DNA of 32,000 nt from Nitrososphaerota archaeon (GCA_021325595.1 JAJPGX010000001.1:47491-79490); one strand, 5' to 3'. Numbered from the stretch's first letter, positions 1-32,000 are shown. The notes: generated by a model from the letters alone, not told the origin. Numbers and translations: made by a program.

Positions 1-58
1 GATGTCATTGTTTACTGTTATCTAGAGAACAAATTACAATCTACATCATAAATGATCT

Positions 59-418
59 CTAGGTTGTCATTATTTTTAGCTGATCAGGCGTAGCTTGCAT
101 TATTTCCTTTTTGGTGTATTTTTTGTTTAGTTTCTTTTTTGTTAAAACAACACTCATTCCACTTGGTATTGATTTTTTCGAGCTTAAAAGATGAAGATAG
201 CTCTGTTTTTCTTCTTCAGTACAAAATACTATGGCATAGTTGCCAGATATCCATATTTCTTCAAATGCTTCTTCATTAACGCTCATCATGATACAATTTA
301 CGCTTTTTAATCTATAAAGAATTGCGACACATTGTTCAGTAACATAGTTATCTTGAGGGTATAATATTGGTCGCATCTTTTGTATATCTATATACGTAAA
401 GGCTACGTGAATAGACAA
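59..418 (-). CDS. hypothetical small protein, possible divergent member of the Roadblock/LC7-like paralog family
   Basis: 119-aa ORF with a TTG start at 418 (first in-frame ATG at 376). The TTG lies 31 nt from an inverted TTATTAAT box, the geometry expected for a leaderless archaeal mRNA. Segment EEIWISGNYAIVFCTEEEKQSYLHLLSSKKS aligns without gaps, but weakly, to KVQFMWEEREKVQTISFTINKNTVWLSIDKN of ORF 18520-18894. Confidence 0.5.
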   Translation of the reverse strand: MSIHVAFTYIDIQKMRPILYPQDNYVTEQCVAILYRLKSVNCIMMSVNEEAFEEIWISGNYAIVFCTEEEKQSYLHLLSSKKSIPSGMSVVLTKKKLNKKYTKKEIMQATPDQLKIMTT

Positions 419-431
419 TGTTCCATAGGAC

Positions 432-449
432 TTATTAATTGATTAATAA
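432..449. promoter_or_regulatory. palindromic double TATA-like element serving two divergent genes
   Basis: ttattaat-tg-attaataa is a perfect 8+8 inverted repeat. The plus-strand box spans -30..-23 of ATG 462. The minus-strand box spans -31..-24 of TTG 418. The whole divergent intergenic region is only 43 bp. Confidence 0.55.
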
Positions 450-461
450 ACCACGGAGTTA

Positions 462-1256
462 ATGGCAAAATCAAAACCAATTAACGTATTACTTGGTGTT
501 TTGACCCTAGTTGCTGTTCTAGCAATTGCTCCATCAGCATTTGCAGACTCTGCTGAGGTGGATATTGCCAAAGGTGCAGGTGCAAGTGCAAATGCAGATT
601 GTGTTAGCGCAAATAATTGCTTTAATCCAAATCCTGTAACTGTAGCACCTGGAACGGAAGTTGAATGGAAGAACACTGACACAGTGGGCCACACTGTAAC
701 AAGTGGTAAACCAACCGACAACGATGCAGGCAGTCTCTTTGACAGTAGCATCATAAAAGCTGGCGGTGATTTCAAATTCACATTCCAGAATCCTGGTACC
801 TTTGATTACTTTTGTCAAGTTCATCCTTGGATGACAGGTCAAGTAATAGTATCAACTAGTACTTCATCTACAACTAGTTCAAGCAGTACAATGTCAGGAA
901 ACATGTCCATGTCATCAGGTACAACTAGTACCACACCTAGTACAACATCCAACCAACAAGCAGCTCCAAGTGTTGCAGTAACTGATAACGTTACAGCGGC
1001 ATCCACAACAACCAGTACACCAAGTACAACAACCAGTACACCAAGTACAACAACCAGTACACCAAGTACAACAACCAGTACACCAAGTACAACAACAGAA
1101 TCAACAATCTCTTCATCTTCCAGCCAATCAAATACTGCTCCATCTAATACACAGTCTAGTATGAGCGGTGATCAAATGACTGGATGGGGAGTTGGAATTG
1201 CAGTAATTGCAATTATGAGTGGTATTGGTATCTGGTCAGCAGTCCGACGCAGATAA
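462..1256 (+). CDS. membrane-anchored type-1 blue copper protein (cupredoxin, plastocyanin/amicyanin-like)
   Basis: Signal peptide MAKSKPINVLLGVLTLVAVLAIAPSAFA/DS. Cupredoxin core with Cu ligand pattern GHTV (His) and YFCQVHPWM (Cys-x2-His-x2-Met). About 115 aa of Ser/Thr-rich linker follows, then a C-terminal TM helix ending RRR. Confidence 0.9.
   Translation: MAKSKPINVLLGVLTLVAVLAIAPSAFADSAEVDIAKGAGASANADCVSANNCFNPNPVTVAPGTEVEWKNTDTVGHTVTSGKPTDNDAGSLFDSSIIKAGGDFKFTFQNPGTFDYFCQVHPWMTGQVIVSTSTSSTTSSSSTMSGNMSMSSGTTSTTPSTTSNQQAAPSVAVTDNVTAASTTTSTPSTTTSTPSTTTSTPSTTTSTPSTTTESTISSSSSQSNTAPSNTQSSMSGDQMTGWGVGIAVIAIMSGIGIWSAVRRR
1005..1096 (+). repeat. 21-bp perfect tandem repeat (4 full copies plus an 8-nt partial) inside the cupredoxin linker
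   Basis: The unit acaacaaccagtacaccaagt occurs at 1005, 1026, 1047 and 1068 with no mismatch and encodes TTTSTPS x4. Degenerate older copies lie upstream (about 921-950). Confidence 0.95.
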
Positions 1257-1263
1257 AATATTA

Positions 1264-1282
1264 TCTTTTTTCTTTTTTATTT
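1264..1282 (+). terminator. oligo-T tract, candidate archaeal terminator after the cupredoxin gene
   Basis: tcttttttcttttttattt begins 8 nt after the stop codon. It is followed by a 7-bp hairpin, atttcaa(1279-1285)/ttgaaat(1294-1300), in the convergent gap. Confidence 0.4.
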
Positions 1283-1324
1283 CAACATGAGACTTGAAAT
1301 GATTCAAATTTTTCAAACAGAAGT

Positions 1325-1690
1325 TTAATCTTTAAATTTTTTTAGGATCTTTATTATTTTGGTAGCTATTGATTCTGCATCAGAATTTTTGTCTAGAGTA
1401 CATAAAACTATCCCATATTTCCCTAACGGAACTGTAATTCGCTTTGCCTTTTGATACTTTGCCATGGCATAAAGCAGTGTACCTAATGTCCTAATAGAAC
1501 GCCTACTAACCCACCTTAGGGCAGCATTTGCCAATGATTTTTCAATCTCCTCCTTGGTCTCAAAAACCCTTGTACCTCGTCTTGCCATGAAGAATGTGTC
1601 AGTTCTATGGGATATGGCTACAAGTTTTACATCCTTGTCACAGAGTAGTATTTTTTCGCAAATTTCGTTAATTTTGAATATTGATACCAT
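1325..1690 (-). CDS. Roadblock/LC7 (MglB-like)-type small protein, paralog A
   Basis: 121 aa. Alignable over its full length with ORFs 5048-5470 and 18520-18894. The shared block is LGTLLYAMAKYQKAKRITVPLGKYGIVLCTLDKNSD versus FGKINYTFTERDNLSMFSFPMNEFIVLVTSKSNIS versus LGKVQFMWEEREKVQTISFTINKNTVWLSIDKNVI. An AAATAAA box lies about 24-31 nt upstream of the ATG. Confidence 0.6.
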   Translation of the reverse strand: MVSIFKINEICEKILLCDKDVKLVAISHRTDTFFMARRGTRVFETKEEIEKSLANAALRWVSRRSIRTLGTLLYAMAKYQKAKRITVPLGKYGIVLCTLDKNSDAESIATKIIKILKKFKD

Positions 1691-1806
1691 ATAATGAAAG
1701 CCAATTTTGGCATGTTTATTTCTTTAATTGATTTTTTTTCACAAACAATTAGACAGTATTTTGGTTTTTGCTTAAATGATTAAAAAAGGGAAAAAATGTG
1801 TTGAAT

Positions 1807-2028
1807 TTATCTGGTTTTAATTGTGGTCCAGATGCCGACTCCACTCAAGGCAGCAGCAGTTCCCATTCCTACTATCCATCCTTCAATTTGGAGTGGGCCG
1901 TGAGGATTATTGGCGTCTGTATATGATACCTGTGCAAAAGCATGTGGAAATATGGCCACAATTGCAAGTAACACCAAAAGCCCAAGTATTGCGCTAGTTG
2001 GTTTTGTTTTAGAATCTAGTTTATTCAT
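1807..2028 (-). CDS. minimal secreted/anchored protein: signal peptide, 17-aa exposed segment and C-terminal anchor
   Basis: I prefer the ATG at 2028 (MNKLDSKTKPTSAILGLLVLLAIVAIFPHAFA/QV) over the ORF-track start at 2070. The C-terminal 25 aa EGWIVGMGTAAALSGVGIWTTIKTR match the cupredoxin C-terminus at 12 of 25 positions without gaps. Confidence 0.6.
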   Translation of the reverse strand: MNKLDSKTKPTSAILGLLVLLAIVAIFPHAFAQVSYTDANNPHGPLQIEGWIVGMGTAAALSGVGIWTTIKTR

Positions 2029-2171
2029 ATGTGATTTATGTATTTGACAAATAAAAAATTCGCTTAACATTGTTCAGTAACAATTTTTGATTTCTATTAT
2101 GTTTTGAACAGATAGTTTTGTATTGCAGTGTGTACTGAATTCTTTTATTTTATATTTGTAAAAAAGAAACC

Positions 2172-2438
2172 ATGGGTCTTGCATCTCAATTTGGATTGGA
2201 TCAGTCAAACAGCGTACAAAATTATTTGGATCCTTACTGTGTACAAATCTTGAACATCACAAGAGAGAATTTCAAATCAGCAACAGAAATTAGTGCTAAT
2301 TCTAGCCTCTCTCTTACTACCGTATATCGAAGAATCCATCTTTTACAAGAATGTGGTCTACTGGAAGTGATTGGCAAGATTCGTTCTGATGGACGAAAAT
2401 TCTTTCTTTATAAGAGTAAGGTAAGAGAACTATCCTAA
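2172..2438 (+). CDS. small winged-helix (ArsR/TrmB-like) DNA-binding protein
   Basis: 88 aa. SATEISANSSLSLTTVYRRIHLLQECGLLEVIGKIRSDGRKFFLY fits an HTH plus wing. A T-rich TATA-like block lies 20-29 nt upstream of the ATG. Confidence 0.65.
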   Translation: MGLASQFGLDQSNSVQNYLDPYCVQILNITRENFKSATEISANSSLSLTTVYRRIHLLQECGLLEVIGKIRSDGRKFFLYKSKVRELS

Positions 2439-2447
2439 AATTATCAT

Positions 2448-3029
2448 ATGCGTAGAAATCATCTAAATCTTAAAAACAGATACTGTATACCGTATGCATT
2501 GGACAGAAGATCTAAAAAAACATCAACTATTACTTTTAGGCTTGATGATGATACGATAAAGAGATTACGTTCTGAATCTCTCAGCAAACAAGTAAGTACA
2601 AATACATTGGTAAATCAGGCCCTTAGACGATTCTTAGACTGGGATTTGCACGAATCATCTGCAGGCTTTGTCTCACTAAGTAAACCTGTTTTTTTAAGAA
2701 TTTTTAACAATCTAAAACAAAAAGATGTAATTGATATTGCTTCACATCTTGGAAAAAGTGAAATTCAAAACATTGCGTTATTTATGAGGGGCAAAATGGA
2801 TCTCAAGTCCTTCTTGTCATGGTTTGAATTAAGAATGACCAATTCAAATGTGCATGTGAATCATGTTGAGGAAGATGACTTGCACAGGTATGTCATGAAA
2901 CATGATCTTGGAAAAAACTGGTCTCTTTATAACAAAACAATTTTAGAATTAATCTTTAAAGATGTCTTTCACAAAAAAATAGAGATCAACATAGATAAGA
3001 AAGTAATTTCGTTTGAAATACGCGAATAA
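2448..3029 (+). CDS. ribbon-helix-helix (CopG-like) regulator with ~140-aa C-terminal domain, paralog 1
   Basis: ITFRLDDDTIKRLRSESLSKQVSTNTLVNQALRRFL is RHH-like. It is collinear with ORF 5709-6311 across the whole length, including H-x6-HR[YF]V-x2-H-x2-G. Starts 9 nt after the preceding wHTH gene. Confidence 0.65.
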   Translation: MRRNHLNLKNRYCIPYALDRRSKKTSTITFRLDDDTIKRLRSESLSKQVSTNTLVNQALRRFLDWDLHESSAGFVSLSKPVFLRIFNNLKQKDVIDIASHLGKSEIQNIALFMRGKMDLKSFLSWFELRMTNSNVHVNHVEEDDLHRYVMKHDLGKNWSLYNKTILELIFKDVFHKKIEINIDKKVISFEIRE

Positions 3030-3108
3030 TATTCTGTTAGGTAAATATATTGTAATTTGGGCATGATTTGGAAAATCGCTTTAATAGTAGAATTCTACAC
3101 AAGCAAAT

Positions 3109-3531
3109 GTGGAAAACAAAATATTAATCGAATCTAACAATGAATCTAAAAATTCACTTGACAGGTTAGTTTCAGATTATATTTCAAAGAATATGGTCAA
3201 TAGTACAAGTAATCATATCACCAATAGAAAGTCCGACACTCAAACACGGAGATTACTATTATATCTATTTACTGGCACTAGGGGTAGTGCTAATCGACTA
3301 AGAATAATTTTGTTACTTTCAAATAGGCCATTTAACGCTCATCAAATCTCAAAAGAACTAGAATTGGACTATAATGCTATCCAATTTCATATGGGTGTAT
3401 TGGAAAAAAATAACCTAGTATCAAAAACTGGTCAGCGTTATGGTGCTATGTTTTTCCTATCTACTTTCTTAGAATATAACATGGATGCGTTCAACGAGAT
3501 TGTATCAAAATTTCAACCAGGTGAAACCTAA
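3109..3531 (+). CDS. ArsR-family winged-helix transcriptional regulator
   Basis: GTG start. NRLRIILLLSNRPFNAHQISKELELDYNAIQFHMGVLEKNNLVSKTGQRYGAMFFL is a typical ArsR/SmtB HTH plus wing. Confidence 0.75.
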   Translation: MENKILIESNNESKNSLDRLVSDYISKNMVNSTSNHITNRKSDTQTRRLLLYLFTGTRGSANRLRIILLLSNRPFNAHQISKELELDYNAIQFHMGVLEKNNLVSKTGQRYGAMFFLSTFLEYNMDAFNEIVSKFQPGET

Positions 3532-3534
3532 CTC

Positions 3535-3819
3535 ATGGAACCATTAATGACTGCAAGTACAATTGTTTCAGCCGCAAATATTGTAGTGCTTGGCGTACTA
3601 ATAGGCGTATTTACAAAAATCTATCTAAAAACAAAAGCACAACTGCCACTAGGAATGATCTTTTTTGCGTCATTATTGTCACTACACAACATAATTGGAG
3701 TTTATGCTTATTTTTCAATGACTGATCTCTATAGTGCTGCATTGTTGCCATATTTTCTTGCAATTCATGTAGCTGAATTTGCAGGAGTAATGGTATTACT
3801 CAAGATAACATTACAATAA
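3535..3819 (+). CDS. small 3-TM membrane protein, operonic with the ArsR-like gene
   Basis: 94 aa with three hydrophobic helices. The start is 3 nt after the ArsR-like stop codon. Confidence 0.65.
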   Translation: MEPLMTASTIVSAANIVVLGVLIGVFTKIYLKTKAQLPLGMIFFASLLSLHNIIGVYAYFSMTDLYSAALLPYFLAIHVAEFAGVMVLLKITLQ

Positions 3820-3867
3820 CAGGAAACCTAGAATAGTTTTAAATCTCGAGTGTTTTAGACCTATCAT

Positions 3868-4485
3868 ATGATCAACAGTATGGTACTAGGATTTCTCAAC
3901 TCTATATTGTTGCAGATCCCTGGGTTAAATCCTGGACCTTTGGGTTCTACAAATCCATTGATACAAGGTACTGTTGGATCGGTTTTTGGAATTGTTCTGA
4001 TTGCAATAGGTCTTAATCTTCTAAATGCAATTATAAGAAAAAAAATGGTAGATCAAGAAAAAATCAAGAGACTTCTAAAAGAAACACGTGCATGGCAAAA
4101 AGAAAGAATGGCTGCATTTCGTGCAAAAGACCAAGAAAAAATTGATCAGCTTAACAAAAAATCGGCATACATGAACAAGATGAATATGGAAGTAATGCAA
4201 TCAAACATGAGGCCCATGATGATCACATTTGTTCCATTCTTACTGGTATTCTATCTGGTTTTACCACATTTGTTCTCATATACGGTTGCACTGTCTCCAA
4301 TCCCGCTTGATATTATTCCAGGAAATTTCTTCCACCTTACATGTACTGCAGAAGATATAGCAAAACCCGAACATGTCTGTACACAGGCAAATCAGATGTA
4401 TTTGTGGTCTTGGTACTTTTTATCATCTGTAGCAGTAAGTGGAATAATAATGAGGGTTACTAAAACCTCGATGAGTGCAGATTAG
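3868..4485 (+). CDS. DUF106 / EMC3-TMCO1-like membrane protein (archaeal Oxa1-superfamily insertase candidate)
   Basis: TM1, then a basic coiled coil KKMVDQEKIKRLLKETRAWQKERMAAFRAKDQEKIDQLNKK, then a Met-rich segment MNKMNMEVMQSNMRPMMITFVPFLLVF and further TMs. This is the hallmark layout of the DUF106 family as I recall it. Confidence 0.6.
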   Translation: MINSMVLGFLNSILLQIPGLNPGPLGSTNPLIQGTVGSVFGIVLIAIGLNLLNAIIRKKMVDQEKIKRLLKETRAWQKERMAAFRAKDQEKIDQLNKKSAYMNKMNMEVMQSNMRPMMITFVPFLLVFYLVLPHLFSYTVALSPIPLDIIPGNFFHLTCTAEDIAKPEHVCTQANQMYLWSWYFLSSVAVSGIIMRVTKTSMSAD

Positions 4486-4535
4486 AGAGCTGTACACACT
4501 CAAAATTTAAATGAAAATCAATTCCTCATGACAAT

Positions 4536-4928
4536 GTGGACGATCCAGACTCGTGGTATGATGAAGGAAATTCCAAAATAAAAGAAGGCAACAATGAAGA
4601 CGCAATTCTTGCCTATGACAGAGCCACTGATCTTGATCCAGGTCACATAAGTGCATGGAACAACAAAGGGATTGCTCTGTCTAGATTAAAAAGATACGAA
4701 GAGGCAATTAGCTGCTATGACAAGATTTTAGAAATTGATCCTAATCATAGCAATGCTTGGCTTAACAAGGCAAATGCTTTGAGACACTTGGCACAATCAT
4801 ATCTGGATAAGGCAAACAACGATCGTACCGAGGCTGCAAAACTTATCAATAAAGCCCTAGGCCTATTTGATTCTGCTAACAGTTGTTATGATAAAGGCGA
4901 CACTTTAAAAAAACAAGCAAATCTGTAA
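4536..4928 (+). CDS. TPR repeat protein
   Basis: GTG start. About three TPR units: AILAYDRATDLDPGHISAWNNKG, EAISCYDKILEIDPNHSNAWLNKA. Confidence 0.8.
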   Translation: MDDPDSWYDEGNSKIKEGNNEDAILAYDRATDLDPGHISAWNNKGIALSRLKRYEEAISCYDKILEIDPNHSNAWLNKANALRHLAQSYLDKANNDRTEAAKLINKALGLFDSANSCYDKGDTLKKQANL

Positions 4929-5047
4929 CAGACTGAATTTGATCGAGCCCGAAAAAAATTTTGATAAAACATGTTTTCTGTTAATTAACTGTTGCTTAAC
5001 AAAGTACAACAATTCATTAAATAATGAGTATGACCATTATCATGTAG

Positions 5048-5470
5048 ATGAATTCAAGTATGGCAACGTATCCAGGAAATATTGATTTCGTGGAACTATG
5101 TGAAGATGTTTTGCGCAGCAATAAAAACATACGTGATGTAGTAATAATTGACAAGCACGGTAGACCTTTTGAAAAAAAGAGCAAGACCAACCTTATCCAC
5201 AAAGAAAAAAGTGAGATGCTGTTTATGGAGCGAGCATTAGAAATTTCTATGGGACGTGACTTTGATGATGATTTTGGAAAGATAAATTATACCTTTACCG
5301 AACGAGATAATCTATCCATGTTCTCGTTTCCCATGAATGAATTCATCGTTCTAGTTACAAGCAAATCCAATATTAGTCCAATATCTGTTGCGCGCAAAAT
5401 AAGCTCATTACTTAGATATTACAAAAATTTTAATAATGACAAACCATCAAAAATTGAAATTCAAATTTGA
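5048..5470 (+). CDS. Roadblock/LC7 (MglB-like)-type small protein, paralog B
   Basis: 140 aa. IRDVVIIDKHGRPF ... FGKINYTFTERDNLSMFSFPMNEFIVLVTSKSNISPISVARKISSLL follows the Roadblock pattern and aligns with paralogs A and C. Confidence 0.6.
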   Translation: MNSSMATYPGNIDFVELCEDVLRSNKNIRDVVIIDKHGRPFEKKSKTNLIHKEKSEMLFMERALEISMGRDFDDDFGKINYTFTERDNLSMFSFPMNEFIVLVTSKSNISPISVARKISSLLRYYKNFNNDKPSKIEIQI

Positions 5471-5522
5471 ATCTAGTATAAATTTCTAATCGAATTATTT
5501 TAAAATCAAAATCTAGGTGTAA

Positions 5523-5666
5523 TTAAGAAAGTGATTTAAACTTCTTAATTGCCTCTTTTGTCAGTCTTTCCTGTTCCTCTTTGGATATTTTCGTGGGATC
5601 ATCAGATGCCAAAGCCTCATTGTATTCCTTTTCTGTATTTGGCTTCATCTTTTTATTTTGCTCCAT
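5523..5666 (-). CDS. possible 47-aa hydrophilic mini-protein (not in ORF track)
   Basis: Hand translation of the minus strand gives MEQNKKMKPNTEKEYNEALASDDPTKISKEEQERLTKEAIKKFKSLS followed by a stop. It fills an otherwise empty 238-bp gap. There is no family evidence. Confidence 0.3.
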   Translation of the reverse strand: MEQNKKMKPNTEKEYNEALASDDPTKISKEEQERLTKEAIKKFKSLS

Positions 5667-5708
5667 GGTTGAATAGTGTGTTTATTGTAATTTATCTTTG
5701 TTGGGCTG

Positions 5709-6311
5709 TTATTTAACATCGTCAATTTTTGTTATGGATTCTTTTAGGATGCTTATCTGTTGATTGGTCAGTTCTTCTTCTGATTCTATGGTTCTCTTCA
5801 AGTCAATAGTTATCGAAAATATCTTGTCATTATAGTCTATGTTAGGCACAAAGCCTAATTGATTTATGGATGTGGAAAATAATCTGATAAGATAAATTGA
5901 AATCTTTATACCCATTCCATGAAGAACAACAAACCTGTGTTCTTTCTTGTTAACAGTATGTGAATATGGAAAATTTGTCAGTCTGAGCCAATCATCAATC
6001 ATATCTAGTGCAGAATTAATATCAAATTTTTTCTTGTGTCTTAAAACAGTAACCTTATTTTGAGCAAATGCCATATTTTTAGCAAGCATATCTATTTCTT
6101 CATGTGAAAATTTTTCTAAGAGTCTTAACAAAAAGGCTTTTCGTATTGGAATAAAATCATTATTAACGGTGCGCCAAGTCGCATATGTCTTGATTATACT
6201 TGAAGCAATTTCTGAAGATGATCTGTTTTCTTTTATGGCTTCAAGTTCTATCCTTTCCATAATATCTGGGTCGATGCTAATTGAGAGTCTTTTTCTTTTT
6301 ACTTGTCTCAT
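5709..6311 (-). CDS. ribbon-helix-helix (CopG-like) regulator with ~140-aa C-terminal domain, paralog 2
   Basis: LSISIDPDIMERIELEAIKENRSSSEIASSIIKTY is RHH-like and collinear with ORF 2448-3029. A TTATATAA box lies 22-29 nt upstream of the ATG. Confidence 0.65.
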   Translation of the reverse strand: MRQVKRKRLSISIDPDIMERIELEAIKENRSSSEIASSIIKTYATWRTVNNDFIPIRKAFLLRLLEKFSHEEIDMLAKNMAFAQNKVTVLRHKKKFDINSALDMIDDWLRLTNFPYSHTVNKKEHRFVVLHGMGIKISIYLIRLFSTSINQLGFVPNIDYNDKIFSITIDLKRTIESEEELTNQQISILKESITKIDDVK

Positions 6312-6640
6312 GTGAAACTGTTGAACAAAATATTATATAATGATGGTGGATTTTTAATCACTCGTACGGTACCAATTTGGCACTAATTGTTGCCCTGTGA
6401 TAAATCATGCGTATTCCTTATCTGTTTTATCAGGTAAAATTACTTGGTAGGCAGGAAGATCTCTTGTTGACCGTTAGCAGCAACATGATGTGAACCTGCT
6501 TACCGAATTATCTAGTACTTGAAACATTTGATACTAAAGCATTTCTAGCTACGCCAAAAGCAAATTTTGCAGAAACAAATTAGATCTTACTGATGAATTC
6601 TTCTTAAGTCTTATTAATTATCAATAAAGTTTCGTGATAA

Positions 6641-7711
6641 TTGAAAAGTATAGTATTTGGGTTAATTGGAATAATGGCAATTTCCTTATGTGATCAGGCG
6701 TGGGCAACCACCGATTTGGAAGCTCTTGGTAGCCCTGATGTTACAATCTCGCCTTCTTCTGGGCATCCTGGAACCAAAGTGACAATAACTATATCAAATT
6801 TACCTGATATCTCAAAAGAGAACTATCCATTTCCTGATCTGTACATCTATTTGCCATTTTCCCAACCATTCGGACAAAGTCTTCAAAGTCATTGTGGTGG
6901 GTTGGATTGTTTTCCAGTTTATACATATAATGATGCACTAAAACACAATTTGGTAAATCGAACTATTACATTTTCATTGCCAAGTACAAGTAATCCAAAA
7001 CCCGTGTTTCTTAATGGCATGGAAAATTCAGTGTGTGATATAATTTTAAACGGAAAAACAGTAGAGCGATTCTCAACACTTTGTAATTCAAAAGATGAAC
7101 CACAAGGTACCTATAAAATCAATCTTGCATGGACATTAGAAAGTGATCTGACTAAAACCTATGTGGTAAAAACAATGCAATTCACAGTAACGCAAGGCGT
7201 ACCAACTCAACCTATTCAAACAGCAGAGAATGGAGACTTGATAATCAAGGAATATCAAAATGGTACTATCAGTCAATCTGTATTTTATGCAAAACTCAGA
7301 TCACTTGGATGGAATGATGAACAAATAAGACAGGCGCTTGCAGTCATAGGAAAATTACCACATCAAATGGGAAGTTCTGGACCTGATATTACGCTACCTA
7401 CAACTGACAATTCCTCTGTGTATAATATTACAAAAATAAACCTGACAAATGATTCCAAAGTTATAACTCCAATTAATGATACGAATGTTGTATCTACGCC
7501 AATTAACGGAACAAACATGATAAAGGAATCTGTCATTGCATCACCAGTACATGATGATACCGTAGTTTCACAACCGCCTGCCATTTCTCTTGCCGAGCAA
7601 AATTATTCATGGAACAACATGGTAATCATTTTGTCCATGGTTGCAGCATCTGTTATGGTTGTCGCTATACTTTTTACAAAAAAGATAAGGAGAACTAGAA
7701 GAAATGCCTGA
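6641..7711 (+). CDS. secreted surface protein with IPT/TIG-like N-terminal domain, sequon-rich stalk and C-terminal TM anchor
   Basis: TTG start. Signal peptide ...MAISLCDQAWA/TT. VTISPSSGHPGTKVTITISNL is IPT/TIG-like. Six N-x-S/T sequons lie between 7409 and 7513. C-terminal TM followed by KKIRRTRRNA. Confidence 0.7.
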   Translation: MKSIVFGLIGIMAISLCDQAWATTDLEALGSPDVTISPSSGHPGTKVTITISNLPDISKENYPFPDLYIYLPFSQPFGQSLQSHCGGLDCFPVYTYNDALKHNLVNRTITFSLPSTSNPKPVFLNGMENSVCDIILNGKTVERFSTLCNSKDEPQGTYKINLAWTLESDLTKTYVVKTMQFTVTQGVPTQPIQTAENGDLIIKEYQNGTISQSVFYAKLRSLGWNDEQIRQALAVIGKLPHQMGSSGPDITLPTTDNSSVYNITKINLTNDSKVITPINDTNVVSTPINGTNMIKESVIASPVHDDTVVSQPPAISLAEQNYSWNNMVIILSMVAASVMVVAILFTKKIRRTRRNA

Positions 7712-8381
7712 TGAATCATGTAGAACCTGTGGAGGTGAGCTTGTTAGACACTCAAGATGCTCAGAATGTAGGAAAATAATACAAAAGGTTTGTACCGAGT
7801 GTAATCTGAAAACGCATAAAGAATTTCATCCTAAATGCCTACGTTTGGAAATGTATCAAACAAGTAGCAAGAAAACTCATGTGACTGCCCAAAGTGTCAT
7901 CTACAAAACACCTGAAATTAAAAAAACTAGAAAAAACATCTCAAATAGCACATTTTTACTTTCAGGCATAATCGTGATTTCTGTGGCAGGATTTATGTTT
8001 GGAAATTATTTGGTTCCAATGATATCTAATGGATCACCATCGGAAATTTCTAACAATGAAATGCAATCTATCGAGCCTACAAATCAAATACAATTCTCAA
8101 ATGTGATCCAAAATCAAGATTCTAGCATGACTACACATAGTTCTTTTAAAGCACAATATGCCAACTGCCTTGGAATATCAGATGGAAACAGTCTTACTAT
8201 CAACTGTCCTACGGATTATGGTATTGTGTACAAAGCAATAGTGAAAATACCTGATGATCTGATGTTGCAATTTGAAAGCAAAGTTTTCCATATGAGAAAT
8301 TTTTCAGTATTGGAAAATTCAAATGATCTTTTGATCGAATATCAAAAACAAACATACGTGACTACATTTATGACTGGATGA
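7704..8381 (+). CDS. single-pass membrane protein with N-terminal cytoplasmic multi-CxxC zinc ribbon
   Basis: CRTCGG..., CSEC, CTEC, ...H..FHPKC, then TM FLLSGIIVISVAGFMFGNYLVPMI and a ~120-aa external domain with two Cys. The start overlaps the upstream stop by 8 nt (ATGCCTGA). Confidence 0.65.
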   Translation: MPDESCRTCGGELVRHSRCSECRKIIQKVCTECNLKTHKEFHPKCLRLEMYQTSSKKTHVTAQSVIYKTPEIKKTRKNISNSTFLLSGIIVISVAGFMFGNYLVPMISNGSPSEISNNEMQSIEPTNQIQFSNVIQNQDSSMTTHSSFKAQYANCLGISDGNSLTINCPTDYGIVYKAIVKIPDDLMLQFESKVFHMRNFSVLENSNDLLIEYQKQTYVTTFMTG

Positions 8382-8739
8382 TTCAGTTCCAGAGTTTTAG
8401 CAACCGTTTACTTATGGCAGTCATAATTGTATCCGTTCGCACCAAAGGATTGCGAGCGTTTGGCGGAACACAATAGGGTGATATGATAGGACTTGGCATA
8501 TTCTTTTTGGCATTTATCTAAGGAGCATCTATAAATCTAGTAAGGTACCTTGCTCCTGCGTTAGTATCTGGTCATCTAAATGGTCTGTGGTTATATCTGA
8601 CCGTATCTTTCATAAGATCTGGTATTGTTGCATTAATTTACAGAATAAAAATTGTAAAAATTCCTATCTGGAAAACAATTCTTGTTAAATTATAAAATCA
8701 GAAGCATTAAAAAAGGATGATATGAGAAAATAAAAGAAC

Positions 8740-8895
8740 GTGGGTTTTAAGGAAATATACTGCTCTAACTGTAAAAAAACACTTGGTAGGTACAATGAAA
8801 ATTATTTTACAGAAACCCAACTAAATGAAATTATAATAAAAAACCATATCAAGTGTGTACGCGAAGGCCACGGGATATCTATTCTTAGACCGTAA
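8740..8895 (+). CDS. possible 51-aa CxxC...HxxC mini-protein (GTG start, not in ORF track)
   Basis: Hand translation gives (M)GFKEIYCSNCKKTLGRYNENYFTETQLNEIIIKNHIKCVREGHGISILRP followed by a stop. The in-frame stop at 8731 leaves GTG 8740 as the only start. Confidence 0.3.
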   Translation: MGFKEIYCSNCKKTLGRYNENYFTETQLNEIIIKNHIKCVREGHGISILRP

Positions 8896-9014
8896 TCCTA
8901 TCTCTAACATTCTATTTACCATGTTGATTTGTTATGTGCATAAAACATTGCTTCGTTTTGACTTGGATAATATTGTTCAATCAAACTTATAAGAAATAAG
9001 TTCTGCACCAAAAT

Positions 9015-10247
9015 ATGAAATTACTTTTTTCAATTCTTGTCTTTCTTGCAACCATTTTAATCCTTCCTGCTTTTGGGGATGCTACCGTAAACGAGGATGA
9101 TTTTGTAGTAGAAAAATATGTGACCGGAATATGCTGCAGCCCAACTACCATCGGGTTTGTAGGAAAAGATATTCTTGTTTTGGAAAAAGCCACAGGACAT
9201 ATACAACTAATCCGTAATGGTATCTTGCAACAAGGTGTCTTGCAACAAACCCCTGTGCTTGAGGAAAACGTCACAAGTATAGGTGAACAAGGTATGCTCA
9301 GTATTGCAACAGATGGCAACAAGGTGTATCTATATTTTACAGAATCTTCAAAGAATAATGGGCCGCCTCTTGGAAAACGCATTTACAGTTATGATTGGAA
9401 TGGTGAAAAACTTGTTAACAAGACTCTAGTCAAAGATTTACCACAAACCCAAATTTACCATAATGGTGGAGGTATGACTTTTGATAAAAATGGATATCTG
9501 TATATCATTGTTGGAGATGCAGGTCATTATGGCAAACTGCAAAATCACGTGACAGGTGAGCCTGATGATACCGGTGTGATTTTACAGCTGGTTCCACCAG
9601 GACCATATTATGCCATCGGAATAAGAAATAGCTTTGGACTAACCATGGATCCTGTCACAGGAAAAATATGGGATACTGAAAACGGTCCAGATTTCGGTGA
9701 TGAGATAAACATGGTTCCTCCTAAATTTAACAGTGGGTGGGATGTAATAATGGGTCCTGCAAATAATACCCAGATACAAAACCTGCCAAAATTTGAAGAC
9801 TATGTGTACCATGATCCGCAGTTTACTTGGTGGAAACCTGTTGCACCAACAGGTCTTGCATTTGCAGACTCTGATAATTATGGAAAATACAAAAATGATC
9901 TTTTTGTAGGTGACTGTAACAATGGTAACCTGTATAGATTTACACTAAATCAGAATCGAGATGGTTTTGTATTTCAGTCTCCTCAACTACAAGACAAAGT
10001 AGTAAATCAAGGCGATTCCATGAATGAAATAACATTTGGTACTGGTTTTGGGTGTATTACAGATGTAAAGATGGGACCTGATGGTTGGCTGTATGTTGTA
10101 TCACTTTCTGATGGAACAATATATAGAATAGCTTCAAAAGAATTTGCACTTGCTCATTATATGCCATATGTTATAATACCAGGTCTTATTGCAGTCGGTA
10201 TATCATTCATAGTTTACTTTAGATTTAAGAAAAAACTAGTTCATTAG
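9015..10247 (+). CDS. PQQ-dependent sugar (glucose/sorbosone) dehydrogenase-like beta-propeller, C-terminally membrane anchored
   Basis: Family motifs: GMLSIA, YHNGGGMTFDKNGYLYIIVGD, GIRNSFGLTMDPVTGKIWDTENGPDFGDEINMV, GLAF, GPDGWLYV. Has a signal peptide and a C-terminal TM followed by FRFKKK. A TTATAA box at 8987-8992 is about 25 nt upstream of the ATG. Confidence 0.8.
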   Translation: MKLLFSILVFLATILILPAFGDATVNEDDFVVEKYVTGICCSPTTIGFVGKDILVLEKATGHIQLIRNGILQQGVLQQTPVLEENVTSIGEQGMLSIATDGNKVYLYFTESSKNNGPPLGKRIYSYDWNGEKLVNKTLVKDLPQTQIYHNGGGMTFDKNGYLYIIVGDAGHYGKLQNHVTGEPDDTGVILQLVPPGPYYAIGIRNSFGLTMDPVTGKIWDTENGPDFGDEINMVPPKFNSGWDVIMGPANNTQIQNLPKFEDYVYHDPQFTWWKPVAPTGLAFADSDNYGKYKNDLFVGDCNNGNLYRFTLNQNRDGFVFQSPQLQDKVVNQGDSMNEITFGTGFGCITDVKMGPDGWLYVVSLSDGTIYRIASKEFALAHYMPYVIIPGLIAVGISFIVYFRFKKKLVH

Positions 10248-10284
10248 TTTCAAATAAAAATGAAAAGAGAATAAAAATTGGTTT

Positions 10285-10791
10285 TTATTCTTGAAAGTCA
10301 CTTGGTGTTGTACTTGGTGTTGTGCCACTTGGTGCAGGAGCTTGTTTTTGCCAGTTGCTAAAACCACCGTGGAATTTATGCATCCTCATTTCACCATGAC
10401 CCATTCCAAATTGGCCAAAACTTTGATGTCCTTGTGATGTGTATAAGACACTTCCATTTGATGGGTCCACTATTACAGAATAGACCATGTTTTTGTCATC
10501 GATTACTTGGAAGTTGTACACTACATATCCTTGCTTTACAGTCAAGAATCCGCCAATTACCTTGCCATTTGTTACTGCGCCTGCTGCAGTATCTGCCGCA
10601 GTAGAGAACTTTACTGTAACGCTGGACTGAATCATGTTTTGCAAGTTTATGGAACCTTGGATCTGTGGTTGAGTTGAGTTTGTTGTGTCGCTTGCTGCAT
10701 ATACTGCGGATAATCCAGTAGTAGCTAGTATTGCTACTCCAACTATTATCGCAAGCAGCTTTTTGTTAGCTTTCAGAGCTTGTAGGTTCAT
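10285..10791 (-). CDS. secreted PepSY-like protein with His/Met-rich tail
   Basis: I prefer ATG 10791 (MNLQALKANKKLLAIIVGVAILATTGLSAVYA/AS). The core GKVIGGFLTVKQGYVVYNFQVIDDKNMVYSVIVDPSNGSVLY is PepSY-like. The tail is GHQSFGQFGMGHGEMRMHKFHGGF. Confidence 0.6.
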   Translation of the reverse strand: MNLQALKANKKLLAIIVGVAILATTGLSAVYAASDTTNSTQPQIQGSINLQNMIQSSVTVKFSTAADTAAGAVTNGKVIGGFLTVKQGYVVYNFQVIDDKNMVYSVIVDPSNGSVLYTSQGHQSFGQFGMGHGEMRMHKFHGGFSNWQKQAPAPSGTTPSTTPSDFQE

Positions 10792-10943
10792 ACAACTAAT
10801 CCTGTATTTTATTAATAAAGACTTGTGGCACAATGTTCCTGAACTTTGTTAGTTAAATGTGAAATATCACAAGTTGGCCATTCTTGAGAGGTAATTGGGT
10901 ATGGACGTAGACATTGAGAAAATTCAAGTATAGGCGCTTGTTT

Positions 10944-11108
10944 ATGATAACAATTAGGTTAGAACCAACAGATATTGCAATTATGAAGCGATTTAACAAT
11001 ACTAGATGTAAAAAATGTGCAACTGAACTCAGAGAAGGAGATCTTATCACACGGGTGGGAAACCATCCTCCAAAATATTACCATAAAGACTGCTTTAGAC
11101 CGTATTGA
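10944..11108 (+). CDS. small CxxC...HxxC zinc-binding protein
   Basis: RCKKCATELREGDLITRVGNHPPKYYHKDCFRPY. The ORF opens with TTG at 10914 and the first ATG is at 10944. The overlapping antisense ORF looks like low-complexity junk. Confidence 0.45.
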   Translation: MITIRLEPTDIAIMKRFNNTRCKKCATELREGDLITRVGNHPPKYYHKDCFRPY

Positions 11109-11169
11109 GAAATTTCAGCAGTAACAATGTTACTATACTCTTAAGTTACCTCTCATAAAGGATATCATC

Positions 11170-11589
11170 ATGGTGCAGGGTGCAGGTATTCGAGAATTTA
11201 TTTTGCATGATATTGCACATTTTGGTATTCGTGCATCAGTTAGCATAATTTTTATTTTCCATGGTACATCAAAAATTAATCCAGGCTTTGGCGGTTTTCT
11301 AAATAGTGTTGGGGTTCCACTTGAAATGCAACTTCCTTTAGCTATTGCAGAAACGCTGGGTGGATCATTATTAATAATTGGCATACTATCAAGAATATCC
11401 TCATCAGTACTGTCAATGATAATGTTAAGTGTGATTTTTTATATCAAAAAAGCCCACAGTTTGTCAGGCCAGATGGGAGTTGAGCTTGAATTACTCCTTC
11501 TAGCGACAAATCTTTCCATCATCGTAATTGGTCCTGGCAGAATTTCTGTATCGCACATGGTAAAACAAATTCCGAGGTTCTTGCAATGA
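11170..11589 (+). CDS. DoxX-family membrane protein
   Basis: GIRASVSIIFIFHGTSKI ... LAIAETLGGSLLIIGILSR, with about four TM helices. Confidence 0.7.
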   Translation: MVQGAGIREFILHDIAHFGIRASVSIIFIFHGTSKINPGFGGFLNSVGVPLEMQLPLAIAETLGGSLLIIGILSRISSSVLSMIMLSVIFYIKKAHSLSGQMGVELELLLLATNLSIIVIGPGRISVSHMVKQIPRFLQ

Positions 11590-11642
11590 CCATACCAGAA
11601 ATAACACAAATCGGTACAACAGGAAAAATATCAAAATGAGTT

Positions 11643-11939
11643 ATGGTTCATGAATATAGGGATCGAATATACATGCGCAAGGATATTTTGCTCAAGTTGT
11701 ATGAACATGGGGAGCTAAACCAGAGTAAGCTTATGAGCTATTGCGGACTAAACAATGTAAAACATAAGGAAATACTAGACGAAATGGTGGAAAAAGGCAT
11801 ATTGAACAGGACTGAGTCTCCTTGGGGAAACAAAACAATTGTAAATTATAGTATATCGCCAAAAGGAAAAGACATACTAAAGGAAATTTTCGAACCATAT
11901 GAGGAATTATTTCCAAGGGGTGAAAAACAGAATGAGTAA
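11643..11939 (+). CDS. small winged-helix DNA-binding protein
   Basis: DILLKLYEHGELNQSKLMSYCGLNNVKHKEILDEMVEKGILNRTESPWGNKTIVNYSISPKG. An alternative ATG lies at 11673. Confidence 0.65.
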   Translation: MVHEYRDRIYMRKDILLKLYEHGELNQSKLMSYCGLNNVKHKEILDEMVEKGILNRTESPWGNKTIVNYSISPKGKDILKEIFEPYEELFPRGEKQNE

Positions 11940-11987
11940 CAAAGTTACCCAACTGTTTTTAGGTAAGGTAAAGGAGGAAACCTGATC

Positions 11988-12383
11988 ATGTCTGCAGATA
12001 AAGACAAAGATGAGCAACACGAAAATCTATTCAAAATAATGGATGGTGTAATCTCGCAGATAAACCGAACAAAAAAACTATTCATTATAATGATAATCAC
12101 TACTATGATTGTTTCTCCAATTGCACTGCTCATAAGCGCAGTATTGTTTACCCCGCCATTTGAGGACACAAATGAAACACCAAGCCAACATGATGGACGT
12201 ATCCACCACTTTTTCCCATTGCGGTTACTGCCTGCCATAGTCTCCGCTGTATGGTTAGGCATCGGAGTACGCCAATGGTTTGTACTTTCTAAATGGACAT
12301 CAAAATATGACAAGTATAAAAAAATGCAGAAAGAAATCGACAAAAAATTATCTGATGAAGATGAAAATGAATCAACGAAATAA
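11988..12383 (+). CDS. 2-TM membrane protein with acidic termini
   Basis: 131 aa. Two hydrophobic helices (LFIIMIITTMIVSPIALLISAVLF; LLPAIVSAVWLGIGV). The antisense ORF 11945-12343 was rejected. Confidence 0.55.
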   Translation: MSADKDKDEQHENLFKIMDGVISQINRTKKLFIIMIITTMIVSPIALLISAVLFTPPFEDTNETPSQHDGRIHHFFPLRLLPAIVSAVWLGIGVRQWFVLSKWTSKYDKYKKMQKEIDKKLSDEDENESTK

Positions 12384-12398
12384 CTTATCTGTAGACAT

Positions 12399-12420
12399 AA
12401 CCTTGTTACCTAACAAGGTT
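12399..12420. promoter_or_regulatory. perfect 22-bp palindrome (candidate operator or hairpin) abutting the TATA-like box of the ABC operon
   Basis: aaccttgtta-cc-taacaaggtt has 10-bp perfect arms. It is followed about 10 nt later by ttttattttaaa (12430-12441), then TTG 12452 and ATG 12470. Confidence 0.5.
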
Positions 12421-12469
12421 AGACAATCGTTTTATTTTAAACTCGATAACTTTGGATGTGTGGAACAAA

Positions 12470-13276
12470 ATGGATACTAGAGTAAGTAGAACAAGTGCTA
12501 GTGCTACAACATCTCATACTAGTCGTCTGCATTCAAATCGACCAGAAAATCTTACGATAGACCATTCCACACAATCTAGTAAACAAGAAAATGAAATTGC
12601 GCTTAAAACAGAAAATCTTTCCAAAGTCTTTGATTCTGCTGCAGGAAAAATAGTGGCACTAGACAATATTAATTTTGCAATCAAAAAAGGCGAGTTTGTA
12701 TCAATTGTTGGTCCATCTGGAAGCGGCAAATCTACTCTGTTAAACATGATTGGTGCACTTGATAGGCCAACATCTGGCAAAGTCTACATTGACGGTATAG
12801 ATATTTTTTCACTCAATGACTCACAACTTGGAATAATTCGAAACAACCGCATCGGATTCATATTTCAATCATTTAATCTCATTAACAGAACAACAGTTCA
12901 AAAAAATGTAAAACTTCCTGGAATAATTGCAAAGATGCAACGTGCTGATGCTGATTCTCGTACTATGAAGATTCTTGAGGCACTTGGTATTGCTGACAAA
13001 AAAGATCAAAAACCAGTGAATTTGAGTGGTGGTCAACAACAAAGAGTAGCAATAGCTCGTTCTTTGATAAATAATCCATCAATAATTTTAGCTGATGAAC
13101 CTACAGGAAACTTGGATACCAAAACAGGCGAAGATGTATTTGATATGCTCAAACTGTTATCACACAAATTCAAACGGACAATAATCATGGTTACACACAA
13201 TCCAGAACTTTCTGAATCTACAGACAGATCAATTGTGATACGAGATGGGAGAATAGATCAAGATGTCACTAACTAA
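12470..13276 (+). CDS. ABC transporter ATP-binding protein, MacB/LolD-type
   Basis: Walker A GPSGSGKST, Q-loop FIFQSF, signature LSGGQQQR, Walker B IILADEPT, H-loop VTHN. It carries a ~45-aa Ser/Thr/His-rich N-terminal extension. The ORF track opens at TTG 12452, but ATG 12470 fits the TATA spacing better. Confidence 0.9.
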   Translation: MDTRVSRTSASATTSHTSRLHSNRPENLTIDHSTQSSKQENEIALKTENLSKVFDSAAGKIVALDNINFAIKKGEFVSIVGPSGSGKSTLLNMIGALDRPTSGKVYIDGIDIFSLNDSQLGIIRNNRIGFIFQSFNLINRTTVQKNVKLPGIIAKMQRADADSRTMKILEALGIADKKDQKPVNLSGGQQQRVAIARSLINNPSIILADEPTGNLDTKTGEDVFDMLKLLSHKFKRTIIMVTHNPELSESTDRSIVIRDGRIDQDVTN

Positions 13277-15326
13277 TTTCACTAGTAATGTTGGTAAGAA
13301 ATTTGTTATGAAAGTAATAATTCCTATTCTGGCCATAATACTTGTATCATCTAATGTTGCACCGACTCTTACTGTATATGCTCTTAACCCAGGACAAACC
13401 ACTACTGTTTCACCATCTGATTGTTTTGCGCCGCTCACAACTCTTCTTGGCCCTACATATCAAGGACCTGTAGTATTGGATGCATACTGGGTGGATCAAG
13501 GAACATCAAGTACCAGTACTACCGATAACAATCCTGTGAAAAAAGAGGTGGGTCCAGGAGAAGGTCCCTCAGTATTAGCTGTGGTGTTCAATAACAGGGG
13601 AACAATTGCAATACAATCGTTTACAGGTTTTCTTAACCTCCCAAATGGATTTGAACCGACCGGTGCAAGTAATAACCCCCAACTACTCCAACAATACAAT
13701 CAGGCATCCAGAGTTGCAGTCAATCCTGCAGTTGGAAGCTATTATGGAACGGTAAATCCAGGAGACTCATTTACTGTATTTTTTGATATCAACGTATTAC
13801 CAACAGCCAAAGTGGGTAATTATCCTACGACTGTAGTAGGAAATTATTATCAACAAGGTGTAATCGGACAAATGTGTACCTCAGCACTACTTAATGTTCC
13901 ACTAGTTCTTCCGGGAAAAGTAGTTCTTGACGCATCATCTGATAAATCTGTAATAGAACCACAACAACAATCTTCTATCACCATTACAATCAAAAATAAG
14001 GGCTCTGCTCCTGCAACCGGCGTTGTTGCAACAATAACCAATCTGGGAAATACCAGAGGCGGGGGTTCCTCTAGCAATGGAGGAATTACCATATCGTCTT
14101 CAACCACACAAATTGTCAACTTGGGTGCAAACACATTCAACTTGGGTACAATCCCTGCTGGTGGAGAAACTCATATCAGTACGACAGTGTATCCTGGCAC
14201 TTCTGCAAGTGGAACTACACAAGAAGTTGACTTGACAGTTACATACCAAAATGCGTGGGGCAAATTGTCCAGTATTGGATTAGTTTCTGGTATTGTTGTA
14301 TCGCCAAATCCTCCGCAATCACTTAATTTATCATATCTTGGGAACTCTACATCTCCACTAATTACTGCAGGTAAATTAGATGATCTGGATTTTGCAGTAG
14401 AAAATAATAGCACAAACGAAATGTCAAATATTATAGTATCTCTTGTACCACAATCTACCTCTGTTTCCATAGTTGGTGCATCAACATGGACAATTGCAGT
14501 AATGCATCCCGGTGATAGACAAGTTCTTGCAACCAAAGTATTTGCAGCAAATTCATTAATCAACACACCAACTGCATTTACACTTACAGCAAATTATGTA
14601 TCAAAAGGACAAACCCAAACAAATTCCTTGACGCTGGGAACATTTGTAGTTGGCGATATCAAATTACAACTTTATAGTATAACAGTAAACAGTGCTGGTG
14701 GATCTTCAAGTCTTTCTGGCAACTTGCTTAATCAAGGAAGCACTACTGGATTATTTACTACCATTGATCTTGCACCTTCGCCACTCCTGACAGCTGTGCG
14801 TGAAGCTAGAATTACAAATATGACCAATAATCATAACGGCAGTCAATCAGTTCAATTTGCACAAGCACAAGAAGGAGGTGGACAAGGCTTTGGTGGACAA
14901 GGCTTTACTAGACAAGGTGGGCCGAGAGGAAATGTTCAAACCCAACAATTCATCGGTGATCTGACTCCTGATTCTCCAATTCCATTTAGCATACCAATTA
15001 GAGGAATCAATCTACTAAAGCCAGGCATGTATCCTGTTTCTTTTAAAGTAGTATATGCAGATGATCTAAAGAACTTCCATACTGTAATATTGAATGGAAC
15101 AGTAGCTGTGGCAAGTTCTGCTCCAACTCAGCTCCGACAAAATCAATCCATATTTGATCAAATGCCATTACCAGTAATATTTGGAGTAGGTGTAGCAATA
15201 GCAGCAGGAATTGCATTCATAATAAAGAAACGAAGATCAAAGAAAAAGCTAAAAATGTTAACACAAGGAAACACAGACATAGTTTCAATATTTGATGATG
15301 TGAACAAAAAAGAACATGAATCTTAA
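13263..15326 (+). CDS. large secreted surface protein with about four CARDB/COG1361-like Ig-fold modules and a C-terminal TM anchor
   Basis: Signal peptide (alternative ATG at 13308: MKVIIPILAIILVSS...). Repeated beta-sandwich pattern, e.g. SSITITIKNKGSAPATGVVATITNLG...LGTIPAGGETHISTTVYP...VDLTVTYQN. C-terminal TM followed by KKRRSKKK. Overlaps the ATPase stop by 14 nt and the permease start by 11 nt. Confidence 0.75.
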   Translation: MSLTNFTSNVGKKFVMKVIIPILAIILVSSNVAPTLTVYALNPGQTTTVSPSDCFAPLTTLLGPTYQGPVVLDAYWVDQGTSSTSTTDNNPVKKEVGPGEGPSVLAVVFNNRGTIAIQSFTGFLNLPNGFEPTGASNNPQLLQQYNQASRVAVNPAVGSYYGTVNPGDSFTVFFDINVLPTAKVGNYPTTVVGNYYQQGVIGQMCTSALLNVPLVLPGKVVLDASSDKSVIEPQQQSSITITIKNKGSAPATGVVATITNLGNTRGGGSSSNGGITISSSTTQIVNLGANTFNLGTIPAGGETHISTTVYPGTSASGTTQEVDLTVTYQNAWGKLSSIGLVSGIVVSPNPPQSLNLSYLGNSTSPLITAGKLDDLDFAVENNSTNEMSNIIVSLVPQSTSVSIVGASTWTIAVMHPGDRQVLATKVFAANSLINTPTAFTLTANYVSKGQTQTNSLTLGTFVVGDIKLQLYSITVNSAGGSSSLSGNLLNQGSTTGLFTTIDLAPSPLLTAVREARITNMTNNHNGSQSVQFAQAQEGGGQGFGGQGFTRQGGPRGNVQTQQFIGDLTPDSPIPFSIPIRGINLLKPGMYPVSFKVVYADDLKNFHTVILNGTVAVASSAPTQLRQNQSIFDQMPLPVIFGVGVAIAAGIAFIIKKRRSKKKLKMLTQGNTDIVSIFDDVNKKEHES

Positions 15327-16554
15327 TGATCTTTTTTCATTATCTTTTGAAGCTCTAGCTGATAGAAAAATAAGGACACTACTTACTATTTTGATGGTCG
15401 TACTTGGGTGTAGTCTTGTTGTAGTATTAAATGGATTAAGTGCAGGTCAAGCAGCTTTTTTGGAAAAGCAATTCAGTACATTAGCAGCTAATGTTATCTT
15501 TGTAAATAATGGACAGCGCTCATTCAGAGGTGAGGCTCCACCAACATCTATAATCATAAACGATGTAATTCTAAGTAAGATCCGCTCTCTTTCATATGTG
15601 GAAGACGCCATACCAGAATATACCGGCTCTGTACAAATAGACGCTAATGGAAATACCCAAAGAGCTTCAATCACTGCAATGGATCCTAACAAACTAACTG
15701 TGTTATTACCAAATGTCGATTATGTTGACGGTTCTTCGGTAAAACCCTCTGATGCTTCTGCTGCACTAGTTGGTGATACAGTGGCAAACCCGCCAGGAGC
15801 TGATATTTCCTTTATCACACTGGGACAAACAATCAAAGCTACATTTAGCTATAGTGATTCTGCTGGAAAGCAAGTACAAGTTACAAGAAATTTTGTGGTC
15901 TCTGGAATTCTCAAACCTTCTGGAAATAGTATGGTAGATAGGTCTATTATCATAAATCGTGATGCTGGAAATCAGTTACTGCACAAACAAAACAAATATG
16001 ATCAGATTATAGTTGCTGCAACAACACCTGACTATGTTGATACAGTACAACAAGAAATATCAGATCAATTTGGCAAGACTCTAGGCATAACAAGCCCTAC
16101 GGCAATCATGGCAGTACGAACTCAAACAGCAAGTGGAAATGCCGCCTTTATTCTGATGGTTGGAATCATTGCGCTTGTGGTAGGTGCAGTTGGTATAGTT
16201 ACAACCCTCTACAATTCAGTAACAGAAAGAATCAAAGAAATAGGTACTATGAAGGCAATAGGAGCTCAGAATTCGACAATTCTTGCATTGTTTTTGGTAG
16301 AAGCAAGTCTGATTGGCCTGATTGGGGCTTCTCTTGGGGTAATTATTGGAGTAGTTGGCGGTTATGCACTAAGTATAGCTACAACTACTAGTGTTGCTGG
16401 GGGAGGTCCACCTACTCATATACCACCAGTCTTTGATCTAATGGATCTTGTAAAAGTGTGGTCACTTTCCTTGGTACTAAGTATAATTGCAGGGATTTAT
16501 CCTGCATGGAAAGCATCTAGGCTGTCTCCAATGGTGGCCTTGAGAAGAGACTGA
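15316..16554 (+). CDS. ABC transporter permease, FtsX/MacB family, with large extracytoplasmic domain
   Basis: N-terminus LADRKIRTLLTILMVVLGCSLVV. About 230 aa of external domain, then RIKEIGTMKAIGAQNSTILALFLVEASLIGLIGASLGVIIG and two more TM helices. Confidence 0.9.
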   Translation: MNLNDLFSLSFEALADRKIRTLLTILMVVLGCSLVVVLNGLSAGQAAFLEKQFSTLAANVIFVNNGQRSFRGEAPPTSIIINDVILSKIRSLSYVEDAIPEYTGSVQIDANGNTQRASITAMDPNKLTVLLPNVDYVDGSSVKPSDASAALVGDTVANPPGADISFITLGQTIKATFSYSDSAGKQVQVTRNFVVSGILKPSGNSMVDRSIIINRDAGNQLLHKQNKYDQIIVAATTPDYVDTVQQEISDQFGKTLGITSPTAIMAVRTQTASGNAAFILMVGIIALVVGAVGIVTTLYNSVTERIKEIGTMKAIGAQNSTILALFLVEASLIGLIGASLGVIIGVVGGYALSIATTTSVAGGGPPTHIPPVFDLMDLVKVWSLSLVLSIIAGIYPAWKASRLSPMVALRRD

Positions 16555-16680
16555 TATTTGCACTTCAATTAACTATGACCCCCAAGTTTGATATACAAAA
16601 AATTAAACATGTTTATTGCAAACGACCCAATCAGATCTTACCAACAAATTTTTAGATGATGATATAGGACTGTAGTTAGT

Positions 16681-16986
16681 TTGACTTTGGATCTCTCTAT
16701 TAAACAAAATGTTGAGAGCGCAATAAAAAACTGGTGTCCTAATGTGACAATATTGAAAAAAGGTGAAGCAAGACTCAAAAAAGTATGGAAATTTGAAAAT
16801 AGCTCTGATTTCATTTATGGTTATCTTGTTGGTCAGATGGAAGGTTACATTGCTGGTTTCATAGTAGGAAAATACGGAAAAGTGCCTACAGCTGAAGAAA
16901 ATAGAGAAATTCGTAAAATGGTTGAGATTCGTGCTATTGAGATACGTAACGTAATGCTAGGACAGGAAAAAAATATTCTAAAATAA
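16681..16986 (+). CDS. hypothetical protein
   Basis: 101-aa ORF with a TTG start. No motif recognised. Its 3' end overlaps the convergent gene by 9 nt. Confidence 0.4.
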   Translation: MTLDLSIKQNVESAIKNWCPNVTILKKGEARLKKVWKFENSSDFIYGYLVGQMEGYIAGFIVGKYGKVPTAEENREIRKMVEIRAIEIRNVMLGQEKNILK

Positions 16987-17547
16987 AACTGGCCTTTGTC
17001 TATATTGTACAAGTACCTCGTTTATTCCAGAAATTAACATACTTAATGATGGCATATTCGTTCTATTTTTAATCAAATCGGGTTTTATTATGTTCAAGTA
17101 ATGTATGTTTTTTCTTATCTGTTTTATTTTTTTTGTAGATGATACTGATGAGTTTTTTAGTTCTTTGATGTTTGCAGATATCTCACAGAGTTTTATCAAT
17201 TTAGTTTCAATTGGTGCATCTCTGAGTTGCTTTGTGTATGTTTCTTCTCTGATGGTGTTTGGTAGATTAATGTCTTTTGATAATGATAATACTATTACTG
17301 CTATTTTGGAGCCAAATATCTGATCAATTTCATCAAAAGTTGCCTTTGAGTCATTAATTGTTTGGCAAAGCAACGCTGCTGATAATATCTCCTCATCAGA
17401 TATTCCTAAATTTTTCAGTCTATCAGCTATTCCAGTCAGATATGCTTGATAAGTAATTTTATTCATTTTTACTCCGGCATATCTATTACTTAGAAAATCT
17501 CTGGCGTCTTGTAACTTGGACATTTGGTGGTTGCTTTTTAAAACCAA
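16978..17547 (-). CDS. SpoT/MESH1-type HD-fold protein with degenerate catalytic residues
   Basis: SAALLCQTINDSKATFDEIDQIFGSKIAVIVLSLSKD and KLIKLCEISANIKEL match the layout aALLHDvvEDT..t.eei...FG..va.lV..lTk and iKlADRlhNl. The HD dyad is replaced by CQ and the later Asp by Glu. TTG start at 17547, first ATG at 17523. Confidence 0.5.
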   Translation of the reverse strand: MVLKSNHQMSKLQDARDFLSNRYAGVKMNKITYQAYLTGIADRLKNLGISDEEILSAALLCQTINDSKATFDEIDQIFGSKIAVIVLSLSKDINLPNTIREETYTKQLRDAPIETKLIKLCEISANIKELKNSSVSSTKKIKQIRKNIHYLNIIKPDLIKNRTNMPSLSMLISGINEVLVQYRQRPVLF

Positions 17548-17593
17548 CTTAATCGTTCTGTTTTTGCTGTATTACGATTATTTTTCTAGTTGA

Positions 17594-18511
17594 CTAAATT
17601 TTTAGTATTCCGTTGTTTATTAAATACTCTATGCCTTTTGCAAACTCTTCATCAGTAATGGTTCCATCTGCCCACCACTTTGCATTATTTTTTATCCATG
17701 TTGGAATGTCCTTGGATTCTGGTGGTCCCACTTGACTATGTGGTACTATGACTATTCCAGTATCTATCATGTATTGTATGCCTTTGATAAAATCAGTATC
17801 AGTAATGGTTCCATCTGCCCACCACTTTGCATTATTTTTTATCCATGCTGGAATATTTGTATGTATACCTGTATTATTCGGGCCCACATAGAACGTATCA
17901 ATGGAATTTCCAAACAACACTAAATCTTGATCAAAACGCTCTGAATTACTTGTAAGAACTAGCGTATACTGATCTCCAGTATTGAGATAGTATATCATGT
18001 CTGCGCTATATGATGTTGAGTTATCTGAAGAATAAGTGGTTGATGAGAAGGTAAGCATTCTTACTCCATCTGAATATCTCTCAATTCCTGCCTTTGAAAT
18101 ATTAGTTTGTGACTCTTGAGACTTTGATGTCATTTCGCTTGTAAGCTCATCTAATACCTCCTTGTCAGTATGACTGTTTATTGCTTCAAGCACTTGATTT
18201 GAAATAGTTCTGTGAAATACGACAAATGTGGCAAGCTGACCTTTACTGTTATCTGAAAACATGGCAATTGCGCTACCGGATACATCTGTGGGAATATTTT
18301 TTAATAATTTCCAATTTGGCGGAGGTTGAATAGAAAAATGGTATTCGGAATTTTTATACGAATTTGAATCTGCAACCTTTATGGAATTTGCAAATATGGA
18401 TGTTGAATAATTAGTTGCGTATGCATAACTAAAACTCAACATTAAAATCAAAAATGAACAAAAAATTCTCTTTCCTGTAATATTATCTCTGATTATTCTT
18501 TGTAGGTTCAT
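17594..18511 (-). CDS. secreted protein with two C-terminal WIKNNAKWWADGTITD repeat modules
   Basis: I prefer ATG 18511 (MNLQRIIRDNITGKRIFCSFLILMLSFSYAYA/TN), which removes the overlap with the upstream gene. The C-terminus contains IPAWIKNNAKWWADGTITDTDFIKGIQYMIDTGIVIVP and IPTWIKNNAKWWADGTITDEEFAKGIEYLINNGILKI. There is no TM anchor. Confidence 0.75.
   Translation of the reverse strand: MNLQRIIRDNITGKRIFCSFLILMLSFSYAYATNYSTSIFANSIKVADSNSYKNSEYHFSIQPPPNWKLLKNIPTDVSGSAIAMFSDNSKGQLATFVVFHRTISNQVLEAINSHTDKEVLDELTSEMTSKSQESQTNISKAGIERYSDGVRMLTFSSTTYSSDNSTSYSADMIYYLNTGDQYTLVLTSNSERFDQDLVLFGNSIDTFYVGPNNTGIHTNIPAWIKNNAKWWADGTITDTDFIKGIQYMIDTGIVIVPHSQVGPPESKDIPTWIKNNAKWWADGTITDEEFAKGIEYLINNGILKI
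17651..17847. repeat. 50-nt perfect direct repeat with 147-nt period inside the gene above
   Basis: atcagtaatggttccatctgcccaccactttgcattattttttatccatg occurs at 17651-17700 and again at 17798-17847 with no mismatch. Confidence 0.95.
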
Positions 18512-18519
18512 GTGTGTGT

Positions 18520-18894
18520 TTAGATGAATCTTTTCACAATTGGTAAACAATTGTCTATTATTCTAAGTACCTCAGAACGAATAACATTCTTGTCGATTGA
18601 TAGCCAAACTGTGTTTTTATTAATTGTAAATGATATCGTCTGTACTTTCTCTCTTTCCTCCCACATGAACTGTACCTTTCCCAACTGCCTATCAAACTTG
18701 GCTGACATGCCAGTTTTTACTGCAAGATGAGAAAACTGATTTTGAGTGCTTTTTGTATTTAATAGTCCTTTATGCCCTATTCTTCTTTCATATGCGATTA
18801 CTTTGCCTTTACTATTGATCACGGCAACAAATCTTACATAGTTACTCATCTTACGAATTGATTTTACTATCTCATGGGCATCTTTTCTATTCAA
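18520..18894 (-). CDS. Roadblock/LC7 (MglB-like)-type small protein, paralog C
   Basis: 124 aa. VRFVAVINSKGKVIAYERR ... LGKVQFMWEEREKVQTISFTINKNTVWLSIDKNVIRSEVLRIIDNCL. Its stop is 8 nt upstream of the secreted-protein start at 18511. Confidence 0.6.
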   Translation of the reverse strand: MNRKDAHEIVKSIRKMSNYVRFVAVINSKGKVIAYERRIGHKGLLNTKSTQNQFSHLAVKTGMSAKFDRQLGKVQFMWEEREKVQTISFTINKNTVWLSIDKNVIRSEVLRIIDNCLPIVKRFI

Positions 18895-18995
18895 TAACGT
18901 CAGGTTAAAATTTTTTATTATTAAACTATTGTCTCATCTTTGCAGTCATTAAATCATGTGTTCAAGTTGGAAGTGATGGTCTTACTTTCTCATTT

Positions 18996-20216
18996 TTATA
19001 CAACAGAAATTTGTAATGTCAAAGGCGAGGAAAGTGCGTCTGGATCTACTATGCCTTGCCAAACAAAAATCTGTGCTGTGTACTTTCCAGGCAATTTTGG
19101 TTCCCAAGATTGACCTAGAGTAAGAATTTGGTTAGGTTCTAAACTCCCAGTAATCCATGATAAAGAGACTGTTATTCCACTGCTGTCTTGAACCTGCACC
19201 AGATAGGCAAAAGGCTGCTTGTTTTTTTCGTTACTTGTTATTTCAGAAACTATTTGGATCTGCTGGCCTGCTGTAACTCTGTCCAGTGAGGTTCCATTGG
19301 AATCAAGTATTCTTGGATTACTTGCAGGTGCTCTATCAAGTGGCGAAACTGTGGTACCAATTGTTGCAGTAGCATTCATTCGTAGTTCATCTGATGGTGA
19401 ATATGGAAAAGGCAAAGTCCTGTCAATATATTCTGCTGTAACTGTATCACCATCAGTAACATGTAATCTATTTCCTGAAGATTTCAAATCAGTTGTAAAA
19501 TACACCATTCCATCAAATATGCCAGTATCAGGACCAGTTTCAGTCATTGCTAATTTTATACCTCCAGTGTCACTATCTGACCAAATACTGGTCTCAAACT
19601 TGTCTACTGACTTTGGGTTTAGATTCATGTCTGGGTCTATTATCTCTACTACTCCCTGGGAATTTGTCAAATAGTTTGGCTGAAGCCATTTGATATTTCC
19701 TTCATTCCACTTGATTATAGCTGAACCGGTGACTGTCCTATCCCTTGTATATTCAAAAGATACTGTAATGCCATCATTTCCAGTACTTGGAAGAAATCCT
19801 TCTGTTGGGCCGCATACAGGTTGACATGTCGATTCTATTCCAGATGGATTTGTTCCTTGACCATCAACACCTGTAGTACCTTTTTGTGTGGGATCGCCAG
19901 TAAGTATCACGTATCCTGTAAATATTCCAGTATCTGCGCCTGTCTCCACTAGCTGATATGGTATGCTGTGCCCAGTGGTAGATACTGTAACCTTGTCATC
20001 TGAAGTAAGACCTATGACATCTATCATGTTAGGATCTGAGTTAAAGTCTGGTGCGTATACTGTGATGTATACTTGGTCAGTCCAGCCAAATACTTTTTTA
20101 TTAAAATGGATGGGCCCTGAACTAGTTCCATCTATTTGGATACTGGTCTGTGAAAATGCCATCTGGGGAACAAGAAGTAAGGCCATCAAAATCATGATTA
20201 TAGTCGTATTTCTCAA
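18996..20216 (-). CDS. secreted beta-rich surface protein with duplicated ETGxDTGIF modules
   Basis: TTG start. Signal peptide MRNTTIIMILMALLLVPQMAFS/QT. The modules are LVETGADTGIFTGYVILTGD and MTETGPDTGIFDGMVYFTTD. No C-terminal TM. Confidence 0.7.
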   Translation of the reverse strand: MRNTTIIMILMALLLVPQMAFSQTSIQIDGTSSGPIHFNKKVFGWTDQVYITVYAPDFNSDPNMIDVIGLTSDDKVTVSTTGHSIPYQLVETGADTGIFTGYVILTGDPTQKGTTGVDGQGTNPSGIESTCQPVCGPTEGFLPSTGNDGITVSFEYTRDRTVTGSAIIKWNEGNIKWLQPNYLTNSQGVVEIIDPDMNLNPKSVDKFETSIWSDSDTGGIKLAMTETGPDTGIFDGMVYFTTDLKSSGNRLHVTDGDTVTAEYIDRTLPFPYSPSDELRMNATATIGTTVSPLDRAPASNPRILDSNGTSLDRVTAGQQIQIVSEITSNEKNKQPFAYLVQVQDSSGITVSLSWITGSLEPNQILTLGQSWEPKLPGKYTAQIFVWQGIVDPDALSSPLTLQISVV

Positions 20217-20393
20217 ATGTATGACAATCTAGTTATGAGCCAGTCATAAACATTAAGATGATTTGTAGTATGACTTGAGAAATGTTCAAACTATAATATC
20301 TGTGTCATAGACGCATACAAAACAATCTCATGTTTTCATACAAAGCATTTGAGCCATAGATGTGAAAATACTCACACCGTTTGATATTAAAAA

Positions 20394-20552
20394 ATGATGC
20401 AAGACAAATTCATGTCAACTGAAAACATATCTGTTGAAGAAATGTACAAAGTATTAGAAGAATTAGGTGTAAAGAGAGAAACACTTGAAAAACTACATCC
20501 AAGCTCAAAGACATTATCCCATTTGTATTCGTCAATAAAAAAACAAAACTAG
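20394..20552 (+). CDS. possible 52-aa mini-protein (not in ORF track)
   Basis: Hand translation gives MMQDKFMSTENISVEEMYKVLEELGVKRETLEKLHPSSKTLSHLYSSIKKQN followed by a stop. It sits in a 381-bp gap. No family evidence. Confidence 0.3.
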   Translation: MMQDKFMSTENISVEEMYKVLEELGVKRETLEKLHPSSKTLSHLYSSIKKQN

Positions 20553-20597
20553 TAAATTCTGAAGTTTCTTATTTGGGTTGTATTGGGCATCTAAAAT

Positions 20598-21164
20598 ATG
20601 GTAAAACTGTATCTTGTACGTGGGCCGATCATTGCGGCTATCGCATTGGTGGTACTTGTGCTGGGAGCTACACTTTTTGATAACTCATACCAAAATGTAG
20701 AATCTCTTCTGAAAACCAAATACGATATAGCACAATCCAAAATAATTTTAGCAGGCCAATCAGTAAATTACACTCTATCCAATGATCAATTAAAGGAGCA
20801 TAGTGTCATTGTTATACACGTAAGACCTACCACACAGCTTGTAAAATTTGAAGTAATAGAACCAAATGGCATGACATTTGAAAAAGAAAGTAAAGATGGA
20901 TTTCTCTATCATATAATACAAAAGAATAACCAGGATGAGAATTATCCTATCAAAATATCTAATATTGGGTCTGAAACTGTACAAATTGATGCCATGGTGT
21001 CAGAAGATCCATTTCTGAGTGGGCACTGTGATGCATCCTTTGGAATAGGGTGTAGCATGGTGAATCTGGCCATTGGTCTTGTAATATCTGGGATAATTGG
21101 TTTTATCGTAGGAATACTTATTGGAATATCTGACTTGAAAAAAGAAAAAAAATTACAAAAATAG
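20598..21164 (+). CDS. bitopic membrane protein with N- and C-terminal TM helices flanking a ~120-aa beta-rich external domain
   Basis: N-terminal TM GPIIAAIALVVLVLGATLF. C-terminal TM LAIGLVISGIIGFIVGILIGI followed by KKEKK. Confidence 0.6.
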   Translation: MVKLYLVRGPIIAAIALVVLVLGATLFDNSYQNVESLLKTKYDIAQSKIILAGQSVNYTLSNDQLKEHSVIVIHVRPTTQLVKFEVIEPNGMTFEKESKDGFLYHIIQKNNQDENYPIKISNIGSETVQIDAMVSEDPFLSGHCDASFGIGCSMVNLAIGLVISGIIGFIVGILIGISDLKKEKKLQK

Positions 21165-21209
21165 AATATCTTCCAATAATTTTATCAAGGCAGAGATCTA
21201 TAAGTTATC

Positions 21210-21560
21210 ATGTCAAAAGACACTCAAATAAAAGACTGGGACAAGATGTGGACTGAATTTAACAAATCTCTTAAATCTTGGATGGATTCGTTTGAATCAC
21301 TTCAAAAAGCAAACAATGAGGTGCAATCAAAGTACAACGATGTCATGGCAAAAGCCATGAAAGAATCTAGTGATAAAACACTAAATCAATTCACAGAAAA
21401 CTGGCAGAAAGCAATGAATCAAGCTGGAATAAACGCATTCAAACAGTTTGGAGAAAACTGGCAAAAAGTGATGAATCAGTCAGGAATGGATCAACTCAAG
21501 ACATACGGAGACATGATGAACAAATTTGCTGAAACATGGCAAAAAATGTGGAACAAATAA
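21210..21560 (+). CDS. small helical protein with 19-aa Trp-periodic repeats
   Basis: FTENWQKAMNQAGINAFKQ / FGENWQKVMNQSGMDQLKT / ...FAETWQKMWNK. The DNA repeat has a 57-nt period from 21390. Confidence 0.6.
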   Translation: MSKDTQIKDWDKMWTEFNKSLKSWMDSFESLQKANNEVQSKYNDVMAKAMKESSDKTLNQFTENWQKAMNQAGINAFKQFGENWQKVMNQSGMDQLKTYGDMMNKFAETWQKMWNK

Positions 21561-21797
21561 CCTCTCTCATCCTGTCTGTATCTGGTATCAAATGTTATAC
21601 CTGACCGGTACTAGGTTATCCTGTAAATGAAACCCAATGAAAACAAGATGCGACCTGGGCAGAATAGTACTGCTGATGATCTTTGGGTCGGGAATTTTGC
21701 CAATTGATAATAGTTGTTGCCAACTTTCTTAGCGATCCTAGCTAATGAACTATATGAGAGAAAGGTTTTTAATAATCGAAAATTTAGAACACACAAG

Positions 21798-23057
21798 TTG
21801 AATTACAAAGCGGTATTTGCTATTTTAGCAGTTAGTGTTCTTTCTATAATGTTGGCATCATCTTCAGCATATGCTGTAGTAAGCACAACTAGAACTAGCG
21901 AAGCAGTTGTAAATGAACAATCAACAATTACACTTTCCGGTGAAAATTCATATGATCCGGACAAGGAATCCCTCACATATCTGTGGGAACAAGTCTCTGG
22001 CGAGTCGGTAACCATTTCTGATCCGACTGCTTCTGAAATCACTTTTACAACGCCAGCAGTAGCTCCACATCAAACCAAAGATCTAGTGTTTGCATTATCT
22101 GTTTTTGATCCTCACAAGGCAACCAGCATAACAGAATACACGCTTCATGTTGTTCATGTGAATCATCCTCCTGTTGTTACAACAGATCATGAATTGACAG
22201 TTGTTGAAGGAACCAGTGTAAGTCTAACTGCATCAGCATCTGACCCAGATAATGATCCGTTGACATACAAATGGACTCAAACTAATGGTGACTCTGTTAA
22301 ATTGGACACCACTACTGACCTGACAACAATGTTTGTTGCTCCTGCAGTTGGGGCTTCCCCAGAAAAGACTTTGAGTTTTACAATAACTGCTGATGATGGA
22401 AACGGTGGCACAGGATCAGATACTGTTACGGTGCATGTGCTAGGTGCATCAGCTTATCATATTCCAACGCTTAGCTGCAATGATATCATTAGAGCACACG
22501 AAGGCGGTCAAATTACACTTGCTGAAAGCGTAGATAATCCAGATAATCTTCCATTAACATATCAGTGGACTCAAGTCTCTGGAATGCCAGTTCCTCTATC
22601 TGGCGCGACAAGTGCTTCACCATCAGTACAGCTTCCGTTGGGTGCTGGAGGAAGTGAAGTTGCATTCCAGTTAATTGTAATGCAAGGAACAAACATTGTA
22701 GGTTCATGTGAACAATATGTTTACATTGCTCCACCAGAGCCAGGAAAACCACCAGTAGCTAACGCTGGTCCTGACGCAGTTGTTAATACTGGCGACTTGA
22801 TAACTTTGGATGGATCAAAGAGCACTGGTCAATACATACAATATTCATGGGTACAAGTTGCAGGAGAACCAGTAACACTAGTTAATGCAAAATCAGTGCA
22901 TCCAACATTTGTAGCGCCAGATGTTGCAATTGGTGACACGAAAGAACTGGTCTTCACCTTAACTGTGAATAATGCATTTGGTAAAGATGCTGCATCGGTT
23001 CACATATTGGTAGTACATAAGAACCAATCACCAGATGCAATAATCGTACTGAAATAG
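21798..23057 (+). CDS. secreted protein with four PKD/REJ-like Ig-fold repeats
   Basis: I prefer TTG 21798, which gives (M)NYKAVFAILAVSVLSIMLASSSAYA/VV, over the ORF-track TTG 21714. Repeat signature: LTYLWEQVSGESVTIS, LTYKWTQTNGDSVKLD, LTYQWTQVSGMPVPLS, IQYSWVQVAGEPVTLV. No TM anchor. Confidence 0.75.
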   Translation: MNYKAVFAILAVSVLSIMLASSSAYAVVSTTRTSEAVVNEQSTITLSGENSYDPDKESLTYLWEQVSGESVTISDPTASEITFTTPAVAPHQTKDLVFALSVFDPHKATSITEYTLHVVHVNHPPVVTTDHELTVVEGTSVSLTASASDPDNDPLTYKWTQTNGDSVKLDTTTDLTTMFVAPAVGASPEKTLSFTITADDGNGGTGSDTVTVHVLGASAYHIPTLSCNDIIRAHEGGQITLAESVDNPDNLPLTYQWTQVSGMPVPLSGATSASPSVQLPLGAGGSEVAFQLIVMQGTNIVGSCEQYVYIAPPEPGKPPVANAGPDAVVNTGDLITLDGSKSTGQYIQYSWVQVAGEPVTLVNAKSVHPTFVAPDVAIGDTKELVFTLTVNNAFGKDAASVHILVVHKNQSPDAIIVLK

Positions 23058-23158
23058 TGTTTTAAACACTACCATAACTTCCCTTTTGTAAATACTCTAA
23101 ATTGCTTAGTAGAACCGATGTGATCGGTTTAATTAAAACCCGATAATATTTTCATTTG

Positions 23159-24817
23159 ATGAAAAAAGGACTTGTAGTCTTTGCTACATTGTTGATTTTT
23201 AATATTGTCGTACTATCGATAAATAACGCAGATGCAAAAACCCAAGTTCAAACAATTATTCCAACTGATCTAGTTGCTACTGCGGTATCTCCTACGCAAA
23301 TTGATCTACACTGGAATGCTCCTACGCAAAACTATGGCAAAGTCATTACCGGATATAAGATTGAAGAGAGACTTTCTAGTGGGGCATATTATGTTTTAGT
23401 TGAAAACACTGGTAGTACTATTACTGTATATTCTATCACTGGACTAACTACTGGCAAGACGTATGCTTATAGGGTGTCAGCCGTGTATTCTGATGATACC
23501 AGTACTGATCCATCAAATACTGCATATGCAACTCCAACTACAGACTCGACCTCATCAATGCCATCCTCATCTCCAACTGGGCAAGAAACTAACGTAAAAT
23601 TTGATTTTACGCCATCTGATGGAACCACATTGGTAGGTACTGTAATAACAAGAATAGATTACCAACAACTTCAATACGAAAAAGATCCTCGAAGTCTAAT
23701 TACTAACGTAGTTTCAACTCTACAATCAATAAATAACAACCTCAAAGGCATACTGGCATATCAAAACTCTCACTTGAGTGATGATACAGTCCCAGGGCCG
23801 CTTGTTGCAAAAGCAGTCTCTCCAACTCAGATAGATTTGTCATGGTTAGAACCAATAGAAAAATACAGCAAAGTTATCATTGGATATAAAATTGAATGGA
23901 AACGAGCACCAGGAGATTATGTAGATGTAGATGATAACACTGGAAATAGAACTACAAAATATTCTGTTTATCCGTTATCTCCTGGAACAACCTATACTTA
24001 TCGTGTATCGGCAATCTATAATGACAACACACGAACTAACCCATCTAATGAAGCAACTACTACTACCATGTTGGTTCAACAATATCAGTCTAACACAACA
24101 ACAATTACACCACCAGCAAATAAAAATACAAGTACCAGTACATCAAATCAACAACAAAATAATCCGGTGTCTCAACCTACTCAGAATAATGTTAAATTTG
24201 ATTTAATGGCTCCAGATGGAACCAATCTAAATGGCGTAATTTTAACACAGGCAGATTATCAACAGTTTATAGTGATCAAAGATCCTCGAAGTATGATATC
24301 TAATGTAATGCAAACATCTGATACAATAAACAATAGCCTTGCAGGCCTTATCAGATTCCAAGACATTCATGTTCCAAAACCGACTATTATACAACCAACT
24401 GTAACCACGCCTGCGCCAGACTCTTCACATCAGGATAATTCACTTGTCCAAGGTGTTGCTACATATGTCATAGCGTTACTCTCTGTAGGAGCAATTACTT
24501 GGTTTGCCCGAACAAAGATTGCTAAAAAAATATCAAAGGAGTATCATTTTACGCTAGAAAAATACCAGGAAGGTGACAATCTGTATGTTAGAATTAGAAA
24601 TAGCGGAGAAACCATAGAGAACTCGGTAATATTTTGCGAAAAAGAAGCATGTGTATGGACTGATACCAATACTAGCAAACCAAGACATATCTATGAAGGT
24701 AGCATCTCAGCAGTAAAGATTCCCCAAACCTATGTGGATACAAATCCGTTAATTATAATCAAGAGCACAAAAAAATCGCTACGAAAAACAAGACTTGATG
24801 ATATGGCCTCTGGCTAA
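23159..24817 (+). CDS. single-pass surface protein with duplicated FN3-plus-unknown-domain module and ~95-aa cytoplasmic tail
   Basis: Signal peptide. FN3 units: PTDLVATAVSPTQIDLHWNAP...YAYRVSAVY and PGPLVAKAVSPTQIDLSWLEP...YTYRVSAIY. Each is followed by NVKFD[FL]..PDGT.L.G...DYQQ...KDPRS. Then TM ATYVIALLSVGAITWFA followed by RTKIAKK. Confidence 0.8.
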   Translation: MKKGLVVFATLLIFNIVVLSINNADAKTQVQTIIPTDLVATAVSPTQIDLHWNAPTQNYGKVITGYKIEERLSSGAYYVLVENTGSTITVYSITGLTTGKTYAYRVSAVYSDDTSTDPSNTAYATPTTDSTSSMPSSSPTGQETNVKFDFTPSDGTTLVGTVITRIDYQQLQYEKDPRSLITNVVSTLQSINNNLKGILAYQNSHLSDDTVPGPLVAKAVSPTQIDLSWLEPIEKYSKVIIGYKIEWKRAPGDYVDVDDNTGNRTTKYSVYPLSPGTTYTYRVSAIYNDNTRTNPSNEATTTTMLVQQYQSNTTTITPPANKNTSTSTSNQQQNNPVSQPTQNNVKFDLMAPDGTNLNGVILTQADYQQFIVIKDPRSMISNVMQTSDTINNSLAGLIRFQDIHVPKPTIIQPTVTTPAPDSSHQDNSLVQGVATYVIALLSVGAITWFARTKIAKKISKEYHFTLEKYQEGDNLYVRIRNSGETIENSVIFCEKEACVWTDTNTSKPRHIYEGSISAVKIPQTYVDTNPLIIIKSTKKSLRKTRLDDMASG

Positions 24818-24845
24818 AAAATTTGTTAAACAAAAATTTGTGTGT

Positions 24846-25538
24846 CTAGGTTCTCTGAACAGTTCCTAGACTGTTAAATTGATTCTGGACCTTTCCGTCA
24901 GCAAAGTTGTGTGCTATGTTTAATTTTGCATTCTCGCTCACTAGATCCGATTTATGCGTGGCGGCTGCGTTGTAGTATGATTGTAACGCCTCTTGTATTG
25001 AACCGCCATTTTGTAACACTGCACTCATGGCAAGCTTTGCTTGCATGACTTTGTTTTGGGTGTAACTGAACTCATCCCAGAATAAGCTCTTTGTTGAGTT
25101 ATCTACTTGGCTAACAAAACCGGCGTATGCATTTTGCGGTGTACTTAGATTATTTGAATTATGCATGCTTGCCAAGTCTGCTTGAAGATACTCATTTGCA
25201 ATCTTGCGTTGCTGTTCAATGAATTGTTGCTGTTGATCGATTATCTGTTGTCTTTGTTGTGTTGCAGCGTAATTTTGCTTGAACAATTCTATGTTGCATA
25301 ATATTCTCACCGAAGCCGGATCGTTAATCAAATTACTGCTTGCCTTTATCTTTGCTCCATTGGGACAAGTTGCTCCTGTCTCTGCCCACGCAGACCCAAA
25401 ACCGCTTATGGCAAACAAAAGCATTCCTATTCCAGCTATTGCGGCTATTTGCATCTTGTTTTTTTTGCTGATTCTAGTCTTAGAATCATAATCATATTTT
25501 GACACGTTTTCTGTTTTCTCTTTGTTCATTCTCTTCAT
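24846..25538 (-). CDS. signal-anchored or secreted helical protein with Gln-rich coiled segment
   Basis: N-terminal basic region, then TM MQIAAIAGIGMLLFAISGFGSAWA. QQRQQIIDQQQQFIEQQRKIANEYL. A GGAGGTG motif lies just upstream. Confidence 0.6.
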   Translation of the reverse strand: MKRMNKEKTENVSKYDYDSKTRISKKNKMQIAAIAGIGMLLFAISGFGSAWAETGATCPNGAKIKASSNLINDPASVRILCNIELFKQNYAATQQRQQIIDQQQQFIEQQRKIANEYLQADLASMHNSNNLSTPQNAYAGFVSQVDNSTKSLFWDEFSYTQNKVMQAKLAMSAVLQNGGSIQEALQSYYNAAATHKSDLVSENAKLNIAHNFADGKVQNQFNSLGTVQRT

Positions 25539-25616
25539 TTCACCTCCTAGATTCTCCCGACAACACTTTGGTTGTTTCGTCCGAATTTCACGGACTCGTC
25601 AGGGGATTTTTGTCTG

Positions 25617-25841
25617 TCATATTGTCAATATAGCTTGAACGACTTGTTCTGTGGCATCAGTTATGCCTTCTTTGAGAATTGCACTGATGACTTTCTTGTA
25701 CCCACTACATCTTTCTGAATGTACGAGTAGGTGTTTTGTACAAAAATTGCTTCCACATTTTGTACAAAGTCTGAAGCATTTTTGACCACATATACAACAT
25801 TTTGTGTCTTCTGTTTTTTCAATTGTCGGAGTTGTTGTCAT
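25617..25841 (-). CDS. small cross-brace zinc-finger protein (HIT/AN1/MYND-like ligand pattern)
   Basis: 74 aa. The ligand pattern is C15-x2-C18-x7-C26-x2-C29-x4-C34-x2-H37-x3-H41-x3-C45, in CCICGQKCFRLCTKCGSNFCTKHLLVHSERC. Confidence 0.65.
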   Translation of the reverse strand: MTTTPTIEKTEDTKCCICGQKCFRLCTKCGSNFCTKHLLVHSERCSGYKKVISAILKEGITDATEQVVQAILTI

Positions 25842-26055
25842 GATATTAATTGGCTGAAAAATTATAAATCAATTTGAACACATTTTGCAACAGAAATGTT
25901 GTGATGATTCTGTGCACAATTTTTCATAAATATTGTTTCTAGTATGGCAAAACAACATTTTTGCGACAAATTTGTAGTAAATGTTTTTAATAATACTATG
26001 CAGTTTGGTGAGTATGGTAGGTAGAGTAATCGAAAATAATGAAGGCACAGTACCA

Positions 26056-26781
26056 ATGAAAAACATGACCAAAAATGGTATAAGCCCTTTAGATGTACTC
26101 ATATTGCATGTTTTACAAAGCGGGGCAACGCCTGATACTGCAAATAAAGAACTTGAAAAACGTGGATATGTTTTGTCACGTGATAGTGTAAAAAACCGTA
26201 TCGATAAATTGATAAAAAAAGGTGTTATAGTTGAACACAATCATTCCGAGGATAGTAAAAGAGACGATAAAATAAAATGGATACTTGTAGACCCAAGTAA
26301 GTTATTTGATAACCAATGGTACACCTTCATCAAATCTCAAAATCCACTCTTTGAGCGTAGGGTTATTCCATATTCTGAAATGTACAGTAATCTTGTTGAA
26401 ATAAGCCATGAATATGATATTGTCACATCAATAGATCTTGTACAGGGTGAAGGACAAAATTACGACTTTATTCTAAGGATAGCCACTAACGAATTGCATC
26501 TTTTTGAAGAAATGGTAGAAAAAATCAGATCACTTGGTTGGGTCAGTTCAGTTGATAGTAAACCAATTCATGTTCTTGAGGGGATAGGTATATCAAAAAA
26601 TAATTTAACCAAAGTGCATATGAATTACTTTTATCAACCAATTAAACTACCACCATTTGACTCTTATCTAAAAAGAGTAAGACAAGTGCTTAGAACATAT
26701 GACGAATACATAAAGGAAGAAAGTGCATCTAAACAAAAAGTAGCCAAGAAGAAAGGAAGCGGCGATGTTGAGAATGCATAG
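26056..26781 (+). CDS. Lrp/AsnC-family transcriptional regulator with Lys/Glu-rich C-terminal extension
   Basis: I prefer ATG 26056 (MKNMTKNGISPLDVLILHVL...). wHTH followed by a RAM-like domain: WYTFIKSQ...YDIVTSIDLVQGEGQNYDFILRIATNELHLFEEMVEKIRSLGWVSSVDSKPI. Confidence 0.7.
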   Translation: MKNMTKNGISPLDVLILHVLQSGATPDTANKELEKRGYVLSRDSVKNRIDKLIKKGVIVEHNHSEDSKRDDKIKWILVDPSKLFDNQWYTFIKSQNPLFERRVIPYSEMYSNLVEISHEYDIVTSIDLVQGEGQNYDFILRIATNELHLFEEMVEKIRSLGWVSSVDSKPIHVLEGIGISKNNLTKVHMNYFYQPIKLPPFDSYLKRVRQVLRTYDEYIKEESASKQKVAKKKGSGDVENA

Positions 26782-26783
26782 AA

Positions 26784-27944
26784 ATGGTCTTGGCAGATCT
26801 TCAAAAAAATTCTTTGATAATTAATTGCTCTACATGTGGCTCAGAACTTGAGATAAAATTAACAACATCAATTAAAGAACAGACTATTCGATGTGGAAAT
26901 TGTAACTCAAACTATTCATTCAAAAATGGATATCTGAATCTACTCCCGCCTGTAATTCGAAAAGAGATATGTAAAAAGGGAATGCTGACAAGAAAAATAA
27001 AAGATCATTTTCATATCGAAAATTTGACAAAAAATGAGCACGATCTGATCAAAGGAATAATTGCAAGCAAGAATATGGCAAAACAGTATTTCAAAAATGT
27101 AGTTCATCCCATGGAAGCATCTTGGTCGGCCAGAGCTTACGAACGCTATGAGGACTTGATGATTACAAATTATCTTGACTCTTTATTAGATGACAAAAAA
27201 GTGACGTTTGTTGACGCTGGTTCAGGTCCGGGAAGATATCTCATTTTGTTAGGTTCAAAAATGATTCAAGACTCGTGCAAAGATCTTAAAAAAAATCCAG
27301 AGACTGCAAAACTTTATCAATTTGATAAAAAATACGCAAATAATCTGCAATATGTAGTGGGCATAGATTATTCTGAGGAAATGATTTCATATTCTACAAA
27401 ATTACTAAAAAAATATGGTCTTGGTCAGCTATTAAACAAAAAAATATTTCCAGTTGTGGGGGTGGCGCAAAATTTTCATTTTAACCCACGTTTGCTAGTG
27501 GATACGCATAAAGTAGTTGTGTGTACATTTCAAACTCTTGGCAATCAAGAAAATGTGGATTTACAAGTAGAGATGCTAAAATCTATGAAGAATCTTGCAA
27601 CTCCTCATGGTACTTTGATAATTTCCGTTTTTAATAAAAAACTCTTCAAGGATTTTGGTCTACAGAAATTCTATGGAAGGGAAGTACGGAGAACCGTAGG
27701 TGAAATAATCAACACAAAAGATGACATAGAAAACGCTGTACTTAGAACAAGTAAAGGAGTCTACTCTAAATGGTTCTCAAAAAAGGATCTTGACTCTTTA
27801 CTTTTAAAATCTGGCATATCAAAATTCAAAATTATGGATGAAAGTAACATTGAACCAATATCTGGTTTTGAGGAATATCTTGATATTGACGAACAAAAAA
27901 ATCAAGTTTTCCCACGCGCGATAATTGCAATAGCTGAAATCTAA
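26784..27944 (+). CDS. class I SAM-dependent methyltransferase with N-terminal Trm112-like zinc ribbon
   Basis: CSTCGSELE...CGNCNSNYSFKNGYLNLLP. Motif I VTFVDAGSGPGRYL. Acidic end of beta-2, VVGIDYSEEM. Starts 2 nt after the Lrp-like stop codon. Confidence 0.8.
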   Translation: MVLADLQKNSLIINCSTCGSELEIKLTTSIKEQTIRCGNCNSNYSFKNGYLNLLPPVIRKEICKKGMLTRKIKDHFHIENLTKNEHDLIKGIIASKNMAKQYFKNVVHPMEASWSARAYERYEDLMITNYLDSLLDDKKVTFVDAGSGPGRYLILLGSKMIQDSCKDLKKNPETAKLYQFDKKYANNLQYVVGIDYSEEMISYSTKLLKKYGLGQLLNKKIFPVVGVAQNFHFNPRLLVDTHKVVVCTFQTLGNQENVDLQVEMLKSMKNLATPHGTLIISVFNKKLFKDFGLQKFYGREVRRTVGEIINTKDDIENAVLRTSKGVYSKWFSKKDLDSLLLKSGISKFKIMDESNIEPISGFEEYLDIDEQKNQVFPRAIIAIAEI

Positions 27945-27976
27945 ACCTCGCTAATCGCTTTTATCTGGGATAGTTT

Positions 27977-28525
27977 TTGCATTTTGTGTTGTCTGAAGAT
28001 CTAGTGAACGCAATACAGCAGCTTTTGATATTGGGAAAAGGTGATTCTGGAAGGTTGGAATATGCTCTTGATTTGTTAAGAAAGGGGAGAGCATTGCCCG
28101 AATCTGATCAAAAATATCTGCAAAATATTATATCATTATACCTTGGCTCAAAAGAACCAGAACTTTATCAAAAAAACATGGAATCTACAGTAGAACAATT
28201 GCATCAAGAGATACAACGTTTGAATGAAAAAATTGACAAATTTGAAAAACAAGGTTTTGAAAAATATGTTGGTAGAAAAACTATTCTTTTTTTCATTACC
28301 GTTTTTGTAGGTTGGAACGCATTACAATCATTTATTCAACAAAGTTTAGGTACTGTAACCTCATCTGATCTCACACAATATCTTTTTCCACTACGCATGG
28401 TGTTAAGTCACTACAATAGTGATCTTCCTTGGTTTGTATTTGTGATTGTCTTGCTAGCGTGGCCGTTTATAGGCTCAATACATCTAGTAAAATTCATCCA
28501 ATCAAGAAAGAGATTGAAAAAGTAG
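27977..28525 (+). CDS. membrane protein: cytoplasmic helical N-domain, coiled coil and two TM helices
   Basis: TTG start. VEQLHQEIQRLNEKIDKFEKQ forms the coiled coil. TM helices are ILFFITVFVGWNALQSFI and LPWFVFVIVLLAWPFIGSI. Confidence 0.55.
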   Translation: MHFVLSEDLVNAIQQLLILGKGDSGRLEYALDLLRKGRALPESDQKYLQNIISLYLGSKEPELYQKNMESTVEQLHQEIQRLNEKIDKFEKQGFEKYVGRKTILFFITVFVGWNALQSFIQQSLGTVTSSDLTQYLFPLRMVLSHYNSDLPWFVFVIVLLAWPFIGSIHLVKFIQSRKRLKK

Positions 28526-28526
28526 C

Positions 28527-29855
28527 CTATTGGAGTTTAAGTCTATAATAATCCCATCTTTCTGGGTCAAATTGTTTTACAAATTCTATTGCGTCTCTTC
28601 GTTTGATTCTATTTTCTATTACTTCACGCATGGCAAAACTAGTCAAGTATTTGTAGCCTTTTGATTGTGCTTGCATATTGAACAAAAGCCTCATCTCCCT
28701 GCCACCTTTTTGTCCCCAATAGCCAATTCTAATTGCAAGTGGTTCCATGAAAACTGTATTATTCAAACCATAATTAACATCGTTAATCTCTTGACGAAGT
28801 TTGTATCTTTCTAATGGGCCACCTTTCGTAAATCCTATTACAGGTCCAGTCTCATTGCCCAATCTCAGTGTATTGAGAATTGTATCTTTATTCGTTACTG
28901 ATTCTGCAAATTCATCTTTCCCAAACTGAAGTGGCTTTGGTAATTGGCCATGTATCTCCATTAGAGTTTTTACGAATTGAGGATCCATTCTTCTAGACAT
29001 AGGTTCTATAGTTGGGTGAAACTTTGCATTATCGTAAACAAGCGATGCTTCTATCTGTATTTCTTGTTCACGTAATTTCATAAATGCTAAAACATTATCC
29101 ATGAATGTTTTTCTCATCTCTTTTGGTAGTGCACGTAATACTCGCTGGCACATCTCATTATCGTTATTTAGTAGATCTTCAAAAAATGCAACAGATCTTC
29201 TTACTGTGTAATACGGATGCCAGCCTAGCGCATGTGAGTTTTTTTGTGCCATCTCCATAGCTTTAGGGAAATCTCCCAATGCATATCCACCTATCCTATC
29301 TGAGACAGACAAGAACCATCCTAACGTTCTGAAATGTTCTCTTTTTCCACTGTCGTCTTTTGTAATGCTTGATGTCATCATGTATGATTCAATTTTTTTC
29401 TCCATTTCTTGTTTTATGATATCACTCCATGGATATGTTGTTCTCAAAATCAACGCAGCAATTAGGTTCTTGTCTATGTTAGCATCTTTTAACAATTCAT
29501 TTACTTTATCATCGGTTACAACAAATCTTACTGCATCTTCTTCATGTGGTTTATCTACTTTTTTCTGTGGGTCATAATCATGGAAAAGTGATGCTACAAA
29601 AAGATATGGAAAATCTTCTGATTTTATTTGCCCGTTTGATTTTTCCGATTGTGCTGCAAGAAGGGTAACATATGTTACTTCTAATTCGTGAATTATGTTG
29701 TGATATCCAAAATAATCTTCACCAAGCCCTTTGCTGTTAAACAAATCTATGGTATAATCAAGTATGTTAGAATAGCATGTTCTATCAAAGCCATTTGCAA
29801 CCATGAGTTTTTGAATCTCTTCCCGTAACTGTATTGGGTTTTGATTCTGTAACAA
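28527..29855 (-). CDS. HD-domain phosphohydrolase fused to a GNAT-like C-terminal domain
   Basis: HD ligands: YHNIIHELEV, SLFHDYDP, VSDRIGGY. The C-terminus GPVIGFTKGG...FMEPLAIRIGYWGQKGGREMRLLFNMQAQSKGYKYLTSFA resembles GNAT beta4-alphaC (motif A). TTG start at 29855, first ATG at 29804. Confidence 0.6.
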   Translation of the reverse strand: MLQNQNPIQLREEIQKLMVANGFDRTCYSNILDYTIDLFNSKGLGEDYFGYHNIIHELEVTYVTLLAAQSEKSNGQIKSEDFPYLFVASLFHDYDPQKKVDKPHEEDAVRFVVTDDKVNELLKDANIDKNLIAALILRTTYPWSDIIKQEMEKKIESYMMTSSITKDDSGKREHFRTLGWFLSVSDRIGGYALGDFPKAMEMAQKNSHALGWHPYYTVRRSVAFFEDLLNNDNEMCQRVLRALPKEMRKTFMDNVLAFMKLREQEIQIEASLVYDNAKFHPTIEPMSRRMDPQFVKTLMEIHGQLPKPLQFGKDEFAESVTNKDTILNTLRLGNETGPVIGFTKGGPLERYKLRQEINDVNYGLNNTVFMEPLAIRIGYWGQKGGREMRLLFNMQAQSKGYKYLTSFAMREVIENRIKRRDAIEFVKQFDPERWDYYRLKLQ

Positions 29856-29910
29856 CAGAATTGGAAATTGATCTTGTAGGTTTTAAGTTATACCATGAGT
29901 GTCATATTTT

Positions 29911-30819
29911 TTAGGAATGATTTTTCCTTTTATGATGAATTATGGCATATGTGATTCCTGATACAATAATTATGCCTATTGCGCTAATTATTGTATAATC
30001 TTCCTGCCAGACTGCAACTAATGTTTCAGGCGAACTGACTAGGACATTTGCAGACTCTTGGCCTCCATGTCCTATGACCGCACCTTCCCATCCGACGAAA
30101 TTATGTTTTAAGATAAAATCATTGCCTGGTATTACTGATATTGTTATAATACTTCCATCATCATACCATCCACTTCCAATTGGACGGCCAAAATTTGATA
30201 CGACGTTTATGAAATATTGATTTTTGTATTCAAAATTAATCTTATGAATGTCATTTGTATTGATGTTATGTAGCGTGTAAAATCCGGTCTCATTTCTTAA
30301 TATGACGTTTGTATAGGAATTGTCTGTCGACCATCCAATCAACTGCTGACGAACATTTTCTTGATTTGATTGTATGACATAAGGAACTTCTATGGATGTA
30401 ACAGAATAATTGTCAAACCAATTATCATAAGTGGGAGATGCAGGAAAAAATCTGTATACATTAGTGCCTGTTATGTATATTGGATGCTGTACAATGGAAT
30501 GGAAAACTATCTGGTGATCTAAAGTTGTTGTTACTTGTAACTCTAGCGTATCATTGCCTCTTGATATTGGTATGACTGGTCCATCATCAATAGAATATGA
30601 GTCTAGACTAGATCTGCTGGAATTATCTTGATCCCAGATTTTATTTTGAAAAATCTTTTGAGTATCATTGTTTGTTAAAGGAATGATAAATGATTTTGTA
30701 GGGTCATTTGCAAATATTATCTTTAATGTGTGGTTAGAATTAGCAGCATAAACTTGTTCTGTAGATGTGGGTAAAACAACTATTACTGTTAAAAAAATAA
30801 AAACCTTGAACAATTTCAT
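29911..30819 (-). CDS. secreted surface protein with InlB-B-repeat-like domain and C-terminal TM anchor
   Basis: I prefer ATG 30819 (MKLFKVFIFLTVIVVLPTSTEQVYA/AN). YFINVVSNFGRPIGSGWYDDGSIITISVIPGNDFILKHNFVGWEGAV...VLVSSPETLVAVW fits the divergent InlB B-repeat pattern. TM followed by HHKRKNHS. Confidence 0.65.
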   Translation of the reverse strand: MKLFKVFIFLTVIVVLPTSTEQVYAANSNHTLKIIFANDPTKSFIIPLTNNDTQKIFQNKIWDQDNSSRSSLDSYSIDDGPVIPISRGNDTLELQVTTTLDHQIVFHSIVQHPIYITGTNVYRFFPASPTYDNWFDNYSVTSIEVPYVIQSNQENVRQQLIGWSTDNSYTNVILRNETGFYTLHNINTNDIHKINFEYKNQYFINVVSNFGRPIGSGWYDDGSIITISVIPGNDFILKHNFVGWEGAVIGHGGQESANVLVSSPETLVAVWQEDYTIISAIGIIIVSGITYAIIHHKRKNHS

Positions 30820-30924
30820 CTTGGTTTGATCAAGCACAAATATTCTCCATATGACTCATTCCTATACCTTGTGGGAAGATCATTGCTAGCAAAAGTCAAA
30901 TATATCCAGTGTTGATGGTGTTTT

Positions 30925-31428
30925 ATGCGAATGCTCGCTTCTGTTGTTTTGATCCTCATTCTAAGTATCAGCATAACAACAGTTTATGCTCAAACCACTC
31001 AACAATTTGAGGTAAAGGATCCATCTGGAACTCAATCATATCAAGTAAACTATGGCATAAGTGGGGCAACTGTCCAAAATATATCAATTAATCAGAATGA
31101 TGCTTCCCTCATAGTTGATATGACGTCTACAGATGGTGGCACCCTTACAATGTCTATGCCCAGAGCTCTAATTGATGCTAAATCTGGTAGTTCTGATGAT
31201 CAGTTTATTGTGTTAGTAGACGGGGCTGATTCTGATTTTAATGAAACCCAAACTACAACTAGCGACAGAACAATTACAGTAGATTTTCCAGCAGGCACTG
31301 AACAAATCGAAATCATAGGAACGCAAGTAGTTCCAGAGTTTGGAGGACTCTCGTTTGCCATCTTAGCAATAGCCGTAATCTCTATAGTTGTATTTTCAAC
31401 TAAAAGTAGGTTAAAGTTTAGAATTTGA
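30925..31428 (+). CDS. PEFG-CTERM surface protein (putative archaeosortase-type sorting signal)
   Basis: Signal peptide ...ITTVYA/QT. The C-terminus IEIIGTQVVPEFGGLSFAILAIAVISIVVFSTKSRLKFRI has the PEFG motif, a TM helix and a basic tail, as in the thaumarchaeal PEFG-CTERM family I recall from TIGRFAMs. Confidence 0.75.
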   Translation: MRMLASVVLILILSISITTVYAQTTQQFEVKDPSGTQSYQVNYGISGATVQNISINQNDASLIVDMTSTDGGTLTMSMPRALIDAKSGSSDDQFIVLVDGADSDFNETQTTTSDRTITVDFPAGTEQIEIIGTQVVPEFGGLSFAILAIAVISIVVFSTKSRLKFRI

Positions 31429-31479
31429 TCTGTACTGATTTTAAATTTTTTTTATCTGTGCCTATCTTTGAAGTTATGA

Positions 31480-32000
31480 TTACTTGCCAAAATCAGAAAG
31501 CGCATCTTGGGCATCTCTTTCACCATTTTGTATGAGACTTTTTATGGTGTCTAAGGAAAAGTCTGCATCCTCTAAGAGAAAATGACTTTCTTCCTGTCTT
31601 TTTATTCTGACAATTTCTTTTATTATGGCACCGCGTTCTGATACTATCTTTTTGTATTCTGTTTCCAACTGTTGAAATCTTTGTTTGCCCTTGTCGTCAA
31701 GATTAGAATTTTCTAAAATATCGTGCATCTCTTTTATGATCTTGAGATATCTTGAAGTAATCTTTGACATTCGTACTGCATGATCTGTTTTATCAGTATG
31801 CATTATGTCCCGTGCGCGATGCCATGACTCTAACATATTTTGTGGTAGTTCTTCCTGATTATGCGGAAATAAATCTGCGATAATTACACGTTTATCGCAT
31901 GTTGGTGATGAATCTATGACTTCACGTAATGGGGTATTACTAAGCAAAGTGCCATCCCAGAGATATCTGCCAGATATTTTTGTCCACGAAATTCCATAGA
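31480..32000 (-). CDS. patatin-like phospholipase, C-terminal part (5' end beyond the window)
   Basis: The reading frame stays open upstream of the ORF-track TTG to position 32000 (...YGISWTKISGRYLWDGTLLSNTPLREV). WDGTLLSNTPL is the catalytic-Asp DG[GA] motif. It is followed by a DUF3734-like WHRARDIMHTDKT region. Confidence 0.75.
   Translation of the reverse strand, partial: YGISWTKISGRYLWDGTLLSNTPLREVIDSSPTCDKRVIIADLFPHNQEELPQNMLESWHRARDIMHTDKTDHAVRMSKITSRYLKIIKEMHDILENSNLDDKGKQRFQQLETEYKKIVSERGAIIKEIVRIKRQEESHFLLEDADFSLDTIKSLIQNGERDAQDALSDFGK

Follow-up and report, generated by a model that had tools for sequence, protein, structure and literature searches.

The window analyzed here, a 32,000-nucleotide (nt) stretch of Nitrosotalea-like DNA, carries a three-gene operon of an ammonia-oxidizing archaeon that encodes, in order, an ABC ATPase, a large surface protein with predicted immunoglobulin-like (Ig) domains and a MacB-type permease (Table 1). 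A palindrome and an A/T box precede the operon, as do genes for a small winged-helix (wHTH) protein and a protein with two transmembrane (TM) segments. The genes, overlaps, palindrome and TATA box all lie where a preliminary description of this DNA had placed them. The trio genes overlap or lie less than about 50 nt apart in every relative that we looked up, which, together with the overlaps of 14 and 11 nt in the window, bears out the earlier view of a translationally coupled unit. The accompanying proposal of a 1:1:1 stoichiometry was drawn only from gene overlap and fares less well, as DPANN-type loci contain two permease genes per Ig gene.

Table 1. Features of the trio locus in the window
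Feature	Position	Strand	Basis or detail
Winged-helix regulator, 98 aa, candidate operon regulator	11643-11939	+	HTH_45 5.8e-6 and MarR 1.4e-5, both just above cutoff
2-TM membrane protein, 131 aa	11988-12383	+	Hydrophobic segments 28-59 and 75-94; no Pfam match
Perfect palindrome AACCTTGTTAcCTAACAAGGTT (AACCTTGTT-N4-AACAAGGTT), operator-like	12399-12420	.	Abuts putative promoter
A/T box TTTTATTTTAAA, putative archaeal TATA element	12430-12441	+	Sequence reading
ABC ATPase, LolD/MacB/FtsE clade, 268 aa from ATG	12470-13276	+	Pfam, NCBIfam and structure matches
ATPase/Ig gene overlap, 14 nt, GATGTCACTAACTAA	13263-13276		Direct sequence reading
Ig protein, 687-aa type I membrane protein, four CARDB-like domains (predicted)	13263-15326	+	Hydropathy, AlphaFold2, Foldseek, CARDB matches of relatives
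Ig-family signature in D4, QFIGDLTPDSPIPFSIP	14946-14996	+	Consensus QYLGDLxx[DN]SPLPFSIP
Ig/permease gene overlap, 11 nt, ATGAATCTTAA	15316-15326		Direct sequence reading
MacB-type permease, 412 aa, 4 TM	15316-16554	+	Pfam MacB_PCD and FtsX; hydropathy; profile match to MacB
Permease external domain between TM1 and TM2, ~223 aa, residues 47-269	15454-16122

The ATPase and permease belong to the MacB type

The ATPase reading frame opens at a TTG codon (12452-13276), but its likely true start is ATG 12470, the same start as in the public gene call on the identical contig. Following a 45-aa low-complexity N-terminal extension, the protein has intact catalytic motifs (Walker A GPSGSGKST, signature LSGGQQQR, Walker B IILADEPT and H-loop VTHN) and matches Pfam ABC_tran (7e-37). 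Its best NCBIfam matches were LolD (9e-71) and MacB (5e-65), with FtsE at 3e-60, and it scored below the equivalog cutoffs of both the LolD (238 versus 308 bits) and MacB models. The closest solved structure is MJ0796 (1.8e-62), and Spr0694 (5xu1_A, 7.5e-61), the MacB nucleotide-binding domains (NBDs) and YbbA (1.5e-45) were also matched. These comparisons place the ATPase in the LolD/MacB/FtsE clade that is characteristic of type VII ABC systems.

The permease, with four predicted TM helices and a large ectodomain between TM1 and TM2, likewise has the type VII architecture. It matched Pfam MacB_PCD (2e-17, 64.5 bits against a cutoff of 27, residues 21-250) and FtsX (3e-18, 66.4 bits against a cutoff of 25.5, residues 281-405). 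A profile built from 16 trio-linked permeases matched the whole permease part of Escherichia coli MacB, including the extracytoplasmic domain (6e-71, residues 255-648), and Streptococcus pneumoniae Spr0695 (2e-57). Matches to lolCE (6e-28; 98 bits against a cutoff of 362) and to the LolF, LolC and LolE structures were far weaker than those to MacB. FtsEX identity was rejected, as FtsX models reached 20 to 40 bits against cutoffs of 225 to 255 and the profile matched FtsX structures at 1e-7 in the TM part only. Judged by sequence, the permease is MacB proper and not Lol or FtsX, upholding the earlier assignment of the ABC part to the MacB type. A single-sequence AlphaFold2 model of the permease (pLDDT 40) was unusable.

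The Ig protein is a predicted membrane-anchored stalk of four domains

Hydropathy analysis of the Ig protein indicated a signal-like hydrophobic segment at residues 9 to 38 (signal peptide assigned to residues 1 to 40) and a single C-terminal TM helix (residues 633 to 656), followed by the basic cluster KKRRSKKK and a 30-aa tail. An AlphaFold2 model (maa0b2114e0a0; 91-sequence alignment, mean pLDDT 73) predicted four beta-sandwich domains, D1 (57-216), D2 (222-346), D3 (354-463) and D4 (468-616), the last interrupted by a disordered G/Q-rich insert (523-559). Conservation is highest in D4, with 37 to 44% identity versus 27 to 30% for D1 to D3 across a diverse set. D4 also contains a family signature that occurs a single time in 68 of the 75 complete family proteins encoded in the loci retrieved after the window; this signature is likewise listed across cluster representatives. 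The cytoplasmic tail (657-687) is 80 to 90% conserved among 59 close relatives. A conserved D4 together with a conserved tail fits a resident subunit rather than a shed product.

The preliminary description of a secreted, C-terminally anchored protein of about four CARDB/COG1361-like modules holds for the topology and domain number, although the window protein itself reaches no Pfam or NCBIfam cutoff (NPCBM_assoc, 18.4 versus 24.4 bits) and its CARDB assignment comes through relatives and the model. Aligned relatives passed the Pfam CARDB cutoff of 22.7 bits (P0204, 45.4; P0313, 44.7; P0306, 58.5), supporting a tandem CARDB-type beta-sandwich protein. Foldseek matches of the model were tandem beta-sandwich proteins only, a generic result, and none was an analogue of a channel former or an adaptor. 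We also saw no sign of stalk oligomerization into a duct like that of membrane-fusion proteins (MFPs), which counts against an adaptor-like stalk. Sorting by an archaeosortase or exosortase (PGF-/PEF-CTERM) was rejected, given the conserved 30-aa tail after the basic cluster and no NCBIfam match at E ≤ 0.01; neither a lipobox nor a sortase-type signal was detected. Relatives bear the NCBI name "COG1361 S-layer family protein," a label inherited from the COG name, and we consider an accessory role more probable than a lattice role because of the operon linkage to the ABC system and the conserved cytoplasmic tail.

The three genes are linked and co-inherited across distant genomes

Each of 12 homologues of the Ig protein that we looked up (19 to 89% identity), from Nitrososphaeria, Caldarchaeales, DPANN-type archaea and the planctomycete Stieleria varia, adjoins a MacB permease gene, and 11 of the 12 adjoin an ATPase gene. 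We then considered 92 metagenome loci (clusters) for which an Ig-protein motif was the sole selection criterion. Both ABC partners were seen in 53 of these; of the remaining 39, 37 are truncated where the contig or locus ends, leaving as real exceptions only L068, a second copy that stands alone, and L102. Gene order varies (with A for ATPase, C for Ig protein and P for permease: A-C-P, P-A-C, C-P-A and C-A-P), yet the three genes remain together. Linkage of the trio is thus near-obligate over about 100 loci in several phyla, confirming the synteny on which the preliminary description depended.

In 46 complete trios, the distance matrices of the three proteins were correlated (ATPase/permease, r = 0.91; ATPase/Ig, 0.83; Ig/permease, 0.81). 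The partial correlation between the Ig protein and permease given the ATPase was modest (r = 0.26; permutation p = 0.001) and is mostly explained by shared phylogeny. Genes flanking the trio in the window, like those called near the 12 related trios, showed no HlyD/MFP or OEP domain, and we found no LolA-like gene near the trio.

The operon looks regulated

The palindrome occurs only once in the window, and 100 shuffles yielded 0 matches. The A/T box follows it after 9 nt and lies 29 nt before ATG 12470. In L017 and L087, identical palindrome arms precede the ATPase gene at the corresponding position; L002, L006 and L007 have degenerate copies. Across relatives, the palindrome keeps a position of about -55 relative to the start of the open reading frame, the palindrome plus TATA falls into two sequence classes and a block xGAyAAtcgTTTTATT after the palindrome is conserved. 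Perfect inverted repeats with arms of at least 8 nt were found in 12 of 64 upstream regions, versus 4.5% of random windows. The palindrome and TATA box noted earlier thus appear to be a conserved regulatory element with a putative promoter.

Homologues of the wHTH protein (1e-39 to 1e-48) lie beside or near the trio in eight other loci (L017, L087, L045, L131, L002, L007, L088 and L096), always followed by a homologue of the 2-TM gene. This pair adjoins the trio in five distinct loci, including the window (whose own contig is L001), and lies 1.7 to 9 kb away in four. The earlier description of the wHTH protein as dedicated therefore holds only in part, the pair being a recurrent neighbor of the trio without a fixed position. 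Some lineages have other small regulators beside the trio, PadR or, in DPANN-type loci, AbrB/MazE-like proteins. Because the palindrome plus TATA is conserved and the wHTH/2-TM pair recurs nearby, the operon looks regulated. Co-occurrence in a few closely related loci suggests that the palindrome is probably bound by the neighboring wHTH protein, with the 2-TM protein as a possible membrane sensor or co-regulator.

A candidate tripartite machine of the archaeal envelope

The linkage of the trio in widely divergent archaea and in a single bacterial group points to an uncharacterized envelope machine, and our literature search found no functional study of the trio. We favor, at a little short of an even chance, a type VII (MacB-fold) ABC mechanotransducer in which the Ig stalk would be a dedicated partner in place of a membrane-fusion adaptor, with inducible extrusion as its probable function. 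The three overlapping genes would yield one machine, with a dimer of the ATPase and a dimer of the permease as the motor. The stalk would fill the slot of MacA, YknX and Spr0693 in bacterial MacB pumps, docking on the permease via its C-terminal TM helix and membrane-proximal D4 and projecting D1 to D3 into the pseudo-periplasm. We propose docking through D4 because this domain is the most conserved and would sit at the height of the permease ectodomain. ATP binding and hydrolysis may close and open the ectodomain, as in MacB, and this motion would drive cargo along or through the stalk, away from the surface of the membrane and not across it. Guessing by analogy, the cargo would most likely be membrane-active or amphiphilic compounds or peptides. 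A regulator on the palindrome beside the TATA box, probably the wHTH protein with its 2-TM companion, would switch expression, and such regulated extrusion would result in an inducible envelope-protection device.

Mechanotransmission without a transmembrane substrate path is something we infer solely from family membership. That small DPANN-type genomes retain the trio, and that nearly all members of the clade have it, would be as compatible with a housekeeping role in the envelope as with a stress pump. The original rationale, that an archaeon with only an S layer and no MFP or TolC leaves the partner slot vacant, is weakened on two counts: the trio occurs in S. varia, a diderm bacterium, and monoderm bacteria use MFP adaptors without TolC or an outer membrane (PMC5985334).

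The strongest alternative, which we regard as unlikely, is that the same tripartite complex is an FtsEX-like transmitter of force or signal through a rigid stalk to the S layer or pseudo-periplasm, serving lattice insertion, remodeling or division-linked opening, the example that the preliminary description preferred. Type VII systems do include pure transmitters such as FtsEX-EnvC (PMC7668044; PMC12646458). The Ig family is also kept in reduced DPANN-type genomes, membrane-distal D1 has family-conserved motifs, and gain of whole domains gives stalks of between about 400 and about 1600 aa, as expected for spanning an envelope gap. Against transmission, the permease profile is close to MacB and far from FtsX, the stalk lacks any catalytic or activator domain and the planctomycete, whose envelope is not of the archaeal S-layer-only type, has the same trio. 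The operator-controlled putative promoter, in addition, suggests conditional rather than cell-cycle use.

Clearly improbable is a reading of the Ig protein as a client, in which a Lol-like extractor acts once Sec has exported this C-terminally anchored surface protein, to release, position or quality-control it. Cargo genes often lie beside dedicated ABC exporters, as in T1SS and bacteriocin loci, and of the three proteins the Ig protein is the fastest-evolving (mean p-distance of 0.74 versus 0.65 and 0.49 for the ABC proteins). LolD as the top NCBIfam match of the ATPase, and paired permease genes in DPANN-type loci that recall LolC/LolE, would agree with a client. However, the Lol equivalog cutoffs were missed widely, the protein has a true TM helix with a strongly conserved cytoplasmic tail and lacks a detectable lipobox or sortase-type signal, and a transporter dedicated to a single cargo, kept across phyla and translationally coupled to it, would be unusual.

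Least credible is an adhesin or S-layer-associated protein merely co-transcribed with an ordinary MacB-type efflux pump, since the "S-layer" naming, the frequency of CARDB domains in unrelated surface proteins and the solitary L068 are set against linkage that is near-obligate even where gene order changes, co-inheritance of the trio's proteins, a family-specific signature and a conserved membrane-proximal domain.

Returning to the favored mechanotransducer, we propose, somewhat more tentatively, that the CARDB/COG1361 stalk represents an unrecognized, mainly archaeal class of type VII partner, a non-MFP Ig "periscope" with its length set by domain number, through which a MacB-type motor would use ATP to perform work in the pseudo-periplasm or at the S layer.

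Comparison with known systems

MacB, Spr0695 and YknZ are each partnered by a single-pass membrane-anchored adaptor (PMC5985334), so that MacAB(-TolC), Bacillus YknXYZ and S. pneumoniae Spr0693-0694-0695 share with the trio an operon containing a single-pass anchored, elongated extracytoplasmic partner. Their adaptors are HlyD-family proteins (alpha-hairpin, lipoyl and beta-barrel domains) with an N-terminal TM helix, whereas the partner here is a predicted CARDB-like stack with a C-terminal TM helix and no TolC. A MacAB-TolC-type tripartite pump was rejected, as neither the window flanks nor the 12 related trios contained an HlyD adaptor or a TolC-like duct gene.

FtsEX with EnvC, PcsB, CwlO or RipC shares the type VII ABC fold, and its output is not transport but a mechanical effect on an extracytoplasmic partner (PMC7668044; PMC12646458). 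The trio differs in its weak relation to FtsX, in a stalk without a coiled-coil or hydrolase-activating domain and in a host without peptidoglycan. In E. coli YbbAP-TesA, also a type VII system, co-location and co-evolution led to recognition of the partner, and the proposed function is extraction of hydrophobic molecules from the surface of the membrane (PMC12646458). TesA is a soluble hydrolase, while the partner here would be a non-catalytic, membrane-anchored Ig stack. LolCDE-LolA resembles the trio in the LolD and Lol permease matches and in the two permease genes of some loci, but identity with this extractor was rejected on the missed Lol cutoffs, the lack of a LolA-like partner nearby and an Ig protein without a lipobox.

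SlaB, the membrane stalk of the Sulfolobales S layer, has a signal peptide, beta-sandwich domains and a C-terminal TM helix and spans the pseudo-periplasm. The Ig protein has similar predicted features and, unlike SlaB, is linked to ABC genes; SlaB additionally has a coiled coil and pairs with SlaA, and it was absent from the top 50 Foldseek matches of the Ig-protein model.

Methanocaldococcus jannaschii MJ0796, a classic ABC ATPase structure, is regarded as a LolD/MacB-family NBD (PMC8277102). It has been studied as an isolated ATPase only, and we found no literature on its complex or on MJ0795. We take its neighbors MJ0795 and MJ0797 to be a COG1361 protein and a MacB-type permease, presumably forming the same trio. 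If the periscope proposal is correct, MJ0796 would belong to such a machine, which would be among very few known ways of delivering cytoplasmic energy to the archaeal outer envelope.

Organization of the locus

The window is low in GC (about 36%) and carries, at 11643-16554, five genes on one strand (see the table). Re-reading these features from the sequence, we found accurate the preliminary description's account of a palindrome and TATA element followed by genes with overlapping stop and start codons, and its anatomy of the locus was right. The ATPase, the 687-aa Ig-repeat protein and the permease form what we call the trio. We take ATG 12470 as the likely ATPase start rather than TTG 12452, since it is favored both by the public gene annotation and by how the upstream signals are arranged. 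A contig of assembly GCA_037024435.1 encodes a protein 100% identical to the 687-aa protein, whose relatives named Nitrosotalea are acidophilic ammonia-oxidizing Nitrososphaeria. Neither the Rfam scan nor the tRNA scan of the window returned a match, and PADLOC returned generic ABC matches only, with no defense system found. A scan with bacterial-type promoter and terminator models, which are not applicable to archaea, was not above chance, and oligo-T counts revealed no clear terminator. A glucose/sorbosone dehydrogenase (GSDH) gene lies less than ~3 kb from the trio both here and in the distant locus L015, possibly by coincidence.

Coordinates of features in the window and in related loci (L-numbers)
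Feature	Locus	Position	Strand	Remarks
Palindrome near-copy	window	328-349		Upstream of cupredoxin-like gene
Cupredoxin/plastocyanin-like secreted protein	window	462-1256		Long Ser/Thr-rich linker, TSTPSTT ~5x, C-terminal TM
Secreted/TM ORF, 87 aa	window	1807-2070	minus
Palindrome near-copy	window	2066-2087		Between 87-aa ORF and 88-aa HTH gene
HTH protein, 88 aa	window	2172-2438
GSDH gene	window	9015-10247
Winged-helix protein (wHTH), 98 aa	window	11643-11939	plus	Pfam HTH_45 and MarR, each barely above cut-off
2-TM protein, 131 aa	window	11988-12383	plus	Two hydrophobic segments; no family match
Perfect palindrome (class 1)	window	12399-12420		Between 2-TM and ATPase genes
A/T box	window	12430-12441
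ABC ATPase	window	12470-13276	plus	ORF from TTG 12452
Stop/start overlap	window	13263-13276		14 nt
Ig protein (stalk), 687 aa	window	13263-15326	plus	Overlaps both neighbors
Cytoplasmic tail of Ig protein	window	15231-15323	plus	Residues 657-687
Stop/start overlap	window	15316-15326		11 nt
Permease, 412 aa	window	15316-16554	plus	MacB_PCD and FtsX
PsbP-like secreted protein, 318 aa	window	17594-18550	minus	C-terminal two tandem 30-aa units, IPxWIKNNAKWWADGTITDxxFxKGIxYxI
DUF6659 gene	window	18520-18894	minus
Second ABC ATPase	L002	3679-4455		SufC-like
Second ABC ATPase	L007	1820-2605		SufC-like
Class-1 palindrome before DUF6659	L002	6146-6167		With TATA block
Class-1 palindrome before DUF6659	L006	161-182		With TATA block
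Class-1 palindrome before DUF6659	L007	4289-4310		With TATA block
GSDH gene	L015	9969-11237
Solo Ig-family member, ~393 aa	L068	9339-10520		No adjacent ABC genes

ATPase and permease

The ATPase has the full set of catalytic motifs. Its top-scoring models were LolD, DarD, MacB, and FtsE, each under its equivalog cut-off; its nearest solved structure is MJ0796 of M. jannaschii (1.8e-62), with the S. pneumoniae MacB-like ATPase, MacB, and LolD as the next-nearest solved relatives. In the permease, the MacB_PCD and FtsX domains are both over Pfam cut-offs, and a loop of ~223 aa separates the first two of four hydrophobic segments. As a single sequence the permease matched YtrF best among solved structures, and its structure predicted from that sequence had a pLDDT of 40, too low to use. 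A profile of 16 permeases from trios (A5), ranked against solved structures, matched E. coli MacB across the whole permease part (6e-71), followed by Spr0695 (2e-57), YtrF (5e-53), LolF, LolC, and LolE (1e-40 to 1e-27), and, over the TM part only, FtsX (about 1e-7). By this ranking, we assign the permease to MacB-proper, as an orthologue of neither FtsX nor the Lol proteins.

MacB-fold ABC proteins are established as carrying no substrate across the membrane; binding and hydrolysis of ATP drive motion of the extracytoplasmic domain, which acts on a partner, namely MacA-TolC, LolA, EnvC/PcsB, or, recently, TesA (PMC5985334, PMC12646458, PMC7668044). The most economical reading of the genes described here is that the trio proteins form a stable complex. 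One rival reading is an FtsEX-like transmitter working on the S-layer, against which the A5 profile ranks FtsX last. Another is a Lol-like handler with the Ig protein as its client; LolD is the best-scoring model for the ATPase but falls below its equivalog cut-off.

The Ig protein

Hydropathy of the 687-aa protein indicates a signal-like N-terminal segment and a single C-terminal TM segment (residues 633-656), followed by a basic cluster and then 30 residues. None of the Pfam or NCBIfam models reached its cut-off with this protein, and comparison with solved structures by sequence gave no match. Aligned relatives pass the Pfam CARDB threshold, and several relatives carry the NCBI label "COG1361 S-layer family protein." AlphaFold2 with a 91-sequence alignment (mean pLDDT of 73) predicted four beta-sandwich domains, D1 to D4 (residues 57-216, 222-346, 354-463, and 468-616), with the TM helix after them and a disordered G/Q-rich insert in D4. 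A Foldseek search of this model against the PDB returned generic tandem beta-sandwiches only, including hydin, integrin alpha legs, and alpha-2-macroglobulin, and found no functional analogue.

D4 is the most highly conserved of the domains and bears the signature QYLGDLxx[DN]SPLPFSIP, which reads QFIGDLTPDSPIPFSIP in the window protein (residues 562-578). The cytoplasmic tail following the TM segment and basic cluster (consensus KKLKMLTQGDTDIVSIFDD..KKENES) is 80-90% conserved in 59 close Nitrosotalea-clade relatives, exceeding the conservation of the TM helix. Distant members, Caldarchaeales among them, lack this tail, whose role may be to contact the ATPase or another cytoplasmic factor. 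Family length changes by whole domains, from ~400 aa in DPANN-type members through 540-740 aa in most to 1100-1600 aa in P0121, P0124, P0126, P0130, and P0133, and the longest forms consist of the four-domain unit duplicated in tandem, with just one TM, at the C terminus. As modes of anchoring, we rejected a lipoprotein anchor and a sortase-type C-terminal signal, the latter given no NCBIfam match and a conserved tail that continues past the basic cluster.

Linkage and co-inheritance of the trio

On inspecting the contigs of 12 homologues of the Ig protein (19-89% identity), we found a MacB-type permease adjoining 12/12 and an ATPase adjoining 11/12, so the synteny that the preliminary description had predicted, as a test of its own proposal, was observed. 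The order ATPase-Ig-permease occurs in N. devaniterrae (L002), a member of the Caldarchaeales/Aigarchaeota clade (L003), L004, L012, and the planctomycete bacterium Stieleria varia (L014). Other arrangements are permease-ATPase-Ig (L013), PadR and then Ig-ATPase-permease (L015), and Ig-permease with the adjacent ATPase missing (L005). In three Diapherotrites-type (DPANN) loci (L009-L011), the ATPase gene precedes a short family member (405-425 aa) and then a LolC/LolE-like pair of MacB permease genes, with an AbrB/MazE-like small protein immediately upstream of the ATPase in L009 and L010. The 1:1:1 stoichiometry suggested earlier from the gene overlaps does not follow from them, and the gene counts of these two-permease loci contradict it. 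P0121 (1507 aa), the sole long form with its contig inspected, is encoded in L012 between ATPase and permease fragments with overlaps of 11 nt. The S. varia trio (contig SJPN01000002.1) has 4-nt overlaps and lies ~2.1 kb downstream of genes for a 3017-aa polyketide synthase (PKS) and a methyltransferase, from which a single gene on the opposite strand separates it; it could have been transferred horizontally, or it could serve the PKS cluster as a module for export/self-resistance.

Metagenome contigs were also scanned with a degenerate DNA pattern of the D4 signature, a selection blind to the ABC genes, yielding 120 loci and 92 clusters with a family member by HMM. The permease was adjacent in 69/92 clusters, the ATPase in 58/92, and both in 53/92; among the 39 clusters without both partners, 37 run into the end of the contig or locus within 0.9-1.3 kb. 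Of the two informative exceptions, the clear one is a solo second copy on L068, a contig that also has a complete trio; the other is L102, which is without an ATPase. ATPase-Ig-permease is the prevailing order (41 complete and 21 partial clusters consistent), and permuted orders were also seen. Across 46 complete trios, pairwise distances of the three proteins correlated at 0.81-0.91, and the Ig-permease partial correlation controlling for the ATPase was modest but significant (0.26; p = 0.001). The trio genes behave as a single inherited unit. A further rival reading is mere co-transcription of the Ig gene with the ABC genes, against which stand this co-inheritance and the near-obligate linkage across permuted orders. 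A search using a profile of distant members (A3) retrieved mostly the Caldarchaeales clade, and a single-protein genome scan found three loci, all Nitrosotalea.

Putative operator, promoter, and regulators

The perfect palindrome AACCTTGTTAcCTAACAAGGTT (arms AACCTTGTT-N4-AACAAGGTT) had 0 matches in 100 shuffles. It is followed by GACAATCG and then the A/T box TTTTATTTTAAA, with the ATPase ATG 29 nt past the box. Ahead of the ATPase gene, L017 and L087 have identical arms and an xGAyAAtcgTTTTATT block, and L002, L006, and L007 have degenerate forms. A second perfect palindrome, AACTGACTG-AC-CAGTCAGTT, is found at about -55 to the ATPase gene in L004, L066, L088, and L098 and is placed relative to the A/T box as the window palindrome is. 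The operator-promoter architecture is conserved and the operator sequence changed between the two classes. Perfect inverted repeats with arms of at least 8 nt occur in 12/64 upstream regions versus 4.5% of random windows.

Homologues of the wHTH and 2-TM proteins travel as a pair that recurs near the trio. The pair is in tandem in the window. In L017 and L087 it is divergent, with a 147-nt spacer that holds the palindrome; L045 and L131 have it convergent and adjacent; and it lies 1.7-9 kb from the trio in L002, L007, L088, and L096. The preliminary description's dedicated upstream wHTH is a recurrent neighbor of the trio but not a fixed one. Every locus with a wHTH gene no more than 2 kb away and a visible promoter region (5 loci, closely related to one another) has the class-1 palindrome; this co-occurrence makes the wHTH plausible as a regulator, if not as a strictly dedicated one. 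We rejected the wHTH/2-TM pair as a partner of the second ABC ATPase that follows it in L002 and L007, since that ATPase is a SufC-like (Fe-S cluster assembly) housekeeping protein unrelated to the trio.

Two near-copies of AACnnTGTT-N4-AACAnnGTT occur elsewhere in the window, with one mismatch each and an A/T box ~8-10 nt after each (chance expectation, 0.05). In L002, L006, and L007, a further copy of the class-1 palindrome and TATA block sits in front of a DUF6659 gene, upstream of the trio and a few genes away from it; a search ahead of the window DUF6659 gene turned up none. These extra copies suggest a small regulon or, for the window near-copies, alternatively a family of paralogous regulators.

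A candidate device and its relation to known ABC systems

For a stable complex of the trio proteins, the TM segment and D4 of the stalk would bind the permease, D1 to D3 would reach outward, and the motor would expel something off the membrane surface. MacB, YknXYZ, and BceAB, taken as analogues, suggest a membrane-active compound or peptide. An inducible protective device would fit both the operator-controlled promoter and the small regulators that adjoin the trio in several lineages. What is established lies at the level of genes and sequences only; docking, stoichiometry, substrate, and direction of action are inferred. Two things weaken the earlier argument that an archaeon with only an S-layer has no membrane fusion protein (MFP)/TolC partner and that an Ig-repeat surface protein fills the slot: a planctomycete has the trio too, and monoderm bacteria keep MFPs without TolC.

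In searches of open-access full texts we found no functional or structural work on the trio, only passing mentions of COG1361 as a putative S-layer domain and of MJ0796 as a LolD/MacB-like NBD. The association is not new, since the gene neighborhood is implicit in COG-level annotation and was noted in the preliminary description. New here are the strictness of linkage, the family signature, the conserved membrane-proximal domain and cytoplasmic tail, the bacterial member, and the operator-promoter unit. If the complex is real, it would offer a concrete, testable way for archaea to spend ATP beyond the membrane, a function for the widespread "COG1361 S-layer family" annotation, and a physiological context for MJ0796, a founding ABC ATPase structure. 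The operator-promoter unit and wHTH/2-TM pair provide a handle on the inducing signal in ammonia-oxidizing archaea.

What defines a type VII ABC system is the partner that it moves, and the characterized examples that we found are all bacterial. We class the trio as a type VII ABC system whose partner class is new, a membrane-anchored Ig-like stack linked almost without exception to MacB-type genes across Nitrososphaeria, Caldarchaeales, DPANN-type archaea, and a planctomycete clade. Whereas MacB-proper pumps typically have an MFP partner, the trio operon is without an MFP and conserves a single-pass Ig stalk in that place.
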